A DNA stretch of 64,000 nt from Candidatus Latescibacterota bacterium (GTDB lineage Bacteria; Latescibacterota; UBA2968): contig OZ244960.1 in NCBI GenBank assembly GCA_965222605.1, positions 3,296,001 to 3,360,000 on the forward strand. Direction: 5' to 3'. The translations under genes and the position numbers were made by a program. Within the stretch, counting starts at the first letter, position 1, and each line of letters opens with the position of its first letter. The notes under the pieces were generated by a model. The model saw nothing but the letters and a program-made list of their open reading frames with translations, made no database searches and had not been told where the DNA came from. Below are positions 1-64,000 of this stretch, one piece after another.

Positions 1-1330
1 CCAGCAACGGAGCCAGGGCAACAGAGACATGTACTGTATCGCCCGGTTCGTAGTGCAAACGATCCAATCGCAGCCCCTCGATATGCGCACTTTGTGTGTA
101 CTCCTCAACGGATAACTGAAACACAGCCGAGTCAATATTGGCTTCGACAAAGGGATTCTGAATCACTTGTGCAAGGGGTTGTGTTAAGCCCAGCACCGCC
201 AACCCGAGTCCCTGAGCACCTGCGTACTTATTTTTTATAATCATGGGTTCGCGTTTGGGCATGTGCAATGTCAATTGTCCTACAACAGTGGTTTCACCCG
301 TCAATTTCTCAGCGGAGATAACAGAGGTCGCTACAGCCATCCGCACCAGCAATGGGCCTAATTCTCTGTGGCGAAATACTTCCATATTAAACGAAGCGTC
401 GTGGTCGGAAGATACGACAGAGATACGCACGGGCATCATTTCTGCTTCGGACCCTATTACGCCAGCAATGCCCGGTGCGCGATCTTGTAAAATCACACCG
501 ATATGTCGCGATGCAGTGCCCACCTTAAACGAAAGCATCTGGCTGGAAATCACTTCGTGAATAAATGCTGCGGTCATAGCCATAGCTGTGCGACCACCAA
601 ATAACAGGGGATGCCCAAATCCCACTACCTTATCACCTACGCGATGTGTCAGCGTGCCAATACCCGTGACACTGAGATCGCCCCGAACCAATTGTACACC
701 CAAAGGCGCGCCCGGTTCAAATGCACCGACAGACAGGGATGGGTCTGTTCCACCGCCACCCTGCATGGGCAATAGGCCGTATTTTGACAATTCTTCGCGA
801 AATTCCGCGACTACTTGCGGGGCAAATCCCGAAAGCATCAACGGTATAGATACGGGTTTTAGCACACCGCCATGTACACCAGCTATTTGTCCATCCCACG
901 GCGCAGATCCAAATGTCGCGCTCGAGGACAGGGTGTCACGCGATGTGCGTTGGAGCACAGTCATCATTTCGCCAATTGGCGTGATCCCCGCAATTGGCTC
1001 TTTGGCGAATGCACCAATGCTGTAGCCGACTGCACCGACGAGTTTGCCTTCGATATATACCGGACTGCCACTCATGCCGGCGATGACGCCAGTTTGCGCC
1101 ATGGGACCGCCGGATAGCCGGGCGAGAATCATATCGCTTTTTGGACCAAAAACATTGCGTAAGACACCTAAAATTTCAACGCCAAATGTATCGATGCGGG
1201 TGCCTTGAAATACCGTGCGGCCGACGCCTTTCATGCCGCGCTGGATATCATCTACGGACATGTACAACTCGGCGCAACTCGATCCATATAGCATGCAGAT
1301 CGTAAAAAATGTCAAAAATCGAGAAAGCAT
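1..1330 (-). CDS. SpoIVB/peptidase S55 domain protein (3' end runs off window)
   Basis: Manual translation from ATG at 1330: MLSRFLTFFTICMLYGSSCAELYMSVDDIQRGMKGVGRTVFQG...GVIAGMSGSPVYIEGKLVGAV...GITPIGEM; GMSGSPV serine motif. Presumably absent from the ORF track because no stop falls inside the window. Confidence 0.85.
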   Translation of the reverse strand, partial: MLSRFLTFFTICMLYGSSCAELYMSVDDIQRGMKGVGRTVFQGTRIDTFGVEILGVLRNVFGPKSDMILARLSGGPMAQTGVIAGMSGSPVYIEGKLVGAVGYSIGAFAKEPIAGITPIGEMMTVLQRTSRDTLSSSATFGSAPWDGQIAGVHGGVLKPVSIPLMLSGFAPQVVAEFREELSKYGLLPMQGGGGTDPSLSVGAFEPGAPLGVQLVRGDLSVTGIGTLTHRVGDKVVGFGHPLLFGGRTAMAMTAAFIHEVISSQMLSFKVGTASRHIGVILQDRAPGIAGVIGSEAEMMPVRISVVSSDHDASFNMEVFRHRELGPLLVRMAVATSVISAEKLTGETTVVGQLTLHMPKREPMIIKNKYAGAQGLGLAVLGLTQPLAQVIQNPFVEANIDSAVFQLSVEEYTQSAHIEGLRLDRLHYEPGDTVHVSVALAPLL

Positions 1331-1441
1331 GCGTTCACTTCCGCGTATAATGGGTGAATAGAAAGTTTTTGCATCTTGTTATTATACCGTTTTTTGGGGC
1401 GGTGAACAAGTTTCTTGTAAAACATATCAAATCTACGTATA

Positions 1442-1921
1442 ATGGCAAATATGCAGATCACTTTGATCACTGTGGGCAAGTTCAAAGACGCCTGTTATCG
1501 AGACGCCGCACAAAATTATATCAAACGGCTGAAACACTACGTCGCTTATGATGAAATTGAAGTGCGGGAAGAGCGCGGTGGCAAAAATGCCCGTGTGTCT
1601 GATATTATCGAAAAAGAAGGCCATCGCCTTTTAAGCGCGCTGCATCCAGATGCCACAGTGGTTGCTCTTGGGCCTTCTGGCAAATTGTGTCGTTCTGAAG
1701 CCTTAGCTAAACGCTTGACAAATCTGCGCGTACAAAGAAAAAGCCGCCTCATTTTTCTCATTGGCGGCCCCTTTGGGCTTGCATCTCGAGTTTTGTCGCG
1801 TGCAGATTGGCACCTGTCTCTTTCACCTATGACCTTTCCGCACGAATTGGCGCGTGTTATCTTGCTGGAACAACTCTATCGCGCCTTCACGATTATTAGA
1901 GGTGAAAATTACCACAAATAA
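1442..1921 (+). CDS. rlmH: 23S rRNA (pseudouridine1915-N3)-methyltransferase RlmH
   Basis: ITVGK N-terminus, FLIGGPFG, LSLSPMTFPHELARVILLEQLYRA, C-terminal YHK; start may be ATG 1451. Confidence 0.95.
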   Translation: MANMQITLITVGKFKDACYRDAAQNYIKRLKHYVAYDEIEVREERGGKNARVSDIIEKEGHRLLSALHPDATVVALGPSGKLCRSEALAKRLTNLRVQRKSRLIFLIGGPFGLASRVLSRADWHLSLSPMTFPHELARVILLEQLYRAFTIIRGENYHK

Positions 1922-2204
1922 AAAGTCTGAAAACCGCTCGAAATCAGCCCGGGGGCAAACGACTCACACAGCCTGGGAGAGATGATTCCGCAGAGAATCC
2001 GGCTACGTTAAGTCAACTCGCCCCCGGGTTTTAACATGTCAAAACCAAAATGGCGTGTTTACTAATTCAAATGTATGGTAGAGAGAATAGGAACGGGGGA
2101 GTTCAGATAAGCAATTCAACACTCAGATGACTGAAGAAAATCCGATGGGGAACCGGTGTCATCTGCTTGTTTCAGGGGATCAACAAGTGCTTACCGCAAA
2201 GACG
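1920..2204 (-). ncRNA. candidate structured sRNA with multiple UCCC(C) loops
   Basis: No credible ORF; minus-strand promoter at 2238-2210; two multi-stem domains whose mismatches are G-U pairs on the minus strand. Confidence 0.55.
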
Positions 2205-2209
2205 GCATT

Positions 2210-2238
2210 AAGATAAGCCATTGTTTTTATTAAGTCAA
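2210..2238 (-). promoter_or_regulatory. sigma70-like promoter TTGACT-N17-TATCTT
   Basis: -35 at 2238-2233, -10 at 2215-2210, 17-bp spacer. Confidence 0.6.
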
Positions 2239-2405
2239 GATTACTTTTTTTTTATTTGATATGCGCCAGATATTGTGTATCTGGTCATCAGGTGCCACAG
2301 CCCAATGTGGTCCAAACACATCTTTTACAACCTGTGTGACTTCAAATCGGCCAGGTTCAGATTGTGTAGTTAATCCAATTAAACACACGTTTGTGTCTAT
2401 AGACT

Positions 2406-3698
2406 TTATCTTTCATTCATTTTTTTTCGAAATAATCGCGTGTACACGGTCGGTTCTTCAAAAATCCCTCCGCTTTGATCGTAGTAGTTCTCATCCAATA
2501 CAAATGCACCGCCTCGGGGTCGCAACCACGATGCATCCGGCATCGGAAATTCTGAGAGCATGCGGTCCCATGTTCCATAGTTTTCCGGACCATTAGATTC
2601 CATCAATCCCCCTTTCACACCCGGGAATGCGGGCAGTCGCGCAGCTACATTTTTGTTCCATTCCACCAGCACGGGCACACACGCATTATCTGCTACAAAA
2701 CACGGCACATTAGATAGTATTGCTGCTTCGATCATGCGAAAAGCCAATGACAGGGTTTTACCCGCAGGTTTGATCGCCATGGCACCATATCCCTGCTCCA
2801 AACGGGTGTTCACATCCGCAACGGTTTCAATGCTTTCATCCCCTGCAAAACGAGCAGGCAAGCCGTGTACATCGATATCTGCCGGGCGTGAGAAAGGCTC
2901 TTCAATCAGGACAATGCGATCCAGAATACCTTTGTGTTCCGCATGATCTAATAAGCGCGCCATGCTGTCTTTTTTGCCATAACGACCATTGGCATCGAGA
3001 TAATAGAGCACATGGCCCGAGTCGGTCATTTCCGTTTCGTACTGAGATGCCAGACTGTGAATCTGCGACAGACAGGCCATGTCTTTTTCAACCATTTCGG
3101 CTTCATCCCCAGGATGCCCAATTTTGATTTTTAGTATGTATGCCCCGCTATCTAAAATCGCCCGCAATTCATCAATGGGCAGGATATAACTCACCGCGGG
3201 TACAAGCGCGACATGCGATTGGCGATGAGATAAAAATGAGCGAAATTTTTCTGGAATTAAGGCATCGAATGTCGCTAATCCCATCCGCTTTGCATACAAA
3301 GTCCATGCGGCGTTGTCCAGTGCTACCAGCGCAATCAGTGCAAATGTTCGGCGCAAATCCCCATGGCCTGTGATGGCTTTGGCATAAGAAAAGGCCTCGT
3401 TTTCAACAACGTCGAATAATGCCATTGGGTCGGCAAATTCTCGCCCTTTGACATTCTGTAGTGCAAATTCCAGAAGAGACGCTTGGAGCAAATTGCCGCC
3501 CATTTCCGTATGTGCAGCAAATACCGCAGCGTCTGACCACAGCACGGCCAGACCGCCTATCCCAAAAGCCTCATATCCATCGGCATCTTTTAAACGCACG
3601 ACGAGATTCCACTTTTCGTGAAAAGCCGATCCCTTAAACGCAAAGGGTCGCGCGAATGGCTCGCGCTGAATTTCTAAATCTGTTTCGACAATTTGCAT
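2406..3698 (-). CDS. enolase superfamily enzyme (L-Ala-D/L-Glu epimerase / mandelate racemase-like)
   Basis: KIKIG (KxK), YLDANG, IEEPF, GDES metal ligands. Confidence 0.8.
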   Translation of the reverse strand: MQIVETDLEIQREPFARPFAFKGSAFHEKWNLVVRLKDADGYEAFGIGGLAVLWSDAAVFAAHTEMGGNLLQASLLEFALQNVKGREFADPMALFDVVENEAFSYAKAITGHGDLRRTFALIALVALDNAAWTLYAKRMGLATFDALIPEKFRSFLSHRQSHVALVPAVSYILPIDELRAILDSGAYILKIKIGHPGDEAEMVEKDMACLSQIHSLASQYETEMTDSGHVLYYLDANGRYGKKDSMARLLDHAEHKGILDRIVLIEEPFSRPADIDVHGLPARFAGDESIETVADVNTRLEQGYGAMAIKPAGKTLSLAFRMIEAAILSNVPCFVADNACVPVLVEWNKNVAARLPAFPGVKGGLMESNGPENYGTWDRMLSEFPMPDASWLRPRGGAFVLDENYYDQSGGIFEEPTVYTRLFRKKMNER

Positions 3699-3718
3699 AT
3701 CTTGTATCCTTTGAATCG

Positions 3719-3791
3719 GGGGACGGTCCCTGTGCCGTCCCCTACACGGACACGATCATTGGATGTAGGGGCGGTGTCCCCGTGCCCGCCC
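3719..3791. repeat. GTAG-type REP palindrome doublet
   Basis: GGGGACGGTCCCTGTGCCGTCCCCTAC and GTAGGGGCGGTGTCCCCGTGCCCGCCC; related copies at 12935 and 30940. Confidence 0.7.
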
Positions 3792-3818
3792 GTTTAATTG
3801 ACATCACGGATAATACCC

Positions 3819-4448
3819 ATGCCCAACGCGATTTGCAAGCCCTACATAGTTGGTATTGCCGGAGGCACCGGCGCGGGTAAGACTACACTTGCCCACATAC
3901 TGTTTGATCATCTCGGTGAAGACCGTGCTATAGGCATTGCCCACGATGCGTATTATCGCGACTTTGCCCATGTCCCGGCAGGCCAGCGCGCGCAAATTAA
4001 TTTTGATCATCCCGATGCACTCGAAACAGATTTGCTGGTCCAACACCTTCAGGCACTATCCCGCGGAGAAACCGTATTGATACCAGCGTATGATTTTACC
4101 ACCCATTCCCGCACTTCTGAAACCCTTGAGATATCCCCTCGGCCCGTTATTATTGTGGAAGGTATTCTCGTATTGGTCGAACAAATACTGCGCGATGTCC
4201 TGAATTTGAAAATTTTTGTGGATACTCCGCCAGATATCCGCTTGATTCGTCGCGTCAACCGCGATGTTAATGAACGCGGGCGCACTCCTGAATCCGTTAC
4301 CCATCAGTACCTCGAAACTGTGCGCCCCATGCACGATACTTATGTCGAACCGTCCCGCAAATATGCCGATCTCATCGTTTGCGGAGATCGCGATTTTGCC
4401 ATTGCCGCGGATTTGATTTTGGGACACCTATATACCATTCTTGATTGA
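3819..4448 (+). CDS. udk: uridine kinase
   Basis: GIAGGTGAGKTT, DAYYRD, NFDHPDA, IIVEGIL, RDVNERGR, EPSRKYAD. Confidence 0.93.
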   Translation: MPNAICKPYIVGIAGGTGAGKTTLAHILFDHLGEDRAIGIAHDAYYRDFAHVPAGQRAQINFDHPDALETDLLVQHLQALSRGETVLIPAYDFTTHSRTSETLEISPRPVIIVEGILVLVEQILRDVLNLKIFVDTPPDIRLIRRVNRDVNERGRTPESVTHQYLETVRPMHDTYVEPSRKYADLIVCGDRDFAIAADLILGHLYTILD

Positions 4449-4449
4449 T

Positions 4450-4480
4450 AAAAAAAGGGGAGACCTTTTAAGGTCTCCCC
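4450..4480 (-). terminator. intrinsic terminator between convergent udk and porin gene
   Basis: GGGGAGACCT/AGGTCTCCCC stem with A-run on the left (U-tail on minus strand). Confidence 0.75.
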
Positions 4481-4556
4481 CCTCGCCTGGTCGCATCTGG
4501 TCAACCACGCCACGAAGCAAACCAGAAATGCCGACCCGGATCGAGAATTGAATAAT

Positions 4557-5285
4557 TTACCGCGAAAAGCCGATGCTCACGCCCCCCCAAATAGTGCGGT
4601 TGTCGGGATTGATTTTTGTATCGGCATAAGAAAATCCAATGGTTGGCGCAATCGCAATTGAGCAAGCATTACAACTGAGAGAAGCCGTAACCGTGACATC
4701 GTTAAAACCCGTTTTATCTTCGTAATTGCTCATGGCAACACTTGCACCAATGCTCAACACTTGCCCATCTTCTGAACCGAGCGGAATGTCATAGCCAGTT
4801 GACAAAGACACATACCATGCCTCGACCAGACCAAAATCGTAATAAAATGTCACTGCAGGTGATATGGCATTATCCAGAGAAATCCCGATATAAGCTTCTT
4901 GTGAGAGATTTGAGTCTTCAGACGCACTGGGAAATACATATTGGATATACCCAATTGAAATGCCCAGGCCCATATCTTCGCTCAAGGACCTCGAATAATC
5001 GGCATAAAAGTCAAGTTCATCGACATTTTGGGTTTGTGCATCGGGATTTCTGTCATTAATGCGGTCCTGCACAAACCACGATCCCCACCCGCCTACCGTC
5101 AATCCCGTTTCACCGAATCCCACCTCAATACCCGGCTGGGCCACAATTCTGTCATCGGCCCCAATCACATAACCACGCCAAATATATCCCGTATAGCTGT
5201 CCAGAGTCACACTGACCGACATCTGAGCGTTTGCGGGGGCAGCCAGCAAAATTCCTGCAAGCAAAAAGCCACATAACTTCTTCAT
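4557..5285 (-). CDS. TorF-like outer-membrane beta-barrel protein
   Basis: Signal peptide MKKLCGFLLAGILLAAPANA after GGAGGA SD; YIWRG, QPG, ELDFYADY, terminal aromatic beta-strand; start trimmed to 5285. Confidence 0.7.
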   Translation of the reverse strand: MKKLCGFLLAGILLAAPANAQMSVSVTLDSYTGYIWRGYVIGADDRIVAQPGIEVGFGETGLTVGGWGSWFVQDRINDRNPDAQTQNVDELDFYADYSRSLSEDMGLGISIGYIQYVFPSASEDSNLSQEAYIGISLDNAISPAVTFYYDFGLVEAWYVSLSTGYDIPLGSEDGQVLSIGASVAMSNYEDKTGFNDVTVTASLSCNACSIAIAPTIGFSYADTKINPDNRTIWGGVSIGFSR

Positions 5286-5535
5286 AAGTTCCTCCTGATG
5301 AGTTTGTAATTCGTGGTGCATTATGACCTGTATGCAGAACTTCGTGGCGTACACACAGACCATATTTTGGTTTTTGAAGCCTGCGCTTTCAGTTTTCCAT
5401 TTGCTCCTTTCTATAATATATGAGAGAGATGTTTCATTGGGATTTCTTAAACATAAAAAAAAATGAAATAAAAAATAAAAATGCGCCCAATGTTTCAAAC
5501 GTGTAAACGGCACACTTTTTATTTTTTAGAAGGTA

Positions 5536-7287
5536 CTAAAAATAATAAATCAGATAAATTGCGAGAAAAATGATTGCAATAAGCACATTGCTTTGCGACA
5601 ACCACGAGCGGCCAAATAATCCTCTATTATCGTGTCGCCCTCGAACACCCGTAAGGAGCTTTCGAATCAATGCTTTTCCACTATAAAAAAAGGCATTGAC
5701 GAGTGATCCGCCTGTGCGGACAATGGCGCGAATACCTTTGGGTAAAGCGCGTCGATAAATCCAGTCGGAGTCGAGATTTACACCGGGCAATTCGGAAGGG
5801 TGCGTGCCTATCAATAGAAGTATCCCGACAATACCTCGCTTCATCCGCGTTTCCAGAGATATATCGATTTCACTCGTCAACATCAGTACCACAAATGCCA
5901 GTACCGCGAAGAAGACCAGTTGAAGTTGGAGCACGACATGGGTCGTGGTATAGGGCACGTAATCTACGGGATGCGGCAACAGGTTGTAGAGCAGCGGTGG
6001 ATAGGAGCCTATGACGATACAGAGTATGGCTGAGATCGTCATGGCGATCCGCATGTTGAGGGGTGCTTCGCGACAGCGAATCCCGGCGTCGTGCGCAAAG
6101 AATGAAAAAAATGGAATTTTGACGCCTGCGTGGTGAAGCACGCCCGCCGATGCAAATAAGAGCACCAGCCAGATTGTCACAGCACCGCTGTCGGCAACGC
6201 CCTGCATGACCATGGACTTGCTGACAAACGCGTTGAACAGGGGTATTGCGGATATGGATGCAGCGCCTATAATACAGCAGGCACAGGTCCAGGGCATGGA
6301 TTTGTAAAGGCCGCCCAGTTGCGAGGCATTGATACGCCCGGTGCGATGCAAGACAGCGCCCATGGACATGAATAGCAACCCTTTGAAGAGCACGTCATTG
6401 AAGGCATGCGATACTGCGCCGTTAATTCCCAGCGCGCCTCCGATGCCAATGCCTACGACCATAAATCCGATCTGGTTGATCATGCTGTAGCTCAACACGC
6501 GGCGCATATCGTTTTCGATAGCTGCATAGAAAATTGGAAATATAGTCATGATCGCGCCGATGTAGATGAGTAGTTCTTCTCCGGCAAATCCGCGCGCGAG
6601 GGCATAAACAGCGGCTTTGGTCGTAAATGCACTCAGAAATACCGTGCCCACGGGCGTGGATTCTGGATAGGCGTCGATCAGCCAGTTGTGGAACAGGGGA
6701 AAGGCGCATTTGATTCCAAAGGCTAAAAATATCAGGTAGTGATGTCCCTCATTTAGTCCGATGTGATCAAAAGCAAGGGATTTTGTGTTCAAATAGTAGA
6801 ACACCGCGCCGAGCAGGAGTAGCAAGCCCGACGAGATGTGCATGACCAGATAGCGCATTCCTGACCGCAGTACACGCTCACCACCGCGCGCCCACACGAG
6901 GAATACCGATGTAATTGCCAGCAATTCCCAGAAGATGAATAGTGTGATCAGGTCACCGGCAAATACCGCCCCAACCGCCGATCCCGCATAGATCAATGCC
7001 GTGCCGATCTGCAACCGGTCTTTGAGATGTAGCGCGTAAATTGCGCCGATAAAAGCCGCCAGATGGAACAGGTATCCAAATAGCATACTCAAGCGGTCCG
7101 CACGCAGTACGGTCAGTTCGTAGCCGCCCCAGGTGATGTGCCACAGGGTGCCATCGGCAATGGTCAGCAGGTTTAAAAATCCGAGCACGGGCAAGCATAC
7201 CGACACGATGCGGCGCGGTGTGGTTGGCAATGCAAATAACAACAGTCCGCCCGCCAGCAGGATCAGTGCGGGATGAACCTCACTCAT
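5536..7287 (-). CDS. mrpD: Mrp/Mnh Na+/H+ antiporter subunit D-like (third copy)
   Basis: FIFWELLA, HNWLIDAYP, LSYSMINQIG, FKGLLFM; NuoL/M/N-type transporter fold. Confidence 0.85.
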   Translation of the reverse strand: MSEVHPALILLAGGLLLFALPTTPRRIVSVCLPVLGFLNLLTIADGTLWHITWGGYELTVLRADRLSMLFGYLFHLAAFIGAIYALHLKDRLQIGTALIYAGSAVGAVFAGDLITLFIFWELLAITSVFLVWARGGERVLRSGMRYLVMHISSGLLLLLGAVFYYLNTKSLAFDHIGLNEGHHYLIFLAFGIKCAFPLFHNWLIDAYPESTPVGTVFLSAFTTKAAVYALARGFAGEELLIYIGAIMTIFPIFYAAIENDMRRVLSYSMINQIGFMVVGIGIGGALGINGAVSHAFNDVLFKGLLFMSMGAVLHRTGRINASQLGGLYKSMPWTCACCIIGAASISAIPLFNAFVSKSMVMQGVADSGAVTIWLVLLFASAGVLHHAGVKIPFFSFFAHDAGIRCREAPLNMRIAMTISAILCIVIGSYPPLLYNLLPHPVDYVPYTTTHVVLQLQLVFFAVLAFVVLMLTSEIDISLETRMKRGIVGILLLIGTHPSELPGVNLDSDWIYRRALPKGIRAIVRTGGSLVNAFFYSGKALIRKLLTGVRGRHDNRGLFGRSWLSQSNVLIAIIFLAIYLIYYF

Positions 7288-7564
7288 CGTAATAGTCCTC
7301 CGACCGCAGCAGCTTTTTTCTTAAGAGTATGGAGCCCCAGACGATTAATAAATAAGCGACAAATCCGTAAATGGCGTAAAATCCAAATCGGCCTTCAATT
7401 GGCAACTCGCCTTCGGCAAAAGTCAAGTGCCGATGCACGATGAGGTCGGTCAGGATCAACAACGCACACCATACCAAAAAGCCCAGGATCAACCAGCGCA
7501 CGGCCCCGAGATGGGCCAAAAAGCCCCGATGTTCATTCTGTTTTGGGGATTCGGGATGGTTCAT
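7280..7564 (-). CDS. small 2-TM membrane protein within mrp operon
   Basis: ATGA overlap with upstream gene; GFYAIYGF, C-terminal RSEDYYDE. Confidence 0.75.
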   Translation of the reverse strand: MNHPESPKQNEHRGFLAHLGAVRWLILGFLVWCALLILTDLIVHRHLTFAEGELPIEGRFGFYAIYGFVAYLLIVWGSILLRKKLLRSEDYYDE

Positions 7565-9030
7565 GGCATGGCCCCTCCGATCATAAGCAACAGGTTCAGG
7601 ACAGGGTCGGGATAGATATAGAGCACCAGACAGCCGCCCGCTGTAAATAATAAGGGAAGTACACACGCAAGAGGTGCTTCGTGCAGACCCTCTGCATGAT
7701 GGTCATTTGTTGCGGTGGCAAAAAATGCATAAATGGGAATTGGCAATAAATAGAGTACATTGAGCAGTGAACTCATCAGCAATACCCCTGCCGCTACATA
7801 TTGATGGGCTTCAATCGTAGCCAGGACCAGATACCACTTGCTCCACGCACCCGCAAAAGGCGGAATTCCGATAATGCTCAGAGAGCCGATCAGAAAGGCG
7901 AACATCGTAAAGGGCATCTGCCGTCCGATGCCTTTCATGTCGCTGATTTCCGTTTTGTGCAAAGCTACCAGGATGGCACCTGCACAGAAGAACAGGGTGA
8001 TTTTGCCAAAGGCATGCGTTACAATGTGCATACTGCCGCCCAGCACACCCAGGTCATTTGCAAGCGACGCCCCCAGCACGATGTAGGATAACTGGCTGAT
8101 TGTGGAATACGCCAGTCGCGCTTTTAAATTGTCCTTTGTCATCGCCACCAGCGATGCCACCAGAATGGTGAAGCCAGCGATATAGGTCAGCCATTCGCTA
8201 AGACCCGCATCCGAAAGCAGATCTGTGCCAAAGAGGTAGATCACCACTTTCATTATTGTGAATACGCCGGCTTTTACTACGGCCACGGCATGCAGTAATG
8301 CACTGACAGGTGTAGGCGCAACCATTGCCGCGGGCAACCATCTGTGGAATGGCATTAACGCTGCTTTCCCGGTTCCAAAGGCATAGAGACCGAGCAGGAC
8401 GATTACAATACCTTCGCTCGCTTTGCCGGTTAGAATACCTCCCGGCGCAAATTCCAGCGTGCCGGTCAATTGCCAGGTCCACACCATGCCCAGCAACAAA
8501 AAGCCCACCGATGTACTCATCAAAATGCCCATGTAGATCCGCCCGGCGCGCATGGCTTCTTCGGTGCGGTGGTGCGTTACAAGCGGATATGTCGATAGGG
8601 TCAATATCTCGTAAAATATAAACAGGGTGAACATATTGCGGGCAAAAGCCACGCCCAGAGCAGCCGAGATTGCAAATGCAAAGAATACAAAAAACCTGGT
8701 CTGGTTTTCTTCGTGATGTCCGCGCATGTACCCGATGGCATAGACTGTGGTGACAATCCACAAGCCCGACGCGATCAGGGCAAATATCATGCCCAATGGC
8801 TCTACCTGAAATGCCAGTGCCAGGCCCGGCATCACGTCTATGACATGCGCGGCGGGCTGTGCGCCGTCCATCACCGAGGGCAAAAGTGAAATTACAGTGC
8901 CAAAGGTCAATACAGCCGTAATCAACGTGATTGTTTCACGCACATTGGGGCTGCGCGAGGTCAGTGCAATAAAGGGCATGCCCAAAAGCGGTAACGCGAT
9001 GGATACGAGTATGGCGGTTGATCCACTCAC
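7561..9030 (-). CDS. mrpD: Mrp/Mnh antiporter subunit D (second copy)
   Basis: FIFYEILT, HRWLPAAMVAPTPVSALLHAVAVVKAG, LAYSTISQL. Confidence 0.9.
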   Translation of the reverse strand: MSGSTAILVSIALPLLGMPFIALTSRSPNVRETITLITAVLTFGTVISLLPSVMDGAQPAAHVIDVMPGLALAFQVEPLGMIFALIASGLWIVTTVYAIGYMRGHHEENQTRFFVFFAFAISAALGVAFARNMFTLFIFYEILTLSTYPLVTHHRTEEAMRAGRIYMGILMSTSVGFLLLGMVWTWQLTGTLEFAPGGILTGKASEGIVIVLLGLYAFGTGKAALMPFHRWLPAAMVAPTPVSALLHAVAVVKAGVFTIMKVVIYLFGTDLLSDAGLSEWLTYIAGFTILVASLVAMTKDNLKARLAYSTISQLSYIVLGASLANDLGVLGGSMHIVTHAFGKITLFFCAGAILVALHKTEISDMKGIGRQMPFTMFAFLIGSLSIIGIPPFAGAWSKWYLVLATIEAHQYVAAGVLLMSSLLNVLYLLPIPIYAFFATATNDHHAEGLHEAPLACVLPLLFTAGGCLVLYIYPDPVLNLLLMIGGAMP

Positions 9031-10505
9031 GGCGTTACCCCCAGCAATAATTCAGCAGCGCGTTGTGCCACGCTGACGGTTAAGTCCGTTTGAATACCAA
9101 AATACAATGTCGCTCCCGTCAAAATCCACATGGAGATCTGCATCATCAATGGTGCTTCTTTCACATTGGAATCATCATTGGCTTTCTGAAAATAGGCCAC
9201 TTCAACGACGCGCCACACATAAATCACGGCGAGTAGAGAACTGAGTAAGGCCAGTAGTGCTACGGGCCACCATCCCGCTTCCAGTGCGGCCAGAATTAAA
9301 TACCACTTGCTGATAAAGCCCACGGTTAAAGGTACGCCTATCAAGCTTAGACCCGCGAGTACAAAAGCCGCCATTGTTACGGGCATGCGTCGCCCCAATC
9401 CTTTCCAGTCGGCAAGGTCAGATGACCCGAGGCGCAATACCGCGCCGCCTACGGCCAAAAACAGGGCGGCTTTCATCAAGGCGTGATTAAACAGGTGAAT
9501 AATTCCACCCGTCAATCCCGTGACGGAAACAAAGCCTATGCCCAGCATCATATACCCGATTTGCGCCACGCTGGAATAAGCCAATAACCGCTTTACATTG
9601 GTCTGGTAAATGGCGGATAGGGATGCCACGTAAATCCCGATGAGGGCAAGTGGAATCAAAAAGACATCGAGGTTGAGTTTTTCAAACACAAACTCGGCAC
9701 CCCATACGGTAAATGTGAATCTAAGGAATACGTAGATGGATACTTTTGTCGCTGTTGCAGCCAAAAAAGCCGTGACTAAAGAAGGCGCGTAACAATAGGC
9801 ATTGGGCAACCACATGTGCAGCGGGAACATCGCCAACTTGATCAACATGCCCACGGTCAAGAAGGCGAACGCGACCATTGCCGTGCGGGTTTCAAACATC
9901 GCGGGCAAGCGTTCGGATAGATCAAACATATTTAGCGTGCCCGTCATCATGTACATCAGTCCGATGCCAATGACAATAAACGTGGCGCCCAATGTGCCCA
10001 TGATCAGATATTGATAAGATGCTGTTAGTGCGCGCCGGTCGCGTCCCATGGCAATCAGGGTATAGGACGATAGCGATGAAATTTCCAAAAATACAAAAAC
10101 ATTAAACGCATCGCCTGTGATCGCAATGCCCATCAATCCGGTAAAGCAGAGCAAATAAGCTGTATAAAACAAATAATGCTGCTTACCGGGAATTTCATCA
10201 GCCACGCTTGGCAGTGCAAAAAACATCAGCACGGCGGCGATGATCGAAACCAGTAGCAGCACAAAAGCATTGATTGTATCAACGCGGTATTCAATGCCCC
10301 AGGGCGCAATCCATCCGCCTATTGCATAAGAGATGACGCCTTCTTCCAGCACGCGGATGAGCAGCATAGATGCCATGCCCAAAGAGGCGACACACACGAG
10401 AGATGCAAAAGCCCAAACCAGCGTTTTTTGTCGCAATAACACACATAAAGGGGCAGACACAAGGGGTACAACGATCAACAATATGGGCAGGTGCGCATCA
10501 ATCAT
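9027..10505 (-). CDS. mrpD: Mrp/Mnh antiporter subunit D (first copy)
   Basis: DAFNVFVFLEISS, PLHMWLPNAY, KRLLAYSSVAQIG. Confidence 0.92.
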   Translation of the reverse strand: MIDAHLPILLIVVPLVSAPLCVLLRQKTLVWAFASLVCVASLGMASMLLIRVLEEGVISYAIGGWIAPWGIEYRVDTINAFVLLLVSIIAAVLMFFALPSVADEIPGKQHYLFYTAYLLCFTGLMGIAITGDAFNVFVFLEISSLSSYTLIAMGRDRRALTASYQYLIMGTLGATFIVIGIGLMYMMTGTLNMFDLSERLPAMFETRTAMVAFAFLTVGMLIKLAMFPLHMWLPNAYCYAPSLVTAFLAATATKVSIYVFLRFTFTVWGAEFVFEKLNLDVFLIPLALIGIYVASLSAIYQTNVKRLLAYSSVAQIGYMMLGIGFVSVTGLTGGIIHLFNHALMKAALFLAVGGAVLRLGSSDLADWKGLGRRMPVTMAAFVLAGLSLIGVPLTVGFISKWYLILAALEAGWWPVALLALLSSLLAVIYVWRVVEVAYFQKANDDSNVKEAPLMMQISMWILTGATLYFGIQTDLTVSVAQRAAELLLGVTP

Positions 10506-10854
10506 TCACGAGGTCCTGTTCTATGATTTCATCTTCCTCAATCGTATTATATGCTTCCCAAATTCGCACGACGAGTGCCAATCCCAGGGAAAGGGTTGCG
10601 ATGCCTACGACAATTGCTGTCAGGATGAGCACATGGGGCAATGGGTTGGAATATGTGTCAATCCCTTCACCCAATATTGGCGCAGTGCCGCCGCTGACCT
10701 TTCCCATGCTGATATAGAGCAAGAAAACCGAAACTTGAAAGATACTCAGACCAATCAATTTTTTGATGAGATTGGGACGCGCAATTGCGGTGTACAATCC
10801 AATCATCATCAAGACCATGCAGGCCCAGTAGTTGAATAATCCGACGGAGATCAT
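10498..10854 (-). CDS. mrpC: Mrp antiporter subunit C
   Basis: NLIKKLIGL, NPLPHVLILTAIVVG. Confidence 0.93.
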   Translation of the reverse strand: MISVGLFNYWACMVLMMIGLYTAIARPNLIKKLIGLSIFQVSVFLLYISMGKVSGGTAPILGEGIDTYSNPLPHVLILTAIVVGIATLSLGLALVVRIWEAYNTIEEDEIIEQDLVND

Positions 10855-11276
10855 CGCAATTGCCTCCGACCTGCAAAAGCGAAAAAGATCGCTATCATTA
10901 CCGCAGCCACTGTAATACCCACGCCGAGTTCGACCAGAAAGATGCCCAGATGTTGTCCGTGTGCTGGGTCCTGGGGATCCAGAGCATTATAATCCAGGAA
11001 GTTGTGACCGAGAAATAAGGAGACCAATCCCGTGCCCGCATAGAGCAAGACGCCAAGGGCGACGAGAATTTCAATGACGCGGGGTTTTACGATCTGTTTT
11101 GTGGCTTGTAGGCCAAAAATGAGCGTGTAGAGCACCACTGCTGCGGCAAAGATCACACCGGCTTGAAACCCGCCTCCGGGGCTAAAGTCGCCGTGAAATT
11201 GCACATAGAGCGCGAATAACATGATCGGAGCAATTAACCACTTGCCCACTACGCGAGGAATACCCTGATGTCTCAT
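10851..11276 (-). CDS. mrpB: Mrp antiporter subunit B
   Basis: HGDFSPGGGFQAG, ELGVG. Confidence 0.92.
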   Translation of the reverse strand: MRHQGIPRVVGKWLIAPIMLFALYVQFHGDFSPGGGFQAGVIFAAAVVLYTLIFGLQATKQIVKPRVIEILVALGVLLYAGTGLVSLFLGHNFLDYNALDPQDPAHGQHLGIFLVELGVGITVAAVMIAIFFAFAGRRQLR

Positions 11277-11812
11277 TGTTTGTCCTCCTTGCGCCAGAGG
11301 TGTCCCATGAGCAATATTACACCGATACCCGCTGTAAAAATCACGGTTGTTTCACCCAGTGTATCGTATCCCCGATAGCTCGCCAATACCGATGTTACAA
11401 TATTGGGTATGTCTATTTCTTCTCCCGATTTTTCAATATAGCGATCGGCAACGTGTTTGTGAACGGGGGCATTGGGGTCACCGTATAGCGGCATATCCAG
11501 TGTGCCGTAAATAAGTGCGCTACCGGTAATTAGCACCGCGAGCAGTGCCAATACATTGTTTTTGCTGGCAATTTTTTCTTCGCGCGTCGTCAATGCCAGC
11601 GTGCCCAGCAGGAGCACGGTTGATACGCCGGCTCCAACAGCCGCTTCGGTAAATGCGACATCGACGGCGTCGAGCAATGTAAACATGATAGCCGATAGGA
11701 AGCTGAAAATACCCATCATCATTGCAGCCATAAACAAATTGTGCATTCGAGAAACCGCAATTGCGAGTACAATCATAAAAGACAGCAGGACGATGTCCGT
11801 AATTTCAGTCAT
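11273..11812 (-). CDS. DUF4040-type Mrp subunit (MrpA C-terminal / MrpB N-terminal part)
   Basis: DVAFTEAAVGAG, NIVTSVLASYRGYDTLGE. Confidence 0.88.
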   Translation of the reverse strand: MTEITDIVLLSFMIVLAIAVSRMHNLFMAAMMMGIFSFLSAIMFTLLDAVDVAFTEAAVGAGVSTVLLLGTLALTTREEKIASKNNVLALLAVLITGSALIYGTLDMPLYGDPNAPVHKHVADRYIEKSGEEIDIPNIVTSVLASYRGYDTLGETTVIFTAGIGVILLMGHLWRKEDKQ

Positions 11813-12137
11813 GCTCTTTTTTCCCTTTGTTGTCGGGATCGCTAAAAAAAGGCTTGAGACCCGATGTAAAAGCAGCTTTGCCTACCGCGTGGGTTGATGT
11901 TGGGCTGGTGATGAGTAATACCACCAAAATCATCACCAGTTTTACTGTGACCTCTGTCAGACCGCCCTGAAACATCAGCCCCACCAGAACAAGGCTGGCC
12001 CCCAGTGTGTCGGTAATGCCACCGCCGTGCATGCGGCTGTAAAAATCGGGCAAGCGCAACAGGCCCAGGCCGCCAATTATGCAAAAAACACTTCCCAGGC
12101 CGAGACAAATCCAGCTCAATACATCGACAATTATCAT
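11805..12137 (-). CDS. mrpG: Mrp antiporter subunit G
   Basis: GLLRLPDFYSRMH, TSPTSTHA. Confidence 0.92.
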   Translation of the reverse strand: MIIVDVLSWICLGLGSVFCIIGGLGLLRLPDFYSRMHGGGITDTLGASLVLVGLMFQGGLTEVTVKLVMILVVLLITSPTSTHAVGKAAFTSGLKPFFSDPDNKGKKEHD

Positions 12138-12424
12138 GGTGTTTGCGTCCTGTTTTCTTTTTCGGGATCGGCACCTAAGTCATTATAGGTCACAAATTTT
12201 AGAACGGCCAATGTACCGATAAAGTTGATCAATACATAAACAAGGGCCAGATCTAAAAAATCGGGCCGACCGGTCAAAAATCCGAGCACAGCAATAAATA
12301 ATACGGTTTTGGTGCCAAACATATTTACCGCGAGGATGCGATCGTACACTGTCGGTCCCAATAGCGCGCGGCAAAGTGCCAGTGCCATGGTGACCAATAT
12401 GCCGATCATTGCTGCAATAAACAT
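12134..12424 (-). CDS. mrpF: Mrp antiporter subunit F
   Basis: GPTVYDRILA, DLALVYVLINFIGT; start trimmed to ATG 12424. Confidence 0.92.
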   Translation of the reverse strand: MFIAAMIGILVTMALALCRALLGPTVYDRILAVNMFGTKTVLFIAVLGFLTGRPDFLDLALVYVLINFIGTLAVLKFVTYNDLGADPEKENRTQTP

Positions 12425-12425
12425 G

Positions 12426-12902
12426 TCATCGCTCCAATGCCGCCACACGGCGGTCCATATCGCCGCTTTGCACATCGTCAGCGGCTTCTTTTGTTAATGC
12501 GTGTACCACAATGTCTTCTTCATCCAGATCAAGTGATACGGTGCCGGGGGTCAGGGTTATTGAATTGGCAAAGATGACGCGACAAAGGTCCGTTTTTTGC
12601 GTTGCTTTTACGTGTACTACGCGCGGGGCAATGGGCAATTTGGGACTCAAGATTCGTTTTGCCACGTCTATATTCGCTTTGATAATGGCCCAGAACAACC
12701 ACGGAATATACAAAACGATGCGCCAAGTTAGATGAATCGGGATCCCTTCTTCATCTACAATCGCCAGGCGACCCGCCAGATAAACGACAAAAGCGCAGGA
12801 TAACACACCGATTACGAGAAGAAGCGAGTGATGAAGCGCGTAATGTCCAGACCAGAGCAGCCAGACGACAAATGCCAAAACGCACATCAAGATGTAACGC
12901 AT
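12426..12902 (-). CDS. mrpE: Mrp antiporter subunit E
   Basis: ANIDVA, ANSITLTPGT, VHAL. Confidence 0.93.
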   Translation of the reverse strand: MRYILMCVLAFVVWLLWSGHYALHHSLLLVIGVLSCAFVVYLAGRLAIVDEEGIPIHLTWRIVLYIPWLFWAIIKANIDVAKRILSPKLPIAPRVVHVKATQKTDLCRVIFANSITLTPGTVSLDLDEEDIVVHALTKEAADDVQSGDMDRRVAALER

Positions 12903-12934
12903 GTAAACCTCGAATTAAAGGCGGTGAGACGCGA

Positions 12935-12961
12935 GGGGACGGTCTCTGTGCCGTCCCTAAC
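12935..12961. repeat. GTAG-type REP palindrome
   Basis: GGGGACGGTCTCTGTGCCGTCCCTAAC, near-identical to the 3719 copy. Confidence 0.65.
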
Positions 12962-13143
12962 AGTCACCCCCAGCCTACTGAAAAGGCACAAGAAACCCGC
13001 TCGTTCGCCCGAATGGGTTGGATGAGCGAAGCATATTATTTATATTTTCTGAGCGCGAAAAATCAAGCAAAATATCGCGTTGTGTCTTATCTTGGGATAG
13101 ATGCAATCTTAGAGACGATTTAATTAATAGAAAGGTACATTCC

Positions 13144-13452
13144 GTGTCAACTATTCTGATCGCGTATGTGTTTACAGCACTTATTTTTGGTTTTTTTCTT
13201 TATTATTTTGTTTGGCGCAATCGCTATGTCACGCAGATTCGTTTGGCTATTCACAAGATTGAAGGGCGGGCTGTGAGCATTGAACGCATTGTGAGGGAAA
13301 CAAAAAAAATCCGGGTGGATCAGCGTCCGGATCTGTTGGCATTAAAACGCATTGAGTGGAAAGTTATTTACAAAGATCGGAATGACAATCTCTGCGAAGC
13401 CCGTTGCCGTGTTCAAGAAGGACAACTCGACTGGCATCCTCCGCTGCGTTGA
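13144..13452 (+). CDS. hypothetical single-TM protein
   Basis: GTG after AAAGG, one hydrophobic helix then a basic domain; lies between the nqr and mrp operons. Confidence 0.55.
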   Translation: MSTILIAYVFTALIFGFFLYYFVWRNRYVTQIRLAIHKIEGRAVSIERIVRETKKIRVDQRPDLLALKRIEWKVIYKDRNDNLCEARCRVQEGQLDWHPPLR

Positions 13453-13680
13453 TTATCCCACTTTTTCCGCAATGGAGACTGTGGTCTGGTCTTTTTGCGC
13501 TTTCTTTCGCCGTGGGCATGTAAAGCACGCGGAATCTTCGTCGGAACCTTGTTCTGAGGTTTCTAACACATCGCCACAACAACTTTGCTGCTTTTTTTTG
13601 TATTGTGCAAATGTCAACGCACCTGCCATAAACGCAAATGCCACGACGAGAAAGATCGTCGCTGTCAATATTGTTTCCAT
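13453..13680 (-). CDS. nqrM: NqrM-like Na+-NQR maturation protein
   Basis: Directly after apbE; N-terminal TM, KKK, SCCG and CxxC cysteine cluster. Confidence 0.6.
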   Translation of the reverse strand: METILTATIFLVVAFAFMAGALTFAQYKKKQQSCCGDVLETSEQGSDEDSACFTCPRRKKAQKDQTTVSIAEKVG

Positions 13681-13690
13681 TGTTGTGTCC

Positions 13691-14689
13691 TTATTTGAGC
13701 AGTTCCTCAAAATTAGACGTCATTTTTTCCACAAACTCATCCCCTTGTCTCACGATCATAAATACGGCGAGATTGCGTTTTTCGGCAAATACAAATCCCT
13801 TTTCTGGTCCCATTGCGTTGATCGCCGTGGCCAATCCATCGGCGTAGGCACAACTTTTGTGTATTACTGTTACGGAGGCCAAAGCGTGCGTTATGGGGCG
13901 TCCTGTGCGCGGGTCAATGGTGTGGGAATACCGCACGCCGTCGCGTTCAAAATAATTGTGGTAATCGCCCGATGTCGCCATGGACATGTTGTCCAGGGCG
14001 AGTGCTTTTTGTAGTTCGCCCTGTCCGGCTGGACTCGCAATGCCAATTCGCCAGAGTTGTCGCAGGTGATTGTGTCCCTTTGTTCGCAGTTCTCCGCCGA
14101 TTTCGATAAAATAGCGATTAATGCCCAGGCTGTCCAGATAACTCGCGACGCGATCTACACCAAATCCCTTGGCTATCGCAGATAAGTCGCAATAGACTTC
14201 AGGAATTTCTTTTTTTATTGCGGAAATAGATAGAGCGACGCGAATTTTTTTGTAGCCTACCAGTGTTTTAGCAGCTTCAATTGAGTCGGGCGATGGCACG
14301 CGGTCGGGGATGGCACTGGGACCAAAACCCCACAGATTGACGAGGGGACCAATCGTGACGTCAAACGCGCCATCGGACCAGGTGCTGATTTCTTGCGCGA
14401 TATGTAAAACATAAGCAAAGTCCGATGAAACGCCAAACCAGTCTGTTGAACGCGCGCGGTTGAATTGGGTGATTTCGGAGTTGTCACGATAAGTGGACAT
14501 CTGGCGATTGACTTCTGTCAGGCGTGCATTGATTTCTCGCTCCAGTACATCCAGGTCCATAGTTATCTCACTCTGGACGATCTTGACCTGAAATGTCGTT
14601 CCCATCGTCGGACCAGAAATCGTTATTAGCTGATCCTGACATCCGACAAGGGCAGATAACAGGATTGGAAATACCCATCGCCAGCGCAT
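13691..14689 (-). CDS. apbE: FAD:protein FMN transferase ApbE (lipoprotein)
   Basis: Lipobox LVGC, GPTMGT, DLSAIAKG, EIGGE, ATSGDY, HTIDPRTG. Confidence 0.95.
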   Translation of the reverse strand: MRWRWVFPILLSALVGCQDQLITISGPTMGTTFQVKIVQSEITMDLDVLEREINARLTEVNRQMSTYRDNSEITQFNRARSTDWFGVSSDFAYVLHIAQEISTWSDGAFDVTIGPLVNLWGFGPSAIPDRVPSPDSIEAAKTLVGYKKIRVALSISAIKKEIPEVYCDLSAIAKGFGVDRVASYLDSLGINRYFIEIGGELRTKGHNHLRQLWRIGIASPAGQGELQKALALDNMSMATSGDYHNYFERDGVRYSHTIDPRTGRPITHALASVTVIHKSCAYADGLATAINAMGPEKGFVFAEKRNLAVFMIVRQGDEFVEKMTSNFEELLK

Positions 14690-14762
14690 ATCGTATCTCA
14701 AAAGAAAAGCGGAGGCCAGTACTGCGGCACTCCGCCATATATAGTTTCTATGTCGCAAATGT

Positions 14763-16013
14763 TTAGCTGCCAAAGTCGTCGAACAAGACGTTCTCGGATT
14801 CCACGCCCATATCGTCCAGCATGTTCAGGCAGGCGATTAACATCGGCGGGGGACCACAGATATAATATTCGCAATCTTCAGGCGCCGGGAGATCTTTTAA
14901 GTACTCATCGTAGAGGACCTGGTGAATAAATCCGGTCAGGCCCGTCCAATTGTCTTCCGGCATTGGGTCGGATAGTGCCACATGCCATGTAAAGTTGTCG
15001 AATTCGCTCTGCAAGCCGTCGAAGTCATCGACGTAAAACATTTCATTCAGACTGCGCGCGCCATACCAGAAGGTTACTTTGCGATCTGTGCCAATGCGTT
15101 TGAACTGATCGAAGATATGTGACCGCATCGGCGCCATGCCCGCGCCGCCACCAATGAAGATCATTTCTGCGTCGGTCTCTTTGGCATAGAACTCGCCATA
15201 GGGTCCAGAAATGGTTACGTCATCGCCGGGTTTCAAATCGAATGTCCACGACGACATTATGCCCGGCGGAATGCCCGTTGTGCCCGGCGGTGGGGACGCC
15301 ACGCGGATGTTGAGCATAATAATCCCTTTTTCTTCGGGATAATTCGCCATTGAATACGCGCGGAAAACGGGTTCATCTACTGTTGAGACATTGTCCCACA
15401 CATTGAAATGATCCCAGGTACTTTTAAAGCGGTCTTCCCCATCGGCGGCTTTGATGTCGAAGTTGTGATAGTCAACGGTGTGGGGCGGGCATTCGGTCTG
15501 AATAAAACCACCGGCTCGGAACCCGACATCTTCCCCTGGCGGTAGTTCGAGAACGAGTTCTTTGATAAATGTGGCGACATTGTAATTTGAGAGCACTTTG
15601 CAGTTCCACTTTTTGATGCTAAATACCTCGGCAGGCACTTCGATATTCATATCGCCTTTCACGGTTACCTGGCACGAAAGCCGACACCCTTCCCGCGCTT
15701 CTTTGCGGTTGATGTGGGATCGCTCGGTAGCTAAGATATCGCCTCCCCCATCGTTGATCGTCACTTTGCACTGCCCACAGGTGCCGCCTCCACCACAGGC
15801 GGAAGACACAAAAATTTTATTATCGGCCAATGTGTTGAGCAACTTGCCACCCACGGGAACAGAAATGCTGTGGTCGGGGTCGTCATTGATCATAATGCGG
15901 GCTTGCCCCGCGGCAACCAGTTGGGATCTGGCAGCGAGAATGATCGCCACCAGGACGAGTACAATGGTCGTAAACATCCCTACACCGAGTACAATTAGCT
16001 TTGCGTCTTCCAT
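14763..16013 (-). CDS. nqrF: Na+-translocating NADH:quinone oxidoreductase subunit F
   Basis: [10 protein letters not shown] 2Fe-2S motif, [30 protein letters not shown]. Confidence 0.97.
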
Positions 16014-16036
16014 ATCATCTCCACGCTTGCCCGGAA

Positions 16037-16648
16037 TTAAAGTTGAATTCCCGAAAAGAGCATAAATGCCATCGCCATCAATCCCACGGTCATAAACGTA
16101 ATGCCCAGCCCGCGCAGTGCAGGCGGTACATTGCTGTATTTCATTTTTTCGCGTATGCCTGCCAGCCCGACAATGGCGAGTGCCCAACCCGTGCCACTGC
16201 CCAGTCCAAAGACGACGCTTTCGGAAAAATTAAAGTCGCGCTCGACCATGAGCAGCGAACCGCCTAAGATCGCGCAGTTCACTGTGATGAGCGGCAAGAA
16301 TATGCCCAGGGCGTTGTACAGGCTGGGTACATATTTGTCCAGTACCATTTCCAGAATTTGAATCATCGCGGCGATCACGCCGATATATGTGACCAGGCCC
16401 AAAAATGTGAGATCCACATTTGGCAAACCCGCCCAGGCCAGGGCTCCTTCGGTCAGCACATGATGAAAAATTAGATTGTTGATCGGTACGGTAATTGTCT
16501 GCACCACAATTACCGCAATGCCCAGGCCGACAGCGGTTGTCACTTGTTTGGAAACAGCCAGGTATGTACACATGCCTAAAAAGAAAGCGAGGGCCATGTT
16601 TTCGACAAAAACGGCTTTGACAAATAAGCTGATATAGTGTTCGGCCAT
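16037..16648 (-). CDS. nqrE: Na+-NQR subunit E
   Basis: [25 protein letters not shown]. Confidence 0.97.
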
Positions 16649-16649
16649 T

Positions 16650-17333
16650 TTAATCCTCTTCCTCTTGTTCGGGTTTCCACGCTCGCACAACCCAGATGAA
16701 GAACCCGATTAAGAAAAACGCACTCGGCGATAATAACATCAAGCCGTTGGGCAGGTACCAGCCGCCTTCTGTGACGAGTGGCAAAACATCAATTCCCAAG
16801 ATTTTACCCGATCCCAAAAGTTCGCGAAAAAACCCCACCACAATTAAGATGGTACTGTAACCAAATCCATTTCCCAGGCCATCTAATAAGCTGTGCGTGG
16901 GGGGATTTTTCATTGCAAATCCTTCGGCGCGCCCCATAATGATGCAGTTGGTAATGATCAGTCCGACAAAGATTGACAATTGCTTGGATATGCTGTAAGC
17001 AAATGCCTGGATAGCTTCGTCGGCGATAATTACGAGCGTGGCAATAATGGTCATTTGGACAATGATGCGCACGCTGGACGGAATGTGATTTCTGATCAGG
17101 CTTACCGATATATTGGAAAGAGCCAGAACAAAGATGACCGCCATAGACATGACGATTGAAGTTTCCAGTTTGGTTGTCACCGCGAGTGCCGAACACACGC
17201 CCAATACCTGACGCCCGATCGGGTTGTCATCAAAAACAGGCGTCAATAACAGGCTTTTGGCTTCTTTCGCCGTCAATGACGGAGATGGTGGCACTTCTGG
17301 TGCTTGTTCTTCCCGTTCGATTACTTCAGCCAC
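16650..17333 (-). CDS. nqrD: Na+-NQR subunit D
   Basis: [26 protein letters not shown]; GTG start after GGAGG. Confidence 0.97.
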
Positions 17334-18123
17334 GAACACCTCCTTGTTTTAGCGTATTTAAAAATCGACCGTATCCTTCGTTGCCCAACCAGTACTTGAG
17401 CATATTGTCTAATCCCCGCGTGGTGATGGTCGCACCCGATAGACCATCGACCTGGTATTTTGCTTTTGCACTTTTGGGATTTACCTGGCCTTTGATCACA
17501 GAGATCGCCACATCGCCCGCATCGTCAAATGCCTGTTTGCCAGGCCACAATCCTTTCCATCTGGCGTTATCTACCTCGCCACCCAATCCCGGGGTTTCGC
17601 CGTGTTCGTAAAATGTGATGCCCTGAATGCTTTGCAGATCACTGCCCAGAGATACAAAACCGTAGAGCGTGGACCAGAGGCCATAGCCGTAGATGGGCAA
17701 AATAATGCGCTGCAATTTGTCGTTTTCCATCACTTTATAGACGAAGATATATTTCGGGCGGTTGCGAATATTTGCAATGTCTTTAGCCGCATCAACAGGA
17801 CGCCCAAAAGTGGGGTCAGCGGCCATTTTCTTCAGGTCATAAGTATCTATGTTAATGCCATCGGGATATTCTTCGCTGTTCAAAATCTGCCCTGTGTCCA
17901 ATTTAATAAGCAGTGGCACGACCTTATTTTTATAAACGGATTGCACATCAACCGAGGGATCGTATAACCCGCCTGCAATCAGGATATTTTTTACCTTGTC
18001 GAGGCGTTTGTTTTCTTTTTGGATATCGTGTAGGGATACAGCAGCTAATGAGACAAAAAGAGAACATACCAGACAAAGGGCTACCGCAACAAAGATCGTT
18101 TTTTGGATGCTGTCATTCTGCAC
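17326..18123 (-). CDS. nqrC: Na+-NQR subunit C
   Basis: [14 protein letters not shown], flavinylation motif DGLSGATIT. Confidence 0.97.
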
Positions 18124-19312
18124 GGGCCAGTCTCCTTTTGATATTGCGGTTGATAAAGACGCGGTCGATAATGGGCGCGAATACGTTGGCGAATAATATA
18201 GCCAGCATGATGCCTTCGGGATAGGCCGGGTTGGTCACGCGGATCAATACTGTCATCACGCCAATTAGAATACCATAGACCCATTTGCCCTGGCGCGTCA
18301 TGGCTGCGCTGACCGGATCGGTTGCCATAAATACCGTGCCAAATGCAAAACCGCCGATGACAAAATGCCAGGCCGGAGATACGTTGAGCAGCGGATTGGT
18401 GGTGCTGCCGATCCAATTGAAGAGCCACGCAGATACAATCATGCCGATGGTTACACCGGCCATGATTTGCCACGAGCCAACGCGTGTGAGAATTAGAACG
18501 CCGGCACCCAGCAAGCAGCAAAGGGTTGAGGTTTCACCCATGGACCCCGGAATCAAACCGATAAAGGACTCCCACCATGTATAATCCATCTGGATATGGG
18601 TATCGGCATACGCCGCCAGTGGTGTTGCCTGGCTATATCCATCGACGGCGATCCAGACCGCATCGCCTGAGATTTGCGCGGGATAGGCAAAGTAGAGAAA
18701 TGCACGGCCCGTAAGCGCGGGGTTTAAGAAGTTCATCCCTACGCCGCCAAAGATTTCTTTGCCTATTACGACGCCAAAAATGATGCCAAGGGCGACCTGC
18801 CACAGGGGAATCAGAGGGGGCATTGTCAGGGGAAATAGCGTGCTGGTAACGAGAAATCCCTCGTTGATCTCGTGCTTGCGAATGACTGCAAAGATGGCTT
18901 CGCAGATGCCGCCCGCGGCTACGGTTACGAGTTGTACGGGTACAAAATAAATGGCGCCGATCGCAAAACAACTGAGTACGTCGGAGGGCAGGAAAGACAA
19001 GCCCAGTGCCTGGGCGAGCCAGATGTGCCAATCGCCAGTGCCGATCACGCCGATATTTTGATAGGCCAGACTCGCTTGCAGGCCCGTATTGTACAGTGCC
19101 ATTAAAATACAGGGTTGTAGTGAAAGGACGACTGTGATCATCATCCGTTTCAAATCCATGCCGTCGCGCACATGGGCATCGGCATGGGTGACTTCGCCGG
19201 GGGTGTAAAGGAATGTGTCCCCGGCTTCGTAAAACGGATACAGTTTTTCGAGTTTGCCGCCTTCTTCGAAGTGCTCGGCTTGTTTGTCTAATAAATCGCG
19301 TAGTGGCTTCAC
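18113..19312 (-). CDS. nqrB: Na+-NQR subunit B
   Basis: [34 protein letters not shown]. Confidence 0.97.
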
Positions 19313-20664
19313 TAGCCTTCCTTTTCAATCTCGGTGAGGTTCTCGCGCAAAATAGGCCCAAAATCCATTTTTGACGAACACGAAAATGTGCATAGTGATA
19401 GGTCTTCTTCATCCAATTCCAGAATGCCGAGTTTTTCGGCGTCGTCGAGGTCGCGGGTGACGAGTGCCCGAATCAAAAAGTTGGGCAAAATGTCCAGCGG
19501 CATCACCTCGTCGTAATTGCCATGCGGCACGAGTGCGCGGTGACTTCCATTTATGGAGGTGTTTAATTTGAGGCGTTGGCCGAAGAACAATTTGGACAGG
19601 GCCAGGTTTTTTATGGTGAAAAATTCTAAGCCCGGCGTGATCCAGCCCAAAAAGGCGCGTTTGTTGCCTTCTTCAAGTGCGGTAATTTGCTGGTGATATC
19701 GCCCCAAAAAGGCGCGGACTTCGTCTGCTTTGCGCCCGGAGAGAACAGAGCCGCTGATGATCCGGTTTTCGACGTTTTCGAGTTCGCCTTCTACGAGATC
19801 CATTATTGAAGCACCCATCCGCGTGCGGATCAATTTGGGGTGTTTCACGGTGGGACCGCTCAGGGATACCACGCGCTCGGTCATAATACGCCCGGTTGTG
19901 AACAGATGTCCATAGGCAATTACATCCTGAAGTCCGATGTGCCAGACTGTTTTGTTGCGGTGAACGGGATCTAAGAAGTGGATGTGTGTACCGACCAATC
20001 CGGCGGGATGGGGACCGGAAAATTCTTCGACCTGTACGCTGTCATCATCGATTTCAGGCAGATCCAATTCCGGGTCTCTACAGAGAAAAACCGTCCCATC
20101 CACGAGTTTTGAGACAATTTTGAGACCCAATGCGAATTTTTTTTCCTGCCCGGCTAATACACGCGCCATGTCCGGGGATAGGGGATTGGTGTCCATCGCG
20201 TTGACAAAGATGGATTGTGCCTCAGTCGCGGGGTCGGCTACTTTGCTAAATGGCCGCGCTCTCAGGGCGGTCCATTGTCCCGATGCGATGAGTTGTTCTT
20301 TGACTGTTTCCCGATCAAGGTTGTCGATTTCATCTTCTCGATGGGATGCAAAGGTGATTTCATCATTGCCTTCCAACCGGATTACCATGGATAAAAAGGC
20401 GCGTTTTATTCCCCGGTTTATGGAGATTACCTCGCCTGCGCCGGGTGAGGTATAAAGAACACCTTCCATTTTTTTGTCGGTGAACAACACATCGCCGAGT
20501 TTGACGCGGTCTCCCACTTGAGCCACGATTGTGGGACGCATGCCCACATAATCTTCACCTAAAAGTGCTACGGTCTGGACTGGCTTGCCATTTTGTACTG
20601 TGGATTGATCGGGTACGCCGCTAATGGGAAGGTCGAGTCCTTGTTTAATTTTTGTCAATGCCAT
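19312..20664 (-). CDS. nqrA: Na+-NQR subunit A
   Basis: [39 protein letters not shown]. Confidence 0.97.
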
Positions 20665-20687
20665 TATGGTCCTCAATTTTTTCCAAT

Positions 20688-20892
20688 AAAAAAAGCAACC
20701 ACAACTGTCAAAGGGCCTTAATGAACAAGGGGGAGACAGACAGTGCAGTTGCTATTTTGTAGGTGCTATGAGCACCTACGTGCATTGGAAACGAATCCAT
20801 CGTAATCCAGATAAAGAACAGATGTGTTGTTCAAAAATGCAATAGTTTTCTTGTTTCAGAATTAATCTATTATAAGCGTTTTTAATTGTCAA
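20688..20892 (-). promoter_or_regulatory. nqr promoter and ~190-nt structured leader ending in a terminator-like hairpin
   Basis: TTGACA(20892-20887)-N17-TAGATT(20869-20864); perfect 9-bp hairpin 20759-20779; AGCAAC...GTTGCT stem with U-run about 25 nt before the nqrA start. Confidence 0.55.
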
Positions 20893-21065
20893 GGAAAAGG
20901 CGTTGTGTTAGAAAAAATAAATATAGATCGGGGTTCTCATATTTTGCAAAGAGCAATTTGCGCTTGTGCAAATGGAGCGAGTAGGGTATGCATGACACCA
21001 ATGCCATCGAAATCCATAGCTCGGAGAGGACGGTCCTGGCTAACGATCCTGAAAAAACTCATTCC

Positions 21066-21094
21066 TTGACAATAAAGCGATTTTTTAATAGAAT
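21066..21094 (+). promoter_or_regulatory. promoter of toxin-antitoxin operon
   Basis: TTGACA-N17-TAGAAT; GTCACAA/GTCATAA repeat just downstream may be an operator. Confidence 0.65.
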
Positions 21095-21141
21095 TTGAAT
21101 ATAGTCACAAATATGGTCATAATTTTTGAAAAGGAGTAAAA

Positions 21142-21375
21142 ATGTCTTCAATTTCTAAAAGTAAATTGAAAGCCAATATGCTTCGTATCTTTCGTCATAT
21201 TGAAAATACTGGCGAAGAAATGATTGTCACAGATCACAATCGTCCCGTTTTACGCATTCAGTCTATTGTACAAAAAAAGACAGTGGAAGAGGTGTTCGGT
21301 AACGTTCAGGGCAAAGTCATCTACCGCGAAGACATCAATACACCGACCACCGACGAGTGGAAAGATCTGTCGTGA
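21142..21375 (+). CDS. Phd/YefM-family antitoxin
   Basis: SKSKLKA...TGEEMIVTDHNRPV; GTGA overlap with the toxin gene. Confidence 0.85.
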   Translation: MSSISKSKLKANMLRIFRHIENTGEEMIVTDHNRPVLRIQSIVQKKTVEEVFGNVQGKVIYREDINTPTTDEWKDLS

Positions 21376-21752
21376 TCGTTCTGGACACTTCGGCTCTCAT
21401 ATTCTGGACTCTGGATCGAGAGCGACTATCTCAAATCGCGGCACAAGCGATCTCAGACGCCGACCATATTGCCATCAGTTCTATCTCTATATGGGAAATC
21501 GGCATAAAAGTTAAAAAACAAAAACTCATTATACCGATTTCTATCCGGGAATTTACGGATAAACTGAAAGCAATAGACCGCTTCGATATTCTGCCTGTAG
21601 ATGCCCAGACCTGGATCAAAAACCTCGAACTCAACTGGGATCATGGCGACCCTGCTGATCGCACAATTGTTGCGACTGCCAGTCTGCACGCTTGCCCACT
21701 TGTCACTTCAGATTCTGCTATCCGCGCATTTTATTCACAGACAATCTGGTAA
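21372..21752 (+). CDS. vapC: VapC-family PIN-domain toxin
   Basis: VLDTSALIF, SIWEI, HGDPADRTIVATA, LVTSD. Confidence 0.9.
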   Translation: MIVLDTSALIFWTLDRERLSQIAAQAISDADHIAISSISIWEIGIKVKKQKLIIPISIREFTDKLKAIDRFDILPVDAQTWIKNLELNWDHGDPADRTIVATASLHACPLVTSDSAIRAFYSQTIW

Positions 21753-21828
21753 GCTCGATCTTCCTTATAGCAAGAGCCTGATCTGGAAAGGGCGATTCCT
21801 CGAAAACTTTTACAGAAATGGATTTGAC

Positions 21829-24159
21829 GTGAGATATTTGATACTGAATTTGTGGATTATTTTGCTTCTGTCATCCGCGGGATGGGCGAGTTCCGAGGTC
21901 GAGGTTTTGGAAGCCGCGGTGAAAGCTGCGCCAAAAGATGGCGATGCATGGGTTGTGTTGGGCGATGTGTATCTCAATGCGGGGGAGATCGAGAAGGCCG
22001 ATAGTGCGTTTCGCAAAGGTATTCGGTATGCAGGGTCGGCAGAGGCTTATGTGGGGTTGGGACGGGTGTATATGGCGAGGGGACCAAGGCGGGCGCGACA
22101 GGGGTTGCCGTATTTTCGGATGGCGCGGGCAAAGGATCCGAAGTCGATAGATGCCGAGTTGTATCTGGCGCGGGCAAAGGTGATGCTGCGCGATCTGGAT
22201 GCTGAGGATGCGTTTCGCCGCGTGATTGCAATGGCGCCAGATAACGCACCTGTGTATTTGGAATTGGCCGATTGGTATGTCAATCACAATTTTGAAATGT
22301 ATTATGGCGAGATTCGCCTGCTGTACGAAAAGTATCTGAGGCTGAGGCCGGGTGATGTCGAGGCGCTCTACGGATTGGCGGTGTCTCATACTGAGGAGCA
22401 CAATTACCAGTCTGTCGTTGGGATTGGCGAGATGGCGTTGGCGAAAAATCCAGGCGAGGCGCGATTGTTGGCGTTGCTTGCACAAGCTCACGCAGGTCTG
22501 GGCGATCCGGATCGGGCACTGGAGTTATTCGCGCAATATTTCGATGCGATCCCGGCAGCAGAACGGGCGCTTTACAAAGATTTGCAGTTGGTGGCAAGGC
22601 CGGAGGAGTTGAAGGTATATGAATCGCTGGCAGAAGAAGAACGCGCAGCGTTTTTGGCGACGTTTTGGCGCAAGCGCGATTTGACGCTGGTGTCGGGTGG
22701 TCTTGCGCGAGAGGCAGAACACTATCGTCGGGTGTGGTTCGCAAGGACGCATTTTGCAAAAGCTGTGCAGCCGTGGGACCGGCGTGGCGAGGTGTATATT
22801 CGGTATGGGGAGCCGGATTATCGGTCGCGTTCGCACGCGCCCAATGCGGTGCCGAGTGCTGAGGCTGAGGCGGTGAAGGAGAGGTTGGCTCTGGATATTG
22901 TGGGGGGTTTTGTGGCGTCGGGTGAAATGACTGAGGAATCGTTTTTTGGCGGTGTGGATGATGAGCAGGCGGTTGGGGATTACGAGGGTGTTAATCTGGT
23001 TGAACCGGTTTATCCCGTGACGTTTAACGAGCGGTCGGTGCCGTGGGAGTCGTGGATTTACACGCAGGTTGGCGGCGGTGTGGAGTTTGTTTTTGTAGAT
23101 GAGTTGCTCAATGGCAAGTGGCAGTTTCCCTCGCTGCCAGATGGTTCGCGCATGTCGGGTGAGCGGTTGTCCGCGCTTTTGCAATACCATCCGGGCGCGG
23201 TGTTGAACGATGTGGTGGCTTCCACGCCGGAATATTTTGATTTGCCGCCGGGGATTGAACCGTTGGAGTTTTATTACGATGTGGCGCGTTTTAGAGGAAA
23301 AGAGGGTAAGACCGGGGTCGAGGTGTATTACGGCGTGCCGACTCTGGAGGTGGGTATTGAAAATGAGAATGGGCATGTGCGCCGTTCGGTGGTGATTTCA
23401 GACGATGAGGGCGAGGAGGTGTTTCGGACTCGGGATGATTTGCATTTTGGGGGTATTGATGCCAAGCAGTTGAAGAAGGGGACATTTGTGCCCGATATGG
23501 CTTATCTGGAAGTGCCACCTGGCACGTATCGCATGGCGGTGCATTTGACCGATGTGCATTCGGGTAAGTGGGGGGTTTATGTGCAGGATTTGGTAGCGCG
23601 GGCATTTTCCGATTCACTGGCGATGAGCGATCTGGAATTGGCGTGGTCCATTGGCGAGGAGGAGGAGTTTCACGACAAATACCGCAAGGGCGATGTGTGG
23701 GTGATGCCCATGCCGTCGCGCAGCTTTGTAAATGATCGCAGTGTGTTCGTTTATTATGAGATTTACAATTTGCAACGCGATGAATTTGGGCAGACGCGAT
23801 ACAAAGTGTCCTATACGATTCAGCAGGATGTGCGATCGGGTTCTTCGATTTTTGGGTTGTTGAGTGGGGGATTTAAAAAATTGATGGCCAGGGGTAAAAA
23901 GCCACAGGTGGCGGTGAGTTATGAGCATGTGGGACGAGATGTGTGGGAGCCGATCCATCTGGAGTTGGACTCAAAAAAGATGATACTGGGCCTCAATCAG
24001 GTTGAGATTGAAGTGGCGGATTTGTTGAGTGGTCAATCTGTGAAACGCGAGGCTATTTTCAGATTGGAGCCGCAGATAGCCGAAAGACAACGGCAAAATC
24101 AGGGGAATGATGTGCGACAGAATAGGCGCGAGAGGCGGGATGGTGAACGAAGTCGGTGA
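21829..24159 (+). CDS. secreted TPR-repeat GWxTD-domain protein
   Basis: Signal peptide from GTG 21829, TPRs, FWRKRD...EHYRR...PWDRRGEVYIRYGEPD, WESWIY. Confidence 0.8.
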   Translation: MRYLILNLWIILLLSSAGWASSEVEVLEAAVKAAPKDGDAWVVLGDVYLNAGEIEKADSAFRKGIRYAGSAEAYVGLGRVYMARGPRRARQGLPYFRMARAKDPKSIDAELYLARAKVMLRDLDAEDAFRRVIAMAPDNAPVYLELADWYVNHNFEMYYGEIRLLYEKYLRLRPGDVEALYGLAVSHTEEHNYQSVVGIGEMALAKNPGEARLLALLAQAHAGLGDPDRALELFAQYFDAIPAAERALYKDLQLVARPEELKVYESLAEEERAAFLATFWRKRDLTLVSGGLAREAEHYRRVWFARTHFAKAVQPWDRRGEVYIRYGEPDYRSRSHAPNAVPSAEAEAVKERLALDIVGGFVASGEMTEESFFGGVDDEQAVGDYEGVNLVEPVYPVTFNERSVPWESWIYTQVGGGVEFVFVDELLNGKWQFPSLPDGSRMSGERLSALLQYHPGAVLNDVVASTPEYFDLPPGIEPLEFYYDVARFRGKEGKTGVEVYYGVPTLEVGIENENGHVRRSVVISDDEGEEVFRTRDDLHFGGIDAKQLKKGTFVPDMAYLEVPPGTYRMAVHLTDVHSGKWGVYVQDLVARAFSDSLAMSDLELAWSIGEEEEFHDKYRKGDVWVMPMPSRSFVNDRSVFVYYEIYNLQRDEFGQTRYKVSYTIQQDVRSGSSIFGLLSGGFKKLMARGKKPQVAVSYEHVGRDVWEPIHLELDSKKMILGLNQVEIEVADLLSGQSVKREAIFRLEPQIAERQRQNQGNDVRQNRRERRDGERSR

Positions 24160-24232
24160 GAGGTGTTGTTGTATCGGTGGTGAGTTTCAGAGAAAACAGA
24201 AGAGGCGATCATGTAACTATAATCGCCTTTTT

Positions 24233-25474
24233 TTATGCGCCGGGTGGTGTCCATCCCAGATCACCGAACCGTCGGGAGGTAAGAGCGCGAATTTCATGGG
24301 CTCGGGCGAGGGTTTCGTCGAGTTCTTCCTGAAGGGATTCGGGACGATAGACTTTGCCAGCCCGGATGGTGAGTACGGGATGGATGTTTTTGCAGCCGAT
24401 TTCCAAATTGTCTCTGACGTCGCGGAATCGGAATTCGCCTTCGCGGATTTCAAAGGCCGATAGGTCTGCGACGGTGCCGATTTTGAGGGTGCCCAGATGG
24501 TCGCTTCTGCCAATGGCGGCTGCAGCTGCGGTGGTGGTTTGGCGGACGATGTCGGGGAGTTCGATACCCAGATTAAGCAGTTTGGAGGCAGTTTCTGGGA
24601 GACTGTAAACGGGATCGTTGATTGAACCGGAGTGGATGTCGGTGCTGATGACATCGGGGAGAAAGTCCTGGGCGAGGGCTTTTTGGGCGGTTTCAAAAAG
24701 GAAACTGCCGCCGCCATGGCCGACGTCGAAGAGAATTCCTTGCTGGCGGGCATAGTGGACTTCGGGACGGATGTTGTGCTGGCGGTTTAAAATGGTGTCG
24801 CCAATGGTGGCGTCTCCGTCTCCGCGATAGCAGTGGGTGACGATGTCGCCTGGGCGCAGTTCGGCCAGGATGTCGGAGAGGGCGACGCCAGCGCCCATGT
24901 GGACCATGACGGGTGTGTGGGTCATGTCGGCGGCCTGAACGGCTAACTGTAAGGGGACGACACCGTTTTCTCCGGTGATGGTTTTGCTGATGCGTACTTT
25001 GACGCCTACGCAGGTTTCGGGCCAGGTGTGGACGACGTAGGCGGTGCGTTCGGGGTCGGCATATTTGATGTCGGTCATTTCTCCGATGGGGCCGTAGGTT
25101 AGACCGATGCCGCTGATGTGGACAAAGGTAAGAATCTGGGTGCGGGCGGGGGTGGCGATGAAGTCGCGGAAGGCGAGGAAATTGGCCCAGCCGGGACTGC
25201 CGGCGTCAACGATGGTGGTGACGCCGGTGGCGAGACAGAGGGCATCGGCTTGAATGCCCCAGGTGGTAGCGCCAGCAAAGACGTGGGCATGGATATCAAT
25301 CCAGCCGGGGGTGAGGATTTTGCCAGTAAGGTCCAGGGTTTCTTTGGCGGAATCGGTGATGGATTCGGAAAGGGCGGTAATAGTGGCGTTTTGGATAGCG
25401 ACATCGTGGATGGTGTTGAGGTTTTGGGAGGGATCAATGACGGTGGCGTTTTTCAGGAGGAGGTCGTAGGGCAT
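24233..25474 (-). CDS. dihydroorotase-like metal-dependent amidohydrolase/deacetylase
   Basis: PGWIDIHAH, GVKVR, VMVH, THCY, DVGHGGGSF, ISTDIH. Confidence 0.85.
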   Translation of the reverse strand: MPYDLLLKNATVIDPSQNLNTIHDVAIQNATITALSESITDSAKETLDLTGKILTPGWIDIHAHVFAGATTWGIQADALCLATGVTTIVDAGSPGWANFLAFRDFIATPARTQILTFVHISGIGLTYGPIGEMTDIKYADPERTAYVVHTWPETCVGVKVRISKTITGENGVVPLQLAVQAADMTHTPVMVHMGAGVALSDILAELRPGDIVTHCYRGDGDATIGDTILNRQHNIRPEVHYARQQGILFDVGHGGGSFLFETAQKALAQDFLPDVISTDIHSGSINDPVYSLPETASKLLNLGIELPDIVRQTTTAAAAAIGRSDHLGTLKIGTVADLSAFEIREGEFRFRDVRDNLEIGCKNIHPVLTIRAGKVYRPESLQEELDETLARAHEIRALTSRRFGDLGWTPPGA

Positions 25475-25505
25475 TGGGAGTCTCCTTTTTCTTAAAAAAT
25501 TGTGT

Positions 25506-26420
25506 TTATCCCCTGCGGTCGCTCCAGATATTATGGGCATCAATGGGTTCTTCTGTGTGGACAGTGCCCTGTTCATCGATGCCCAGGACAGGTAGCTCCT
25601 CGTGATAGTTGGCATAGGGTCCCCACATGACGGCGCGTTGTTCAGGTGTCATGCCGTCGATGTGTGACCGGTCCCAATAATTTTCGGGGGGTGCAACTTC
25701 CTCTGCGGTTCCCTGTCGGGCAGAAGTTCTGCCCGTGTATTTGTAGAGAATGGATCGGCGCTGGTGTTCTGCTTGCCAGGGCAAGGTGCCGTGCGTTTGC
25801 GCGCCGTCCATGAAAAAGAGGACATCTCCCGCTTTCATAGCGGGTTGAACGAGTACGTCCATGTCGCTTTTGAAGTATTTGAGATCTTCGGGCATGACGT
25901 ATTTGGATTTGTGAGATCCCGGTACAGCGACAAATCCGCCATCGCCTTTGCCGATGTCTGATAGTTGCCAGGAGACTGTGACGCCGCCGCAGTGCATTTC
26001 GCCATTTTGATTGCGATAGGCCACGTAAGGTTTGTGGCGGTCGCCCGATCCGTGCAGCCGGAGACCATCTACGCCTTTGATATGACCGATTAACTCGGGA
26101 CCGTGATCCAGTCGAAAGCCGCGACCACACATTTTGTTGAGGCGAGATACGATCTGGGGATGGACGAGCAATTTTCTGAAGGGATCGGCATACGGTGGGG
26201 GCATTTTCAGGAAATAGGGGTGCTGGTTGCTGGTTCTGACGACTGTATTTGCCTGAACATCTGGTCTTCCGGGCAGGTCGTCAGAGTCCTGGATTTTCAA
26301 AATTTCCCGGGTGTAATAATCGATGGCTTCATTTGCTTCCGCGACTTCATCGGGGCTGAGTACTTGAGGCACAACGAGATGCCCGGTGAGGTCCCAGAAG
26401 TATCTTTCTTTTGCGTCCAT
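25506..26420 (-). CDS. phytanoyl-CoA dioxygenase (PhyH) family Fe(II)/2OG oxygenase
   Basis: GHLVVPQVLS, LHGSG, GGFVAVPGSHK, AGDVLFF, THG, RRS. Confidence 0.85.
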   Translation of the reverse strand: MDAKERYFWDLTGHLVVPQVLSPDEVAEANEAIDYYTREILKIQDSDDLPGRPDVQANTVVRTSNQHPYFLKMPPPYADPFRKLLVHPQIVSRLNKMCGRGFRLDHGPELIGHIKGVDGLRLHGSGDRHKPYVAYRNQNGEMHCGGVTVSWQLSDIGKGDGGFVAVPGSHKSKYVMPEDLKYFKSDMDVLVQPAMKAGDVLFFMDGAQTHGTLPWQAEHQRRSILYKYTGRTSARQGTAEEVAPPENYWDRSHIDGMTPEQRAVMWGPYANYHEELPVLGIDEQGTVHTEEPIDAHNIWSDRRG

Positions 26421-26438
26421 TGCGGAATTCCTCGCGTT

Positions 26439-28112
26439 TTACGCCGGTGCCCAGGCGCGGGGTGCAATGCCTTCGATGTGTGTTTTGACATCGATGATGG
26501 CGGGTTTGTTAGAGGCAAGTGCTTGATCTAAGGCACCTGATAGTTCGCTGGGATGATTTACCGTGGCGCCAAAGCAGTCCATGGATTGCGCGATTTTTGC
26601 AAAGTCGGCGTCGGTGAGTATCCAGAGTTCATCGGATCCAGGGGTTTGTGCGCCATAGGTTCGCTCGTTGACGGATTTTTCCTGGTTGAGCGAGCGGTTG
26701 TTGTTTACGATGGTTACTGTGGGGATGTTGTATCGCAATGCGGTGTCGAGTTCGGTCATGTGATACCATATCCCACCGTCGCCAGTGAAGCAGATAACGG
26801 GGCGGTCGGGTTTGGCGCATTTGGCGCCAATGGCTGCGGGAAGACCCCAGCCGAGGGATCCGGCGCAGCGGATGAACATTTGATCGGGGTGTTTGAGGTC
26901 CATCATGGTGCCGGTCCATATCCCGGAATGACCCGTGTCAGAGACGAGGATGGCGTCTGAAGGGAGGAGGTCGGTGAGTTCTTTGCAAAGGCGTTCGGGA
27001 CGCATGGGGTTGTCGTCTGAGTTGACGAGTGGGGCGACTTCGTTGCGCCATTCGCGGACGAGGTCCTGGGCGCGGTTGATCCATTCAGCGCGCTCTGCAA
27101 CGGGGTCGGCATTGTCGATCATTTTGCGCAGTGATGCCTGAACATCGCCTTGCAGGCCGAGTGATAGTGGGAAAGAACGCCCCAGTTCAGAGGGGTTGAT
27201 GTCGAGCTGGATGACGGGCGTACCTTTGGGCGGAATTTTCCATTCGTTGGTGACCTGTCCACCCGCGTGACTGCCGATAAAGAAGACGAGGTCGGCTTCG
27301 CAGACGATTTTGTTGGCGCAGGCGCGGGAGTATTGGCCGCATACGCCAATGGCGAGCGGATGGTCGTAGGGAAAGGTTTCTTTGGCGTTGAGGGAGGTGG
27401 CGACGGGAATGGATAATTTTTCGGCGAGTTCGACGAGTTCGGCACCTGCTTCGGAATAGGTGACGCCTCCGCCGGCGATGATGACGGGGCGTTTTGCCTG
27501 GGTGAGCAATTTGATGGCTTCCCGCACACTTGATTGTTCTGGCTCTGGACGGAAGGGGGGCATGCGTGTGAATTGTTCTTCTATGATGACGTTCAGGTCC
27601 GCTTTCGCTTCTGCGATGTTTTGTCCGACAAAGCCATCAAAGTCGAGGTGAACGGGACCGGGTGTACCGGATACGGATTCTCGAAATGCCTGACGCATGA
27701 AGTAGGGCAGTTGATCGAGTTCGCTGACGTTAATACTGTATTTGGTGACCGCGCTAAAGGGTGCTTTGTGATCGACTTCTTGATAGGCGTGGCGCTGCTG
27801 GTTGATCTGGGTTTGGCGTCCGGTGATGGCGATGACTGGGGCGCAGGCGAGATAAGCGTCTTGCAGGCCAGCGGCGAGGTTGGCCGCGCCGACAGATTGG
27901 GCCATGCAGATGCCGGGACCCCGGTTGACGCGGGCGTACGCATCGGCCATGTAGGCAGCGGCTTTTTCGCCGTGTGTCATGATGCGTTCGATACCCAGGT
28001 TTTCCATTTCATATAGTGCTTTGGGTGCGATTACGGGCATGAAGAAGACATGTGTAATGCCATATCCTTTGAAGGTTTCAGCGATGAATCGGCCGCCGGT
28101 CATTTGGGGCAT
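26439..28112 (-). CDS. thiamine-diphosphate-dependent enzyme (acetolactate synthase-like)
   Basis: HGEKAAAYMADAYAR, GPVHLD, GSLGWGLPAAIGA, GDGG...NN. Confidence 0.88.
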   Translation of the reverse strand: MPQMTGGRFIAETFKGYGITHVFFMPVIAPKALYEMENLGIERIMTHGEKAAAYMADAYARVNRGPGICMAQSVGAANLAAGLQDAYLACAPVIAITGRQTQINQQRHAYQEVDHKAPFSAVTKYSINVSELDQLPYFMRQAFRESVSGTPGPVHLDFDGFVGQNIAEAKADLNVIIEEQFTRMPPFRPEPEQSSVREAIKLLTQAKRPVIIAGGGVTYSEAGAELVELAEKLSIPVATSLNAKETFPYDHPLAIGVCGQYSRACANKIVCEADLVFFIGSHAGGQVTNEWKIPPKGTPVIQLDINPSELGRSFPLSLGLQGDVQASLRKMIDNADPVAERAEWINRAQDLVREWRNEVAPLVNSDDNPMRPERLCKELTDLLPSDAILVSDTGHSGIWTGTMMDLKHPDQMFIRCAGSLGWGLPAAIGAKCAKPDRPVICFTGDGGIWYHMTELDTALRYNIPTVTIVNNNRSLNQEKSVNERTYGAQTPGSDELWILTDADFAKIAQSMDCFGATVNHPSELSGALDQALASNKPAIIDVKTHIEGIAPRAWAPA

Positions 28113-28204
28113 GTTGTTCTCCTTTGGGCATGTTGTACTGGGATAACAGGTTATCGTTAGATAATGAACTTCAAAAATGTTTAAAATTCAAGACAAAAAA
28201 GAGG

Positions 28205-29137
28205 TCAGTGGTGTATCCGTTGTTTTGCAAGCGCGACTGCGCCGAGAAGTACGGAGCGGTTTTTGAGTTTGGCGGGTGCGATTCTGAGGTGTGGACGGTG
28301 AACTGGCATGAGGAATCGACGGGTTTCTCTTCGCAGCGGTTGAAAAAGTACGCGCCCGGCGTTTGATACGCCGCCTCCGATGACGATGACGTCGGGGGAG
28401 AATGCGTTTACAGCCATTGCCAGACCTTGCCCGAGGTCGGTGCAGATTTCATCGACGAGTGCTCTGGCATAAGGGTCTCCAGAACGCGCGGTGTCAAAAA
28501 GGGTTTTGGCTGTGATGGGGTTTGCGGTTCGCGCGATTGCGATGCCTTTGCGCGGATGTTTTTTTATTGCTGCTTTTGCGCGTCTGGCGATGGCAGTGCC
28601 CGAACATAGGGCTTCGAGGCAGCCGCGATTGCCGCAGTCGCATTGGGGTCCGTCGCGCAAGATAGGTACATGTCCGAGTTCGCCGGCATATCCGTTGCCA
28701 CCGCGGTAAATTTCGCCGTTGATGATGATGCCCCCACCAATACCGGTGCTGACGGTGTAGTAGATGATGTGGCGACTGTTTTTCCCCGCGCCAAAAGTAA
28801 ATTCTCCCAGCGCGCCCACGTTGGCATCGTTGTCAATTATTGCGGGTAAGCCGAGGTGTTGTTCGACAATTTTTGGCAGTGGGCAGTCGTTCCATCCAGC
28901 GACGTGGGTGGAGTTGACGATGCGCTGTGTGTCGAAGTTGACGGGACCGCCAAATCCAATGCCGCAGGCCAATACGGGTGATTGTGAGATCAGTGTTTTA
29001 CTTGCGGCGAGTATGCGGTCAATTCTTTTGTCGGCGTGGTCGTTTGTTTGGTGCTGGATGTGTTTGATGATGCGACCGTCGGGCGAGGCGAGGGCAAGGC
29101 CAAATTGGGAACCGCCGATGTCAATGGCGAGGATCAT
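28205..29137 (-). CDS. ROK family sugar kinase (glucokinase-like)
   Basis: AIDIGGS, DNDAN, STGIGGG, GELGH, CDCGNRGCLE; start trimmed to 29137. Confidence 0.9.
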   Translation of the reverse strand: MILAIDIGGSQFGLALASPDGRIIKHIQHQTNDHADKRIDRILAASKTLISQSPVLACGIGFGGPVNFDTQRIVNSTHVAGWNDCPLPKIVEQHLGLPAIIDNDANVGALGEFTFGAGKNSRHIIYYTVSTGIGGGIIINGEIYRGGNGYAGELGHVPILRDGPQCDCGNRGCLEALCSGTAIARRAKAAIKKHPRKGIAIARTANPITAKTLFDTARSGDPYARALVDEICTDLGQGLAMAVNAFSPDVIVIGGGVSNAGRVLFQPLRRETRRFLMPVHRPHLRIAPAKLKNRSVLLGAVALAKQRIHH

Positions 29138-30369
29138 GGTGTGGCTCCAGATGGCAATAGGGTGCGGCGCACGAGCAGGGCAATGATGCCTGAAATGGCA
29201 ATGGCTGTGACCATGGAGATGGATGAGGTGCTGTAAAACTGACTGAAGAGGGTGACAAATAATCCCGCCGTGCTCATTTGTATAAATCCCATGAGGGCGG
29301 AGGCAAGCCCGGCTTTTTCCGGATAGGGTACGATTGCGCCGGCCATTGCCTGGGGGCGCACCATACCACCGCCCATGGTGAACAAACACATTGGGGCGAT
29401 GATGCTGATGACCGAAAATACGCCTGCGAGTTTGAGTCCCAGCAGGAGCAGGCCCGCGCCTGCTGCAATCAGGCTGCCAATTTGAATGATGCGTGCGCTG
29501 CCGAGGCGATTGTTGAGGCGGGCAGATAAAAATGCGCCGATCATGAGTCCCACGGCGACCGATCCAAAACAGAAGCCGTAGATTTGGGGGGAGACGCCCA
29601 ACTCGGTGATGAGTACGAAAGATGAGTTTGTGATAAAAGCAAACATGCCCCAGAATAAAATGGCGACCATGAAGGTATATCCGAGGTACTGGCGGCTGCA
29701 CAAGAGGTCGCGGTAATTGGCTATCATGCGCGTTGGATTTATGGCTGTGGGATCGATCATGTTATTGGTTTCGGGCACTGCCCAGAGGTAGCCGAAGAAG
29801 AACAAGCCGCCCAGCGCACTGAGTACGACAAAGACGGCTTGCCATCCAAAATGGGCTTGCAAAAATCCACCTATTATAGGTGCGAGAATGGGGGCGAGAG
29901 CAATGGCTGTGGCCATGTAGGACATTATTCTGGCGGCGTGGGTTTTGCCGTATATGTCGCGTACTACAGCGCGGCTTACAGAAGGACCGCTGCCCCCGGC
30001 AAATCCCTGCAATACACGCGCCAGGATGAGTGCGCCTACTGTGGGTGCAAATAGGCAGCCCAGGCCCGCGAGCGCGTAACAGGCCAGGCCAATGAGCAAG
30101 ATGGGTCGTCGGCCAAATTGGTCAGAGAGTGGGCCAAAGACGAGTTGTGCAGTGCCCAGTGCTATTAAGAAGAAGGTGACGGCGGGCTGGATATGGGTGG
30201 GATGGGTTTGAAACTCCTCAACCATTGCGGGCATTGAGGGCAAAAACATGTCAATGGATAGGGGGGGCAGGCCAGACAGGCCGGTTAGCAAGATGGGAAT
30301 GAGGATGCGAGATGTGGGAGATCGCTGTTCTGCGCTCAAATTATGTCCTTTTATGGGTAGGAGAGGCAT
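29134..30369 (-). CDS. Bcr/CflA family MFS efflux transporter
   Basis: SIDMFLPSMP, GPLSDQFGRRP, LAPIIGG, PET. Confidence 0.9.
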   Translation of the reverse strand: MPLLPIKGHNLSAEQRSPTSRILIPILLTGLSGLPPLSIDMFLPSMPAMVEEFQTHPTHIQPAVTFFLIALGTAQLVFGPLSDQFGRRPILLIGLACYALAGLGCLFAPTVGALILARVLQGFAGGSGPSVSRAVVRDIYGKTHAARIMSYMATAIALAPILAPIIGGFLQAHFGWQAVFVVLSALGGLFFFGYLWAVPETNNMIDPTAINPTRMIANYRDLLCSRQYLGYTFMVAILFWGMFAFITNSSFVLITELGVSPQIYGFCFGSVAVGLMIGAFLSARLNNRLGSARIIQIGSLIAAGAGLLLLGLKLAGVFSVISIIAPMCLFTMGGGMVRPQAMAGAIVPYPEKAGLASALMGFIQMSTAGLFVTLFSQFYSTSSISMVTAIAISGIIALLVRRTLLPSGATP

Positions 30370-30397
30370 CCCTGCCTTGATTTCTGTGAGAGAGGGA

Positions 30398-30625
30398 CTA
30401 AATCAAGGATATGATAAACCAGATAATGACGATGGCGATAAAGGGCGAGATGTCCAGGCCACCCAGATCGGGCAACAGACGGCGAATGGGTACGAGCACC
30501 GGATCTGTGATGGCGCATATTATTCTGATGAGTGGGTTGGATGGATTGGGATTTATCCATGAGATGAGTGCTCGCGCAATGATGATGTAGCCGTAAATTG
30601 TGAGCAGGTTTACCAGGAAGAACAT
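30398..30625 (-). CDS. yggT: YggT family membrane protein
   Basis: LISWI, TDPVLVPIRR, GGLDISP. Confidence 0.9.
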   Translation of the reverse strand: MFFLVNLLTIYGYIIIARALISWINPNPSNPLIRIICAITDPVLVPIRRLLPDLGGLDISPFIAIVIIWFIISLI

Positions 30626-30845
30626 AAGAGGGCCTTTCGCAATGCGGTTGTAAGAAGCTGTTTTAAGATAGCTTCTAAGAATAGATGTGATAAATTATTG
30701 CTTTGCGCGAGAAAAGCAACGGAAAAGCCAGGGCTAAGCGGCGCGTGTTTTTTTTAAGGACCAGAGGCTTTTTAGATGTTGCACACGTTGGAAAAATTTG
30801 GTATTAATAAGCGATCAGTAATCAGCCTGTAGCTCCCCAACCCAT

Positions 30846-30965
30846 CCTGGACGCCTACTTAAGGCATGCAGGCGTGACGACAGGAATAGCGAATGTCATC
30901 GCGGCATGGTTAAAGCCGCGATCCAGGAGGTTTTTAGCTGGGACGGCACAGGGACCGTCCCCTAC
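30846..30965. repeat. cluster of REP-like palindromes (two GTCA-type, one GTAG-type)
   Basis: GTCATCGCGGCATGGTTAAAGCCGCGATCC is the near reverse complement of the 54168-54197 unit; GGGACGGCACAGGGACCGTCCCCTAC at 30940. Confidence 0.65.
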
Positions 30966-30987
30966 CACTGACCATCGAGACCTTTTT

Positions 30988-33714
30988 ATGCGTTCCAGAT
31001 ATTTTTTTCTTTTACTTTGTCTTTTGCCGATGCACGCACTGGCAAGTTCGCCGGCATATCAAAAGGTCACCGATGTTTCGCTTGCGGGCGCGCTTGCTCT
31101 CCAGCACTATCGCCTCGCCAATGGTCTTCAGGTTGCGATTGTCGAGGACGATACCCGACCTGTTGTGACGTGTTATATCGCCTATCGCGTGGGGTCTGTT
31201 CACGAAGCACCTGGCCGGCAGGGCATGGCACATCTGGCCGAGCACCTCGCGCTGGATCGCTCATTTTTAGAATCGCTCTATCTTTTGGGCGCGCCACATG
31301 CCAATGCCAGCACGTCGAAAGATGGCACAAAATATTATGCGACTGTTCCCAAAGCGCAATTGGATACGCTGATTGCCTATTTTGCGCGCGGTATGACACA
31401 TTTTGATGTTTCGCAGGAAGAATTCGATCTCGAAAAAGAGGTGGTTCTGGCCGAATGGGCGAAAGATGCTCGAAATCCGCGTGATCTTCTTGCTAAAAAA
31501 CTTCATGCCCGCATGTTTGCAGGGCATCCCTATCAGTACGGTGTTTTGGGTCATCGAGATACGATTGAGACTTTTACTCTGAAGCAAGCGATCGCATTTC
31601 ACAAGCGTTATTACGTGCCGAATAATGCATGTCTTGCAATTGTCGGCGATGTGAAAGGGACTGATATTTTGCCTGTTATAGTTCAAAATTTTGGAGAGAT
31701 TCCGAAGCGCGAGGGGTTTATTCACGACGATATTGATACGCTGGATGTCGCGTCTGTACCCCAGGATTCCATGCAATCTACAACTGCGCTACATTCTTCT
31801 GTTTGGGGCGTTTGGCATATTCCAATAGATACACATCCAGACTCTTATCCTTTGTATTTGTTTGACCTATCTCTTTTTGAAGGTGAATATTCTCTTGTTC
31901 GTCAAAGACTAATTGGCTCGGGAAAGGTTCTTGGAGTAAATTCCCATTTTCTCAATATGCGCTATAAAGGGCTATTTTATTTTTATGCCGATTTACCTTC
32001 GGATGCGCGTTATAAGCCTGTGGTTTCGGCCATGCGACAAATTATTCAAACGGCTGTCGATTCTTTGTCTGAGGAGAATCTTTTGCTGGCGAGAAATGAA
32101 GCGCGTAAGATTTTATATCGCACGATAACGAGTCAGACCCGTCTGGCAAATATGATCTCTTCTGGATTCATTCGCACCAATGATCCTGCCCATCGTCTCA
32201 AGTGGATGCAGACTCTCGATGAGATTACTGTGGCGGATGTCAAGCGGGTGGCGAAGCAATATCTTTTGGACCAGCCTCCCCACACCTTTGTCCTGTACAC
32301 TTCTCCGAAGCGAGTATCATCGTGGCGCGTGTGGCTTTATGTGAGCATTGTGTTGGTTCTCGTGGGCCTGGGGGGATGCTGGTATTGGCGACGGCGAGCA
32401 CTTGCAGTTGGATTATTTGCAGTCCTTTGCAATATTTCGGCAGCAGAGGCAGAGATTCCCAATCACAAGCTGTATTACGTGCAAGATGCGCGCGTGCCGC
32501 AAACACGGCTTTCAATGGTGTATTATACAGGGGGGGATCTGCGGGAGACAATGGAGACGCGCGGTTTGTCCTTTGCTTTTTTTCGCCTGAATGATTTGGC
32601 GTTACACGAGGACGATAAAAAACAGATGGATCGACTTGGCGCAGAGTTCTGGTTCAATATTTCTGACCGATATGTCACCGTTCGCTTGACGGTGTTTAGT
32701 GAAAATTTTGAGGCGGCTTTGAGACATCTGAAAGCGATGATGGAAGATCTCAAATTCTCTGAAGAACTGCTGAACAGGGAACGGACGCGGATCATAGACG
32801 ATTTTGAGGATTATATTGATGACCGTGGGGTAACAGAGATTTTTCGCTATCATTTGTACAAATACGACAGGGACCGGCGAGAGGGCACGCGCACGGCACT
32901 TGAAAATTTGACTGTGGAAGACTTGCAACAATTTTGGGATCAAACCTTGCGCGCAAGAGTCCTTTTTTTTAGAGTGACGTCCGATCTGAGTAAATCGGAA
33001 ATTGAACGCAGTTTGCGCGTGATGACGCATAACCGACCTCGAGATGGTTTTTCGCCACATCTTCGGCCAAGACGCAAAGAGATTAAGGGTATGCGCGCTT
33101 TAATTTATCTAAGTGTCCATCTGGCTAATTTTTGCTATTGGATAACCAATGGCTTGCCCCGCACACACGAGGATTGGTTTGCACAAGTGGTTTTGGTCAA
33201 TGCACTGAACCGCCTGTTGTTCATTCGGCTTCGCGACCAAAAGGGCTGGTGTTATTCGGCTGGCGTGAGTATTGACGAAAGGACGTCGCCGCCAATACTG
33301 CGTTTTTGGGCAGATCCTCGAGATATTCATACCTCTAAGCTTATTCCCGAGATGTTTCGGTTGATTCACCATTGTTTGTCTGAGCCAGATTTTTGGGCGC
33401 AGGTGGAGAAAGGTCGCGAAAGACTCAAGCGGGCGTATCATTTGCAACTCGGTCCGCAGGCCAGGCTCAGTCAGCAGGTGCGCTATGACCGCGATGGGGT
33501 GCCCGTTCTTTCGCTGGAGGAATACGAATCGGCTGTTGATCGGGTGACGAAAGAGGATATTCGCCGCGTTTTCGAAAGAATGTTAAACGGTCAGACCAAA
33601 TTGCCATTGCTGATGCTTATTTACGGGGATGCTGACAGTATTAAGGACGTGTTGAGGCACGAGGATATTAAGGCGAGGACGACGATTTTTGATATCCAAA
33701 CTCTGATTGAGTGA
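30988..33714 (+). CDS. M16 (insulinase/pitrilysin) zinc peptidase, fused two-module form
   Basis: Signal peptide, LANGL, GMAHLAEH (HxxEH), NAST, HPY, YYVPNN; second module lacks HxxEH. Confidence 0.82.
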   Translation: MRSRYFFLLLCLLPMHALASSPAYQKVTDVSLAGALALQHYRLANGLQVAIVEDDTRPVVTCYIAYRVGSVHEAPGRQGMAHLAEHLALDRSFLESLYLLGAPHANASTSKDGTKYYATVPKAQLDTLIAYFARGMTHFDVSQEEFDLEKEVVLAEWAKDARNPRDLLAKKLHARMFAGHPYQYGVLGHRDTIETFTLKQAIAFHKRYYVPNNACLAIVGDVKGTDILPVIVQNFGEIPKREGFIHDDIDTLDVASVPQDSMQSTTALHSSVWGVWHIPIDTHPDSYPLYLFDLSLFEGEYSLVRQRLIGSGKVLGVNSHFLNMRYKGLFYFYADLPSDARYKPVVSAMRQIIQTAVDSLSEENLLLARNEARKILYRTITSQTRLANMISSGFIRTNDPAHRLKWMQTLDEITVADVKRVAKQYLLDQPPHTFVLYTSPKRVSSWRVWLYVSIVLVLVGLGGCWYWRRRALAVGLFAVLCNISAAEAEIPNHKLYYVQDARVPQTRLSMVYYTGGDLRETMETRGLSFAFFRLNDLALHEDDKKQMDRLGAEFWFNISDRYVTVRLTVFSENFEAALRHLKAMMEDLKFSEELLNRERTRIIDDFEDYIDDRGVTEIFRYHLYKYDRDRREGTRTALENLTVEDLQQFWDQTLRARVLFFRVTSDLSKSEIERSLRVMTHNRPRDGFSPHLRPRRKEIKGMRALIYLSVHLANFCYWITNGLPRTHEDWFAQVVLVNALNRLLFIRLRDQKGWCYSAGVSIDERTSPPILRFWADPRDIHTSKLIPEMFRLIHHCLSEPDFWAQVEKGRERLKRAYHLQLGPQARLSQQVRYDRDGVPVLSLEEYESAVDRVTKEDIRRVFERMLNGQTKLPLLMLIYGDADSIKDVLRHEDIKARTTIFDIQTLIE

Positions 33715-33772
33715 TGAAATAATTTTCTTTTATACTCTTGACCTTATTTTTGAAGTTGGCTATGTTCTATAT

Positions 33773-33848
33773 GCCGCGGGTTGCCTCCTATCTCTATTTA
33801 TTACCTCCCTCCCGATAAATAGAGTGCTGTTGGCAGCCCGCTTTTTTA
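33773..33848 (+). ncRNA. candidate ~75-nt sRNA with CCUCCCUCCC loop
   Basis: TTGACC(33738)-N17-TATGTT(33761); 10-bp outer stem, 10-bp inner stem, U6 tail. Confidence 0.6.
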
Positions 33849-33883
33849 TTGACAGGGTTATTTTCGGAATTTATTTTGAGTTC

Positions 33884-33934
33884 GCAGTAGAAGCCTTTGA
33901 GGGTGTCGGGAGGGAGCCCTCGAAGGTTTTTTTT
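33884..33934 (+). ncRNA. candidate ~50-nt sRNA with GGGAGGGA loop
   Basis: TTGACA(33849)-N17-TATTTT(33872); ~13-bp stem with three G-U pairs on the plus strand, U8 tail. Confidence 0.5.
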
Positions 33935-34006
33935 ATGCTTCACGCGATTGTCAGCGGTTTCCGCTTGGTTGGCAGTCCAATAAGTGAGGAAATGGCGATG
34001 AAGATC

Positions 34007-34031
34007 AACTCCCCGAGTGGGAGTTTTTTTT
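34007..34031 (+). terminator. intrinsic terminator
   Basis: AACTCCC/GGGAGTT stem followed by a T-run. Confidence 0.65.
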
Positions 34032-34033
34032 AT

Positions 34034-34079
34034 AAAAATAAAAAAGAGGCGCCGGTTGGGAGGGTATAACCAACGCCTC
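34034..34079 (-). ncRNA. minus-strand hairpin/terminator with AUACCCUCCC loop
   Basis: GAGGCGUUGGUU/AACCGGCGCCUC stem (G-U only on the minus strand) followed by a U-rich tail. Confidence 0.45.
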
Positions 34080-34323
34080 AAGGGATGTTGCATGGTAACA
34101 CATTAGACGCATATACGCGGAAAAGAGTTCCAAGAAAGAGTAACGGCGTTGACTCAGCCGGGGTATAGGAGTCAACGCCGATATTTTTGCGACACGCTTT
34201 GTCGCATAGACTTTTACGCCGTAAGGGTTGGAAAAGTTCCCGAATGGCGTGATTTTTTATTCGCTCCAGCAAGTGACTGTGTACTTTTATCTCAGAGTAT
34301 TCCGCTATATATTGTTGGGTTAG

Positions 34324-34836
34324 GTGATGGACTGGCAGACGGCAGGTACTTTGCCCTGGCATATTGTGTTGCTGATTGGTGGGGGATTTGCGCTGGCAAG
34401 CGGGTTTAAGGAGTCGGGGTTGTCGCTCTGGTGCGCCCAGCAGTTGGAGAGTCTGGGTAGCGTACATCCTCTATTTTTGGTCGGTGGTTTGTGTGTGATG
34501 ATGACCTTTTTGACTGAGTTGACTTCCAATACGGCGACAGCAGAGATGTTTCTTCCGGTTTTGGCGGCGTTATCTGTGGCTGTGGGTATCAATCCATTGT
34601 TGCTGATGATTCCCGCCACGTTATCGTGCTCTTGTGCGTTTATGTTGCCGGTAGCTACCCCACCCAATGCGATTGTGTTTGGCACGGATAGAATTTCTAT
34701 GCGCGATATGGCGCGTGTGGGCGTGGTGTTGAATGTGGTTGGGGCGGTGATGATTACTGCTGCGATTGCTGTTGTTGGTCGCGTTGTGCTGGGTATTGAA
34801 GTTGGGGTGATGCCCGATTGGGCGAAGATAGAGTAG
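34324..34836 (+). pseudogene. 5'-truncated SLC13/DASS Na+:anion symporter (C-terminal third only)
   Basis: Begins mid-protein at DW...LPWHIVLLIGGGFALA; TELTSNTAT, AFMLPVATPPNAIVFG; upstream DNA is non-coding hairpins. Confidence 0.7.
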
Positions 34837-34853
34837 GGGTGCGAGAGGCAGAG

Positions 34854-36629
34854 TCAATCTGCGACCTGCGGCTCGCGGGTTGCAACTCGTGGCAGGATTT
34901 CCCCATTGCGCGTGAGGTCTTGCGCTTGAACCAGGCGCGCATAGAGGCCGCCGCGGTCTATGAGGGAACTGTGGTTGCCCGTTTCGACTACGCGGCCTTC
35001 GTCGAGTACAGCAATGGTGGGTGACCGGCGCACGGTGGATAGGCGGTGGGCGATGACGAGGGTGGTGCGGTTTTGTGTGAGGCGATAAAGGGCTTCCTGG
35101 ATAAGTGCTTCGGTTTCAACGTCAACAGAGGATGTGGCTTCGTCAAGGATGAGGATGGGGGCGTTCTTAAGCAGTGCTCGGGCAATGGAGAGGCGTTGTT
35201 TTTCACCGCCGGACAAGCGCACGCCGCGTTCTCCAACGACGGTGTCATATCCTTTGGGCAGGTCGCGGATAAAGGCATGGGCATTGGCTGCTTGCGCGGC
35301 TTCTCGCACCGTGCGTTCGGTTGCATCTGGATGACCGAAGATCAGATTTTCATATACTGTGCCGTGAAATAAGAAGACGTCTTGAAGGACTGAGGCGATG
35401 TTTTGGCGCACAAAAGAGAGGGGCAGATCGCGCAGGTCATATCCGCCAATGCGAATCGCGCCTTGCTGGGGGTCATAAAATCGGGGTAAGAGGTTGGCAA
35501 GGGTTGATTTGCCCGCTCCCGTAGGTCCGACGAGTGCGAGGATATCTCCTTCGTCAATGTACAGGTTGATGTCGTGCAAGACGGGTGTGTTGGGATCATA
35601 GCCGAAGGTGAGTGCGTCGATGTTGATATCATAGGTGATGGTTTTGGGCACGGCGACACCTGGCACATCGGTAATTTCCGGACGGATGGCGAGGAGTTGA
35701 AAAACGCGGTCTGTGCTGGCGGCGGCTTTTTGAAGGACATCGTTAAAAGATGCCAATTGCAAAAAAGGCTGGTAGATGTGGCCCATATAGACAATAAAGA
35801 CAAATAGATCAGCTACCGAGATGCTGTCATTGAGGGCCATGTTGCCACCGCTCCAGATGACGAATACAATGCCCAATCCGCCTGTGGCTTCGATGATGCC
35901 AGCGGGCAGGAGCGAGACGATGTTGGCTTTGATCAAACGGTCGTGAAAGGTGGCGCTGCGGTGGGTCACCTGGCGGGCGCATTCCCGCTCGCGGGCAAAT
36001 GATTTGATGACGGCAATGCCGGATATGTTATCTTGCACGAGGGCGGCGAGTTCAGAGAGACGCTCGCGCACTGCATGCCACATGGCGCGCACTTTGGATA
36101 CATAGCGATATACGAGAAATGCCGTGAGCGGAATGGGCAATATCGCGATGATGGCGAGTTCTGGATTGAGGTAAAAGAGCACTGCGACCATGGATATGGG
36201 GATAACCGTGGCGAGTGCGGTTTCGGGAATGCCGTGTGCAATAAAGTCTTCGATGGCTTCGATGTCGTTGATGGAGCGGGCCATGAGATTGCCGGTGCGC
36301 TGGCGATTGAAAAAGCTGTGGGATAGGTTTTGCAGGTGCTTATACACGCGCGTCATAAGTGCGTGCATCACGCGATAGGCGGTGACGTGGGAAAAGAAGC
36401 CGTAACCATAACGAGAGACGCCGCGAAGCAGGTAAACCCCAAGTAGTAAGAGGCTGATTTCCATGAGGTCCCCTACGGGTTTTGCTTCGGTGAGCCACTG
36501 GATGAGTTTGCGAATGAGCAATGGTGGGATAAGATTGGCCGCCGCAAAGATAAGTCCACAGGCGATGCAGCAGGCCATAAAGAGACGCCGACCTTCGAGC
36601 AGGTCGTAGATTTGTTTGATAAAGGCCAT
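34854..36629 (-). CDS. ABC exporter, fused permease/ATPase (MsbA-like)
   Basis: TMD plus GPTGAGKS, LSGGEKQR, ILDEATS, IAHRLST. Confidence 0.93.
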   Translation of the reverse strand: MAFIKQIYDLLEGRRLFMACCIACGLIFAAANLIPPLLIRKLIQWLTEAKPVGDLMEISLLLLGVYLLRGVSRYGYGFFSHVTAYRVMHALMTRVYKHLQNLSHSFFNRQRTGNLMARSINDIEAIEDFIAHGIPETALATVIPISMVAVLFYLNPELAIIAILPIPLTAFLVYRYVSKVRAMWHAVRERLSELAALVQDNISGIAVIKSFARERECARQVTHRSATFHDRLIKANIVSLLPAGIIEATGGLGIVFVIWSGGNMALNDSISVADLFVFIVYMGHIYQPFLQLASFNDVLQKAAASTDRVFQLLAIRPEITDVPGVAVPKTITYDINIDALTFGYDPNTPVLHDINLYIDEGDILALVGPTGAGKSTLANLLPRFYDPQQGAIRIGGYDLRDLPLSFVRQNIASVLQDVFLFHGTVYENLIFGHPDATERTVREAAQAANAHAFIRDLPKGYDTVVGERGVRLSGGEKQRLSIARALLKNAPILILDEATSSVDVETEALIQEALYRLTQNRTTLVIAHRLSTVRRSPTIAVLDEGRVVETGNHSSLIDRGGLYARLVQAQDLTRNGEILPRVATREPQVAD

Positions 36630-36707
36630 AAATTTGTTGTGGTTTGAGGTTTGTTATGGTTGTGGCCCAAACCTATTATCTGATGGCATAGAAGTCAAGA
36701 GAATAGA

Positions 36708-37730
36708 ATGGAGAGAATGACAATGGTGATTAAAACAGAAGAAGAATTGATCGATCAGATGACAACCCCATCACCCGAGGTTGTCGAGGCGGTGTCGAAA
36801 CTGGATGGTCCCGTGATGATTTTGGGCATTGCGGGAAAGATGGGACCGACTTTAGCAGAGTTGGTGCTGCGCGCTGGCGCAGATGAAGTGATTGGTGTGT
36901 CGCGGTTTTCCAATCCGCTGGATCGCGATGATTTGGAAGCGCGGGGTATTGCGACGATCAAGTGCGATTTGCTGGACGATGAGGGTCTGGCGCGGTTGCC
37001 TCGCGTGCCGTATCTGTATTTGATGGCCGGGCATAAGTTTGGGGCAACGGGCAATGAGCCTTTAACCTGGGCGATGAATGCGGTATTGCCCGCAAAAGTT
37101 ATGCGGCGGTTTCCAGATTCGCGCATTGTTTATGTATCTTCTGGGAATGTTTACGAATTTGCTTCGGTGACGGGTTCGGGTGCTCGAGAGGAGGATGCTG
37201 TCAATCCGATTGGCGAATACGCCATGTCCAGGCTGGGCGGTGAACGGCTTGCCGAGTTTTATTGCAAAGAGAATCAAACACCTCTGGCAATTGTGCGTTT
37301 GTTTTACGCGACTGAGTTGCGCTATGGCATTATTTTGGATATTGCCGAAAAAATAAAATCTGAGATGCCTATTGATTTATCTATGGGTCATGTCAACCAG
37401 ATCTGGCAGGGCGATGCCAATGCGTATTTGGCGCAGATGTTTCCGCTTTGTGCATGTCCCGCACGGGTGGTGAATATGACGGGTAGGGATGTGTTGTCGG
37501 TGCGCGATTTGGCTTTGCAAATAGGTGAGCATATCGGTATTGACCCCGTGTTTGAAGGAGAAGAGCGCGAGACGGCACTGTTGGGCGATGCTGGGGTGCT
37601 GATTGAGGAGATGGGTGCGCCGCGGGTTCCGGTTGAAGAAATTGTCTCGTGGGTTGCACACTGGGTTATGAGCGATGGACGCACGCTGGGTAAACCGACA
37701 AAATACGAGTCGAGGACAGGGAAATTTTAA
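36708..37730 (+). CDS. NAD-dependent epimerase/dehydratase
   Basis: LGIAGKMG, SSGNVY, YAMSR. Confidence 0.85.
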   Translation: MERMTMVIKTEEELIDQMTTPSPEVVEAVSKLDGPVMILGIAGKMGPTLAELVLRAGADEVIGVSRFSNPLDRDDLEARGIATIKCDLLDDEGLARLPRVPYLYLMAGHKFGATGNEPLTWAMNAVLPAKVMRRFPDSRIVYVSSGNVYEFASVTGSGAREEDAVNPIGEYAMSRLGGERLAEFYCKENQTPLAIVRLFYATELRYGIILDIAEKIKSEMPIDLSMGHVNQIWQGDANAYLAQMFPLCACPARVVNMTGRDVLSVRDLALQIGEHIGIDPVFEGEERETALLGDAGVLIEEMGAPRVPVEEIVSWVAHWVMSDGRTLGKPTKYESRTGKF

Positions 37731-37756
37731 ATCTGTTATTTAAGGAGTAAAGGACC

Positions 37757-39055
37757 ATGATAAAAGCAGGGATTTCAGAGGTGAATATCACGCCGCCAGT
37801 GGGGATTTCGATGTGTGGATTTGCCGGGCGTGAAGGGCCATCTGAGGCGATACACGACGAGTTGTTTGCCAGAGCACTGGTGCTGGATGACGGCAAAACG
37901 CAGGTTGCAATTGTGGGGGCCGATGTGATCAGTTTTGCGCCGGATCTGGTCAATCGAATCCGGGAGCTAATTGAACAGTCAGTCGGGATTCCCGGGGGAC
38001 ATGTTTTGCTCAATGGGTCTCATTCCCATTCGGGACCCTCGGTGATGGCTTTCCGATGTATGGGCGACCGCGATGCAGCTTATGAAGATGTGTTGTGCCG
38101 CAAGATTGTTGGGGCAATTAAAATGGCGGTAGAAGGATTGATACCCGCATTGCTTTCGCAGGGGCGAGCGCCTGTGCGTATTGCGCATAACCGCAGAGAG
38201 ATGCGCGATGGACGCATTGTGCTGGGGCATCACCCCAGAGGTCCCGAAGCACCATGGGTTGATGTGGTGCGCGTGGATACAGCAGGCGGTGTACCTGTGG
38301 CTGTTGTATTTGCGACTGCGGCGCATCCCGTGAATTTGAATACGCTGTCGATCAGTGCAGAGTTTCCAGGATATGCCGCGCAATTTGTGCGGGATAATTT
38401 GGCAATGCCTCTGTTTTTGCAGGGGTGCTGTGGGGATATCAATTGTTCTCCAAAGGACGGGAAATTTGAGGGGTGCGAGTTGCTGGGCTCGCGTCTGGGC
38501 GCGGCAACAGTGACGGCTGCGTTACATGCCGAGAGGCTGGAGGGTGATGAGTTGGCGGTGAATAATCGAGTTGTCGAGTTGCCTCTTATGGTACCCGATG
38601 TCGATGAGGCAGAGAAAGCACTTGTAGATGCCACAGCGAATTTGCAACGCGTGCGAAGGGACAAAAATATAACGCCCTACCGACGTCGCCAACAATACGC
38701 AGGGATGGTCGGGTGGGCAAAAGATTATGTGCAGGCTGCAAGAAGAGGCGGAAGTCCAACGGAGTCGTTTGAGATTCAGACCATGCATATTGGCAATTTG
38801 GCAGTGGTGGGATACCCGGGGGAGATGTTTGTCGATTACCAGTTGTTTTTGGATGATGCTTCTCCTTGTGATAGAACGATTGCACTGGGATATACCAATG
38901 GCTGCATTGGGTATGTTCCTACTGCCGATGCCTATTCTATTGGGGGATACGAAGTCGAACAAGCTTTTAAGTATTATGGAACATTGATGATTGGTGCGGA
39001 GTGTGAAGATATGATTAAAACGACAACGGTTGATATGCTAAAAGAGAAGGCATGA
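37757..39055 (+). CDS. neutral/alkaline ceramidase-like metallohydrolase
   Basis: NITPP, HDELFARAL, SHSHSGP, HNRR, AAHP, QGCCGDIN, PGEMF, GYVPT, GGYE. Confidence 0.8.
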   Translation: MIKAGISEVNITPPVGISMCGFAGREGPSEAIHDELFARALVLDDGKTQVAIVGADVISFAPDLVNRIRELIEQSVGIPGGHVLLNGSHSHSGPSVMAFRCMGDRDAAYEDVLCRKIVGAIKMAVEGLIPALLSQGRAPVRIAHNRREMRDGRIVLGHHPRGPEAPWVDVVRVDTAGGVPVAVVFATAAHPVNLNTLSISAEFPGYAAQFVRDNLAMPLFLQGCCGDINCSPKDGKFEGCELLGSRLGAATVTAALHAERLEGDELAVNNRVVELPLMVPDVDEAEKALVDATANLQRVRRDKNITPYRRRQQYAGMVGWAKDYVQAARRGGSPTESFEIQTMHIGNLAVVGYPGEMFVDYQLFLDDASPCDRTIALGYTNGCIGYVPTADAYSIGGYEVEQAFKYYGTLMIGAECEDMIKTTTVDMLKEKA

Positions 39056-39265
39056 GTGCAATAAGTGGCTATATATTGTATAATAACGCATTTGCACCAC
39101 TTGAAATTGTAGAAAGTGCTTGACATGTGACTTGTATATTTATAGATATACTTTTTATGAGGGAATGTTTAGCTATTGGTGGTTCTCTATAAGCGCGGAT
39201 TGTATCCACACCGAAGAGCCACCACATAGCGTCAGGCCAGACCCCAGTAGCCGATTGGAGGCTCA

Positions 39266-40487
39266 ATGTATCGAAAAGTTGCCTATATGTCACCATGTTG
39301 GTCGAAAAGTTGCCTATATGATGTTGGTCGTGCTTTTTCCCCTTTCGGGATACGCGCAATCAGATATCGATATTGATTTTGATGATAACGGCGTTGTTGA
39401 TCTGCAAGATCTTTTGGCATTGACCGAGGCATTTGGTTCAAATCAAGCGCAGTATGATTTGCACCCGGATGGCGTGATTGATATCAAAGATCTTATCATT
39501 TTCGCCAGTGCTTACAATCAGGACGATAACTCTGAACCCGTTTTGCCGATTACCGAGGAGGTCGAGGAGCAAGTAGCTTCTGCTCAGGTCGAATTTTTTG
39601 AGCTTTTGACGTCGAATAGCCGGCCAAATGATCTGGCGATTGACCCTCAAGGGTATATATGGTTTACAGAGATGGGGGCCAATGCAATTGGTCGATTAGA
39701 GCCGCGCACAGATATGATTCGCCGATTTTCTTTGACCACGCCGGGTGCACAGCCACACAGTATTACCCTCGACAGCCAGGGGCACGTCTGGTTTACAGAA
39801 ATTGCCGCCAACCGCATTGGCATGTTAGACCCCTTTTCCGATGATATCCAGGAGTTCACTGTTCCGACTCCGGGCAGTCGGCCAATGAGTTTGAAATTTG
39901 ACGATCAAGGGATGCTCTGGTTTATCGAGAGTGCAGCTGATCGCATTGGCCTGTTGGATCCCGTCGCCGAGACAATAGAAGAATTTTCAATTGGCGAGCA
40001 AGATGTCACGCTCGGTTCGCTTCAGATAGATAATAGTGGGCAGGTCTGGTTCGTCGATCACGAACAAAGCCTGTTGGGTACGCTCGATCCCGATACCGAA
40101 GAGATTACGACCTTATTGCTTCCAAATGGTGGTCTTGCAATTGGGCAAATGGGATTGGATTCACAGGGGAAGGTGTGGTTTACGGATACGGATTCGACAA
40201 GGCTGGGCGTGTTTGATTCCACCACCAGACAATCGCGCTATTTCCGGTTTCCCGAAAAAGTGCAGTCTCCTTATGCTTTGGATGTCGATTCGAATGATCG
40301 CGTTTGGGTGGGTGGACAGTCGTCGGGATGGCTGGTTAGCTTTAGTTTTCAAGATACAACTTTTACGCTCTATGAGATTTCTGATGATGATGTTGATGTC
40401 GAAAACTTGCGCATTGATCGCACAGGTGTAGTCTGGATTATCGATTCAACCGGAAACCGAATTGGGCGTATTGAAACGCCTAATTAA
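39266..40487 (+). CDS. secreted Vgb-lyase-like beta-propeller with N-terminal EF-hand/dockerin-like pair; 5' end frameshifted by a duplication
   Basis: DFDDNGVVDLQD / YDLHPDGVIDIKD; repeated G-x-WFTE...NRIG-LDP blades; SD-linked ATG 39266 is out of frame with the main ORF. Confidence 0.7.
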
Positions 40488-40680
40488 CTGTTTATCCCAT
40501 CGCCAGAGGAAAATTCGGTTTTAAAGACAAGCAGGGAAGACAAAATTCAGGTTAAAGCACCCTTAATACAGGGTGCTTTTTATTTTGTTCGACCAAAAAG
40601 GCGTTGACACACCGGATGGGTCATACTACTATAATTTTTACACGCTGAAATTATACAGTAATATACTCAGGTCAACGGTT

Positions 40681-42084
40681 ATGAAATATTGCAATGCCAT
40701 TTTTTGTTTTGTTCTTATCGGGTTGCTAATTTTGCCATGTGATGCCGATCAATTGGTGCTGATGTCGCCACATTCAGATGAGATCCAAAACGAGTTTGAG
40801 TCGGCTTTTGTGGCTTTTTATCAAGAGACCACAGGGCGAGATGTGCGGGTAGAATGGCTCGATATCGGTGCGGGTACGAGTTCGATTTTGCGTTATATCA
40901 AATCGGAATTTGGGCGGTCGCCAGAGGGCATTGGCATCGATATCTTTTTTGGCGGGGGCACCACGCCTTATGTGGATTTGTCTGAGCGAGGGCTGTGTCA
41001 ACCCTATCGGTTGTCCGATGCCGCGCTCAATCGATTGCCCGCGCAGATTGGGGGGGTTCCGCTTTACGATTCGGCCTATCGATGGTATGGTGCAACGCTG
41101 TCTGGTTTTGGCATTGTGTATAATCGACGCGTGCTTGAAATTTTGAATTTGCCCATCCCCCAAACCTGGGCAGATTTGGGCGCGCCAGAATTGTTCTCGT
41201 GGGTTGGTTCGGGCGATCCGCGCAAAAGTGGCAGCGTTCACATGGCTTATGAATTGATTTTGCAGGCTTATGGCTGGGAAAAGGGATGGGAAGTGATTAC
41301 TACAATGGGGGCCAATGTGCGAAATTTTGGACAAGGTGGTTCTTATGCCCCCAAAGAAGTTGCCGTGGGCGAAGTTGCTTATGGTTTGTCCATAGACTTT
41401 TATGCATGGGCACAAGTTGCAGAAGTGGGCGATGATTACGTGGGCTTTGTGATGCCCGACAATTTGACCATTGTCAATCCCGATGGTATTGCCATATTAA
41501 AGGGTGCGCCAAACTTGGAGGTGGCACAGGTGTTTTTGGAGTTTGTGATGTCCGATGCGGGGCAAAAGCTCTGGTTTTTAAAAAAGGGCGTGCCGGGCGG
41601 TCCTGTCGTGATGCAGTTGAATCGGTTTACCGTATTGCCCGATCTATACACGCGCTATCAGAGTGATGCTGCGGTGACGTTAAATCCCTTTGAATGGCGT
41701 TCCGATTTGATATACGATGCCGAATTGGGCAGTGGGCGATGGCGCGTGTTGAACGATTTGATCGGCGTGATGGTCATTGACTCACAGCGGGCATTGCAAG
41801 TAGCATGGAAGGACGCGATGACAGATGGCGTGTCAAAAGAAGAACGCAAGGCGCTATCATCTGTTCCCATTTCAGAGGCCGAAGCAGTGAAGTTGGAACA
41901 ATTATGGGGAGATGCCGAGGCGCGCAATCGCACGATGGCTAATTGGACAGATTTTGCGCGCGACAAATACGGTGCTCGCGATGTGCCTTTGTCTGTGCGT
42001 ATCACCAATGCGATTACTCTGTTTTTCCCTATGGGTATTGCCGGTTGTGTAGTGGCTTATTTGTGGCGTTTGCGCAGGAATTAA
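40681..42084 (+). CDS. ABC transporter substrate-binding protein (Fe3+/thiamine/AfuA class) with C-terminal TM
   Basis: MSPH, DIFFGGG, GIVYN, DPRKSGS, PDGIAILKGAPN. Confidence 0.82.
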   Translation: MKYCNAIFCFVLIGLLILPCDADQLVLMSPHSDEIQNEFESAFVAFYQETTGRDVRVEWLDIGAGTSSILRYIKSEFGRSPEGIGIDIFFGGGTTPYVDLSERGLCQPYRLSDAALNRLPAQIGGVPLYDSAYRWYGATLSGFGIVYNRRVLEILNLPIPQTWADLGAPELFSWVGSGDPRKSGSVHMAYELILQAYGWEKGWEVITTMGANVRNFGQGGSYAPKEVAVGEVAYGLSIDFYAWAQVAEVGDDYVGFVMPDNLTIVNPDGIAILKGAPNLEVAQVFLEFVMSDAGQKLWFLKKGVPGGPVVMQLNRFTVLPDLYTRYQSDAAVTLNPFEWRSDLIYDAELGSGRWRVLNDLIGVMVIDSQRALQVAWKDAMTDGVSKEERKALSSVPISEAEAVKLEQLWGDAEARNRTMANWTDFARDKYGARDVPLSVRITNAITLFFPMGIAGCVVAYLWRLRRN

Positions 42085-42097
42085 TAAAGAGTGAGAT

Positions 42098-43192
42098 ATG
42101 TTCGGAATTAGGCTGGAAAATGTGACCAAGCGTTTTGACAATGTTCTGGCATTGGATCGCATCAATTTGGAAATTGACGCGGGGGAGTTCTTTTTTTTAT
42201 TGGGTCCCTCTGGTTGCGGCAAAACCACGTTGTTGCGTATTTTGGCGGGTTTTGAGCAGCCCGAGAGCGGTCGGGTGCTTTTTGACGGGCGCGATGTGAC
42301 CACTGTGCCTCCGCACGAGCGCAATACGGGTATGGTGTTTCAGAACTATGCTTTGTGGCCTCATATGACGGTTTGGAAAAATGTGGGATACGGTCTTACT
42401 ATGCGCGATATGCCGCAGCACGAGCGCGATCAAAAGGTGAAACGCGCCCTGGAGATGGTTCAGATGAGTGGTTATGCCGAGCGGTCGCCCAATCAGCTTT
42501 CGGGGGGGCAGCAACAGCGCGTGGCATTGGCGCGGGCACTGGTCATAGAACCGGGTGTTGTGTTGCTGGACGAACCGCTTTCCAATCTGGATGCGCGATT
42601 GCGATTGGAGATGCGCGAGCACTTACAGGATTTACAGCGAACTTTGGATGTTACGATGATTTATGTGACACACGATCAAAAAGAAGCGCTTGCAATGGGT
42701 GCGCGCATTGCGGTTATGCAAATGGGCAAGGTGGCGCAAATCGGCACGCCGCGGGAGGTTTACAGGCAACCGCTCACGCGATTTGTCGCGGATTTTATTG
42801 GTGAGATCAATTTGATTTCCGGAGAGATAAAATTTGTGGAATCCGACGAGATGGTCGCTGCAACAGATGTGGGAGATATTCGCGGGCAGGCGGGATATGA
42901 GGGTATTCAGGTGGGGGATCGGGTGTTGTGCGCGGTTCGACCCGAGGCGATGGATTTTCTCTCGGATAAAGCTGGGGCGACAGATAATGTCATTTGCGGG
43001 CGCGTGCGGCGGGCAATTTATCTGGGCGAGATCGAGCAATTTTTCGTTGAATTGGCAAGTGGCGATCAGGTCAAACTGATTCAGTACGGCGCGATCATGC
43101 AGCACGCACGACCCGGCGATGAGGTGCGACTGGGGTTTTCGCAGGTGGTCATGTTGCGCGATGAAGCGGAGGACCGCGATGAGGCGGTTTGA
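42098..43192 (+). CDS. ABC transporter ATP-binding protein (FbpC/PotA class)
   Basis: GPSGCGKTT, LSGGQQQR, LLDEPLSNLD, TOBE-like tail. Confidence 0.93.
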   Translation: MFGIRLENVTKRFDNVLALDRINLEIDAGEFFFLLGPSGCGKTTLLRILAGFEQPESGRVLFDGRDVTTVPPHERNTGMVFQNYALWPHMTVWKNVGYGLTMRDMPQHERDQKVKRALEMVQMSGYAERSPNQLSGGQQQRVALARALVIEPGVVLLDEPLSNLDARLRLEMREHLQDLQRTLDVTMIYVTHDQKEALAMGARIAVMQMGKVAQIGTPREVYRQPLTRFVADFIGEINLISGEIKFVESDEMVAATDVGDIRGQAGYEGIQVGDRVLCAVRPEAMDFLSDKAGATDNVICGRVRRAIYLGEIEQFFVELASGDQVKLIQYGAIMQHARPGDEVRLGFSQVVMLRDEAEDRDEAV

Positions 43193-44864
43193 TCTCAACT
43201 GGCCCACGCTCATTTTTTTGGTGGGGTTGATCGTTTTTTTTGGATTTTTTTTGTTTTATCCCCTGTGGTATGCTTTTGTGCAGTCGCTGGTGGTCGATGG
43301 CAGGTTCACGTTTGCGTTTTACGAATTGATGGTGACGAGTCCGGTTTATCAAGAATCCATTCTCAATAGTTTTCGGCTGGGCATGATTACGACTATTGCG
43401 ACTACGTTGCTCAGCTTGCCTCTGGCGTTTTTGCTGGTGCGATACGATTTTGTCGGCAAAGGGTTTCTCAATGGTTTGATTCTCGTGCCGATGGTTTTGC
43501 CCCCGTTTGTAGGGGCTATTGGCATGAAGCAGATGTTTGCGCGTTTTGGCTCCATCAATTTGTTGCTTATGGATTTGGGGCTTATCGATCAGCCCATAGA
43601 TTGGTTTGGCGGTGGTGGCTTTGTGGGCGTGGTGATTTTAGAGGTGCTGCATCTCTATCCCATTATGTATCTCAATGTGGCCGCTGCACTTGCCAATGTC
43701 GATCCGAGTTTGGAAGAGGCGGCGCGCAATATGGGCAGCAAGGGGTTCCGCCTTTTTCGTACGATAACTTTTCCGCTGATGTTGCCGGGCTATTTTGCCG
43801 GGGCGATTATTGTTTTTATCTGGGCGTTTACCGATTTGGGGACGCCGCTTATTTTTAATTATCGCCAGGTCGTGGCGGTCGAGATTTTCAATTCTATTGA
43901 GGATATTAACGAAAATCCGATGGCTTACGCACTCGTTGTCTTTGTGTTGTTGTTGACGGTCTTTTTCTTTTATCTGTCAAAGGCGACGCTGGGCAATCGC
44001 CGCTATGAGATGATTGCGCGAGGGTATATCAGTTCGGGGTCACGCCCCGCTTCTCGCGGGATGACTGTGTTGATTTATGCCGCGATGTTGTCGCTTACGG
44101 GCATTGCGCTTATTCCGCATATGAGTGTGTTTTTGACGTCTATTGCCGAGCGCTGGTTTATGGCTGTGCTGCCCCAGGAGACGACGGGGCGATTTTATAC
44201 GATGGTTTTTGAGCACCCGATGTCTCTGTCCAGCATTGAGATGAGTCTGATATTGAGTGTGCTGAGTACAACGCTGGATGTTGTTCTGGGCATTGCCATT
44301 GCCTATTTTCTCACGCGCACCCGCATTCCTTATAAAGGCGTTTTGGATGCGATGGCGATGTTGCCCTTAGCCCTGCCCGGTCTGGTGCTGGCTTTTGGGT
44401 ATCTGGCGGGGTATTCGGGCACTTTTTTAGATGCGCGGCACTATCCCGTACCACTGCTGGTTATTGCCTATGCGGTGCGGCGGTTGCCCTATATGGTGCG
44501 CGCGGCGTATGCGGGATTTCAGCAGACGAGTGTGACGCTGGAAGAGGCGGCTCAAAATTTGGGGGCTTCTCGGTTGCGCACGCTTTTTCAAATTACATTT
44601 CCGCTGATTTTAGCCAATCTGGTGGCTGGTGGTATTTTGTGTTTTGCGTTTGCAATGCTCGAGGTGAGCGATAGTTTGATTTTGGCGCTTAAGGACGAAT
44701 ACTATCCCATCACAAAAGCGATTTACGCGCTTATGGGGCGCATTGCAGATGGTGCGTATTTGGCCAGCGCGATGGGTGTTTTTGGTATGGTGTTGTTGAT
44801 TGTGAGTTTGTTTTTGGCCGGGCGATTTTTGGGCAGGCGCATGGGCGAGTTGTTCCGCGTTTAA
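43179..44864 (+). CDS. ABC transporter permease (FbpB class, two TM modules)
   Basis: Two EAA motifs (LEEAARNMG, LEEAAQNLG). Confidence 0.9.
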   Translation: MRRFDLNWPTLIFLVGLIVFFGFFLFYPLWYAFVQSLVVDGRFTFAFYELMVTSPVYQESILNSFRLGMITTIATTLLSLPLAFLLVRYDFVGKGFLNGLILVPMVLPPFVGAIGMKQMFARFGSINLLLMDLGLIDQPIDWFGGGGFVGVVILEVLHLYPIMYLNVAAALANVDPSLEEAARNMGSKGFRLFRTITFPLMLPGYFAGAIIVFIWAFTDLGTPLIFNYRQVVAVEIFNSIEDINENPMAYALVVFVLLLTVFFFYLSKATLGNRRYEMIARGYISSGSRPASRGMTVLIYAAMLSLTGIALIPHMSVFLTSIAERWFMAVLPQETTGRFYTMVFEHPMSLSSIEMSLILSVLSTTLDVVLGIAIAYFLTRTRIPYKGVLDAMAMLPLALPGLVLAFGYLAGYSGTFLDARHYPVPLLVIAYAVRRLPYMVRAAYAGFQQTSVTLEEAAQNLGASRLRTLFQITFPLILANLVAGGILCFAFAMLEVSDSLILALKDEYYPITKAIYALMGRIADGAYLASAMGVFGMVLLIVSLFLAGRFLGRRMGELFRV

Positions 44865-45239
44865 ATGAATATCTGATGTTACGCAGTGCGCCAATGCAGG
44901 GTCACGGGCGAAAAAGATGATCGAAAAAGAGCTTGACCTGGCAGAAATTGCCATATATCTTGTTGCAAAGGACAAACGATTGCTATAATATCAAAAAATA
45001 ATTGCTTTATGGTGTTTATTGACTAACTGATGTTACGCATGTCTCGGATGTTTGTCATGCTGAGGCGGGCGCAATGAATCTCCTGCGCCCAACACCCGTC
45101 AGGCTGACGAAGCATCTTTTACTTCTGAAGGTAATTAGGTTATAGTAGATGAACTGCTATCGCAGTTGTACAGGTATAAGAAAGTCAAGTAGAAAAAGTG
45201 CCAAATTCGCGAGCGAGCAGGTATTCCTGCCAGATATGT

Positions 45240-45372
45240 CTCAGGGCTTTACACAGGTATGTCATTCAGGGTCAGTGCCCTTAAATTGCTTCATTCAAGC
45301 TCCTGAGAAGGCAGACGAACAGGTCACCGCTTCAGGGTCAAAGCCCGTATGTACAACTTCGTTCTATCCTGC
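45240..45372 (-). ncRNA. bridge RNA (target-binding and donor-binding loops) downstream of the recombinase
   Basis: Guide segments match the reconstructed target and donor junctions; twin GGGCnnnGACCCUGAA hairpins. Confidence 0.8.
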
Positions 45373-45385
45373 TCATCCCAGGAGC

Positions 45386-46654
45386 TTAAGCTGCTTTTTT
45401 TACTTGAGATACCGTTTTTTCCTTTTTGGTGTTGCCATTTATGTTGAAAGTTTCTTGTTTATTGACCAGCGCGAAGAGGATGCGTAAGAGTTTAGAGCAA
45501 AGGGCAATAATGGCTTTTTGTGTGGGTTTTCCTGCCCCTTTAAATCGGTGATAGGCCTCCTTGAAGATGGGATTATGGAAGATGAGGGGAAAGACCGCTG
45601 TATAGAGGATGCGTCTAAGTCTTGCGCGTCCCCTTTTGGCGATTCTTCGTGTGCCCTTTTTATATCCTGAAGAGATTTCAAAGAGGTTTAAGCCAGCCAG
45701 TTTGATGAGTTGTTCAGGTGCTTGATAAGCCTCAAAGGGGCCTGTTTCGCCGAGTATAGATGCCACACTGATTGGTCCCAGTCCAGGGATTGAGCACATA
45801 TATCCTGCTTGGGGTATATGTTGTAGGTGTTCGTTCATTTGGGTTTCGATTTCTTGCAGTTGGGTTTTAAGCAGATCCATTAAGCAGAGGGTTTGCATCA
45901 GTTCGAGGCAGATACTGTCTATGGCTTGGTTCACGCCAATGGAGGTGGAAGCCGCTTCAAGGACGGCCTGTGCTTTGGCTTTGGAGAGGCGACGATTTGA
46001 TGCCTTTTGGATCAGGAGAGTAAGTTCATCAATGCCAAGGGCTTGTATCTGCAAAGGCGTAGGTGCTACGTTGAGGATCTGTTGTGCGGTTTTGCCTGTT
46101 ATATCGCTGAAGAGGGACACAAACTCAGGAAAGAGGACATCCAGGATACGATGAAGCACGTTTTTAGCCGCTGTGATTTGATCTTTCTTTTCATAGCGCA
46201 TCGCTGTCAAGGCACGCAAATCGGCATAGACCCCTTCAGGCAGATAGGCCCTGTGAGACTTGCCTTGGCGTACCATATCAGCGATGACACCAGCATCCTT
46301 GTCGTCTGTTTTTAAGGGACTGTTGTCCCCCATCTCTTTCGACCAGCGCACATGGGAAGGCTGAATCAGGACGAAGGGCTGTTTATGAGCCCGCAGAAAG
46401 TAGGCCAACGGCAACCAATAATGTCCAGTAGGTTCCATACCAATCAGGGTTGCCGCACACTGATGGTGCTTTTCAACCTGTCGGATTTTGTCGAGCAATG
46501 ACATAAAGGACATACCTTCATTGTAGAGTTTGAATGCCGCGATCTGCCTGCCTTCTAACATCATCTTGACGAAGTGAACCGATTTACCGATATCAATGCC
46601 AACGATCAAGGTGTTGGGTTCTACATACTCGATTTGCTTGTGATGCTTGGCCAT
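45386..46654 (-). CDS. IS110 family DEDD recombinase/transposase
   Basis: VGIDIGK, GMEPTG, KTDDKDA (DEDD); IPGLG, SSG, KRG in the Tnp domain. Confidence 0.95.
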   Translation of the reverse strand: MAKHHKQIEYVEPNTLIVGIDIGKSVHFVKMMLEGRQIAAFKLYNEGMSFMSLLDKIRQVEKHHQCAATLIGMEPTGHYWLPLAYFLRAHKQPFVLIQPSHVRWSKEMGDNSPLKTDDKDAGVIADMVRQGKSHRAYLPEGVYADLRALTAMRYEKKDQITAAKNVLHRILDVLFPEFVSLFSDITGKTAQQILNVAPTPLQIQALGIDELTLLIQKASNRRLSKAKAQAVLEAASTSIGVNQAIDSICLELMQTLCLMDLLKTQLQEIETQMNEHLQHIPQAGYMCSIPGLGPISVASILGETGPFEAYQAPEQLIKLAGLNLFEISSGYKKGTRRIAKRGRARLRRILYTAVFPLIFHNPIFKEAYHRFKGAGKPTQKAIIALCSKLLRILFALVNKQETFNINGNTKKEKTVSQVKKAA

Positions 46655-46851
46655 GGTTGCCTCCTCGAAGAAGATAATTAAATGGTTTTTTTGCAATCTT
46701 CGAATTTGGCAACTATGGCCTGTTTACTCAACTTTTTTCTTTACCCTTTATTATAGCAATCACCGCTCCTTCGACTCCGCTGCGCTCAGAATGACAGGCG
46801 CAGGATATTGTGCCTCTGCGTAACGTCAGTGAATATGCAAAAGAGGTTGTG

Positions 46852-49800
46852 ATGAATTTACAGATATGGGTAATTATTTTTTCAAACGTTATACTCGGGA
46901 TGGTCAACGTTGCGATGGCACAGAATACACCATGGCGCTATGATTTTGAAGAGATGTCTGAGATTTATCGGGCAGATGCGGGCAGCGAGGTTTCGCTTTC
47001 GGCGAGATGTTATAAGGCAGGGCAGCAATCTCTCAAATGGACCTGGCAAAATAACGGGCGGCTTGTGTTTACGGATCCTGCAACGCAAAGCAATCGGGCA
47101 CTGGATGGATTTCGGGCGTGGGTGTACAACGAGGAGGCTCTTAACGAGGTGCTGACTTTTGGGTTTGGCACAGAATCAGAATTGGGGGCAAATAACCCGC
47201 GTTATCAGTTTGAGTTTGGCTTGAATTTTACGGGCTGGCGGACGATGTGGATCAGTTTGCAAGAGGATGCGCGGAACAATTCTTATACGGGTGCGGGTAA
47301 TGGACGGGTGACGGCGTTTGATATCCGTGCGCCGAATAGCGGGACTGTGTATCTGGATCTGATGGAATTGGTGGAAAGGATTGACCTCAGGCGATCTGCC
47401 GACGCACAGGTTCCATTTGTCAATGCAAGAAGAGCAGGGCAAACCCGCGAATACCGATGGAGTCTGAACACATTGCCGGGTCCGCTTCCTTCGCAGATCA
47501 CCGATGAGGAACGACAGGCTTTTGAGACGATTGCCCGGCGGTATGAGACCTGGGTGTTCGGCAACGAGGTGAAGGATGATTTGCGGGAGCCTGTGAGGAT
47601 TCGGCTCAATGAGCTTACAGCCTATATGAGGCGAGGGCATCGCAATCTCGCAGATTATGAGATTCGGCGAGAGGATGACCGCATTTTGGGAAAGCCTCTG
47701 TTTGCCGAGCGATCGCCCTATAAACCCCTTTTTCAGAGTGTTTTCCAGGGGGTTTTGTTGCGTCTGGTGCTGGATTATCGGTTGAATGGCAATGATGAAG
47801 CCAGAGATCGCGTGATAGATCTCTTCGATTATCTGCACGATCAGGGATGGGCAGAAGGCAGTGGTGTAGGCGCGATGCATCACGAGTTTTTGCGGATTGC
47901 GAGCTATGCTCATGCCGTGTATTTGATGCGTGATATTCTGGGCGATACAGAGCGGCTGGAACGGGAATTGGCGAGCTTGAGATGGTATAGCATGTTTGGA
48001 GAGTTGTATGAACAGACCTGGGATCCGGGCACGAATGCAGATTTTTTGCGTTCGGTGGCGATGTATCGTTTGTTGTGCATTTTGATGATGGACGATACGC
48101 CTGAGAAAGTGGCAACTATGCGTCGCTATATTGTATGGCTCAACAATGCGCTGGATATTGCGCCCGGGTGGCTGGATACGATTAAGCCGGATTTTGTGGG
48201 TTTTCATCACCGGGGTATCTATGCCAATGCGTATGCGCCAAATGCTTTTCACGTGGCTTCAATTCTGGTGTATTTGTTGCACGATACGCCTTTTGCGGTT
48301 GCCGAGGAGAAGCGCGATAATTTGAAGCAGGCGCTGTTGACGGCCAAGGTGATGACGAATACGTATGATATTTCGACGGCTATCGGTGGTCGCTTTCCGC
48401 TTAATACAACGGTAACCGATGGACTGTTGCCGGCGTATATGTATATGGCTTTGAGCTATCCTTCGGTGGATGTGGAATTATCTGGTACATTTATGCAGCT
48501 TTGGAGACCGAAGTCGCAGTTGCTGATAGAGGGTATGTTCGAACAGGTAGCTGCGCGGATTATGTATTTGCATACGCCGGGTGCGATGCAGATGATGGTG
48601 GATTTTGCAGCGGCGGGGCATCCACCTATCGCTGCGCCGTCTGGGCATTGGACGCTGCCTTATGGCGCGTTGTCCATTCATCGGCGTGCGGGTTGGATGG
48701 TGAGTATGAAGGGGTGGAGCAAATATGTGTGGGATTTTGAGTCGTCATCCGGCGGAGAAAATCAACTCGGTCGTTATTTGAGCTATGGTTCGATGCTGAT
48801 TTACGCGAGTGGTGATCCGGTTACGCGCGAGGCGAGTGGGATTGTTCGAGAGGGGTGGGACTGGAGCATGTGGCCCGGTACGACGGTGATTCGCCTGAGT
48901 CATGCGGAGCTTAACCAGAAGATGGACCATCGCAATTTTTCGGATGAGACTTTTGTGGGTGGGGTGAATCTGAAAGGACAAAACGGTGTGTTCGCGCTGA
49001 AGTTGCACGATACGGAGTACAATACGAGTTTTCGGGCGGTTAAGACGGTGTTTTGTTTTGATGATGTACTTGTTTGCCTGGGGTCGGGTATTGTGAATAA
49101 TGATGGTGGGCATGCGACGGTGACGCCGCTGTTTCAGGCGTCTATATCCCAAGACCGTCCTACGGGGGTGAATGGGGAAAGTGTGCGGGCGATTCCCTAT
49201 ACATTTTCGGGGACAACGGGGCAGACCGCATGGGTGATGGATGCAGCGGACAATGGGTATGTGATTCCCAATGGAGAGGGTTTGCGGGTGCAGCGTCAGG
49301 TGCAAGTTTCTGAAGATTTCGGCAGAGATAGTGGCGGTACAGGGTCTTTTGAATTGGCGTATCTGGATCACGGGAGCTCGCCTCAAGGTGCGTCATATCA
49401 CTATGCCGTGCTGGTTCAGCGGTCGCCGGGGCAAGTACGCGCGTTTGCGAGCGCACCGGAATACGATGTGTGGCAGCAAGATCAAGAGGCACATATCGTG
49501 TATCATCCGGGAATGAAGACGACGGGCTACGCGCTGTTTAATACGGATGCAAGGCCGACGGATGGTCCGGTTGAGGCTGTATCTTTGCCGAGTTTGGTGA
49601 TGACCCGCGAAGTGAATGATGGCTTATTGCTTTCGGTTGCGGATCCGGATTTTGGGTGGAGTTGGACCATTCAAAGGCGGCACCGCCAGGATGGCTCACT
49701 AATTGTCAATCAGCCGAGTATGCCTCGGAAGGTAGAGGTGACAGTGCGCGGGAAATGGACTCTGGATCAGTCCTATGATCTGGCAGAGATTGTAGATGAG

Positions 49801-50115
49801 GGGGAGGATCAGACGGTTGTGGCTTTTATCTGTCAGGATGGCAAGACTGTAGAAGTGAAACTGATCAGGCCGGGCATTAGTGTTGCAAATCTGGATTTTG
49901 ATGGGGATGGAGCGGTCGGGTTCACGGATTTTTTGCTTTTTACCGGCAAATTTGGTCTGTCGGAAGGTGATGCGGGTTTTGAAGCAAAATACGATCTGGA
50001 TGGCAATGGGATGGTAGGATTCAGCGACTTTCTGATTTTTGCACAGGGATTTGGCAAACCGGTGGGTGGAAAACCTGTGGCTCTGAGAAATGGTGTAGAG
50101 AGGTTGGGGTCGTGA
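46852..50115 (+). CDS. chondroitin ABC lyase-like polysaccharide lyase (PL8) with C-terminal EF-hand/dockerin-like pair
   Basis: FGLNFTGWR, DQGWAEGS, IKPDFVGFHH, GRFP, GRYLSYG, GWDWSMWPGTT; DFDGDGAVGFTDF / YDLDGNGMVGFSDF. Confidence 0.85.
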   Translation: MNLQIWVIIFSNVILGMVNVAMAQNTPWRYDFEEMSEIYRADAGSEVSLSARCYKAGQQSLKWTWQNNGRLVFTDPATQSNRALDGFRAWVYNEEALNEVLTFGFGTESELGANNPRYQFEFGLNFTGWRTMWISLQEDARNNSYTGAGNGRVTAFDIRAPNSGTVYLDLMELVERIDLRRSADAQVPFVNARRAGQTREYRWSLNTLPGPLPSQITDEERQAFETIARRYETWVFGNEVKDDLREPVRIRLNELTAYMRRGHRNLADYEIRREDDRILGKPLFAERSPYKPLFQSVFQGVLLRLVLDYRLNGNDEARDRVIDLFDYLHDQGWAEGSGVGAMHHEFLRIASYAHAVYLMRDILGDTERLERELASLRWYSMFGELYEQTWDPGTNADFLRSVAMYRLLCILMMDDTPEKVATMRRYIVWLNNALDIAPGWLDTIKPDFVGFHHRGIYANAYAPNAFHVASILVYLLHDTPFAVAEEKRDNLKQALLTAKVMTNTYDISTAIGGRFPLNTTVTDGLLPAYMYMALSYPSVDVELSGTFMQLWRPKSQLLIEGMFEQVAARIMYLHTPGAMQMMVDFAAAGHPPIAAPSGHWTLPYGALSIHRRAGWMVSMKGWSKYVWDFESSSGGENQLGRYLSYGSMLIYASGDPVTREASGIVREGWDWSMWPGTTVIRLSHAELNQKMDHRNFSDETFVGGVNLKGQNGVFALKLHDTEYNTSFRAVKTVFCFDDVLVCLGSGIVNNDGGHATVTPLFQASISQDRPTGVNGESVRAIPYTFSGTTGQTAWVMDAADNGYVIPNGEGLRVQRQVQVSEDFGRDSGGTGSFELAYLDHGSSPQGASYHYAVLVQRSPGQVRAFASAPEYDVWQQDQEAHIVYHPGMKTTGYALFNTDARPTDGPVEAVSLPSLVMTREVNDGLLLSVADPDFGWSWTIQRRHRQDGSLIVNQPSMPRKVEVTVRGKWTLDQSYDLAEIVDEGEDQTVVAFICQDGKTVEVKLIRPGISVANLDFDGDGAVGFTDFLLFTGKFGLSEGDAGFEAKYDLDGNGMVGFSDFLIFAQGFGKPVGGKPVALRNGVERLGS

Positions 50116-50147
50116 TGGTTTGACGTTGCCTATAACTGTAATTAAAT

Positions 50148-50180
50148 AAAAAAGCCGCCACACATTGTGGCGGCTTTTTT
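50148..50180. terminator. bidirectional intrinsic terminator
   Basis: AAAAAAGCCGCCACA-CAT-TGTGGCGGCTTTTTT. Confidence 0.85.
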
Positions 50181-50202
50181 GTTATCGCAAACTCTATGCT
50201 TC

Positions 50203-50478
50203 TCATTTAGAATGCGACTTGTCCCAGATGGGTTTTACTTTTTCGATGACTTCGGCATCGGTCGGGCTGGACGCGATGATGTTCGTAAATTCTTCGGCTT
50301 CAACGCCAAGTTCCTCCAGGAACTTTCTGTCAGCTGGTCACGGATAGACGTAGTCACCAATACAGCCTCGCAATTTGGCGCGGGCTTTATCTGTAATGCG
50401 CGGGAGCCAGGGCATGTCGCCCATGTAAAGCTGGCGGCTGCGCGGTCTAAAATCAACAGCGGAACTGAGTTTGTCCAT
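50203..50478 (-). CDS. DUF5069-like small protein with in-frame UGA (candidate selenoprotein), 91 aa
   Basis: AGGAGG SD; ...PRSRQ...WLPRITDKARAKLRGCIGDYVYP-UGA-PADRKFLEELGVEAEEF...TDAEVIE; hairpin begins 12 nt after the UGA. Confidence 0.75.
50308..50325 (-). promoter_or_regulatory. SECIS-like hairpin
   Basis: AAGUUCC-UGGA-GGAACUU; apical loop begins 19 nt after the UGA at 50340-50338. Confidence 0.6.
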
Positions 50479-50558
50479 TGTAGATTCCTCCTTCAGGTAT
50501 AATGGCTTTTACAATTGTCATAACATAGTGATTTTGCCAGTGAATAGCAAGTTAGAAA

Positions 50559-50720
50559 CTGATGTTACGCATGTCTCGCGTTTCTGTCATGCTGAGGAAG
50601 CCGATAGGCTGACGAAGCATCTTTTACCTATGCATATCGTTCAGGCAGCAGATTCTTCGACTCCGCTGCGCTCCGCTCAGAATGACAGGCGCATTATATT
50701 GTGCCTATGCGTAACGTCAG
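50559..50720. mobile_element. intact 162-bp MITE carrying an inverted REP-like doublet
   Basis: TIRs CTGATGTTACGCA / TGCGTAACGTCAG; TTAGAAA duplicated at 50552-50558 and 50721-50727; internal TGTCATGCTGAG...CTCAGAATGACA. Confidence 0.85.
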
Positions 50721-50750
50721 TTAGAAAGTGAACCCGCCAGTTGAATAAGG

Positions 50751-51109
50751 TCATATAAATTCTCGCAGATTGATTTGTTTCATACCTTCTTTAATGTATT
50801 CTAAACTCTTGCGATTTGATAAATCCAGTATGGGATGCTCAAAATCAATTTTCTCCGCCAATATACTTGCTACTTCTTTAGTCCAGTGGGACATACTCAT
50901 TTGAACAATATTGCCATTTATGGCTTCAGCCATTTGGACAATACGACTGCGTTCACCAATTCTATCCACTAAAATAATTGTCGACATGTAATGTGTCTGT
51001 CTGCCCAATTCTATCTCTCTTTCAAACCTCGATACTTTATCCAAAGATATCTCTGTATTCCCCGGCCCAATAAAACCAATGTCGAATCTTACACCAACAC
51101 CTGGTTCAT
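50751..51109 (-). pseudogene. CfrBI-like type II restriction endonuclease, C-terminal fragment
   Basis: YEPGVGVRFDIGFIGPGNTEISLDKVSRF; in frame with the N-terminal fragment once IS982 is removed. Confidence 0.8.
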
Positions 51110-52157
51110 ACGCGATGTGTGACTTCAAAATTTTACGAGACCGTCAAAATCCAGCGGGTCTCTGTAATTGATAATATTGAGAAAGACACACATGGTATGG
51201 GTTAAGATTTTGGTATGCCACAGGTTCAATAAGTGCCATGCATCTCGCACTTTCATGCGGGCAATATGTAAACGTTCTGTCAATTGTGCATAAACGGTTT
51301 CGACTAATCGCCTTGTGGCTTTCTTCGCTTTGGGCAAAATGAAAGGGGTGCGTTCAGGATTTTCTTTCATATTGGACTTTAAGGGTGTCTTTATGCGTAT
51401 GCGGTAGGTATCAAAACACCTTTTTTGCCAGTCCAAGTCCATAAATGCCGCATCTGCCAAGACGGTTGTCTCTCCCATCGTACCATTCAGGAGTGCGTCT
51501 CGGCAGTTCTTGTCGTGTCCATACGCTTGCAGGATCGGCGCGTGGACAATAAGACCATAATCCGTGATCCTAAGGCCACCCTTAAAGCCAAAATATGCTT
51601 CACTTTTGGCGGCACAAAAGCCTTTTGAGGGGGGAGGGAACTCAAAGACTGGCTCTCTTGTAAATATCTTGCGATAATGTCGCCTTGCCAGTTTACAGAT
51701 CGGTAAGGGTAGCGTATCTATGATCTGGCAGGATGCCTGATGCCCTTCCAAGCTGGCAACAATCCGCTGTTGCATCCACATCTTGACAACCCACAAATTG
51801 GCACATTGACGCACAAAGGCAGGACGGTCTTTCAAAGTGGGAAACCAATCTATGAAGTGTTCTTTCATCTGCTCATAAAGTTTTTTCTGGCTTGAATATC
51901 CCAAAAAGTGACCCACGATTTCTATGGTGAGGCATTCGGCATCACTTAAACCGGGGTCAAAGCCTGCCCGACGGGGCTTGCCATGCACCTTACAGAAAGC
52001 CGGATAGAGTTCGTCTTCAATAAAACAGTAGATTGCAATGACAAAAAGGTCTAAATTATACATCGGAGGTTCCTTTCGTTGAATGGCTTCTTGTTTAGTG
52101 AACAATTCAAGATAGCCGAGGAACCTCTTTTTCGCTATTTAAAGTCACACATCACGT
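51110..52157 (-). mobile_element. IS982-family element, 1048 bp
   Basis: TIRs ACGCGATGTGTGACTT / AAGTCACACATCACGT (15/16); 9-bp TSD CTGGTTCAT at 51101-51109 and 52158-52166. Confidence 0.9.
51125..52063 (-). CDS. IS982 family DDE transposase
   Basis: LSDAE, IIDTLPLPIC, YFGFK, LADAAF, RRLVETVY. Confidence 0.9.
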   Translation of the reverse strand: MYNLDLFVIAIYCFIEDELYPAFCKVHGKPRRAGFDPGLSDAECLTIEIVGHFLGYSSQKKLYEQMKEHFIDWFPTLKDRPAFVRQCANLWVVKMWMQQRIVASLEGHQASCQIIDTLPLPICKLARRHYRKIFTREPVFEFPPPSKGFCAAKSEAYFGFKGGLRITDYGLIVHAPILQAYGHDKNCRDALLNGTMGETTVLADAAFMDLDWQKRCFDTYRIRIKTPLKSNMKENPERTPFILPKAKKATRRLVETVYAQLTERLHIARMKVRDAWHLLNLWHTKILTHTMCVFLNIINYRDPLDFDGLVKF

Positions 52158-52887
52158 CTGGTTCATATAAAAGGGTGGCATCACTCTCTCGTTTTTTCCC
52201 TCGGTCGGATAACCAGTAAACTTTGTTGGTCTCATCAGTATTTTGGGGATCAATTTTCCGAAAGCCCAATAATGAGAGGAGGGAACCCAATATAAGCTTT
52301 TCAAACAACTTACCATACATTGATTTTTCGGAACCTCTAATCGCTAATGTTTGAGTGCCAATGGCAGCAAAAAGATAGAGAATGAATGGCCAATCCACCT
52401 TGCATTCCACGCCCTGGATTTTCAAAATACCTTCGAGTTCCCCATAGTCAATTTTACATTTATCCGTAGATTGTTTAAGTGATTCCTCAAGCGCATTGAG
52501 GTAATTATCAAATTCATTATCCCTACTTCTCAATACATTCTGGATACTTTTTCCTGTTAGACCGATACACCATTGCAAAAAAAGTTTTCTCTCATTCGGT
52601 ATTCTTGATCTTAGTTCGGTTTTTACAATCTCCGGGATCTTATCGACAAAATTCTCAATATCCTGACCAGACCTGAGAAAAGTCACAAATAGTGCTGCAT
52701 TTGAAAGCGTCAATCTTCTCCGGGTCAACCCTTCGGTTAAAGAACGGATATTCCCACCGCACAGGACAGAGGTCACAACTTCCTTAACGATATCCTCACC
52801 AATCCTGTCAATTACTTCAACACCTCGATACCTTGCCAGAGATTCACCAATACGGGGGATATTTTGCGATATTGTCTCATAAAACAT
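52158..52887 (-). pseudogene. CfrBI-like type II restriction endonuclease, N-terminal fragment
   Basis: GGNIRSLTEGLTRRR, TLAIRGSEKSMYGKLFEKL, RESDATL. Confidence 0.8.
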
Positions 52888-52901
52888 TGGTTTCTCCGGT
52901 T

Positions 52902-54092
52902 CTAAAATTCAATATAGTGCTTGATAGGTGCAACTGGCTCACAGTTTATCCAATTCACTTCTTCGACTTCCTGCTGCAACCAGTTCTCAATATTCTTCTT
53001 AATTTCATTAACATATTCTTCATTGATTTCAAATAGTACAAATCTCCTATTGAGTTTGGAGGCAGCTTTTCCAACTGTGCCAATGCCCGCAAAGGGATCG
53101 AGAATGACGTCATTCTTAAACGAATAGTATCGAATCACTTTCTCTGCAAGTTCTAATGGGAATATTGCTGGATGCTTTTTGCTGTGAGCAGGATGAATCT
53201 TCCAGATATTCGTTACCTCATACCCATCCTCAATTCGAGACGCTTTAACTCGTTTTTGATCTGGATGTTTTCTGATATGCCAATCAATCAATTTATCCGT
53301 GTTCTTTCGATAGACCAAAATATATTCTGTTATGGGGACAGATTTGTATTGCAACGGATTTCTATCAGCCGCAAATCTTCTACCTCGTCCAGTTGCCCAA
53401 CCAGCACCTTCCGGTTTTACCCATATTATATCATCAATAAACTCAAATCCTTCTTCGATAAAAATTCTGTGAATATCAAAAGGCACTGCTATTCTCTTAG
53501 AAGATTCATTTCGACTTGCTCTACGAATCAACACAGGCGATATGTTTATGACAAAAAACCGTCCTTCATTTAGAACTCTATGACACTGATGTATAATTTT
53601 TCTCATTTTGAGTAAGTATTCATCGTATTGAATGTAATCAGAATATTCAGGCCGAGCATTATAGTAAGGAGGAGACGTGAATACGAGATCAACCGATTCA
53701 GATGGTGTCTGCAAAAGCAGTTCTTCACTGTCTCCCAAACCAACTGAGTTTCTCAAATTTGAAATTTTAGGCACACCAGCTTTTTTTCGTTTTTTAGTTC
53801 TACCGTTTGTACGCCCGAGCAACCTTGCTTCTAAGATCTCCTTTTGAGTTGTCTTTGGTTCTTGTATCAAACTCGTATATGCATCAATTACTATCTCACC
53901 TATCTTATTGTTATCCTTACCCTTTAAGGGTACTCGCCAAAGATGGTATCGGTCATCTACTTCTGGCAGTCCAAACTCAATTGCCTTGTTAAGATCGATA
54001 TCTTTGAGATAATTAGTGGAAATCTGTTTTGCATCCTCAACATTTTTCACGCGATATTTTCGCTGATCATAAACTGTTATTTTTTTTGACAT
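52902..54092 (-). CDS. beta-class N4-cytosine DNA methyltransferase (M.CfrBI-like)
   Basis: FTSPPYY precedes DPFAGIGT; HPAIFP; adjacent to the endonuclease gene. Confidence 0.88.
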
Positions 54093-54129
54093 AATATCTC
54101 CAAGCACTCTACGAACACGAATTAAGTGG

Positions 54130-54215
54130 GCGGCTTAAACCATGTTGCAATGATAACCAAACCACTGGATTGCGGCTTAAACCATGCCGCAATGACAGCT
54201 AAAACCTTCTGGTTT
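54130..54215. repeat. tandem ~42-bp duplication of a GTCA-type REP palindrome
   Basis: GCGGCTTAAACCATG(TT/CC)GCAATGA present twice. Confidence 0.7.
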
Positions 54216-54392
54216 GAGTTAATAACAAACTTTTTTTACTGACCATTAAGGAATGTTTTTTAGATATAGTCAATTTATCGAGGAAAACAAGGATTTTTTG
54301 CAGTTTGCTATACTTTGAACAAGCGGCATACAACTTCCCAAGAAGCTCATTTGAAGGTTTTAATGGATCGTATTATTCAACTTTATGACAAT

Positions 54393-54962
54393 CTATTTTA
54401 CGGCGTATGTGCTCAGCGTTGTGTCGCCGTATTTTTTTTCTCGAGAGAGGATGAGGTTGGGAAAGGATTTGGGTAGCGTTGTTTGGGAGGCGTGTTGGAC
54501 GAGAACGCGGGCGTTGGGTGCGAGGATGGGGGTTGTTGCGAGGCGGGTGAGCAGGGCGCAGGACATGGGTTGCCCGTCTAATTGTTGGTGGTAGGGGGGG
54601 TCGAGGTATAGGATGTCAAATAGGGCATTCGAATGCGCGAGTTGGGGCAAGAGTTTCTGCGCGGGACGCGCGTAAAGCTGGATGCGGTCGTTGAGGTGCC
54701 AATTTTCTATAAGCTGTGCGATGAAGTGGTTGCAGCGGCGGTCGGGTTCATTGATGACCACCTGTGCGCCGCGGCTACAGGCTTCAAGGCCGATTTGACC
54801 AGAGCAGGAGAAGAGGTCGAGGAAATAACTGCCGTAGAGGATCTCGCCAAGGGAAGAGAATACGGCTTTTTTTACAAAGTCGGATGTGACGCGGGCATTG
54901 CCGTACTTTTTGTTGTTAAAGGGAATGCGGCGGCCCTTAAATTCGCCAGCGATGATGCGCAT
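54393..54962 (-). CDS. rsmD: 16S rRNA m2G966 methyltransferase RsmD-like
   Basis: MRIIAGEFKGR, LDLFSCSG, EACSRGA, DPPY, KKYGDT. Confidence 0.85.
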   Translation of the reverse strand: MRIIAGEFKGRRIPFNNKKYGNARVTSDFVKKAVFSSLGEILYGSYFLDLFSCSGQIGLEACSRGAQVVINEPDRRCNHFIAQLIENWHLNDRIQLYARPAQKLLPQLAHSNALFDILYLDPPYHQQLDGQPMSCALLTRLATTPILAPNARVLVQHASQTTLPKSFPNLILSREKKYGDTTLSTYAVK

Positions 54963-54973
54963 AAGAGAGTGTT

Positions 54974-57454
54974 TTAATTCCCATACCGGAAGCGCACTTC
55001 GCGTTCGATGCTCTTGCCACTGACCAGGTCGGTTACGATGACTTCGAGTGCGTTGACGCCGGGTTTGACTTCGTTGAGTACGATTTCGACGTATTCGCGC
55101 TCGTCGGCATCGCGTCCCGTGAGTTCGTTGGTGATGGCCACCTGGGTTTTGCTGGTTCTAAAGATAGCTCGCAACCCCGTGGCCACAGCACCAAATACGC
55201 CAACGGCGGGCATAGCACTGGAGCGAATGCGGTATTCGGTTTTGTAGCGGGTTTGTCCAAAGGTGTCTTTGGTCAGGTTGTAGATTTCAAAGTAGGCATA
55301 GACATTTTGCGTTGCGGCATAACTGCGTGTGGGAATGGGAATGATCCACACGTCTTCTTTTTGAAATTTTGCCGCGCCTTCTTCCGCGATGCTCGAGGCC
55401 AGTTGAATATCGCTGACTTGAAGCTCTGGGATTTGATAGTCTCTGACTTCGAGTCTTTGCCGGTAGAGTCCGGTGCGTCCAGATATGAGGTCTTTCATTT
55501 GTACTTGAAGTTCGTATTTGCCGGGCGGTACCTGTGTTTTGACAATTTCAGGCACAAAAGCTCCCTGTTCGGTTGCGCTGGGTACTTGCGCGCCGCGATA
55601 CGCGAACGCATCGGTTGTGCGATAGATGGATGTGTGACCTTCATTTGCCAGCGCAACGGCCAATTGTACGTGTATGAAACTCGAATCAGCTTCTTGTTCA
55701 ATTTCGACCTGCTCGGGCGGGATGCCGTAATAAATCTCGAGATTGGTTTGGCCGTCGGGCCCGCGGAAGTGCGCCAGATCATAGTAAAAATTGAGTATAT
55801 CGCCGGGAAGTCCAGGGCGATAAAAATCGGGCGAAGTCGATACGGTTTGCTGGTAGATGACTTCTGGCATGTGTTCGGTCATGCGGGCGATATAAACGAT
55901 GGCTTCGGCATCTTCGGTTGTGGCTTCGGGCAATGGGGCAAAGTCATAGCGTCCATTGCCCCATTCGTCGGTGAATGTGATCTCTATGCCCCCATTGAGT
56001 TGAATATAGGTCCAGGTCTCCCAGGGCACGGTATCAAACTCATTGCCAATGGTAACAGGTGCGTATCGGCCAAACTGCAGGCGGGTGTTGAGCTGTCCCG
56101 TTTGCTCATCAAGAACGCTTCCGATGGTGCCATCGCGCTCAAAGGGATTGCGCTCAAAACCGAGCCTGAAGTCCGCAGCCTCACCGCCTTCGGCCTCGGG
56201 GAGTTCGCCCATACTTTCATCGACGCCTTCGCCGGCTTCTTCGGACGTAAAACTCTCGTCGCCTATGTCGGAAGGACCGCCTGGATCAAAGAGGGAGCCT
56301 GTTTCGCGGTTGGTGCGAACGGGAAAGACCGGACCCGTGAAGGTGAAGAAGGCCGCTTCAGGACCGTAGATGTCAACGGCCATCTGCGTGCGCACGCGCT
56401 CTACTTCGGCGGTTTGGACAAAGTTGCGATCATTGGAGCGCGAGCGGTAGTCGGGTTCGCCATATCGGATATAAACGGCACCTCGCTCATCCCAGGGATA
56501 GACATTGGACGAAAAATAGGTGCGTGCATACCACGTGCGGCGGTAGTGTTCGATGACGCGCTCGTTGAGTTTGGTGAGAATGTCGGGGTCGCGGCGCGCC
56601 CAGAATTGCTCGCGATATGCCTGTTGTTCGGGACCCGGTGTGGTGGCGTGGTATTCTTCGAGTTCTATATCTGAGGCAACGTAAGCAATATTGGTGTAAT
56701 GTGCGCGTTCACTGCCTTCGATGTTGGCGAGATAACGCTCGAAGAGTTCAAGGGCTTTTTGCGTCTCGTCATTGTAAAAATGGCCCTGTGCGATAATGGG
56801 CAAGAGTTGAACGACGTCGGGGTTTGCCGAAAGGTAAGGGGCAATATATTCGAGAATTTTGTCAAATTCTTTGGCCTGTACACAGGCTAAACCGAAATAA
56901 TAAAGGCCCTCGGGGTTATCGGGTTCGAGTTCGACGTATTTCTGATAATACTGCATGGACCTGGTGTGGTCTTCTTGAAATCGCTCATAGACTTCGCCGA
57001 GCAACCGATAGGCCGGGCCGTAGTTGGGGTCGAGTTTGGTGGCGCGCTTGGCTTGGGCAATGGCTCTGCGAAAGTTGTAATAAGATTGCATTCCCCGCGT
57101 GGGTGCTTCGGCATACGTAAGGCCAAGTCCTACGTAGGCTTCGACGAGGCTTTTGTCGAGTTTTTTGGCCTTGTTGAAGGCATTTTCGGCTTCTTTGTAT
57201 TCTTTCCGTTTGAGGTAGATATAACCCAGTTGAGAATACACATGGGCGTCTTCGGGGAAAAGTTCTAAAATGCGTTGAAGGGTTGCCATGGCCTCGTTGA
57301 TTTCACCAGCTTGAATCTGACGTTGGCCCAGGGCAAACATCGTATTTCGGTAGGCTTTGTCTTGTTGAGGCGTTTCATCTTCTTCGGCAAAAAGAGGCAG
57401 TGCAATACAAGAGGCACAGCAGACAACCATCCAGAACCGCAATCCAATTTTCAT
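54974..57454 (-). CDS. secreted TPR-repeat GWxTD-domain protein
   Basis: Signal peptide, TPRs, FWARRDP...EHYRR...PWDERGAVYIRYGEPD, WETWTY. Confidence 0.82.
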   Translation of the reverse strand: MKIGLRFWMVVCCASCIALPLFAEEDETPQQDKAYRNTMFALGQRQIQAGEINEAMATLQRILELFPEDAHVYSQLGYIYLKRKEYKEAENAFNKAKKLDKSLVEAYVGLGLTYAEAPTRGMQSYYNFRRAIAQAKRATKLDPNYGPAYRLLGEVYERFQEDHTRSMQYYQKYVELEPDNPEGLYYFGLACVQAKEFDKILEYIAPYLSANPDVVQLLPIIAQGHFYNDETQKALELFERYLANIEGSERAHYTNIAYVASDIELEEYHATTPGPEQQAYREQFWARRDPDILTKLNERVIEHYRRTWYARTYFSSNVYPWDERGAVYIRYGEPDYRSRSNDRNFVQTAEVERVRTQMAVDIYGPEAAFFTFTGPVFPVRTNRETGSLFDPGGPSDIGDESFTSEEAGEGVDESMGELPEAEGGEAADFRLGFERNPFERDGTIGSVLDEQTGQLNTRLQFGRYAPVTIGNEFDTVPWETWTYIQLNGGIEITFTDEWGNGRYDFAPLPEATTEDAEAIVYIARMTEHMPEVIYQQTVSTSPDFYRPGLPGDILNFYYDLAHFRGPDGQTNLEIYYGIPPEQVEIEQEADSSFIHVQLAVALANEGHTSIYRTTDAFAYRGAQVPSATEQGAFVPEIVKTQVPPGKYELQVQMKDLISGRTGLYRQRLEVRDYQIPELQVSDIQLASSIAEEGAAKFQKEDVWIIPIPTRSYAATQNVYAYFEIYNLTKDTFGQTRYKTEYRIRSSAMPAVGVFGAVATGLRAIFRTSKTQVAITNELTGRDADEREYVEIVLNEVKPGVNALEVIVTDLVSGKSIEREVRFRYGN

Positions 57455-57696
57455 GGTATTCTCCCGATGTAAAAGTCGGAGGACCAGATGTGTTTTATTA
57501 TTTGTTAAAATATTGTAAGAACCTGTCTTTGTCAATAGATTCCAATCAGTTAAACCTCGTGCGTGAGACTATGTTGATAACGCTTGACTGATGGGGTGGT
57601 TCCGCTTTTTACAATTCTTTACTTGACCCCTTAAAAAAAAGAGTCTTATGTTGAGACAATGGACAAAAGAGGATCTAAAACATTGGGGGTAATTTT

Positions 57697-59013
57697 ATGT
57701 GGTATCGATTTTGTTGGATTGTCGCGTTCTGGGGGTTGATTTTTGAAAGTATTTCCGCAGATGCAATAGGAATTCCATGGGACTTGTCTGCGATAATGGG
57801 TTCTGTAACGATTGAGCAGGAGCAGAGGCAACGCTTTAATTTGCAGCCTCGCATACGAATTGGGAAACTGGATGCCGCTTTTGATCTGGAGCTTTTTTTA
57901 GACCATGAGGGGCGTATTCGGGATAGTGGATGGGATTTTTCGAGCCGACGAAGAGGTGCGAAGAGTCTGTTGCGAAAAATTCACTACCTGCGCTATGGAG
58001 ATCCCAATGATCGCAATCAGCGGCTGTCTTTGCACGTTGGTGCTTTGGAATGGGTGACATTGGGCACGGGACTGGTGATGCGCAATTATCGCAATACGTA
58101 CGGTTCGCCGGGGGTGAAACGCGCGGGTTTGGACATGAGAGTTCGCGATATTTTGGGGCGTTTGACAGTGCGCGCCCTGATCGGCGATTTGTTGGATTTA
58201 GAAGGTGGCGGACCTGTTTTTGGAGGGCGTGCCGAATTTCAACTGATTCCGCTATTGGATATGGGCGTCACGGCGGTTGTGGATATGGATCAACTTAGCG
58301 GTCTGCCCGATTCGATTCGCACAGATCTGCCGCGCGATGCGTTTGCAGCCGCGAGTGTTGATGTGGGCTATCCCTTTATCGATAGGCGGCATTTAAGGGC
58401 GAGGCTGTATGCGGGTGCTGGGCGAATTTTGGATGGGGATAGTGGCACGGGTCTCGCTTTGCCCGGTGTGAGTGTTAATGTGGGGCCGGCGCGCTTGCAA
58501 GGTGAGTATCGCTGGGTGAGCGGTCGGTTTCAGCCCGGGCATTTTGACGCGCTCTACGATGTCAATCGAGCGATTGTCGATCCGAGTACAGGGGCTATCA
58601 CCACGCGCGAAGCCACGTTGCAGTCTGCGTCGATGCAAGGGGTGTTTGGAGGGGCTTTTTTAAAAATTTACAGTATTCTGTTGGCAAGTGGGTCTTATCA
58701 GCACTTGCGCGGGGATGTCGGCGATGCACAAATTGTGGAAGGTCGCGTAGAATTCGTGCCAGAATTTTTGAAGCAGTTGCCCAAAATGAAGGTGATACGG
58801 GCCGAGGGGTATTTTGAGAAGCGCTTTCGAGACAGCAGCCTGAGAAACTTGTTTGATGGCACGCCTAATACGCGGTTTGGATATGTGGTTGTTCTGGAAC
58901 CAGTAAAGAATACGGGGGTGATATTGGAGGCTGAATTTACTTATCTGCCAGATGGTTCCGGCGGGTTTAAGCGTCAACGGATTTTGAATATTCAGACTGA
59001 GATAAAGCTTTAA
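57697..59013 (+). CDS. hypothetical outer-membrane beta-barrel-like protein
   Basis: Signal peptide, amphipathic strands, YLRYG and TLGTGLVMRNY. Confidence 0.65.
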   Translation: MWYRFCWIVAFWGLIFESISADAIGIPWDLSAIMGSVTIEQEQRQRFNLQPRIRIGKLDAAFDLELFLDHEGRIRDSGWDFSSRRRGAKSLLRKIHYLRYGDPNDRNQRLSLHVGALEWVTLGTGLVMRNYRNTYGSPGVKRAGLDMRVRDILGRLTVRALIGDLLDLEGGGPVFGGRAEFQLIPLLDMGVTAVVDMDQLSGLPDSIRTDLPRDAFAAASVDVGYPFIDRRHLRARLYAGAGRILDGDSGTGLALPGVSVNVGPARLQGEYRWVSGRFQPGHFDALYDVNRAIVDPSTGAITTREATLQSASMQGVFGGAFLKIYSILLASGSYQHLRGDVGDAQIVEGRVEFVPEFLKQLPKMKVIRAEGYFEKRFRDSSLRNLFDGTPNTRFGYVVVLEPVKNTGVILEAEFTYLPDGSGGFKRQRILNIQTEIKL

Positions 59014-59018
59014 GTCGT

Positions 59019-62006
59019 TTAAAATCCCTCAAACTGGCTCAGGTCTGCAATGCCGTCGGGCAGGGCGGCGATGTGCTGGGCGAGGGCGAGGCGCGATTGT
59101 TTGAGGCCGGGATCATCGACCATGATGAGTACGTCTTCGAAGAAGCGGTTGATGGGGGCGCGCAATTCGGCCATGACCTGGATCAGGGCAGTGAGTTTGT
59201 CGTCGGATGTGTCCATTGTTTTGCGCGCGGCGAGATAGGCTTTGTGCAGTGCTCCGGACGCTTCTTCGGAGTCGCGGTCGGGATTGAGCTCGTAGTGTTC
59301 CGAGAGGTCGCGCACAATGCGTTTGCACCGCGCATGGGCGTGCAGAATATCGAGCCATTGATCGGAATGGATTTGCGCGGTAAATGCCCGGGCGGTCCGC
59401 TGGATTTGATAGGGGTCATCCAAATGCGCTGCAATCGCAGCGGAAATTGCGTCGTGGCGCAGGCCCTCATCTCGAAGGAGTACCTCGAGGCGGCGGATGA
59501 TGTAGTCAAAGGCTTCGTCGAGGGCTTCTCGTTTGACCACAACGGGCAAGTGATTGGCGGCTGCGTTGAGGCCATGGCGCAGTGAAAAATGCATTTTGTA
59601 ACCGAGGAGATTTGAAAGCAGGCCCAGGGTATCGCGTCTGAGACCATAGGGGTCGGCATTTGAGCGGGGTTTGATGCCCACGCCAAAAAGACCGGCGAGG
59701 CTGTCGAGACGGTCGGCTATTGAGACGGCGAGACCGGGTTGTGTTTGGGGCAGCGAGTCGCCCGGGAAGCGCGGATGGTAATGGTCTTCAATGGCGCGCG
59801 CAACAGCTTCTGTTTCACCGGAAGACAGGGCGTAGTAGCGGCCCATGATGCCTTGCAGAGAGGTCATTTCGACGACCATGCTGGTCGCCAGGTCAGTTTT
59901 GCACAATTTGGCCGCGCGCAGGGCCGTTTTTTTATTTTTTTCACGAAGATCAAGCGCGGCAGATAAGTCGCCGACGAGTTTTTCAACGCGGCGGGTTTTG
60001 TCGCGCATGGAGCCGAGTTTTTCTTGAAAGGTGAGGGTGTCCAGGCGCGGTAAAAAGTCGCCGAGTTTCTTGTTTGTGTCGTCTTCGTAAAAGAATCTGG
60101 CATCGGCATATCGGGCGCGAATGACGTTTTCATTGCCTTTGACGACGAGATCGGGGTTGTCGGGGATCCCGTTGCACACGGTGATGAAGTTGGGTTTGAG
60201 GTCGCCGTTTTCGTCGAGCATCGGGAAATATCGCTGGTGTTTTTTCATGACGGCGATGAGCATTTCGCGGGGTAGGGAAAGGCGCGTGCTTTCAAAGGTG
60301 CCGCAAAGCGCGTGCGGAGCTTCGACGAGGTCGGTGACTTCGTCGAGCAGGTCGGGATCGTCGGGTACGCTGCCGTCAATTTCCCGGGCCAGTGCTTCGA
60401 CTTGCTGTTTGATGGTTTCCCGCCGTTTGTCGCGGTTGACCACAATGCCTTGTTTTTGCATTTGTGCGCGATAGTCGGAAGCAGAAGCGATTTCGATTTC
60501 GGGAGAGGCATTGGGGCGCAGCCCGCGGCTCGTGCGACCTGCTATTGCGCGCGCATAGGTAAATGGAATGATTTGATCTCCAAAGAGAGCGACGATCCAG
60601 CGTAAGGGACGCGGATATGCAACCCCGTCGGAATGCCAGCGCATGGTTTTGCCAAAGCTGAGTTTGGCGATGAGTTCGGGTAGCAGTTCGGCAAGAATTT
60701 CCTGGGTTTTGCGCCCGTAAATGGTGATGCCTGCCCAGACGTAGTCGTCGCGCTGTTCCACTTCTGATGGATCAATGCCCTGTCCTCGGGCAAATCCCTG
60801 AAGTGCTCGGGTGGGGGTGCCATCACTGTCGTAGGCGATGCGGATGGCTGGTCCGCGCGCTTGTTTGTTTTCATCGGGTTGCCGCCCCTGCAGATTTTTG
60901 ACGATGGCGTATTGCCTGCGCGGTGTGCCGCTGACTTCAATGCTGTCATACGTGAGATTTGCTTCGCCGAGGTGTTCGGGTAGCAATTTTTCGAGTTGTG
61001 CTATCGCGCTGACCACATCGGCAGGTGGCAGTTCTTCAGTGCCAATTTCGAGCAGGAGATCGGCGGCATCTAATTCGGGCAGGTCTTTGGATTTTTCTGT
61101 TTCGGATACCAGTAGAGGCCTGTCCTTTGATTCTATAAGGGGATGCCCCTGGTCTTCGCGCTGTTTGACATAGGTTTCGGCTATTTGGCGCGAGAGGTCG
61201 CGCATTTGGGCAAAAAAACGGGCGCGTTCGGTTACGCCAATTGCGCCGCGCGTGTCGAGCAGGTTAAAGGTGTGCGAGCAGCGAATGACGTAGTCGTGTG
61301 CGGGTATGACGAGGTCGCGGTCGAGGGCTGCCTGGGCTTCGGCTACAAAGATGTCGTACATGGATTTGAGGCGGTTGACGTCAGCCCAATAGAACTCGTA
61401 GTTGCAATATTCTATTTCTTGTTTTTTCAGGATGTCGCCATACGTGACAGTGTTGTTCCACTGCAGTTGCCAGACTTCATCGACGCCCTGGAGATACATG
61501 GCAATGCGTTCGAGACCGTAGGTGATTTCAACGGCTACGGGATCGAGTTGCATGCCGCCGGCTTGCTGGAAATAGGTAAATTGCGTGATTTCCATGCCGT
61601 CTAACCACACTTCCCATCCCAGGCCCCATGCACCCAGGACGGGCGACTCCCAGTTGTCTTCGACAAAGCGGATGTCGTGCGCTTTGCAATCGAGGCCCAG
61701 GGCTTCGAGGCTTTTGAGATATAGTTCCTGTGGGTTGCCGGGATCTGGTTTGAGGATGACCTGATACTGGGTGTGCATTTGCATGCGGTTGGGGTTTTCA
61801 CCAAAGCGCCCATCGTCGGGGCGATAGGAGGGTTCAACATAGGCCACGTTCCACGGTTCGGGTCCGAGTACGCGCAATACAGTGGCGGCGTTCATGGTGC
61901 CTGCGCCTACTTTTTCGCTGTAGGGTTGCCATATTATACAGCCGTTGTCGGCCCAGAAGCGCTCGAGGCGCATGATCAGGTCTTGAAAATTCAGGTTGTT
62001 GCTCAC
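59019..62006 (-). CDS. glyQS: glycine--tRNA ligase, fused alpha+beta subunits
   Basis: alpha: [21 protein letters not shown]; beta: [21 protein letters not shown] in one ORF. Confidence 0.95.
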
Positions 62007-62113
62007 GGTTGGTTCCTCAGTTGGTGGATCGTGGCCAGAGGTCAAAGGCCAAATGATACTCTGATTTTTGGTTTATGTCAACTTGTGGTCGGTTTTCACA
62101 CGTTTTTTTCTTC

Positions 62114-62205
62114 TTGCAAAAGCCAATGTTCTCGCCTATATTTTGAGCAGATGACGACTGGCAAAATAGAATACCAACGCTCCCTCAATGGGGGCGTTTT
62201 TTTTT
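62114..62205 (+). promoter_or_regulatory. pyrB promoter and attenuator
   Basis: TTGCAA(62114)-N17-TATATT(62137); AACGCTCCC/GGGGGCGTT stem plus T-run just before the GGAGG SD. Confidence 0.7.
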
Positions 62206-62220
62206 GCGAGGAGGTAAGAG

Positions 62221-63147
62221 ATGGACAGTCTGTTTCACGTAATTGAGGCGCAGCAATTTAGTCGAGATATCATGGATGAGATTTTTGGTGCGACGCGAGA
62301 GATGGAGAATGTGGTCAGCCGTTATGGTTCAAATATTTTGAATCGGCGAATTATGGCGACTTTGTTTTACGAACCGAGCACGCGCACGCGGTTGTCTTTT
62401 GAAGCGGCGATGTATCGCCTGGGCGGCGAGGTGATTACTACAGAGAGCGCGCGGGAGTTTTCTTCGGCGGCAAAGGGTGAGACGCTCGAAGATACGATCC
62501 GGATTGTAGAGGGGTATGCCGATGTGATTGTGTTGCGTCACTACGAGAGCGGCTCTGCGCGGCGGGCAGCAGAGGTGGCGAGGGTTCCCATTCTCAATGC
62601 GGGTGATGGACCGGGGCAGCATCCCACACAGGCACTTTTAGATGTGTACACGATTCAGAAAGAGATCGGCAGGTTAGATGGTATTCATGTGGCATTGGTC
62701 GGCGATCTGGCCAATGGTCGCACGGCGCGTTCGCTGGCTTATTTGTTGACAAAGTACGAAGATGTGAAGTTGTATTTTGTCGCGCCAGAGATGGTGCGTA
62801 TGAGAGATGATATCAAAGGGTATCTGACAGATCACGGGGTGGCGTTTGAGGAAGAAGACGACCTGATGAGGGTTATGTCGAAGGTGGATGTGGTGTATCA
62901 GACGCGGATTCAGCGCGAGCGGTTTGGCGACCGGATACAAGATTATGAACGGGCGCGAGGGAAATATATTATCGATGTGGAGACGATGTCGACGCTTTCG
63001 GATCATGCGATTGTGATGCACCCTTTGCCCCGGGTGGGTGAGATTGATCCGGCGGTTGATACAGACCCGCGTGCTGCATATTTTCGCCAGGCACACAACG
63101 GTGTTTTTATTCGCATGGCGCTGTTGCAGATGGTGTTGGAAGCGTGA
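62221..63147 (+). CDS. pyrB: aspartate carbamoyltransferase catalytic subunit
   Basis: FYEPSTRT, KGETLEDT, HPTQALLD, TRIQRERF, MHPLPR. Confidence 0.97.
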   Translation: MDSLFHVIEAQQFSRDIMDEIFGATREMENVVSRYGSNILNRRIMATLFYEPSTRTRLSFEAAMYRLGGEVITTESAREFSSAAKGETLEDTIRIVEGYADVIVLRHYESGSARRAAEVARVPILNAGDGPGQHPTQALLDVYTIQKEIGRLDGIHVALVGDLANGRTARSLAYLLTKYEDVKLYFVAPEMVRMRDDIKGYLTDHGVAFEEEDDLMRVMSKVDVVYQTRIQRERFGDRIQDYERARGKYIIDVETMSTLSDHAIVMHPLPRVGEIDPAVDTDPRAAYFRQAHNGVFIRMALLQMVLEA

Positions 63148-63156
63148 CTGAGGGGT

Positions 63157-63582
63157 TTAAGATAGCGTCCCCAGGTCCCTTTCAAATACCAGGATCACAA
63201 TGGCGCCAGAGATCGATTCCGTCACGGCAATTCGACTTTGTTTGTTGTAGAAAAAACCCAAAAAATTTCTTCCTGACGTGGAAAACGCAATTTCAAGTTT
63301 CGAATTTACAGCGTATTTTCCATTTGTCTCCCATACACTCCGATTCGGGCTGCCAAAGCTGGCAAATAAGCGATAGGTTCTGTCTGGGTTCAATTCAATA
63401 AGTCCTGTAGGCGGATTTTCTTCTGATTCACGATTCAGATAGACGAGGGCGCGTCCGCGGCCCGAGTCAATTGTAACCGCCTGCAATATATAAACTCCCG
63501 CCACCGCCTGCGGCGATGTGGGCGACTCTGTGCCACAGGTAATCAAGAGCAATCCCAAAAAAATAAGCGCGATCTGTTTCAT
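63157..63582 (-). CDS. hypothetical lipoprotein
   Basis: MKQIALIFLGLLLITC lipobox-like N-terminus. Confidence 0.6.
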   Translation of the reverse strand: MKQIALIFLGLLLITCGTESPTSPQAVAGVYILQAVTIDSGRGRALVYLNRESEENPPTGLIELNPDRTYRLFASFGSPNRSVWETNGKYAVNSKLEIAFSTSGRNFLGFFYNKQSRIAVTESISGAIVILVFERDLGTLS

Positions 63583-63631
63583 GACAACCGGTCCCCAGGT
63601 GCCCATTTCCGTTCAAAACCATTGGATTCGT

Positions 63632-63687
63632 ACAATTTTTAGCTAATTTCTGTTGAAATCATGACAATTTTTAGCTATTTTTTGTTG
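63632..63687. repeat. direct repeat, 32-bp period
   Basis: ACAATTTTTAGCTAnTTTnTGTTG at 63632 and 63664. Confidence 0.6.
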
Positions 63688-63724
63688 GAGAGAGGAAATT
63701 CACACCTTCAGAAAGCGGTTAAGC

Positions 63725-64000
63725 ATGATACAAAGAGATCTGGAAAAACGTCTGATTGCACATATAGCCCATCGCGTTGAGCATCCAAATGTCGCTCTGT
63801 TGGAGGGCGCGCGGCAGGTTGGCAAGACTACGCTTGTAGAAGCTATCAGACCGAAACTCGACCGCGAGATTCTCTACTTGAATTTGGAGGAGGACAGCCG
63901 CGCGGTTTACGACCTCAATTCTTGTGAGGATTTTGCAGAGTTTGAGACGTATCTTGCGACTGTGTACCAGTTCAAAGGCGATGGGCAGCGCGTTCTGTGT
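63725..64000 (+). CDS. AAA+ ATPase (AAA_14/DUF4143 type), runs off window
   Basis: Manual translation MIQRDLEKRL...LLEGARQVGKTTLV...YLNLEE. Confidence 0.8.
   Translation, partial: MIQRDLEKRLIAHIAHRVEHPNVALLEGARQVGKTTLVEAIRPKLDREILYLNLEEDSRAVYDLNSCEDFAEFETYLATVYQFKGDGQRVLC

Follow-up and report, generated by a model that had tools for sequence, protein, structure and literature searches.

In Firmicutes, C-rich regions of the small RNAs RoxS and FsrA (RsaE) have been proposed to bind G-rich ribosome-binding sites, and RosA, a stand-alone G-rich RNA with a sigma-A-type promoter and a Rho-independent terminator, acts as a sponge serving more than one C-rich sRNA in an Hfq-free system; RsaI is likewise a G-rich sponge (PMC8216469, in the sections available to us). 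A related arrangement occurs in Caulobacter and Vibrio, where an independent RNA (CrfA for SisA-D, QrrX for Qrr) is proposed to mask the seeds of sibling sRNAs, and where the accessible part of the account contains no report of a sponge gene abutting the gene of a sibling (PMC12559287). Alphaproteobacteria harbor the cuckoo/CcsR RNAs (RSs0680), whose transcripts contain two to four adjacent hairpins, each with the loop CCUCCUCCC, and RSs0680a is bound by Hfq (PMC4615179, from a partial text).

Sequence inspection of a window of 64,000 nucleotides, the whole stretch of DNA analyzed here, revealed at 33738-33936 two plus-strand units, in each of which a sigma70-like promoter is followed by a hairpin and a U-tail. 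The relatives of the source genome to which we compare them are MAGs of Candidatus Latescibacterota, an uncultured phylum. The features of the locus, including a possible third member on the opposite strand, are as follows.

33738..33766, plus strand: unit 1 promoter, TTGACC-17 nt-TATGTT (-35 at 33738-33743, -10 at 33761-33766; match 9/12)
33771..33848, plus strand: unit 1 RNA, about 78 nt, with the 5' end inferred from the -10
33776-33785/33832-33841, plus strand: unit 1 outer stem (predicted fold)
33792-33802/33814-33824, plus strand: unit 1 inner stem (predicted fold)
33803..33813, plus strand: unit 1 apical loop, ACCUCCCUCCC
33842-33847, plus strand: unit 1 U-tail
33849..33877, plus strand: unit 2 promoter, TTGACA-17 nt-TATTTT (-35 at 33849-33854, -10 at 33872-33877; match 10/12)
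33884..33936, plus strand: unit 2 RNA, about 50 nt, a short 5' tail and a hairpin (33889-33931)
33906..33916, plus strand: unit 2 G-rich loop, UCGGGAGGGAG, exact reverse complement of 33805-33815
33927-33934, plus strand: unit 2 U-tail, eight U
34030..34069, minus strand: possible third member, a terminator-like hairpin (34036-34069) with the loop AUACCCUCCCAA, convergent on unit 2
34030-34035, minus strand: U-tail of the third hairpin (an A-run on the plus strand)

A first-pass annotation of this DNA had described back-to-back promoter-hairpin-U-tail units, and each of these features is present where it had been placed, down to the unit 2 -35, which was said to follow directly on the unit 1 U-tail: TTGACA begins one base downstream.

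As in RosA/RoxS, the locus combines a C-rich sRNA loop with a complementary G-rich RNA that has its own predicted promoter, in a genome without Hfq. The available sections on RoxS and RosA describe three C-rich or G-rich regions (CRRs or GRRs) where each RNA here has a single interaction loop, and a RosA of about 229 nt where unit 2 has about 50-58 nt; unlike RoxS/RosA, the two units are directly adjacent in four genera, belong to another, uncultured phylum and are known from sequence alone (PMC8216469). Unit 1 does not fall into the RsaE/RoxS family, given a single C-rich loop per RNA and no Rfam match. Like CrfA and QrrX, unit 2 is proposed to be one RNA masking a whole homologous sRNA family, but in the part of the account at hand those RNAs are Hfq-dependent, whereas no Hfq is found in the source genome, and the seeds are unrelated (PMC12559287). 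With cuckoo/CcsR, as far as that source is available, unit 1 shares an anti-Shine-Dalgarno-like C-rich hairpin loop that is invariant over highly variable stems and recurs in several paralogues per genome (PMC4615179). The C-rich loop had been correctly noted by the first-pass annotation, but the kinship it evoked does not hold: there is no Rfam match, each transcript has one C-rich loop, this loop reads CCCUCCC(G) and not CCUCCUCCC, and the neighboring hairpin is G-rich with a promoter of its own. Its suggestion of an undescribed kind of module was likewise overstated, since the sponges RosA and RsaI (PMC8216469) and CrfA and QrrX (PMC12559287) are known, at least as the accessible texts present them.

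Hfq (PF17209) was not found in the closed source genome, with controls scoring in 5 genomes, which does not place the units among Hfq-dependent sRNAs. The protein-sponge RNAs CsrB, RsmY and RsmZ carry multiple GGA hairpins. Unit 2 resembles them as a small RNA with a GGA-containing loop and a terminator, but it consists of one hairpin and has no Rfam match, and no CsrA gene (PF02599) was found in the closed genome (98.7% complete; control genomes score). It is thus not a protein sponge of the CsrB/Rsm type, and titration of CsrA by unit 2 was rejected.

Both units are kept in 20/20 genomes of the same genus, placing the locus far beyond chance. The unit 1 hairpin (33776-33841) has a minimum free energy (MFE) of -32.1 kcal/mol and a z of -7.46 (0/200 shuffles as good), and the unit 2 hairpin has an MFE of -24.8 and a z of -4.26. 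Changes on both sides of a pair affect 6 of the 21 predicted pairs among unit 1 orthologues, 16/18 in the wider C-rich family and 7/14 in unit 2; 94.6% of cells pair in the C-rich family vs 79.4% in shuffles, and 96.1% vs 90.6% in unit 2 (0/500 as good for each). Promoters ahead of both hairpins are conserved in five genera, except in g7 (L023), where only a -10, TATAAT, was found for unit 1, with no -35 at proper spacing. For unit 1, TTGAC-N17-TA..TT is kept across genus g1, the spacer TTGAAGTTGG included, and the -35/-10 geometry also in g5, g8, and g9; for unit 2, TTGACA-N16/17-TAT... is conserved in g1, g5, g7, and g9 and in unlinked copies of g6, and these five genera also keep the hairpin with its U-tail. 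Judged by conservation, folding and compensatory stem changes, the two are very probably real structured RNA genes, and the conserved promoters, terminators and compensatory changes in several genera support the earlier view that they are separate.

Their assignment to the plus strand, also claimed before, follows from the many conserved G-U pairs, which would be C-A on the opposite strand, and from the poorer folding of the reverse complements (-25.7 for unit 1 and only -12.4 for unit 2). The CCUCCU that had been read as exposed in an internal loop of unit 1 does lie at 33785-33790, but it is half paired in the MFE structure and relatives carry CCTCAGCA, CTGCGGTA and similar in its place; being unconserved, it is probably non-functional. 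A coding reading was discarded: neither of the overlapping ORFs, at 33707-34069 (plus strand, 120 aa) and 33794-34093 (minus strand, 99 aa), matches Pfam, and both are disrupted in relatives through indels and rearrangements. Rfam gave 0 matches for the whole window at the gathering score and, for 33600-34400 at E up to 10, noise with nothing relevant, the best match being P31 (E 0.3, 20.4 bits vs a cut-off of 40, wrong strand). With no Rfam family matching, the region does not appear to be one long transcript of a known family.

Unit 1 belongs to a family of sibling sRNAs present in 2-3 copies per genome in two families (f1 and f2) of one order, whereas unit 2 is a single-copy RNA, about 58 nt long in most relatives vs about 50 nt in the source genome. 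Matches to the C-rich family occur in 24/29 genomes of f1, 18/19 of f2 and, weakly and partially, 3/64 of f3; unit 2 is found in 26/29 of f1 and 17/19 of f2. The two RNAs are therefore co-distributed, both being confined to f1 and f2. The tandem, in which the unit 2 -35 lies directly behind the unit 1 U-tail, persists in four genera (g1, g5, g7, and g9), but the linkage is not obligatory: in a fifth genus, g6, unit 1-type and unit 2 RNAs are split and both persist with promoters, and unit 2 stands apart from all C-rich sRNA genes in g6 (15/15) and G026. A pattern scan of G026 gave 88 matches, the first 30 of which yielded no clear answer on folding, and the family model R3 recovered the G026 copy. 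Scanning metagenomes for further tandems returned 6 stretches: two real modules (L226 and L229), and four that are two chance sequences, each seen twice. Among 25 stretches from a genome-collection scan, four (Clostridiales, Bacteroidales, Bacteroidetes, and Caenarcanales) lack any hairpin context and are chance matches. Outside f1 and f2, matches to models R1 and R3 are partial (about 30-40 nt) and resemble ordinary terminators, as does an R2 match in G143, in which GGGAGGG is absent.

The exact reverse complementarity of 33805-33815 and 33906-33916 reported earlier was recovered as an 11-nt perfect inverted repeat. It is among just 5 inverted pairs of 10 nt or longer in a stretch of 701 nt, and we calculate an expectation of about 0.004 such pairs for 197 nt. 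Allowing one G-U, the predicted intermolecular helix extends to 13 bp. Every member of the unit 1 family has CCCUCCC in the apical loop, and among unit 1 orthologues the block UCCCUCCCG (33806-33814) is conserved (UCCCUCCC in 24/24, G in 23/24). The G-rich partner proposed for this loop is supported by the unit 2 block CGGGAGGGA (33907-33915; 8 of its 9 columns unchanged in 23/23 copies and one G kept in 22/23), which is the exact complement of UCCCUCCCG with identical boundaries. Both loops are predicted to be accessible, with 9 of the 11 nt in unit 1 CUCCCUCCCGA having an unpaired probability of 0.99 or more, and the loop duplex is predicted at -22.4 to -24.8 kcal/mol, or a net of about -14.3 after opening costs. 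On sequence and predicted energy, unit 2 presents one of the traits of a stand-alone sponge, a single-stranded region complementary to an sRNA seed. The sibling of unit 1 in the source genome, located at G000 6250047-6250121, has the loop CCCCUCCCA and, on our reading, offers just 7 bp to unit 2. The 6.3 Mb of the source genome contain 8 copies of CGGGAGGGAG (both strands); two are the locus itself, and the remaining six include no structured RNA in intergenic DNA.

Across 34 genomes, the cognate helix between units 1 and 2 comprises 8-14 contiguous bp, falling to 8 in the g1 genome L019. Covariation of the loops, put forward as a check, gave a divided result: the cores never vary and are uninformative in this respect, while the flanks show about one compensatory event, A-U to G-C, which is essentially a single evolutionary event separating g6 from the rest. 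At flank position +2/-2, 12 distinct pairs have A-U, 8 have G-C and 2 have A.C, the last in the g5 and g7 lineages; g5 also has an uncompensated core mismatch, GGGAGAG. Cognate flanks out-pair shuffled ones (4.36 vs 3.85 +/- 0.16, reached in 12/20000 shuffles), in a test that is inflated by relatedness.

RNA libraries account for 13 of the 19 listed sequencing runs, and all 13 contain small shares (0.05-0.18) of the sampled words. Four runs (X1, X2, X3, and X6) gave 6 contig pieces at a depth of 3-4.5. Pieces from X2 (33660-33855) and X6 (33660-33879) span unit 1 at a depth of about 3, contiguous with the upstream gene and possibly derived from DNA carry-over, and those from X1 and X3 cover the upstream gene only; no piece lies over unit 2 or beyond 33879, in contigs that show neither ends nor strand. 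Candidate targets are suggested by GGGAGGG, which occurs 500 times in the source genome; a crude ORF rule places about 41 of these at plausible starts. Among homologues of a 73-aa gene, with a copy at G000 4258708-4258929, it is found at 31/64 starts, a count made with a start-codon choice that favored the motif and with no control gene set; this gene is a candidate target of the C-rich sRNAs, as a lead only. Sites of CGGGAGGGA in the source genome lie mostly within long ORFs, and the intergenic ones inspected had no obvious structure and no obvious gene start.

We consider it most plausible, at a probability of roughly 45%, that the C-rich sRNAs bind G-rich ribosome-binding sites by base pairing and are sequestered by unit 2, in the manner of RosA/RoxS or CrfA/SisA-D. 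Unit 1 (about 78 nt), one of 2-3 siblings, would expose its CCCUCCC(G) apical loop and, most likely independently of Hfq, base-pair with GGGAGGG-type Shine-Dalgarno regions, blocking ribosome binding for some mRNAs. Unit 2 (about 50-58 nt), barely more than a terminator hairpin displaying CGGGAGGGA, would engage the C-rich loops in loop-loop pairing, forming 11-13 bp with unit 1 of the source genome, and as a decoy or sponge would sequester the siblings, perhaps destabilizing them, to relieve repression. Since unit 1 is one of several siblings, unit 2 would be a family-wide antagonist. With a conserved sigma70-type promoter ahead of each RNA, the balance of regulator and anti-regulator could be set at transcription; more speculatively, in the tandem arrangement heavy transcription of unit 1 could occlude the unit 2 promoter, whose -35 lies directly next to the unit 1 terminator.

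Both RNAs could instead be genuine sRNAs without mutual regulation, unit 1 and its siblings binding G-rich ribosome-binding sites and unit 2 acting independently as a Shine-Dalgarno mimic on the 16S rRNA 3' tail or on C-rich mRNA sites, with the complementarity a by-product of imitating opposite strands of the SD:anti-SD helix. Any SD-like loop complements any anti-SD-like loop, and the loop of unit 2, which includes GGAGG, has a predicted pairing energy of -14.0 kcal/mol with the 16S tail GGAUCACCUCCUUUCU, opening costs aside. This alternative also accommodates the separate promoter of unit 2, its unlinked copies in g6 and G026, the diverged unit-2-like hairpins of g2 and g3, from which no C-rich sRNA was recovered, and the lack of covariation in the loop cores. 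However, the 9-nt block of unit 2 is longer than an SD mimic needs and shares its exact boundaries with the unit 1 block, the 16S tail would prefer AAGGAGGUG, unlike CGGGAGGGA, and the duplex with unit 1 (-22 to -25) is predicted to be far better than that with the tail (-14). The joint change of A-U to G-C at the flank and the tandem kept in four genera also speak for a matched pair, and we regard independent action as possible but unlikely. The same complementarity would fit a circuit of reversed polarity, in which the C-rich siblings antagonize an effector, unit 2, that might for example protect or activate C-rich sites or keep ribosomes occupied: unit 2 is single-copy with the stronger promoter match (10/12 vs 9/12), and several C-rich siblings per genome could titrate it. 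Yet in the known systems, as the available texts describe them, RNAs with C-rich loops are the mRNA-binding regulators (PMC4615179, PMC8216469), and GGGAGGG, which the crude count places at plausible ribosome-binding sites in about 41 genes, offers obvious partners for C-rich loops. The reversed order is accordingly quite improbable in our view.

Two further readings dispense with pairing between the RNAs. The loops might be protein sites and both RNAs decoys, unit 2 for a protein that binds GGA or G-rich sequence and unit 1 for one that binds C-rich sequence. Loops that stay invariant over two families are typical of protein-recognition motifs, and GGA in a hairpin loop resembles CsrA-type sites. 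The closed genome has no CsrA gene where controls score, though, unit 2 has one hairpin in place of the multiple GGA hairpins of CsrB/Rsm RNAs, and two unrelated proteins would leave the exact mirror symmetry of the invariant blocks unexplained; we give protein recognition only a small chance. It is very improbable that the units are not sRNA genes at all but mere terminators or attenuators of their neighbors, with the unit 1 hairpin terminating an M16 peptidase mRNA, unit 2 stopping read-through and the loop match fortuitous. The unit 1 hairpin does lie about 60 nt past the stop of the 946-aa M16 peptidase gene, and the X2 and X6 contigs run from that gene through unit 1. But the g1 genomes L011 and L014 retain the promoter and both units despite different upstream sequence, consensus promoters precede both hairpins in five genera, most g6 C-rich RNAs are without any U-tail, and plain terminators do not keep invariant loops under covarying stems. 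Neither unit has the traits of a plain terminator (no promoter, a free loop, a tie to the upstream gene).

A full-text literature search found no description of small RNAs in Latescibacterota. If sequestration of C-rich sRNAs by unit 2 is the right reading, these would be the first regulatory RNAs of this uncultured phylum, as far as that search shows, and the pairs look like a circuit of a known kind not previously described in it. The pairing of C-rich sRNAs with a G-rich sponge, so far seen in Firmicutes, would then extend to a distant lineage without Hfq and CsrA, which would suggest convergent evolution of the circuit. The adjacent genes would form a compact regulator/anti-regulator cassette of about 200 bp with no protein parts, a possible part for synthetic biology, and the two covariance models can serve as markers in annotating MAGs of the order.

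A more elaborate version, which we hold to be decidedly unlikely, would make the locus a protein-free RNA toggle, in which siblings and anti-sRNA form kissing loops, genes fused through an overlap of the unit 1 terminator and the unit 2 -35 combine occlusion with sequestration to give mutually exclusive expression, the RNAs jointly control translation of a GGGAGGG-SD regulon, and a third, convergent RNA with a C-rich loop completes the circuit. The tandem 73-aa small-protein genes would be a candidate member of that regulon, in a phylum setting without Hfq and CsrA. As for the possible third RNA, neither a 5' end nor a promoter was found for the minus-strand hairpin by eye or by promoter scan. 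The hairpin directly follows unit 2 in most g1 genomes, folds better on the minus strand in 18/19 copies, and has a loop that reads UCCCUCCCGA in 5 of the 19 (L005, L010, L012, L014, and L015).

Two promoter-hairpin-U-tail units lie in tandem on the plus strand of the intergenic region downstream of an M16 peptidase gene, in a closed genome of 6.34 Mb. Unit 1 is a small RNA candidate with a C-rich loop and putative regulator, unit 2 one with a G-rich loop and putative sponge. Sequence, promoter scan and folds agree on this two-unit layout, which the first-pass annotation had proposed and which is listed here together with flanking genes:

30874-33714: M16 peptidase gene, 946 aa (Pfam Peptidase_M16 and M16_C), upstream of both units
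33738 onward, plus strand: unit 1 promoter, TTGACC(33738)-17-TATGTT (consensus scan 9/12)
33776-33841, plus strand: unit 1 hairpin, two-tier (fold)
33803-33813, plus strand: unit 1 apical loop, ACCUCCCUCCC, 11 nt
33842-33847, plus strand: unit 1 U-tail, six U
33849 onward, plus strand: unit 2 promoter, -35 TTGACA, 17 nt, -10 TATTTT (consensus scan 10/12)
33889-33931, plus strand: unit 2 hairpin, loop including UCGGGAGGGAG, then eight U
34324-34836, plus strand: Na_sulph_symp/CitMHS-type transporter, C-terminal 170 aa only (profile positions 310-469 of 472)

The -35 of unit 2 begins one base past the U-tail of unit 1, and the consensus scan found 3 promoter-like sites compared with 1.1 ± 0.9 in shuffles. 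The unit 1 hairpin has a predicted energy of -32.1 kcal/mol (z -7.5) and that of unit 2 -24.8 kcal/mol (z -4.3), with 0/200 shuffles as good in either case, and both are retained when the whole 167 nt are folded together. The reverse complements fold worse (-25.7 and -12.4, respectively) and conserved G-U pairs are frequent, which assigns both hairpins to the plus strand, as had been claimed. By contrast, the CCUCCU said to lie in an internal loop of unit 1 is half paired in the fold and is not conserved in relatives.

Our script alignment and the tool alignments concur that the -35 and -10 elements of both units are kept, while loops are invariant and stems variable. RNAalifold predicted 21 pairs for unit 1, six with changes on both sides, and 16 for unit 2, seven with such changes. 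In a wider alignment of the C-rich family (28 sequences from seven genera plus two sibling copies, siblings being further C-rich-loop RNAs like unit 1), 16/18 pairs show both-side changes and 94.6% of pairing cells are pairable; shuffling lowers this share to 79.4 ± 1.0% (0/500 as good), and sliding the partners to 47.8% or less. The corresponding values for the unit 2 alignment are 7/14 pairs, 96.1% compared with 90.6 ± 0.7% (0/500), and at most 69.7%. The whole window is without an Rfam match at gathering score, searches up to E = 10 returning noise only, so that no known family accounts for the region as one long transcript; the two ORFs overlapping the units have no Pfam match. Based on conservation, covariation, the G-U strand signal and the lack of Rfam and Pfam matches, units 1 and 2 are very probably genuine small RNA genes, conserved and structured, each with a promoter of its own, and very probably form a new RNA family in an uncultured phylum, outside any described family.

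A pattern scan of a species-genome collection returned 25 stretches, 20 titled Candidatus Latescibacterota or uncultured Latescibacteria MAGs and one titled only "bacterium", in which both units are present; the four from other phyla lacked the hairpin context and were discarded. The 211-bp region occurs in 23/41 related genomes (own genome counted), including all 20 of the same genus (g1) at 72-89% identity. Across 151 sampled genomes of the phylum, the general C-rich family model matched 46 (24/29 in family f1, 18/19 in f2 and 3/64 in f3, the last as ~30-bit partial matches only), counts that take in the sequences used to build the model. The unit 2 model matched 49 (f1 26/29, f2 17/19, f3 3/64, f10 2/13); its sole strong match outside f1 and f2, in genome G143, is without GGGAGGG and was set aside. 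The tandem "U-tail then TTGACA" is kept in 20/20 g1 genomes, in genera g5 and g9 (two genomes), in one g7 genome and in two metagenome contigs. In G026, a closed g7 genome, unit 2 lies at a different site from a C-rich sibling; in the draft g8 genome G134, unit 1 is present and unit 2 was undetected; and in g2 and g3, diverged hairpins with G-rich loops occur, with no C-rich RNA detected.

Thirteen runs recorded as RNA contained small shares of an 801-nt stretch, and among the contigs from the four examined, two of ~200 nt at depth ~3 cover unit 1 plus the end of the upstream gene, while none reaches unit 2. In run X1, a metatranscriptome labelled sponge metagenome, a 221-nt contig matches the M16 gene end (33500-33684) without differences, so a very close relative of this organism is present in that library.

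Do the two loops pair? The inverted-repeat listing bears out the perfect 11-nt complement between 33805-33815 and 33906-33916. Unit 1 orthologues keep UCCCUCCCG (UCCCUCCC in 24/24, the G in 23/24) and unit 2 copies keep CGGGAGGGA (8/9 columns in 23/23, one G in 22/23); these cores are exact complements with identical boundaries, which speaks for pairing, as do the 8-14 contiguous pairs possible between cognate loops in 34/34 genomes (13 in the window). Nine of the 11 unit 1 loop nucleotides are predicted to be at least 99% unpaired, and the predicted duplex reaches -22.4 (11-mer) to -24.8 (13-mer) kcal/mol, or a net ~-14.3 kcal/mol once opening costs are counted. CGGGAGGGAG occurs eight times in the whole genome; this locus accounts for two occurrences, and no other one is a structured intergenic RNA. 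Complementarity of this kind would, however, also follow from Shine-Dalgarno (SD) mimicry, since any SD-like loop complements any anti-SD-like loop, and the 16S tail (..GGAUCACCUCCUUUCU) is indeed predicted to pair with unit 2 (-14.0, opening costs excluded).

Covariation between the loops is confined to the flanks, where it amounts to about one evolutionary event; the cores never vary. Next to the core, 12 distinct cognate pairs have A-U, eight have G-C (all g6) and two have A.C (g5, g7), and cognate flank pairing is 4.36 compared with 3.85 ± 0.16 when shuffled, a value reached in 12/20000 shuffles with relatedness ignored. Crossing the g1 unit 1 loop with the g6 unit 2 loop is worse than cognate (9.8 bp vs 12.4), whereas the reverse cross equals it (11.1 vs 11.1) because G-U pairs are tolerated. 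This equality counts against pairing, as do a core change without compensation in g5 and a cognate helix of only 8 bp at locus L019. With complementary conserved loops on one side and cores without variation on the other, a regulator/anti-regulator module remains a plausible reading of the sequences.

The C-rich RNA is not confined to this locus. With the unit 1 model, a further copy turned up in the same genome (G000:C1:6250047-6250121, L050:1501-1575; 41.9 bits). Its loop is CCCCUCCC and it ends in a U-tail, beyond which lie TTGACA-type promoters and then a FAD_binding_5/CO_deh_flav_C gene; this order was also seen in g4 (L084) and g5 (L192). Each of 19 other sampled g1 genomes has two or three matches, which we read as unit 1 plus the CCCCUCCC-loop type. 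In g6, a separate TTGACA-17-TATTTT promoter precedes the unit 2 homologue, and no C-rich hairpin lies upstream in the eight loci read; a homologous C-rich-loop RNA (TTGACT promoter, loop ..CCCUCCCGGC..) occurs elsewhere in 15/15 genomes. Several g6 genomes carry a second C-rich copy ~5 kb off; in some of them (L115, L128, L131-L135) this copy is of a type with a CCCCCC loop (..CCGUCCCCCCGGC..), at that distance from the one with CCCUCCC. A U-tail after the outer stem is missing from most g6 C-rich copies.

Hfq and CsrA are absent from the genome, and control genomes score, which argues against a CsrA-type protein sponge and fits Hfq-independent, GC-rich loop pairing, as is known for C-rich small RNAs. 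We accordingly favour a reading, at a probability a little below one half (about 0.45), in which the C-rich siblings would bind G-rich ribosome-binding sites and would themselves be sequestered by unit 2. That the tandem layout serves promoter occlusion is speculation. By a crude rule, GGGAGGG lies at ~41 plausible start sites. One candidate target, a lead only, is a tandem array of genes for 73-aa small proteins without Pfam or NCBIfam match; GGGAGGG occurs at 31/64 homologue starts across the order, which is no evidence yet, since start choice was biased and a control is absent. At G000:C1:4258323-4259127 (L193, L195) lie three such genes in tandem, homologous to one another (~72-120 aa), whose products are predicted to be hydrophobic near the N-terminus and have no Pfam or NCBIfam match; the first two have a GGGAGGG Shine-Dalgarno, a motif found again at homologues from other genera.

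A link to cuckoo/CcsR RNAs, suggested earlier, does not hold as membership, those RNAs having 2-4 hairpins in one transcript, each with CCUCCUCCC, in the text available to us (PMC4615179). Among systems described in the accessible text, the closest to how the pair would work are RoxS/FsrA with the RosA sponge, and RsaI (PMC8216469), CrfA versus SisA-D and QrrX versus its Qrr siblings (both PMC12559287). None shows homology; units 1 and 2 are far smaller, with a single loop per RNA, and in four genera the gene pair is fused head to tail. The first-pass annotation did not recognise the module as described. Full-text searches on sponges and loop-loop pairing showed no adjacent sRNA-sponge pair, which is no proof that none is published, and one on small RNA in Latescibacter returned no relevant paper, but sponges of C-rich or sibling small RNAs are known (PMC8216469, PMC12559287). 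The circuit is plausibly a known sponge principle built from new RNAs in an uncultured phylum.

Downstream, a third hairpin (GAGGCG..CGCCUC, 34030-34069, minus strand; loop AUACCCUCCCAA, U-tail) converges on unit 2. In 18/19 copies the minus strand folds more stably, and in 5/19 the loop is UCCCUCCCGA, like unit 1; this hairpin may form the 3' terminus of another RNA with a C-rich loop, for which a promoter was looked for and none found. The adjoining ~200-nt noncoding block (34070-34270) is strongly conserved, precedes the symporter gene in relatives and has no Rfam match; it holds a hairpin with 20-nt arms (34136-34155/34169-34188; minus-strand loop CUAUACCCCGGCU) that is followed by a U-run in some relatives. 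In relatives, a full-length transporter gene starts ~60 nt past the block, so the window's genome carries a deletion. The stretch of ~100 nt that separates unit 2 from the third hairpin (33935-34033) also resembles the remains of a deletion: its first ~25 nt correspond to sequence upstream of a gene that other g1 genomes carry as an insertion at this site, and its last ~60 nt to the 3' end of a small ORF with its terminator (34007-34025 plus U-run), present at three loci (L018, L020, L021).

What the first reader, a model, noticed from the sequence alone, without database searches (positions are those of the whole stretch)
45164..46770. IS110 bridge-RNA recombinase with a readable target and donor code (CA core, 3' RNA)
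Seen: the junctions are AGTTGTA-CA-GGTATAAG (45164-45180) and TAGCAAT-CA-CCGCTCC (46754-46769). This gives target AGTTGTA-CA-CCGCT and circle donor AGCAAT-CA-GGTAT. Circularisation builds TTGACT-N17-TATAAT pointing at the recombinase. The minus-strand RNA after the stop codon has loop 1 (45311-45372) with AGUUGUACA (9/9 to the left target plus core) and GAAGCGGUG (8/9 complementary to core plus right target). Loop 2 (45240-45307) has AGCAAU (left donor) and AUACCUG (complementary to core plus right donor). Each guide pair flanks a GGGCnnnGACCCUGAA hairpin. Known: IS110 bridge/seek RNAs specify target and donor; IS621 uses a CT core and an upstream RNA. Inference: an intact, likely reprogrammable member with a downstream RNA, no obvious sub-terminal inverted repeats and a different core.
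Basis: partly seen in the sequence, partly recalled or inferred. Interest (0 to 1): 0.85.

Follow-up and report, generated by a model that had tools for sequence, protein, structure and literature searches.

The report
RNA-guided IS110-family insertion sequence, intact

Summary
Window 45173-46760, plus one copy of a 2-nt core, is a 1590-bp IS110-family element on the minus strand. It has a 422-aa DEDD/Ser recombinase, a 106-nt left end and a 213-nt right end that encodes a two-loop RNA.

The genome holds 4 copies. Twelve more relatives were compared. All 16 lie between a left flank and a right flank that match the two loop-1 guides at 14-18 of 18 positions. Relatives at 77-85% protein identity carry different loop-1 guides and sit in a correspondingly different target, while loop 2 and the element ends stay the same.

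Across 19 more distant loci, the 5' guide of loop 2 tracks the first six bases of the left end (16 of 19 perfect). A covariance model finds the RNA downstream of relatives on Bacillus and Clostridium plasmids, and 20 of 27 base pairs show compensatory changes.

Joining the ends creates TTGACT-17-TATAAT. A 3' RNA and a non-CT core are published traits of IS1111-type and other IS110-family elements. RNA expression and circle formation were not shown. Verdict: a real, recently active element and a new member of a known kind.

The parts
45173..46760 (-). Body of the insertion sequence: 1588 bp, or 1590 bp with one copy of the core.
   Evidence: Four copies in the genome share exactly these ends. 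Three are identical to each other and differ from this one at 17 of 1588 positions.
45171..45172 (.). Core dinucleotide copy at the right-end junction (CA on the + strand, TG in recombinase orientation).
   Evidence: The same 2 nt lie at both junctions, and empty sites carry them once.
46761..46762 (.). Core dinucleotide copy at the left-end junction.
45164..45170 (.). Right half of the target (TACAACT in recombinase orientation).
   Evidence: The core plus right flank is TGTACAACT in 11 of the 13 insertions of elements with the AGUUGUACA guide, and TGTACAAAT in the other 2.
46763..46767 (.). Left half of the target (AGCGG in recombinase orientation).
   Evidence: AGCGG in 12 of those 13 insertions and AACGG in 1.
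45386..46654 (-). Recombinase gene: 422 aa from ATG 46652-46654, stop codon at 45386-45388.
   Evidence: Pfam PF01548 (E 6.9e-30) and PF02371 (E 7.2e-20). NCBIfam NF033542 scores 225 bits against a cut-off of 140. D21, E74, D117, D120 and S329 align with the catalytic motifs of IS621 and ISCro4.
46660..46666 (-). Ribosome-binding site GAGGAGG, 5 nt before the ATG.
46750..46755 (-). -10 box TATAAT, starting 5 nt inside the left end.
45183..45188 (-). -35 box TTGACT, ending 10 nt from the right terminus. It is functional only once the ends are joined.
   Evidence: The spacer is 17 nt in the joined form. Integrated copies have poor -35 boxes.
45175..45184 (.). Sub-terminal inverted repeat, right-end arm (TATAAGAAAG on the + strand).
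   Evidence: Matches 46746-46755 at 9 of 10 positions. Among 5000 shuffles of the terminal 80 nt, 23 reach this.
46746..46755 (.). Sub-terminal inverted repeat, left-end arm. It overlaps the -10 box.
45199..45209 (.). Second inverted repeat, right-end arm (TGCCAAATTCG).
   Evidence: 11 of 11 with 46701-46711 (pair I20). None of 500 shuffles reach this. Only 9 of 11 in the 76-85% relatives, with no compensating change.
46701..46711 (.). Second inverted repeat, left-end arm.
45234..45391 (-). Bridge/seek RNA as modelled (158 nt). Its true 5' and 3' ends are unknown.
   Evidence: Span of covariance model R1. R1 has 4 hits in the genome, one in each IS copy, and hits in distant relatives.
45297..45387 (-). 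Target-binding loop with its closing stems.
   Evidence: Helices 1-4. Its guides change together with the flanks in relatives.
45350..45358 (-). Loop-1 5' guide AGUUGUACA. [quoted passage not shown]
   Evidence: 9/9 here. It changes to UGAUGAACA or AGAUAAACA in relatives that sit in TG-TTCATCT, TG-TTTATCG or TG-TCTATCT.
45325..45333 (-). Loop-1 3' guide GAAGCGGUG. It is identical to left target plus core and pairs with the bottom strand.
   Evidence: 8/9 here. It changes to GAAUCUGUG in relatives whose left flank is ATCTG-TG.
45246..45300 (-). Donor-binding loop with its closing stem.
   Evidence: Helices 5 and 6 (100% paired; 4 of 4 and 2 of 3 pairs show changes on both sides).
45285..45290 (-). 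Loop-2 5' guide AGCAAU, complementary to the left end ATTGCT.
   Evidence: The same rule holds at the homologous place in 16 of 19 loci with 7 different left-end hexamers. The other 3 loci are judged 5/6 by eye.
45254..45260 (-). Loop-2 3' guide AUACCUG, identical to right end ATACC plus core TG.
   Evidence: A 7-nt identity, invariant in 8 of 8 close relatives. It is not above chance on its own. One relative lineage shows the same arrangement, read by eye.

Best explanation
This is an autonomous, recently active insertion sequence of the IS110 family with the IS1111-type layout: short left end, recombinase gene, and a long right end that encodes the guide RNA.

Inferred cycle, by analogy with IS621 and ISEc11: the DEDD/Ser recombinase excises the element as a circle by recombining the two TG cores. 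The joined ends then form a sigma-70-type promoter (TTGACT-17-TATAAT), which transcribes the recombinase gene and, behind it, a roughly 160-nt RNA with two internal loops.

Loop 1 binds the target. [quoted passage not shown] Loop 2 binds the circle junction, with AGCAAU against the left end and AUACC-UG against the right end plus core. The recombinase-RNA complex then exchanges strands at the TG core and inserts the element without a target duplication. The target is a short motif at the foot of a dispersed hairpin repeat.

Shown here: the anatomy, the site specificity, guides and targets changing together in natural relatives, conservation and covariation of the RNA fold, and the junction promoter as a sequence.

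Inferred only: that the RNA is made and bound by the protein, that a circle forms, and the chemistry of strand exchange.
For: Protein: both Pfam domains of the family are present, NCBIfam NF033542 is above its cut-off, and the catalytic D, E, D, D and S align with IS621 and ISCro4 and are invariant in 6 of 6 relatives.

Copies: there are 4 full copies with intact 445-codon open frames. Two of them sit in DNA that is unrelated beyond about 13 bp on each side of the insertion point. The genome has 18 exact empty 14-mers of the target against 0.05 expected, and 56 with at most 1 mismatch.

Recent mobility: in 3 of 4 congeneric genomes examined, the two flanking genes abut with no element between them. 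The fourth could not be judged.

Target code: across 16 insertions in 5 genomes and 1 metagenome contig, cognate guide-flank matches are 14-18 of 18, while non-cognate classes score 11-11.6. The changes GCGG to UCUG in the 3' guide and two of three changes in the 5' guide are mirrored in the flanks. The second target occurs uninterrupted 111 times (at most 1 mismatch) in G084, against 0 for the reversed control.

Donor code: in 16 of 19 loci of the wider clade, the hexamer after a GA..A motif in loop 2 is the exact complement of the first 6 nt of the left end. The left end was placed by its -10 box, independently of the guide, and there are 7 different hexamers.

RNA: model R1 finds full-length matches just downstream of the recombinase genes on a Clostridium plasmid (E 7.5e-8) and in three Bacillus plasmid copies (E 4.5e-6 to 5.3e-5). 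It finds nothing in the ISBth13, IS116, ISEc32, ISBth166 or ISEc21 loci. On the 13-row alignment, 20 of 27 pairs have changes on both sides, 93.6% of cells are paired, 0 of 500 shuffles reach this, and slid controls give at most 6 pairs.

Junction promoter.

Literature: the same architecture is described for IS1111-type elements.
Against: There is no direct evidence that the RNA exists. In three RNA-library runs, contigs cover the recombinase gene (45385-46769) but none covers 45192-45366, and carried-over DNA in those libraries is not excluded. No circle junction was seen in any of the 4 runs, which were contigs only.

A single-sequence fold is not better than shuffles (z = -0.77). Among the 8 close relatives, no base pair shows a compensatory change. 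All covariation therefore rests on 5 distant sequences, 3 of them from one plasmid, in an alignment that was fitted to the model.

The loop-2 3' guide is not above chance on this element. The heptamer CAGGTAT also occurs a third time, at 45218-45224. In the Bacillus relatives I could find only two of the four expected guides.

Three of the four copies carry a G-to-A change that breaks one pair of the stem closing loop 1.
Confidence: 0.88

Rival explanations
1. The element is real but now inert. The features are inherited, the RNA or the protein is no longer functional, and the four copies spread in the past.
For: Three of the four copies have a mismatch in a loop-1 stem. No RNA contig covers the non-coding region and no circle joint was seen. 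A decayed remnant (92 nt, 89% identical) lies elsewhere in the genome.
Against: All four reading frames are open. The copies differ at 0 to 17 of 1588 positions. The catalytic residues are intact. The insertion in the window is absent from 3 of 4 congeneric genomes examined. A congener holds 7 copies at different sites.
Confidence: 0.07
2. Target choice is made by the protein recognising the hairpin repeat, not by the RNA. The matches in the non-coding region are by-products, for example captured target sequence.
For: Most targets lie at the foot of a palindromic repeat. The G after TACAACT is conserved in targets yet is not matched by the guide.
Against: Two copies sit in DNA that shares only the short motif. 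Relatives with changed guides sit in a different, non-palindromic tandem decamer. Guide changes are mirrored base for base in the flanks. RNA guidance has been shown experimentally for relatives of the family (sections 9 and 13 of PMC11187229; passages of PMC11208160).
Confidence: 0.03
3. Loop 1 is as described, but loop 2 is only half a donor code. AGCAAU pairs with the left end, while the right end is recognised in another way (by the protein through the sub-terminal repeats, or by another part of the RNA), and AUACCUG is a chance or structural match.
For: The donor match count is at the random level. ACCUG also follows the loop-1 3' guide in this element, and CAGGTAT occurs three times. GACAU just before it is conserved in distant relatives as a motif. 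In the Bacillus relatives no right-end guide was found.
Against: AUACCUG is invariant in 8 of 8 close relatives, whereas the look-alike ACCUG in loop 1 varies (ACGUG, ACAUG) and the third copy is not conserved. In one relative lineage (L076/L080) the strand at the same place reads UACAUUAG, which equals its presumed right end plus AG core (read by eye; that boundary is inferred).
Confidence: 0.12

Closest known systems
IS1111-type elements with a 3' seekRNA/bridge RNA (ISEc11, ISPa11, ISKpn4, ISPst6; IS4321/IS5075)
   Same: Short left end and long right end carrying the RNA. Sub-terminal inverted repeats. The guide complementary to the top strand lies 5' of the guide complementary to the bottom strand. 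A promoter is created at the circle junction. Natural retargeting occurs between close relatives (ISEc11 versus ISXne4 in the paper; this element versus its 77-85% relatives here).
   Different: The recombinase has 422 aa, against 330-350 aa reported for the IS1111 group. Only its C-terminal domain aligns with the IS4321 protein (27% identity, E 1e-9). In my tree it does not group with IS4321, but the deep branches are unresolved. The second inverted repeat lies 26 and 49 nt from the ends.
IS621 / ISCro4 (IS110 group; solved structures 8wt6, 9t56)
   Same: DEDD RuvC-like domain plus a Tnp domain with a catalytic serine. A two-loop RNA with the target loop before the donor loop. A 2-nt core included in the pairings.
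   Different: In IS621 the RNA is upstream, in the left end. The order of the guides within a loop is reversed. The core is CT rather than TG. The proteins are 326-341 aa with a short variable region. Sequence similarity is weak (E 4e-10 and 9e-7).
Unnamed IS110-family elements on Bacillus sp. CMF21 and Clostridium tagluense plasmids, and 32-38% metagenome relatives
   Same: They fall in the same recombinase clade (15 of 39 rows; support 91/82). Proteins are 414-442 aa with a long 3' non-coding region. The RNA matches model R1. They follow the same rules for the loop-2 5' guide and the loop-1 3' guide.
   Different: 34-38% protein identity. Different cores (GC, AG), different ends and different targets. 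Their other two guides were not located.
ISPpu9 / ISPpu10 of Pseudomonas putida
   Same: IS110-family elements that insert at a fixed dinucleotide within repetitive extragenic palindromes (passages of PMC12288879).
   Different: ISPpu9 is classed in the IS110 group and has its own strong promoter. Its downstream Ssr9 RNA is not needed for transposition.

Membership tests
IS110 family (broad sense) | N-terminal DEDD (RuvC-like) domain. | tested here: met
   PF01548 over residues 18-176, E 6.9e-30. D21, E74, D117 and D120 align with the GIDxxK, xExTG and KTDxxDA motifs of IS621 and ISCro4 and are invariant in 6 of 6 relatives.
IS110 family (broad sense) | C-terminal Tnp domain with the conserved serine in a G(L)-x-x-x-x-x-x-SG motif. 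| tested here: met
   PF02371 over residues 286-369. GLNLFEISSG is present, and S329 aligns with the serine of the ESG motif of IS621. That this serine is S241 comes from the paper passages seen.
IS110 family (broad sense) | Site-specific insertion with a shared dinucleotide and no target duplication. | tested here: met
   16 of 16 insertions lie at matching sites. Empty sites carry the TG once.
IS110 family (broad sense) | Circular intermediate whose junction forms a promoter. | tested here: inconclusive
   The promoter is present as a sequence once the ends are joined. No circle junction was seen in 4 runs, which were contigs only.
IS1111 group | Sub-terminal inverted repeats (7-17 bp according to PMC11208160). 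| tested here: met
   A 9/10 repeat lies 2 and 5 nt from the termini; 23 of 5000 shuffles reach this. An 11/11 repeat lies 26 and 49 nt in; 0 of 500 shuffles reach this.
IS1111 group | The long non-coding region, with the RNA, lies downstream of the recombinase gene. | tested here: met
   The left end is 106 nt and the right end 213 nt. The RNA model lies at 45234-45391, directly after the stop codon.
IS1111 group | The guide complementary to the top strand lies 5' of the guide complementary to the bottom strand. | tested here: met
   In recombinase orientation, AGUUGUACA (complementary to the top strand) precedes GAAGCGGUG (identical to the top strand). The criterion comes from section 9 of PMC11187229.
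IS1111 group | Recombinase related over its full length to that of IS1111; reported size 330-350 aa. | tested here: not met
   The protein has 422 aa. BLASTP against the IS4321 protein aligns only residues 262-403. The tree leaves IS4321 on a long, unresolved branch outside the element's clade. No IS1111 or ISEc11 sequence was available. So the element works like an IS1111-type element, but membership of that subgroup by descent is not established.
Bridge/seek RNA | An internal loop whose two strands pair with the two strands of the target around the core. | tested here: met
   9+8 of 18 positions match; 1 of 20000 random sites reaches 17. The guides change together with the flanks in relatives.
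Bridge/seek RNA | A second loop whose strands pair with the joined element ends. | tested here: inconclusive
   The 5' guide is supported by 16 of 19 loci with 7 different left ends. The 3' guide is only a 7-nt identity that is invariant in close relatives.
Bridge/seek RNA | A conserved secondary structure. | tested here: met
   20 of 27 pairs have changes on both sides in 13 sequences, and the controls are far lower. Caveats: the alignment was fitted to the model, and there is no such signal among the 8 close sequences.
Bridge/seek RNA | The RNA is expressed and bound by the recombinase. | not testable with these tools
   Only contigs of RNA libraries were available, and none covers the non-coding region. 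Rfam has no matching family.

The most novel reading that the evidence does not exclude
The element belongs to a separate, so far unnamed lineage of RNA-guided recombinases. Its proteins have about 414-442 aa, and it has its own conserved, roughly 160-nt 3' bridge RNA that is absent from Rfam. The lineage is found in Latescibacterota, on Bacillota plasmids and in sediment and gut metagenomes, and is neither the canonical IS110 group nor the compact IS1111 group. It combines IS1111-like guide order and sub-terminal repeats with a long IS110-like protein, and it uses several natural cores (TG, AG, GC). If so, it would be an independent source of programmable recombinases with other core requirements. 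It would also bear on how the RNA moved between the element ends during evolution.
Probability: 0.3. Interest if true: 0.5.

Novelty: new member of a known kind. Interest (0 to 1): 0.33.

Why it matters
The locus is a clean natural example of the bridge/seek-RNA code. The target, donor, core and junction promoter can all be read from sequence. Close relatives in the same genus have retargeted from a hairpin repeat to a tandem decamer by changing only the loop-1 guides. This supports the generality of RNA-guided recombination in an uncultured phylum and offers a TG-core enzyme for testing.

It does not open a new question. The 3' position of the RNA, the sub-terminal repeats, the guide order, natural reprogramming and non-CT cores are all in print (PMC11187229, PMC11208160, PMC12288879). 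A search of the held library for 'Latescibacter' together with 'IS110' found no paper, so the organism is new for this family as far as that library goes.

Tried and rejected
Rfam (evalue mode, 44800-47000) gave no match.

Single-sequence folds of 218 and 161 nt were no better than shuffles (z = -0.77). Their minimum-energy structures differ from the covariation-supported one. In particular, the segment CUCAGGAGCUU can pair either with the 5' strand of the loop-1 stem or with AAAGCCCUGAG. Covariation favours the former for its upper 8 pairs (helix 1, 5 of 8 pairs).

The promoter and terminator scan found no site on the minus strand inside the element. I therefore assume the RNA is co-transcribed from the junction promoter.

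Sequencing runs: 24 runs were listed and 4 were laid, all as contigs. RNA-library contigs cover the recombinase gene. None covers 45192-45366 and there is no circle joint. The 'skip' joints belong to IS-free copies of the surrounding repeat. This says nothing about expression of the RNA.

The structure prediction of the recombinase from the 6-row alignment was poor (mean pLDDT 41.5, pTM 0.30).

Tree of 39 recombinases: the references IS4321, ISEc21, IS116 and ISEc32 sit on long unresolved branches, so the question of IS1111 versus IS110 descent stays open. The rows were hand-picked from 80 metagenome loci, 6 phylum loci and 8 annotated references.

A plasmid search with the IS4321 protein saturated at 5000 near-identical records and added no references.

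In the Bacillus plasmid copies I looked for all four guides and found only two. I did not resolve their right boundary.

The right ends of most metagenome relatives could not be fixed, so the loop-2 3' guide and loop-1 5' guide were not tested family-wide.

I checked for handshake-type pairing as in IS621 (passages). Only 1 nt after the loop-1 3' guide continues into the left end here. Some relatives appear, by eye, to continue for 2-4 nt. I make no claim from this.

Supplementary files of the papers were not opened. The ISfinder-wide tables of Durrant et al. and Siddiquee et al. may already list members of this clade.
Full report
WHAT IS THERE

The element body is window 45173-46760 (1588 bp) and is flanked on both sides by the dinucleotide CA. 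The recombinase gene is on the minus strand (45386-46654; 422 aa from the ATG, preceded by GAGGAGG). In the conventional orientation the core is therefore TG, the left end is 106 nt and the right end is 213 nt.

The protein carries both domains of the family (PF01548, E 6.9e-30; PF02371, E 7.2e-20) and passes NCBIfam NF033542, 'IS110 family RNA-guided transposase' (225 bits, cut-off 140). Its nearest solved relatives are ISCro4 (9t56, E 3.7e-10) and IS621 (8wt6, E 9.4e-7). In those alignments GIDIGK, MEPTG, KTDDKDA and ISSG line up with the catalytic D, E, D-D and S motifs. D21, E74, D117, D120 and S329 are invariant in six relatives.

COPIES AND TARGET

The window lies in a 6.34-Mb single-contig genome. 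Record titles of close relatives name the group as Latescibacterota. The genome has four full copies. Three are identical to each other and differ from the window's copy at 17 of 1588 positions, and all four reading frames are open.

Two copies lie in a dispersed repeat. The other two lie in DNA that shares only about 13 bp on each side of the insertion point. Elsewhere, flank matches abut with the core present once, which marks empty sites. The 14-mer AGCGG-TG-TACAACT occurs uninterrupted 18 times against 0.05 expected, and 56 times with at most one mismatch. It usually sits at the foot of a variable hairpin, AACTG...CAGTTCA.

In three of four congeneric genomes examined, the two genes that flank the window's copy abut directly, so window 44873-46829 is absent there. 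The fourth genome could not be judged.

TARGET CODE, TESTED ON NATURAL VARIANTS

Eight further copies at 93-95% protein identity occur in two other genomes. Four more relatives lie at 76-85% identity.

For all 16 insertions I extracted the flanks and the two loop-1 guides. Twelve elements carry AGUUGUACA and GAAGCGGUG and sit in (A/G)GCGG- or AACGG-TG | TG-TACAA(C/A)T, matching at 15-18 of 18 positions. One element has GAAACGGUG and sits in the same target (15 of 18).

Two elements carry UGAUGAACA and GAAUCUGUG and one carries AGAUAAACA and GAAUCUGUG. These three sit in ATCTG-TG | TG-TTCATCT, TG-TTTATCG or TG-TCTATCT, matching at 14-15 of 18. Guides scored against the other class of sites reach only 11-11.6 of 18.

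The two changes in the 3' guide (GCGG to UCUG) and two of the three changes in the 5' guide are mirrored in the flanks in the sense that base pairing requires. The second target is a tandem decamer that occurs 111 times (at most 1 mismatch) in one of those genomes, against 0 for the reversed control. Loop 2 and both element ends are identical in all 16.

On the window's copy alone, 1 of 20000 random genomic 16-mers matches the non-coding region as well as the real target does.

DONOR CODE

Within the close set there is no variation with which to test it. On this element alone the donor matches (6+7 of 18) are at the random level.

I therefore used the wider clade. In each of 19 loci I placed the left end 5 nt upstream of its -10-like hexamer. 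This is also where the flanks of lineage members diverge, 2 nt further out. I then asked whether the complement of the first six bases occurs in the 3' non-coding region.

It does in 16 of 19 loci, each time directly after a GA..A motif in front of the second hairpin, and for seven different hexamers. By eye, the other three loci have 5 of 6 at that place. This supports AGCAAU as the left-end guide.

The right-end guide AUACCUG rests on a 7-nt identity that is invariant in 8 of 8 close relatives. In contrast, a look-alike ACCUG in loop 1 and a third CAGGTAT at 45218-45224 are not conserved. One relative lineage shows the same arrangement by eye. In the Bacillus relatives I did not find it. I rate this one guide as likely, not shown.

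RNA FOLD

Single-sequence folding is uninformative. The eight close sequences show no compensatory change; there are 3 compatible one-sided changes and 3 unpaired cells.

A covariance model built from them, with a nested structure that I proposed, finds full-length matches directly downstream of the recombinase genes on a Clostridium plasmid (E 7.5e-8) and in three Bacillus plasmid copies (E 4.5e-6 to 5.3e-5). It gives weaker matches in four metagenome relatives and nothing in loci of ISBth13, IS116, ISEc32, ISBth166 or ISEc21.

On the resulting 13-row alignment, 20 of 27 pairs carry changes on both sides and 93.6% of cells pair. None of 500 shuffles reaches this, and slid controls reach at most 6 pairs. 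The alignment was fitted to the model and three of the five distant rows come from one plasmid, so this is support rather than proof. In the window's own genome the model hits only the four IS copies.

ENDS AND PROMOTER

Joining the ends gives TTGACT-17-TATAAT, whereas integrated copies have poor -35 boxes.

A 9/10 pair lies 2 and 5 nt from the termini (23 of 5000 shuffles reach this). A perfect 11-mer pair lies 26 and 49 nt in (0 of 500 shuffles). The 11-mer pair is only 9/11 in the 76-85% relatives.

COMPARISON WITH WHAT IS KNOWN

Durrant et al. state that IS1111 elements have short left ends, long right ends, sub-terminal repeats of 7-17 bp and a predicted bridge RNA in the right end (passages of PMC11208160). 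Siddiquee et al. show that the downstream non-coding region of IS1111-type elements yields the seekRNA, that the top-strand match precedes the bottom-strand match, and that natural and engineered retargeting occur (sections 6, 9 and 13 and passages of PMC11187229). The element fits all of these.

It departs in its protein. It has 422 aa against a reported 330-350 aa. Only the C-terminal domain aligns with the IS4321 protein, and nothing significant aligns with ISEc21. In my tree it forms a clade with the plasmid and metagenome relatives that share its RNA, separate from an ISBth13 clade, while the classical references remain unresolved.

Non-CT cores are in print: AG in ISPpu9, and AT, GT and TT tested for IS621.

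VERDICT

The element is a real, recently mobile, RNA-guided insertion sequence. It is a new member of a known kind. The open points are expression of the RNA, the circle, the right-end guide, and whether its clade deserves a subgroup of its own.

Noticed in passing
G000:C1:6101681-6101773 (outside the window): A remnant of a related element: the last 92 nt of the right end (89% identical, closer to the G083 variant) is joined directly to the left flank at a TG inside the donor-loop DNA. It sits in a full copy of the same target repeat. This is a deletion between two TG dinucleotides; whether the recombinase made it is unknown.
   Followed up: partly
window 44873-45172 and 46761-46829: The window's copy sits inside a dispersed intergenic repeat, of which about 160 bp (left) and 70 bp (right) recur at 12 or more places in modular variants. 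Repeat and IS together are absent from the same intergenic spot in three congeneric genomes, so the repeat itself looks mobile.
   Followed up: partly
window 45297-45308 versus 45376-45387 and 45240-45249: The RNA segment CUCAGGAGCUU can pair either with the 5' strand that closes the target loop or with AAAGCCCUGAG after the donor loop. The two pairings exclude each other in part. Covariation supports the first for its upper 8 pairs and a 4-pair version of the second. A possible conformational switch was not tested.
   Followed up: partly
window 45213-45230: A hairpin GCAGG-AAUA-CCUGC after the modelled RNA contains a third copy of CAGGTAT (45218-45224). It is not conserved in the 76-85% relatives, which have other hairpins there.
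   Followed up: no
G084, G073, G076, G083 (congeneric genomes): A tandem decamer TTCATCTG(T/C)G is very abundant: 30 to 111 hits of a 14-mer with at most 1 mismatch per genome, against 0-1 for the reversed control. It serves as the target of the retargeted relatives.
   Followed up: partly
L154 and L155 (Bacillus sp. CMF21 plasmid CP085709.1): Two solo fragments comprise only the last roughly 120-170 nt of the related Bacillus element (its RNA and right-end part) without a recombinase gene. This recalls the independent ssr9 modules of ISPpu9.
   Followed up: no
L070, L073, L076, L152 (relatives): In several relatives the loop-1 3' guide appears, by eye, to continue 2-4 nt past the core into the sequence of the left end, so that it matches the integrated left junction. 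This may be a counterpart of the handshake guides of IS621. In the window's element only 1 nt continues.
   Followed up: partly
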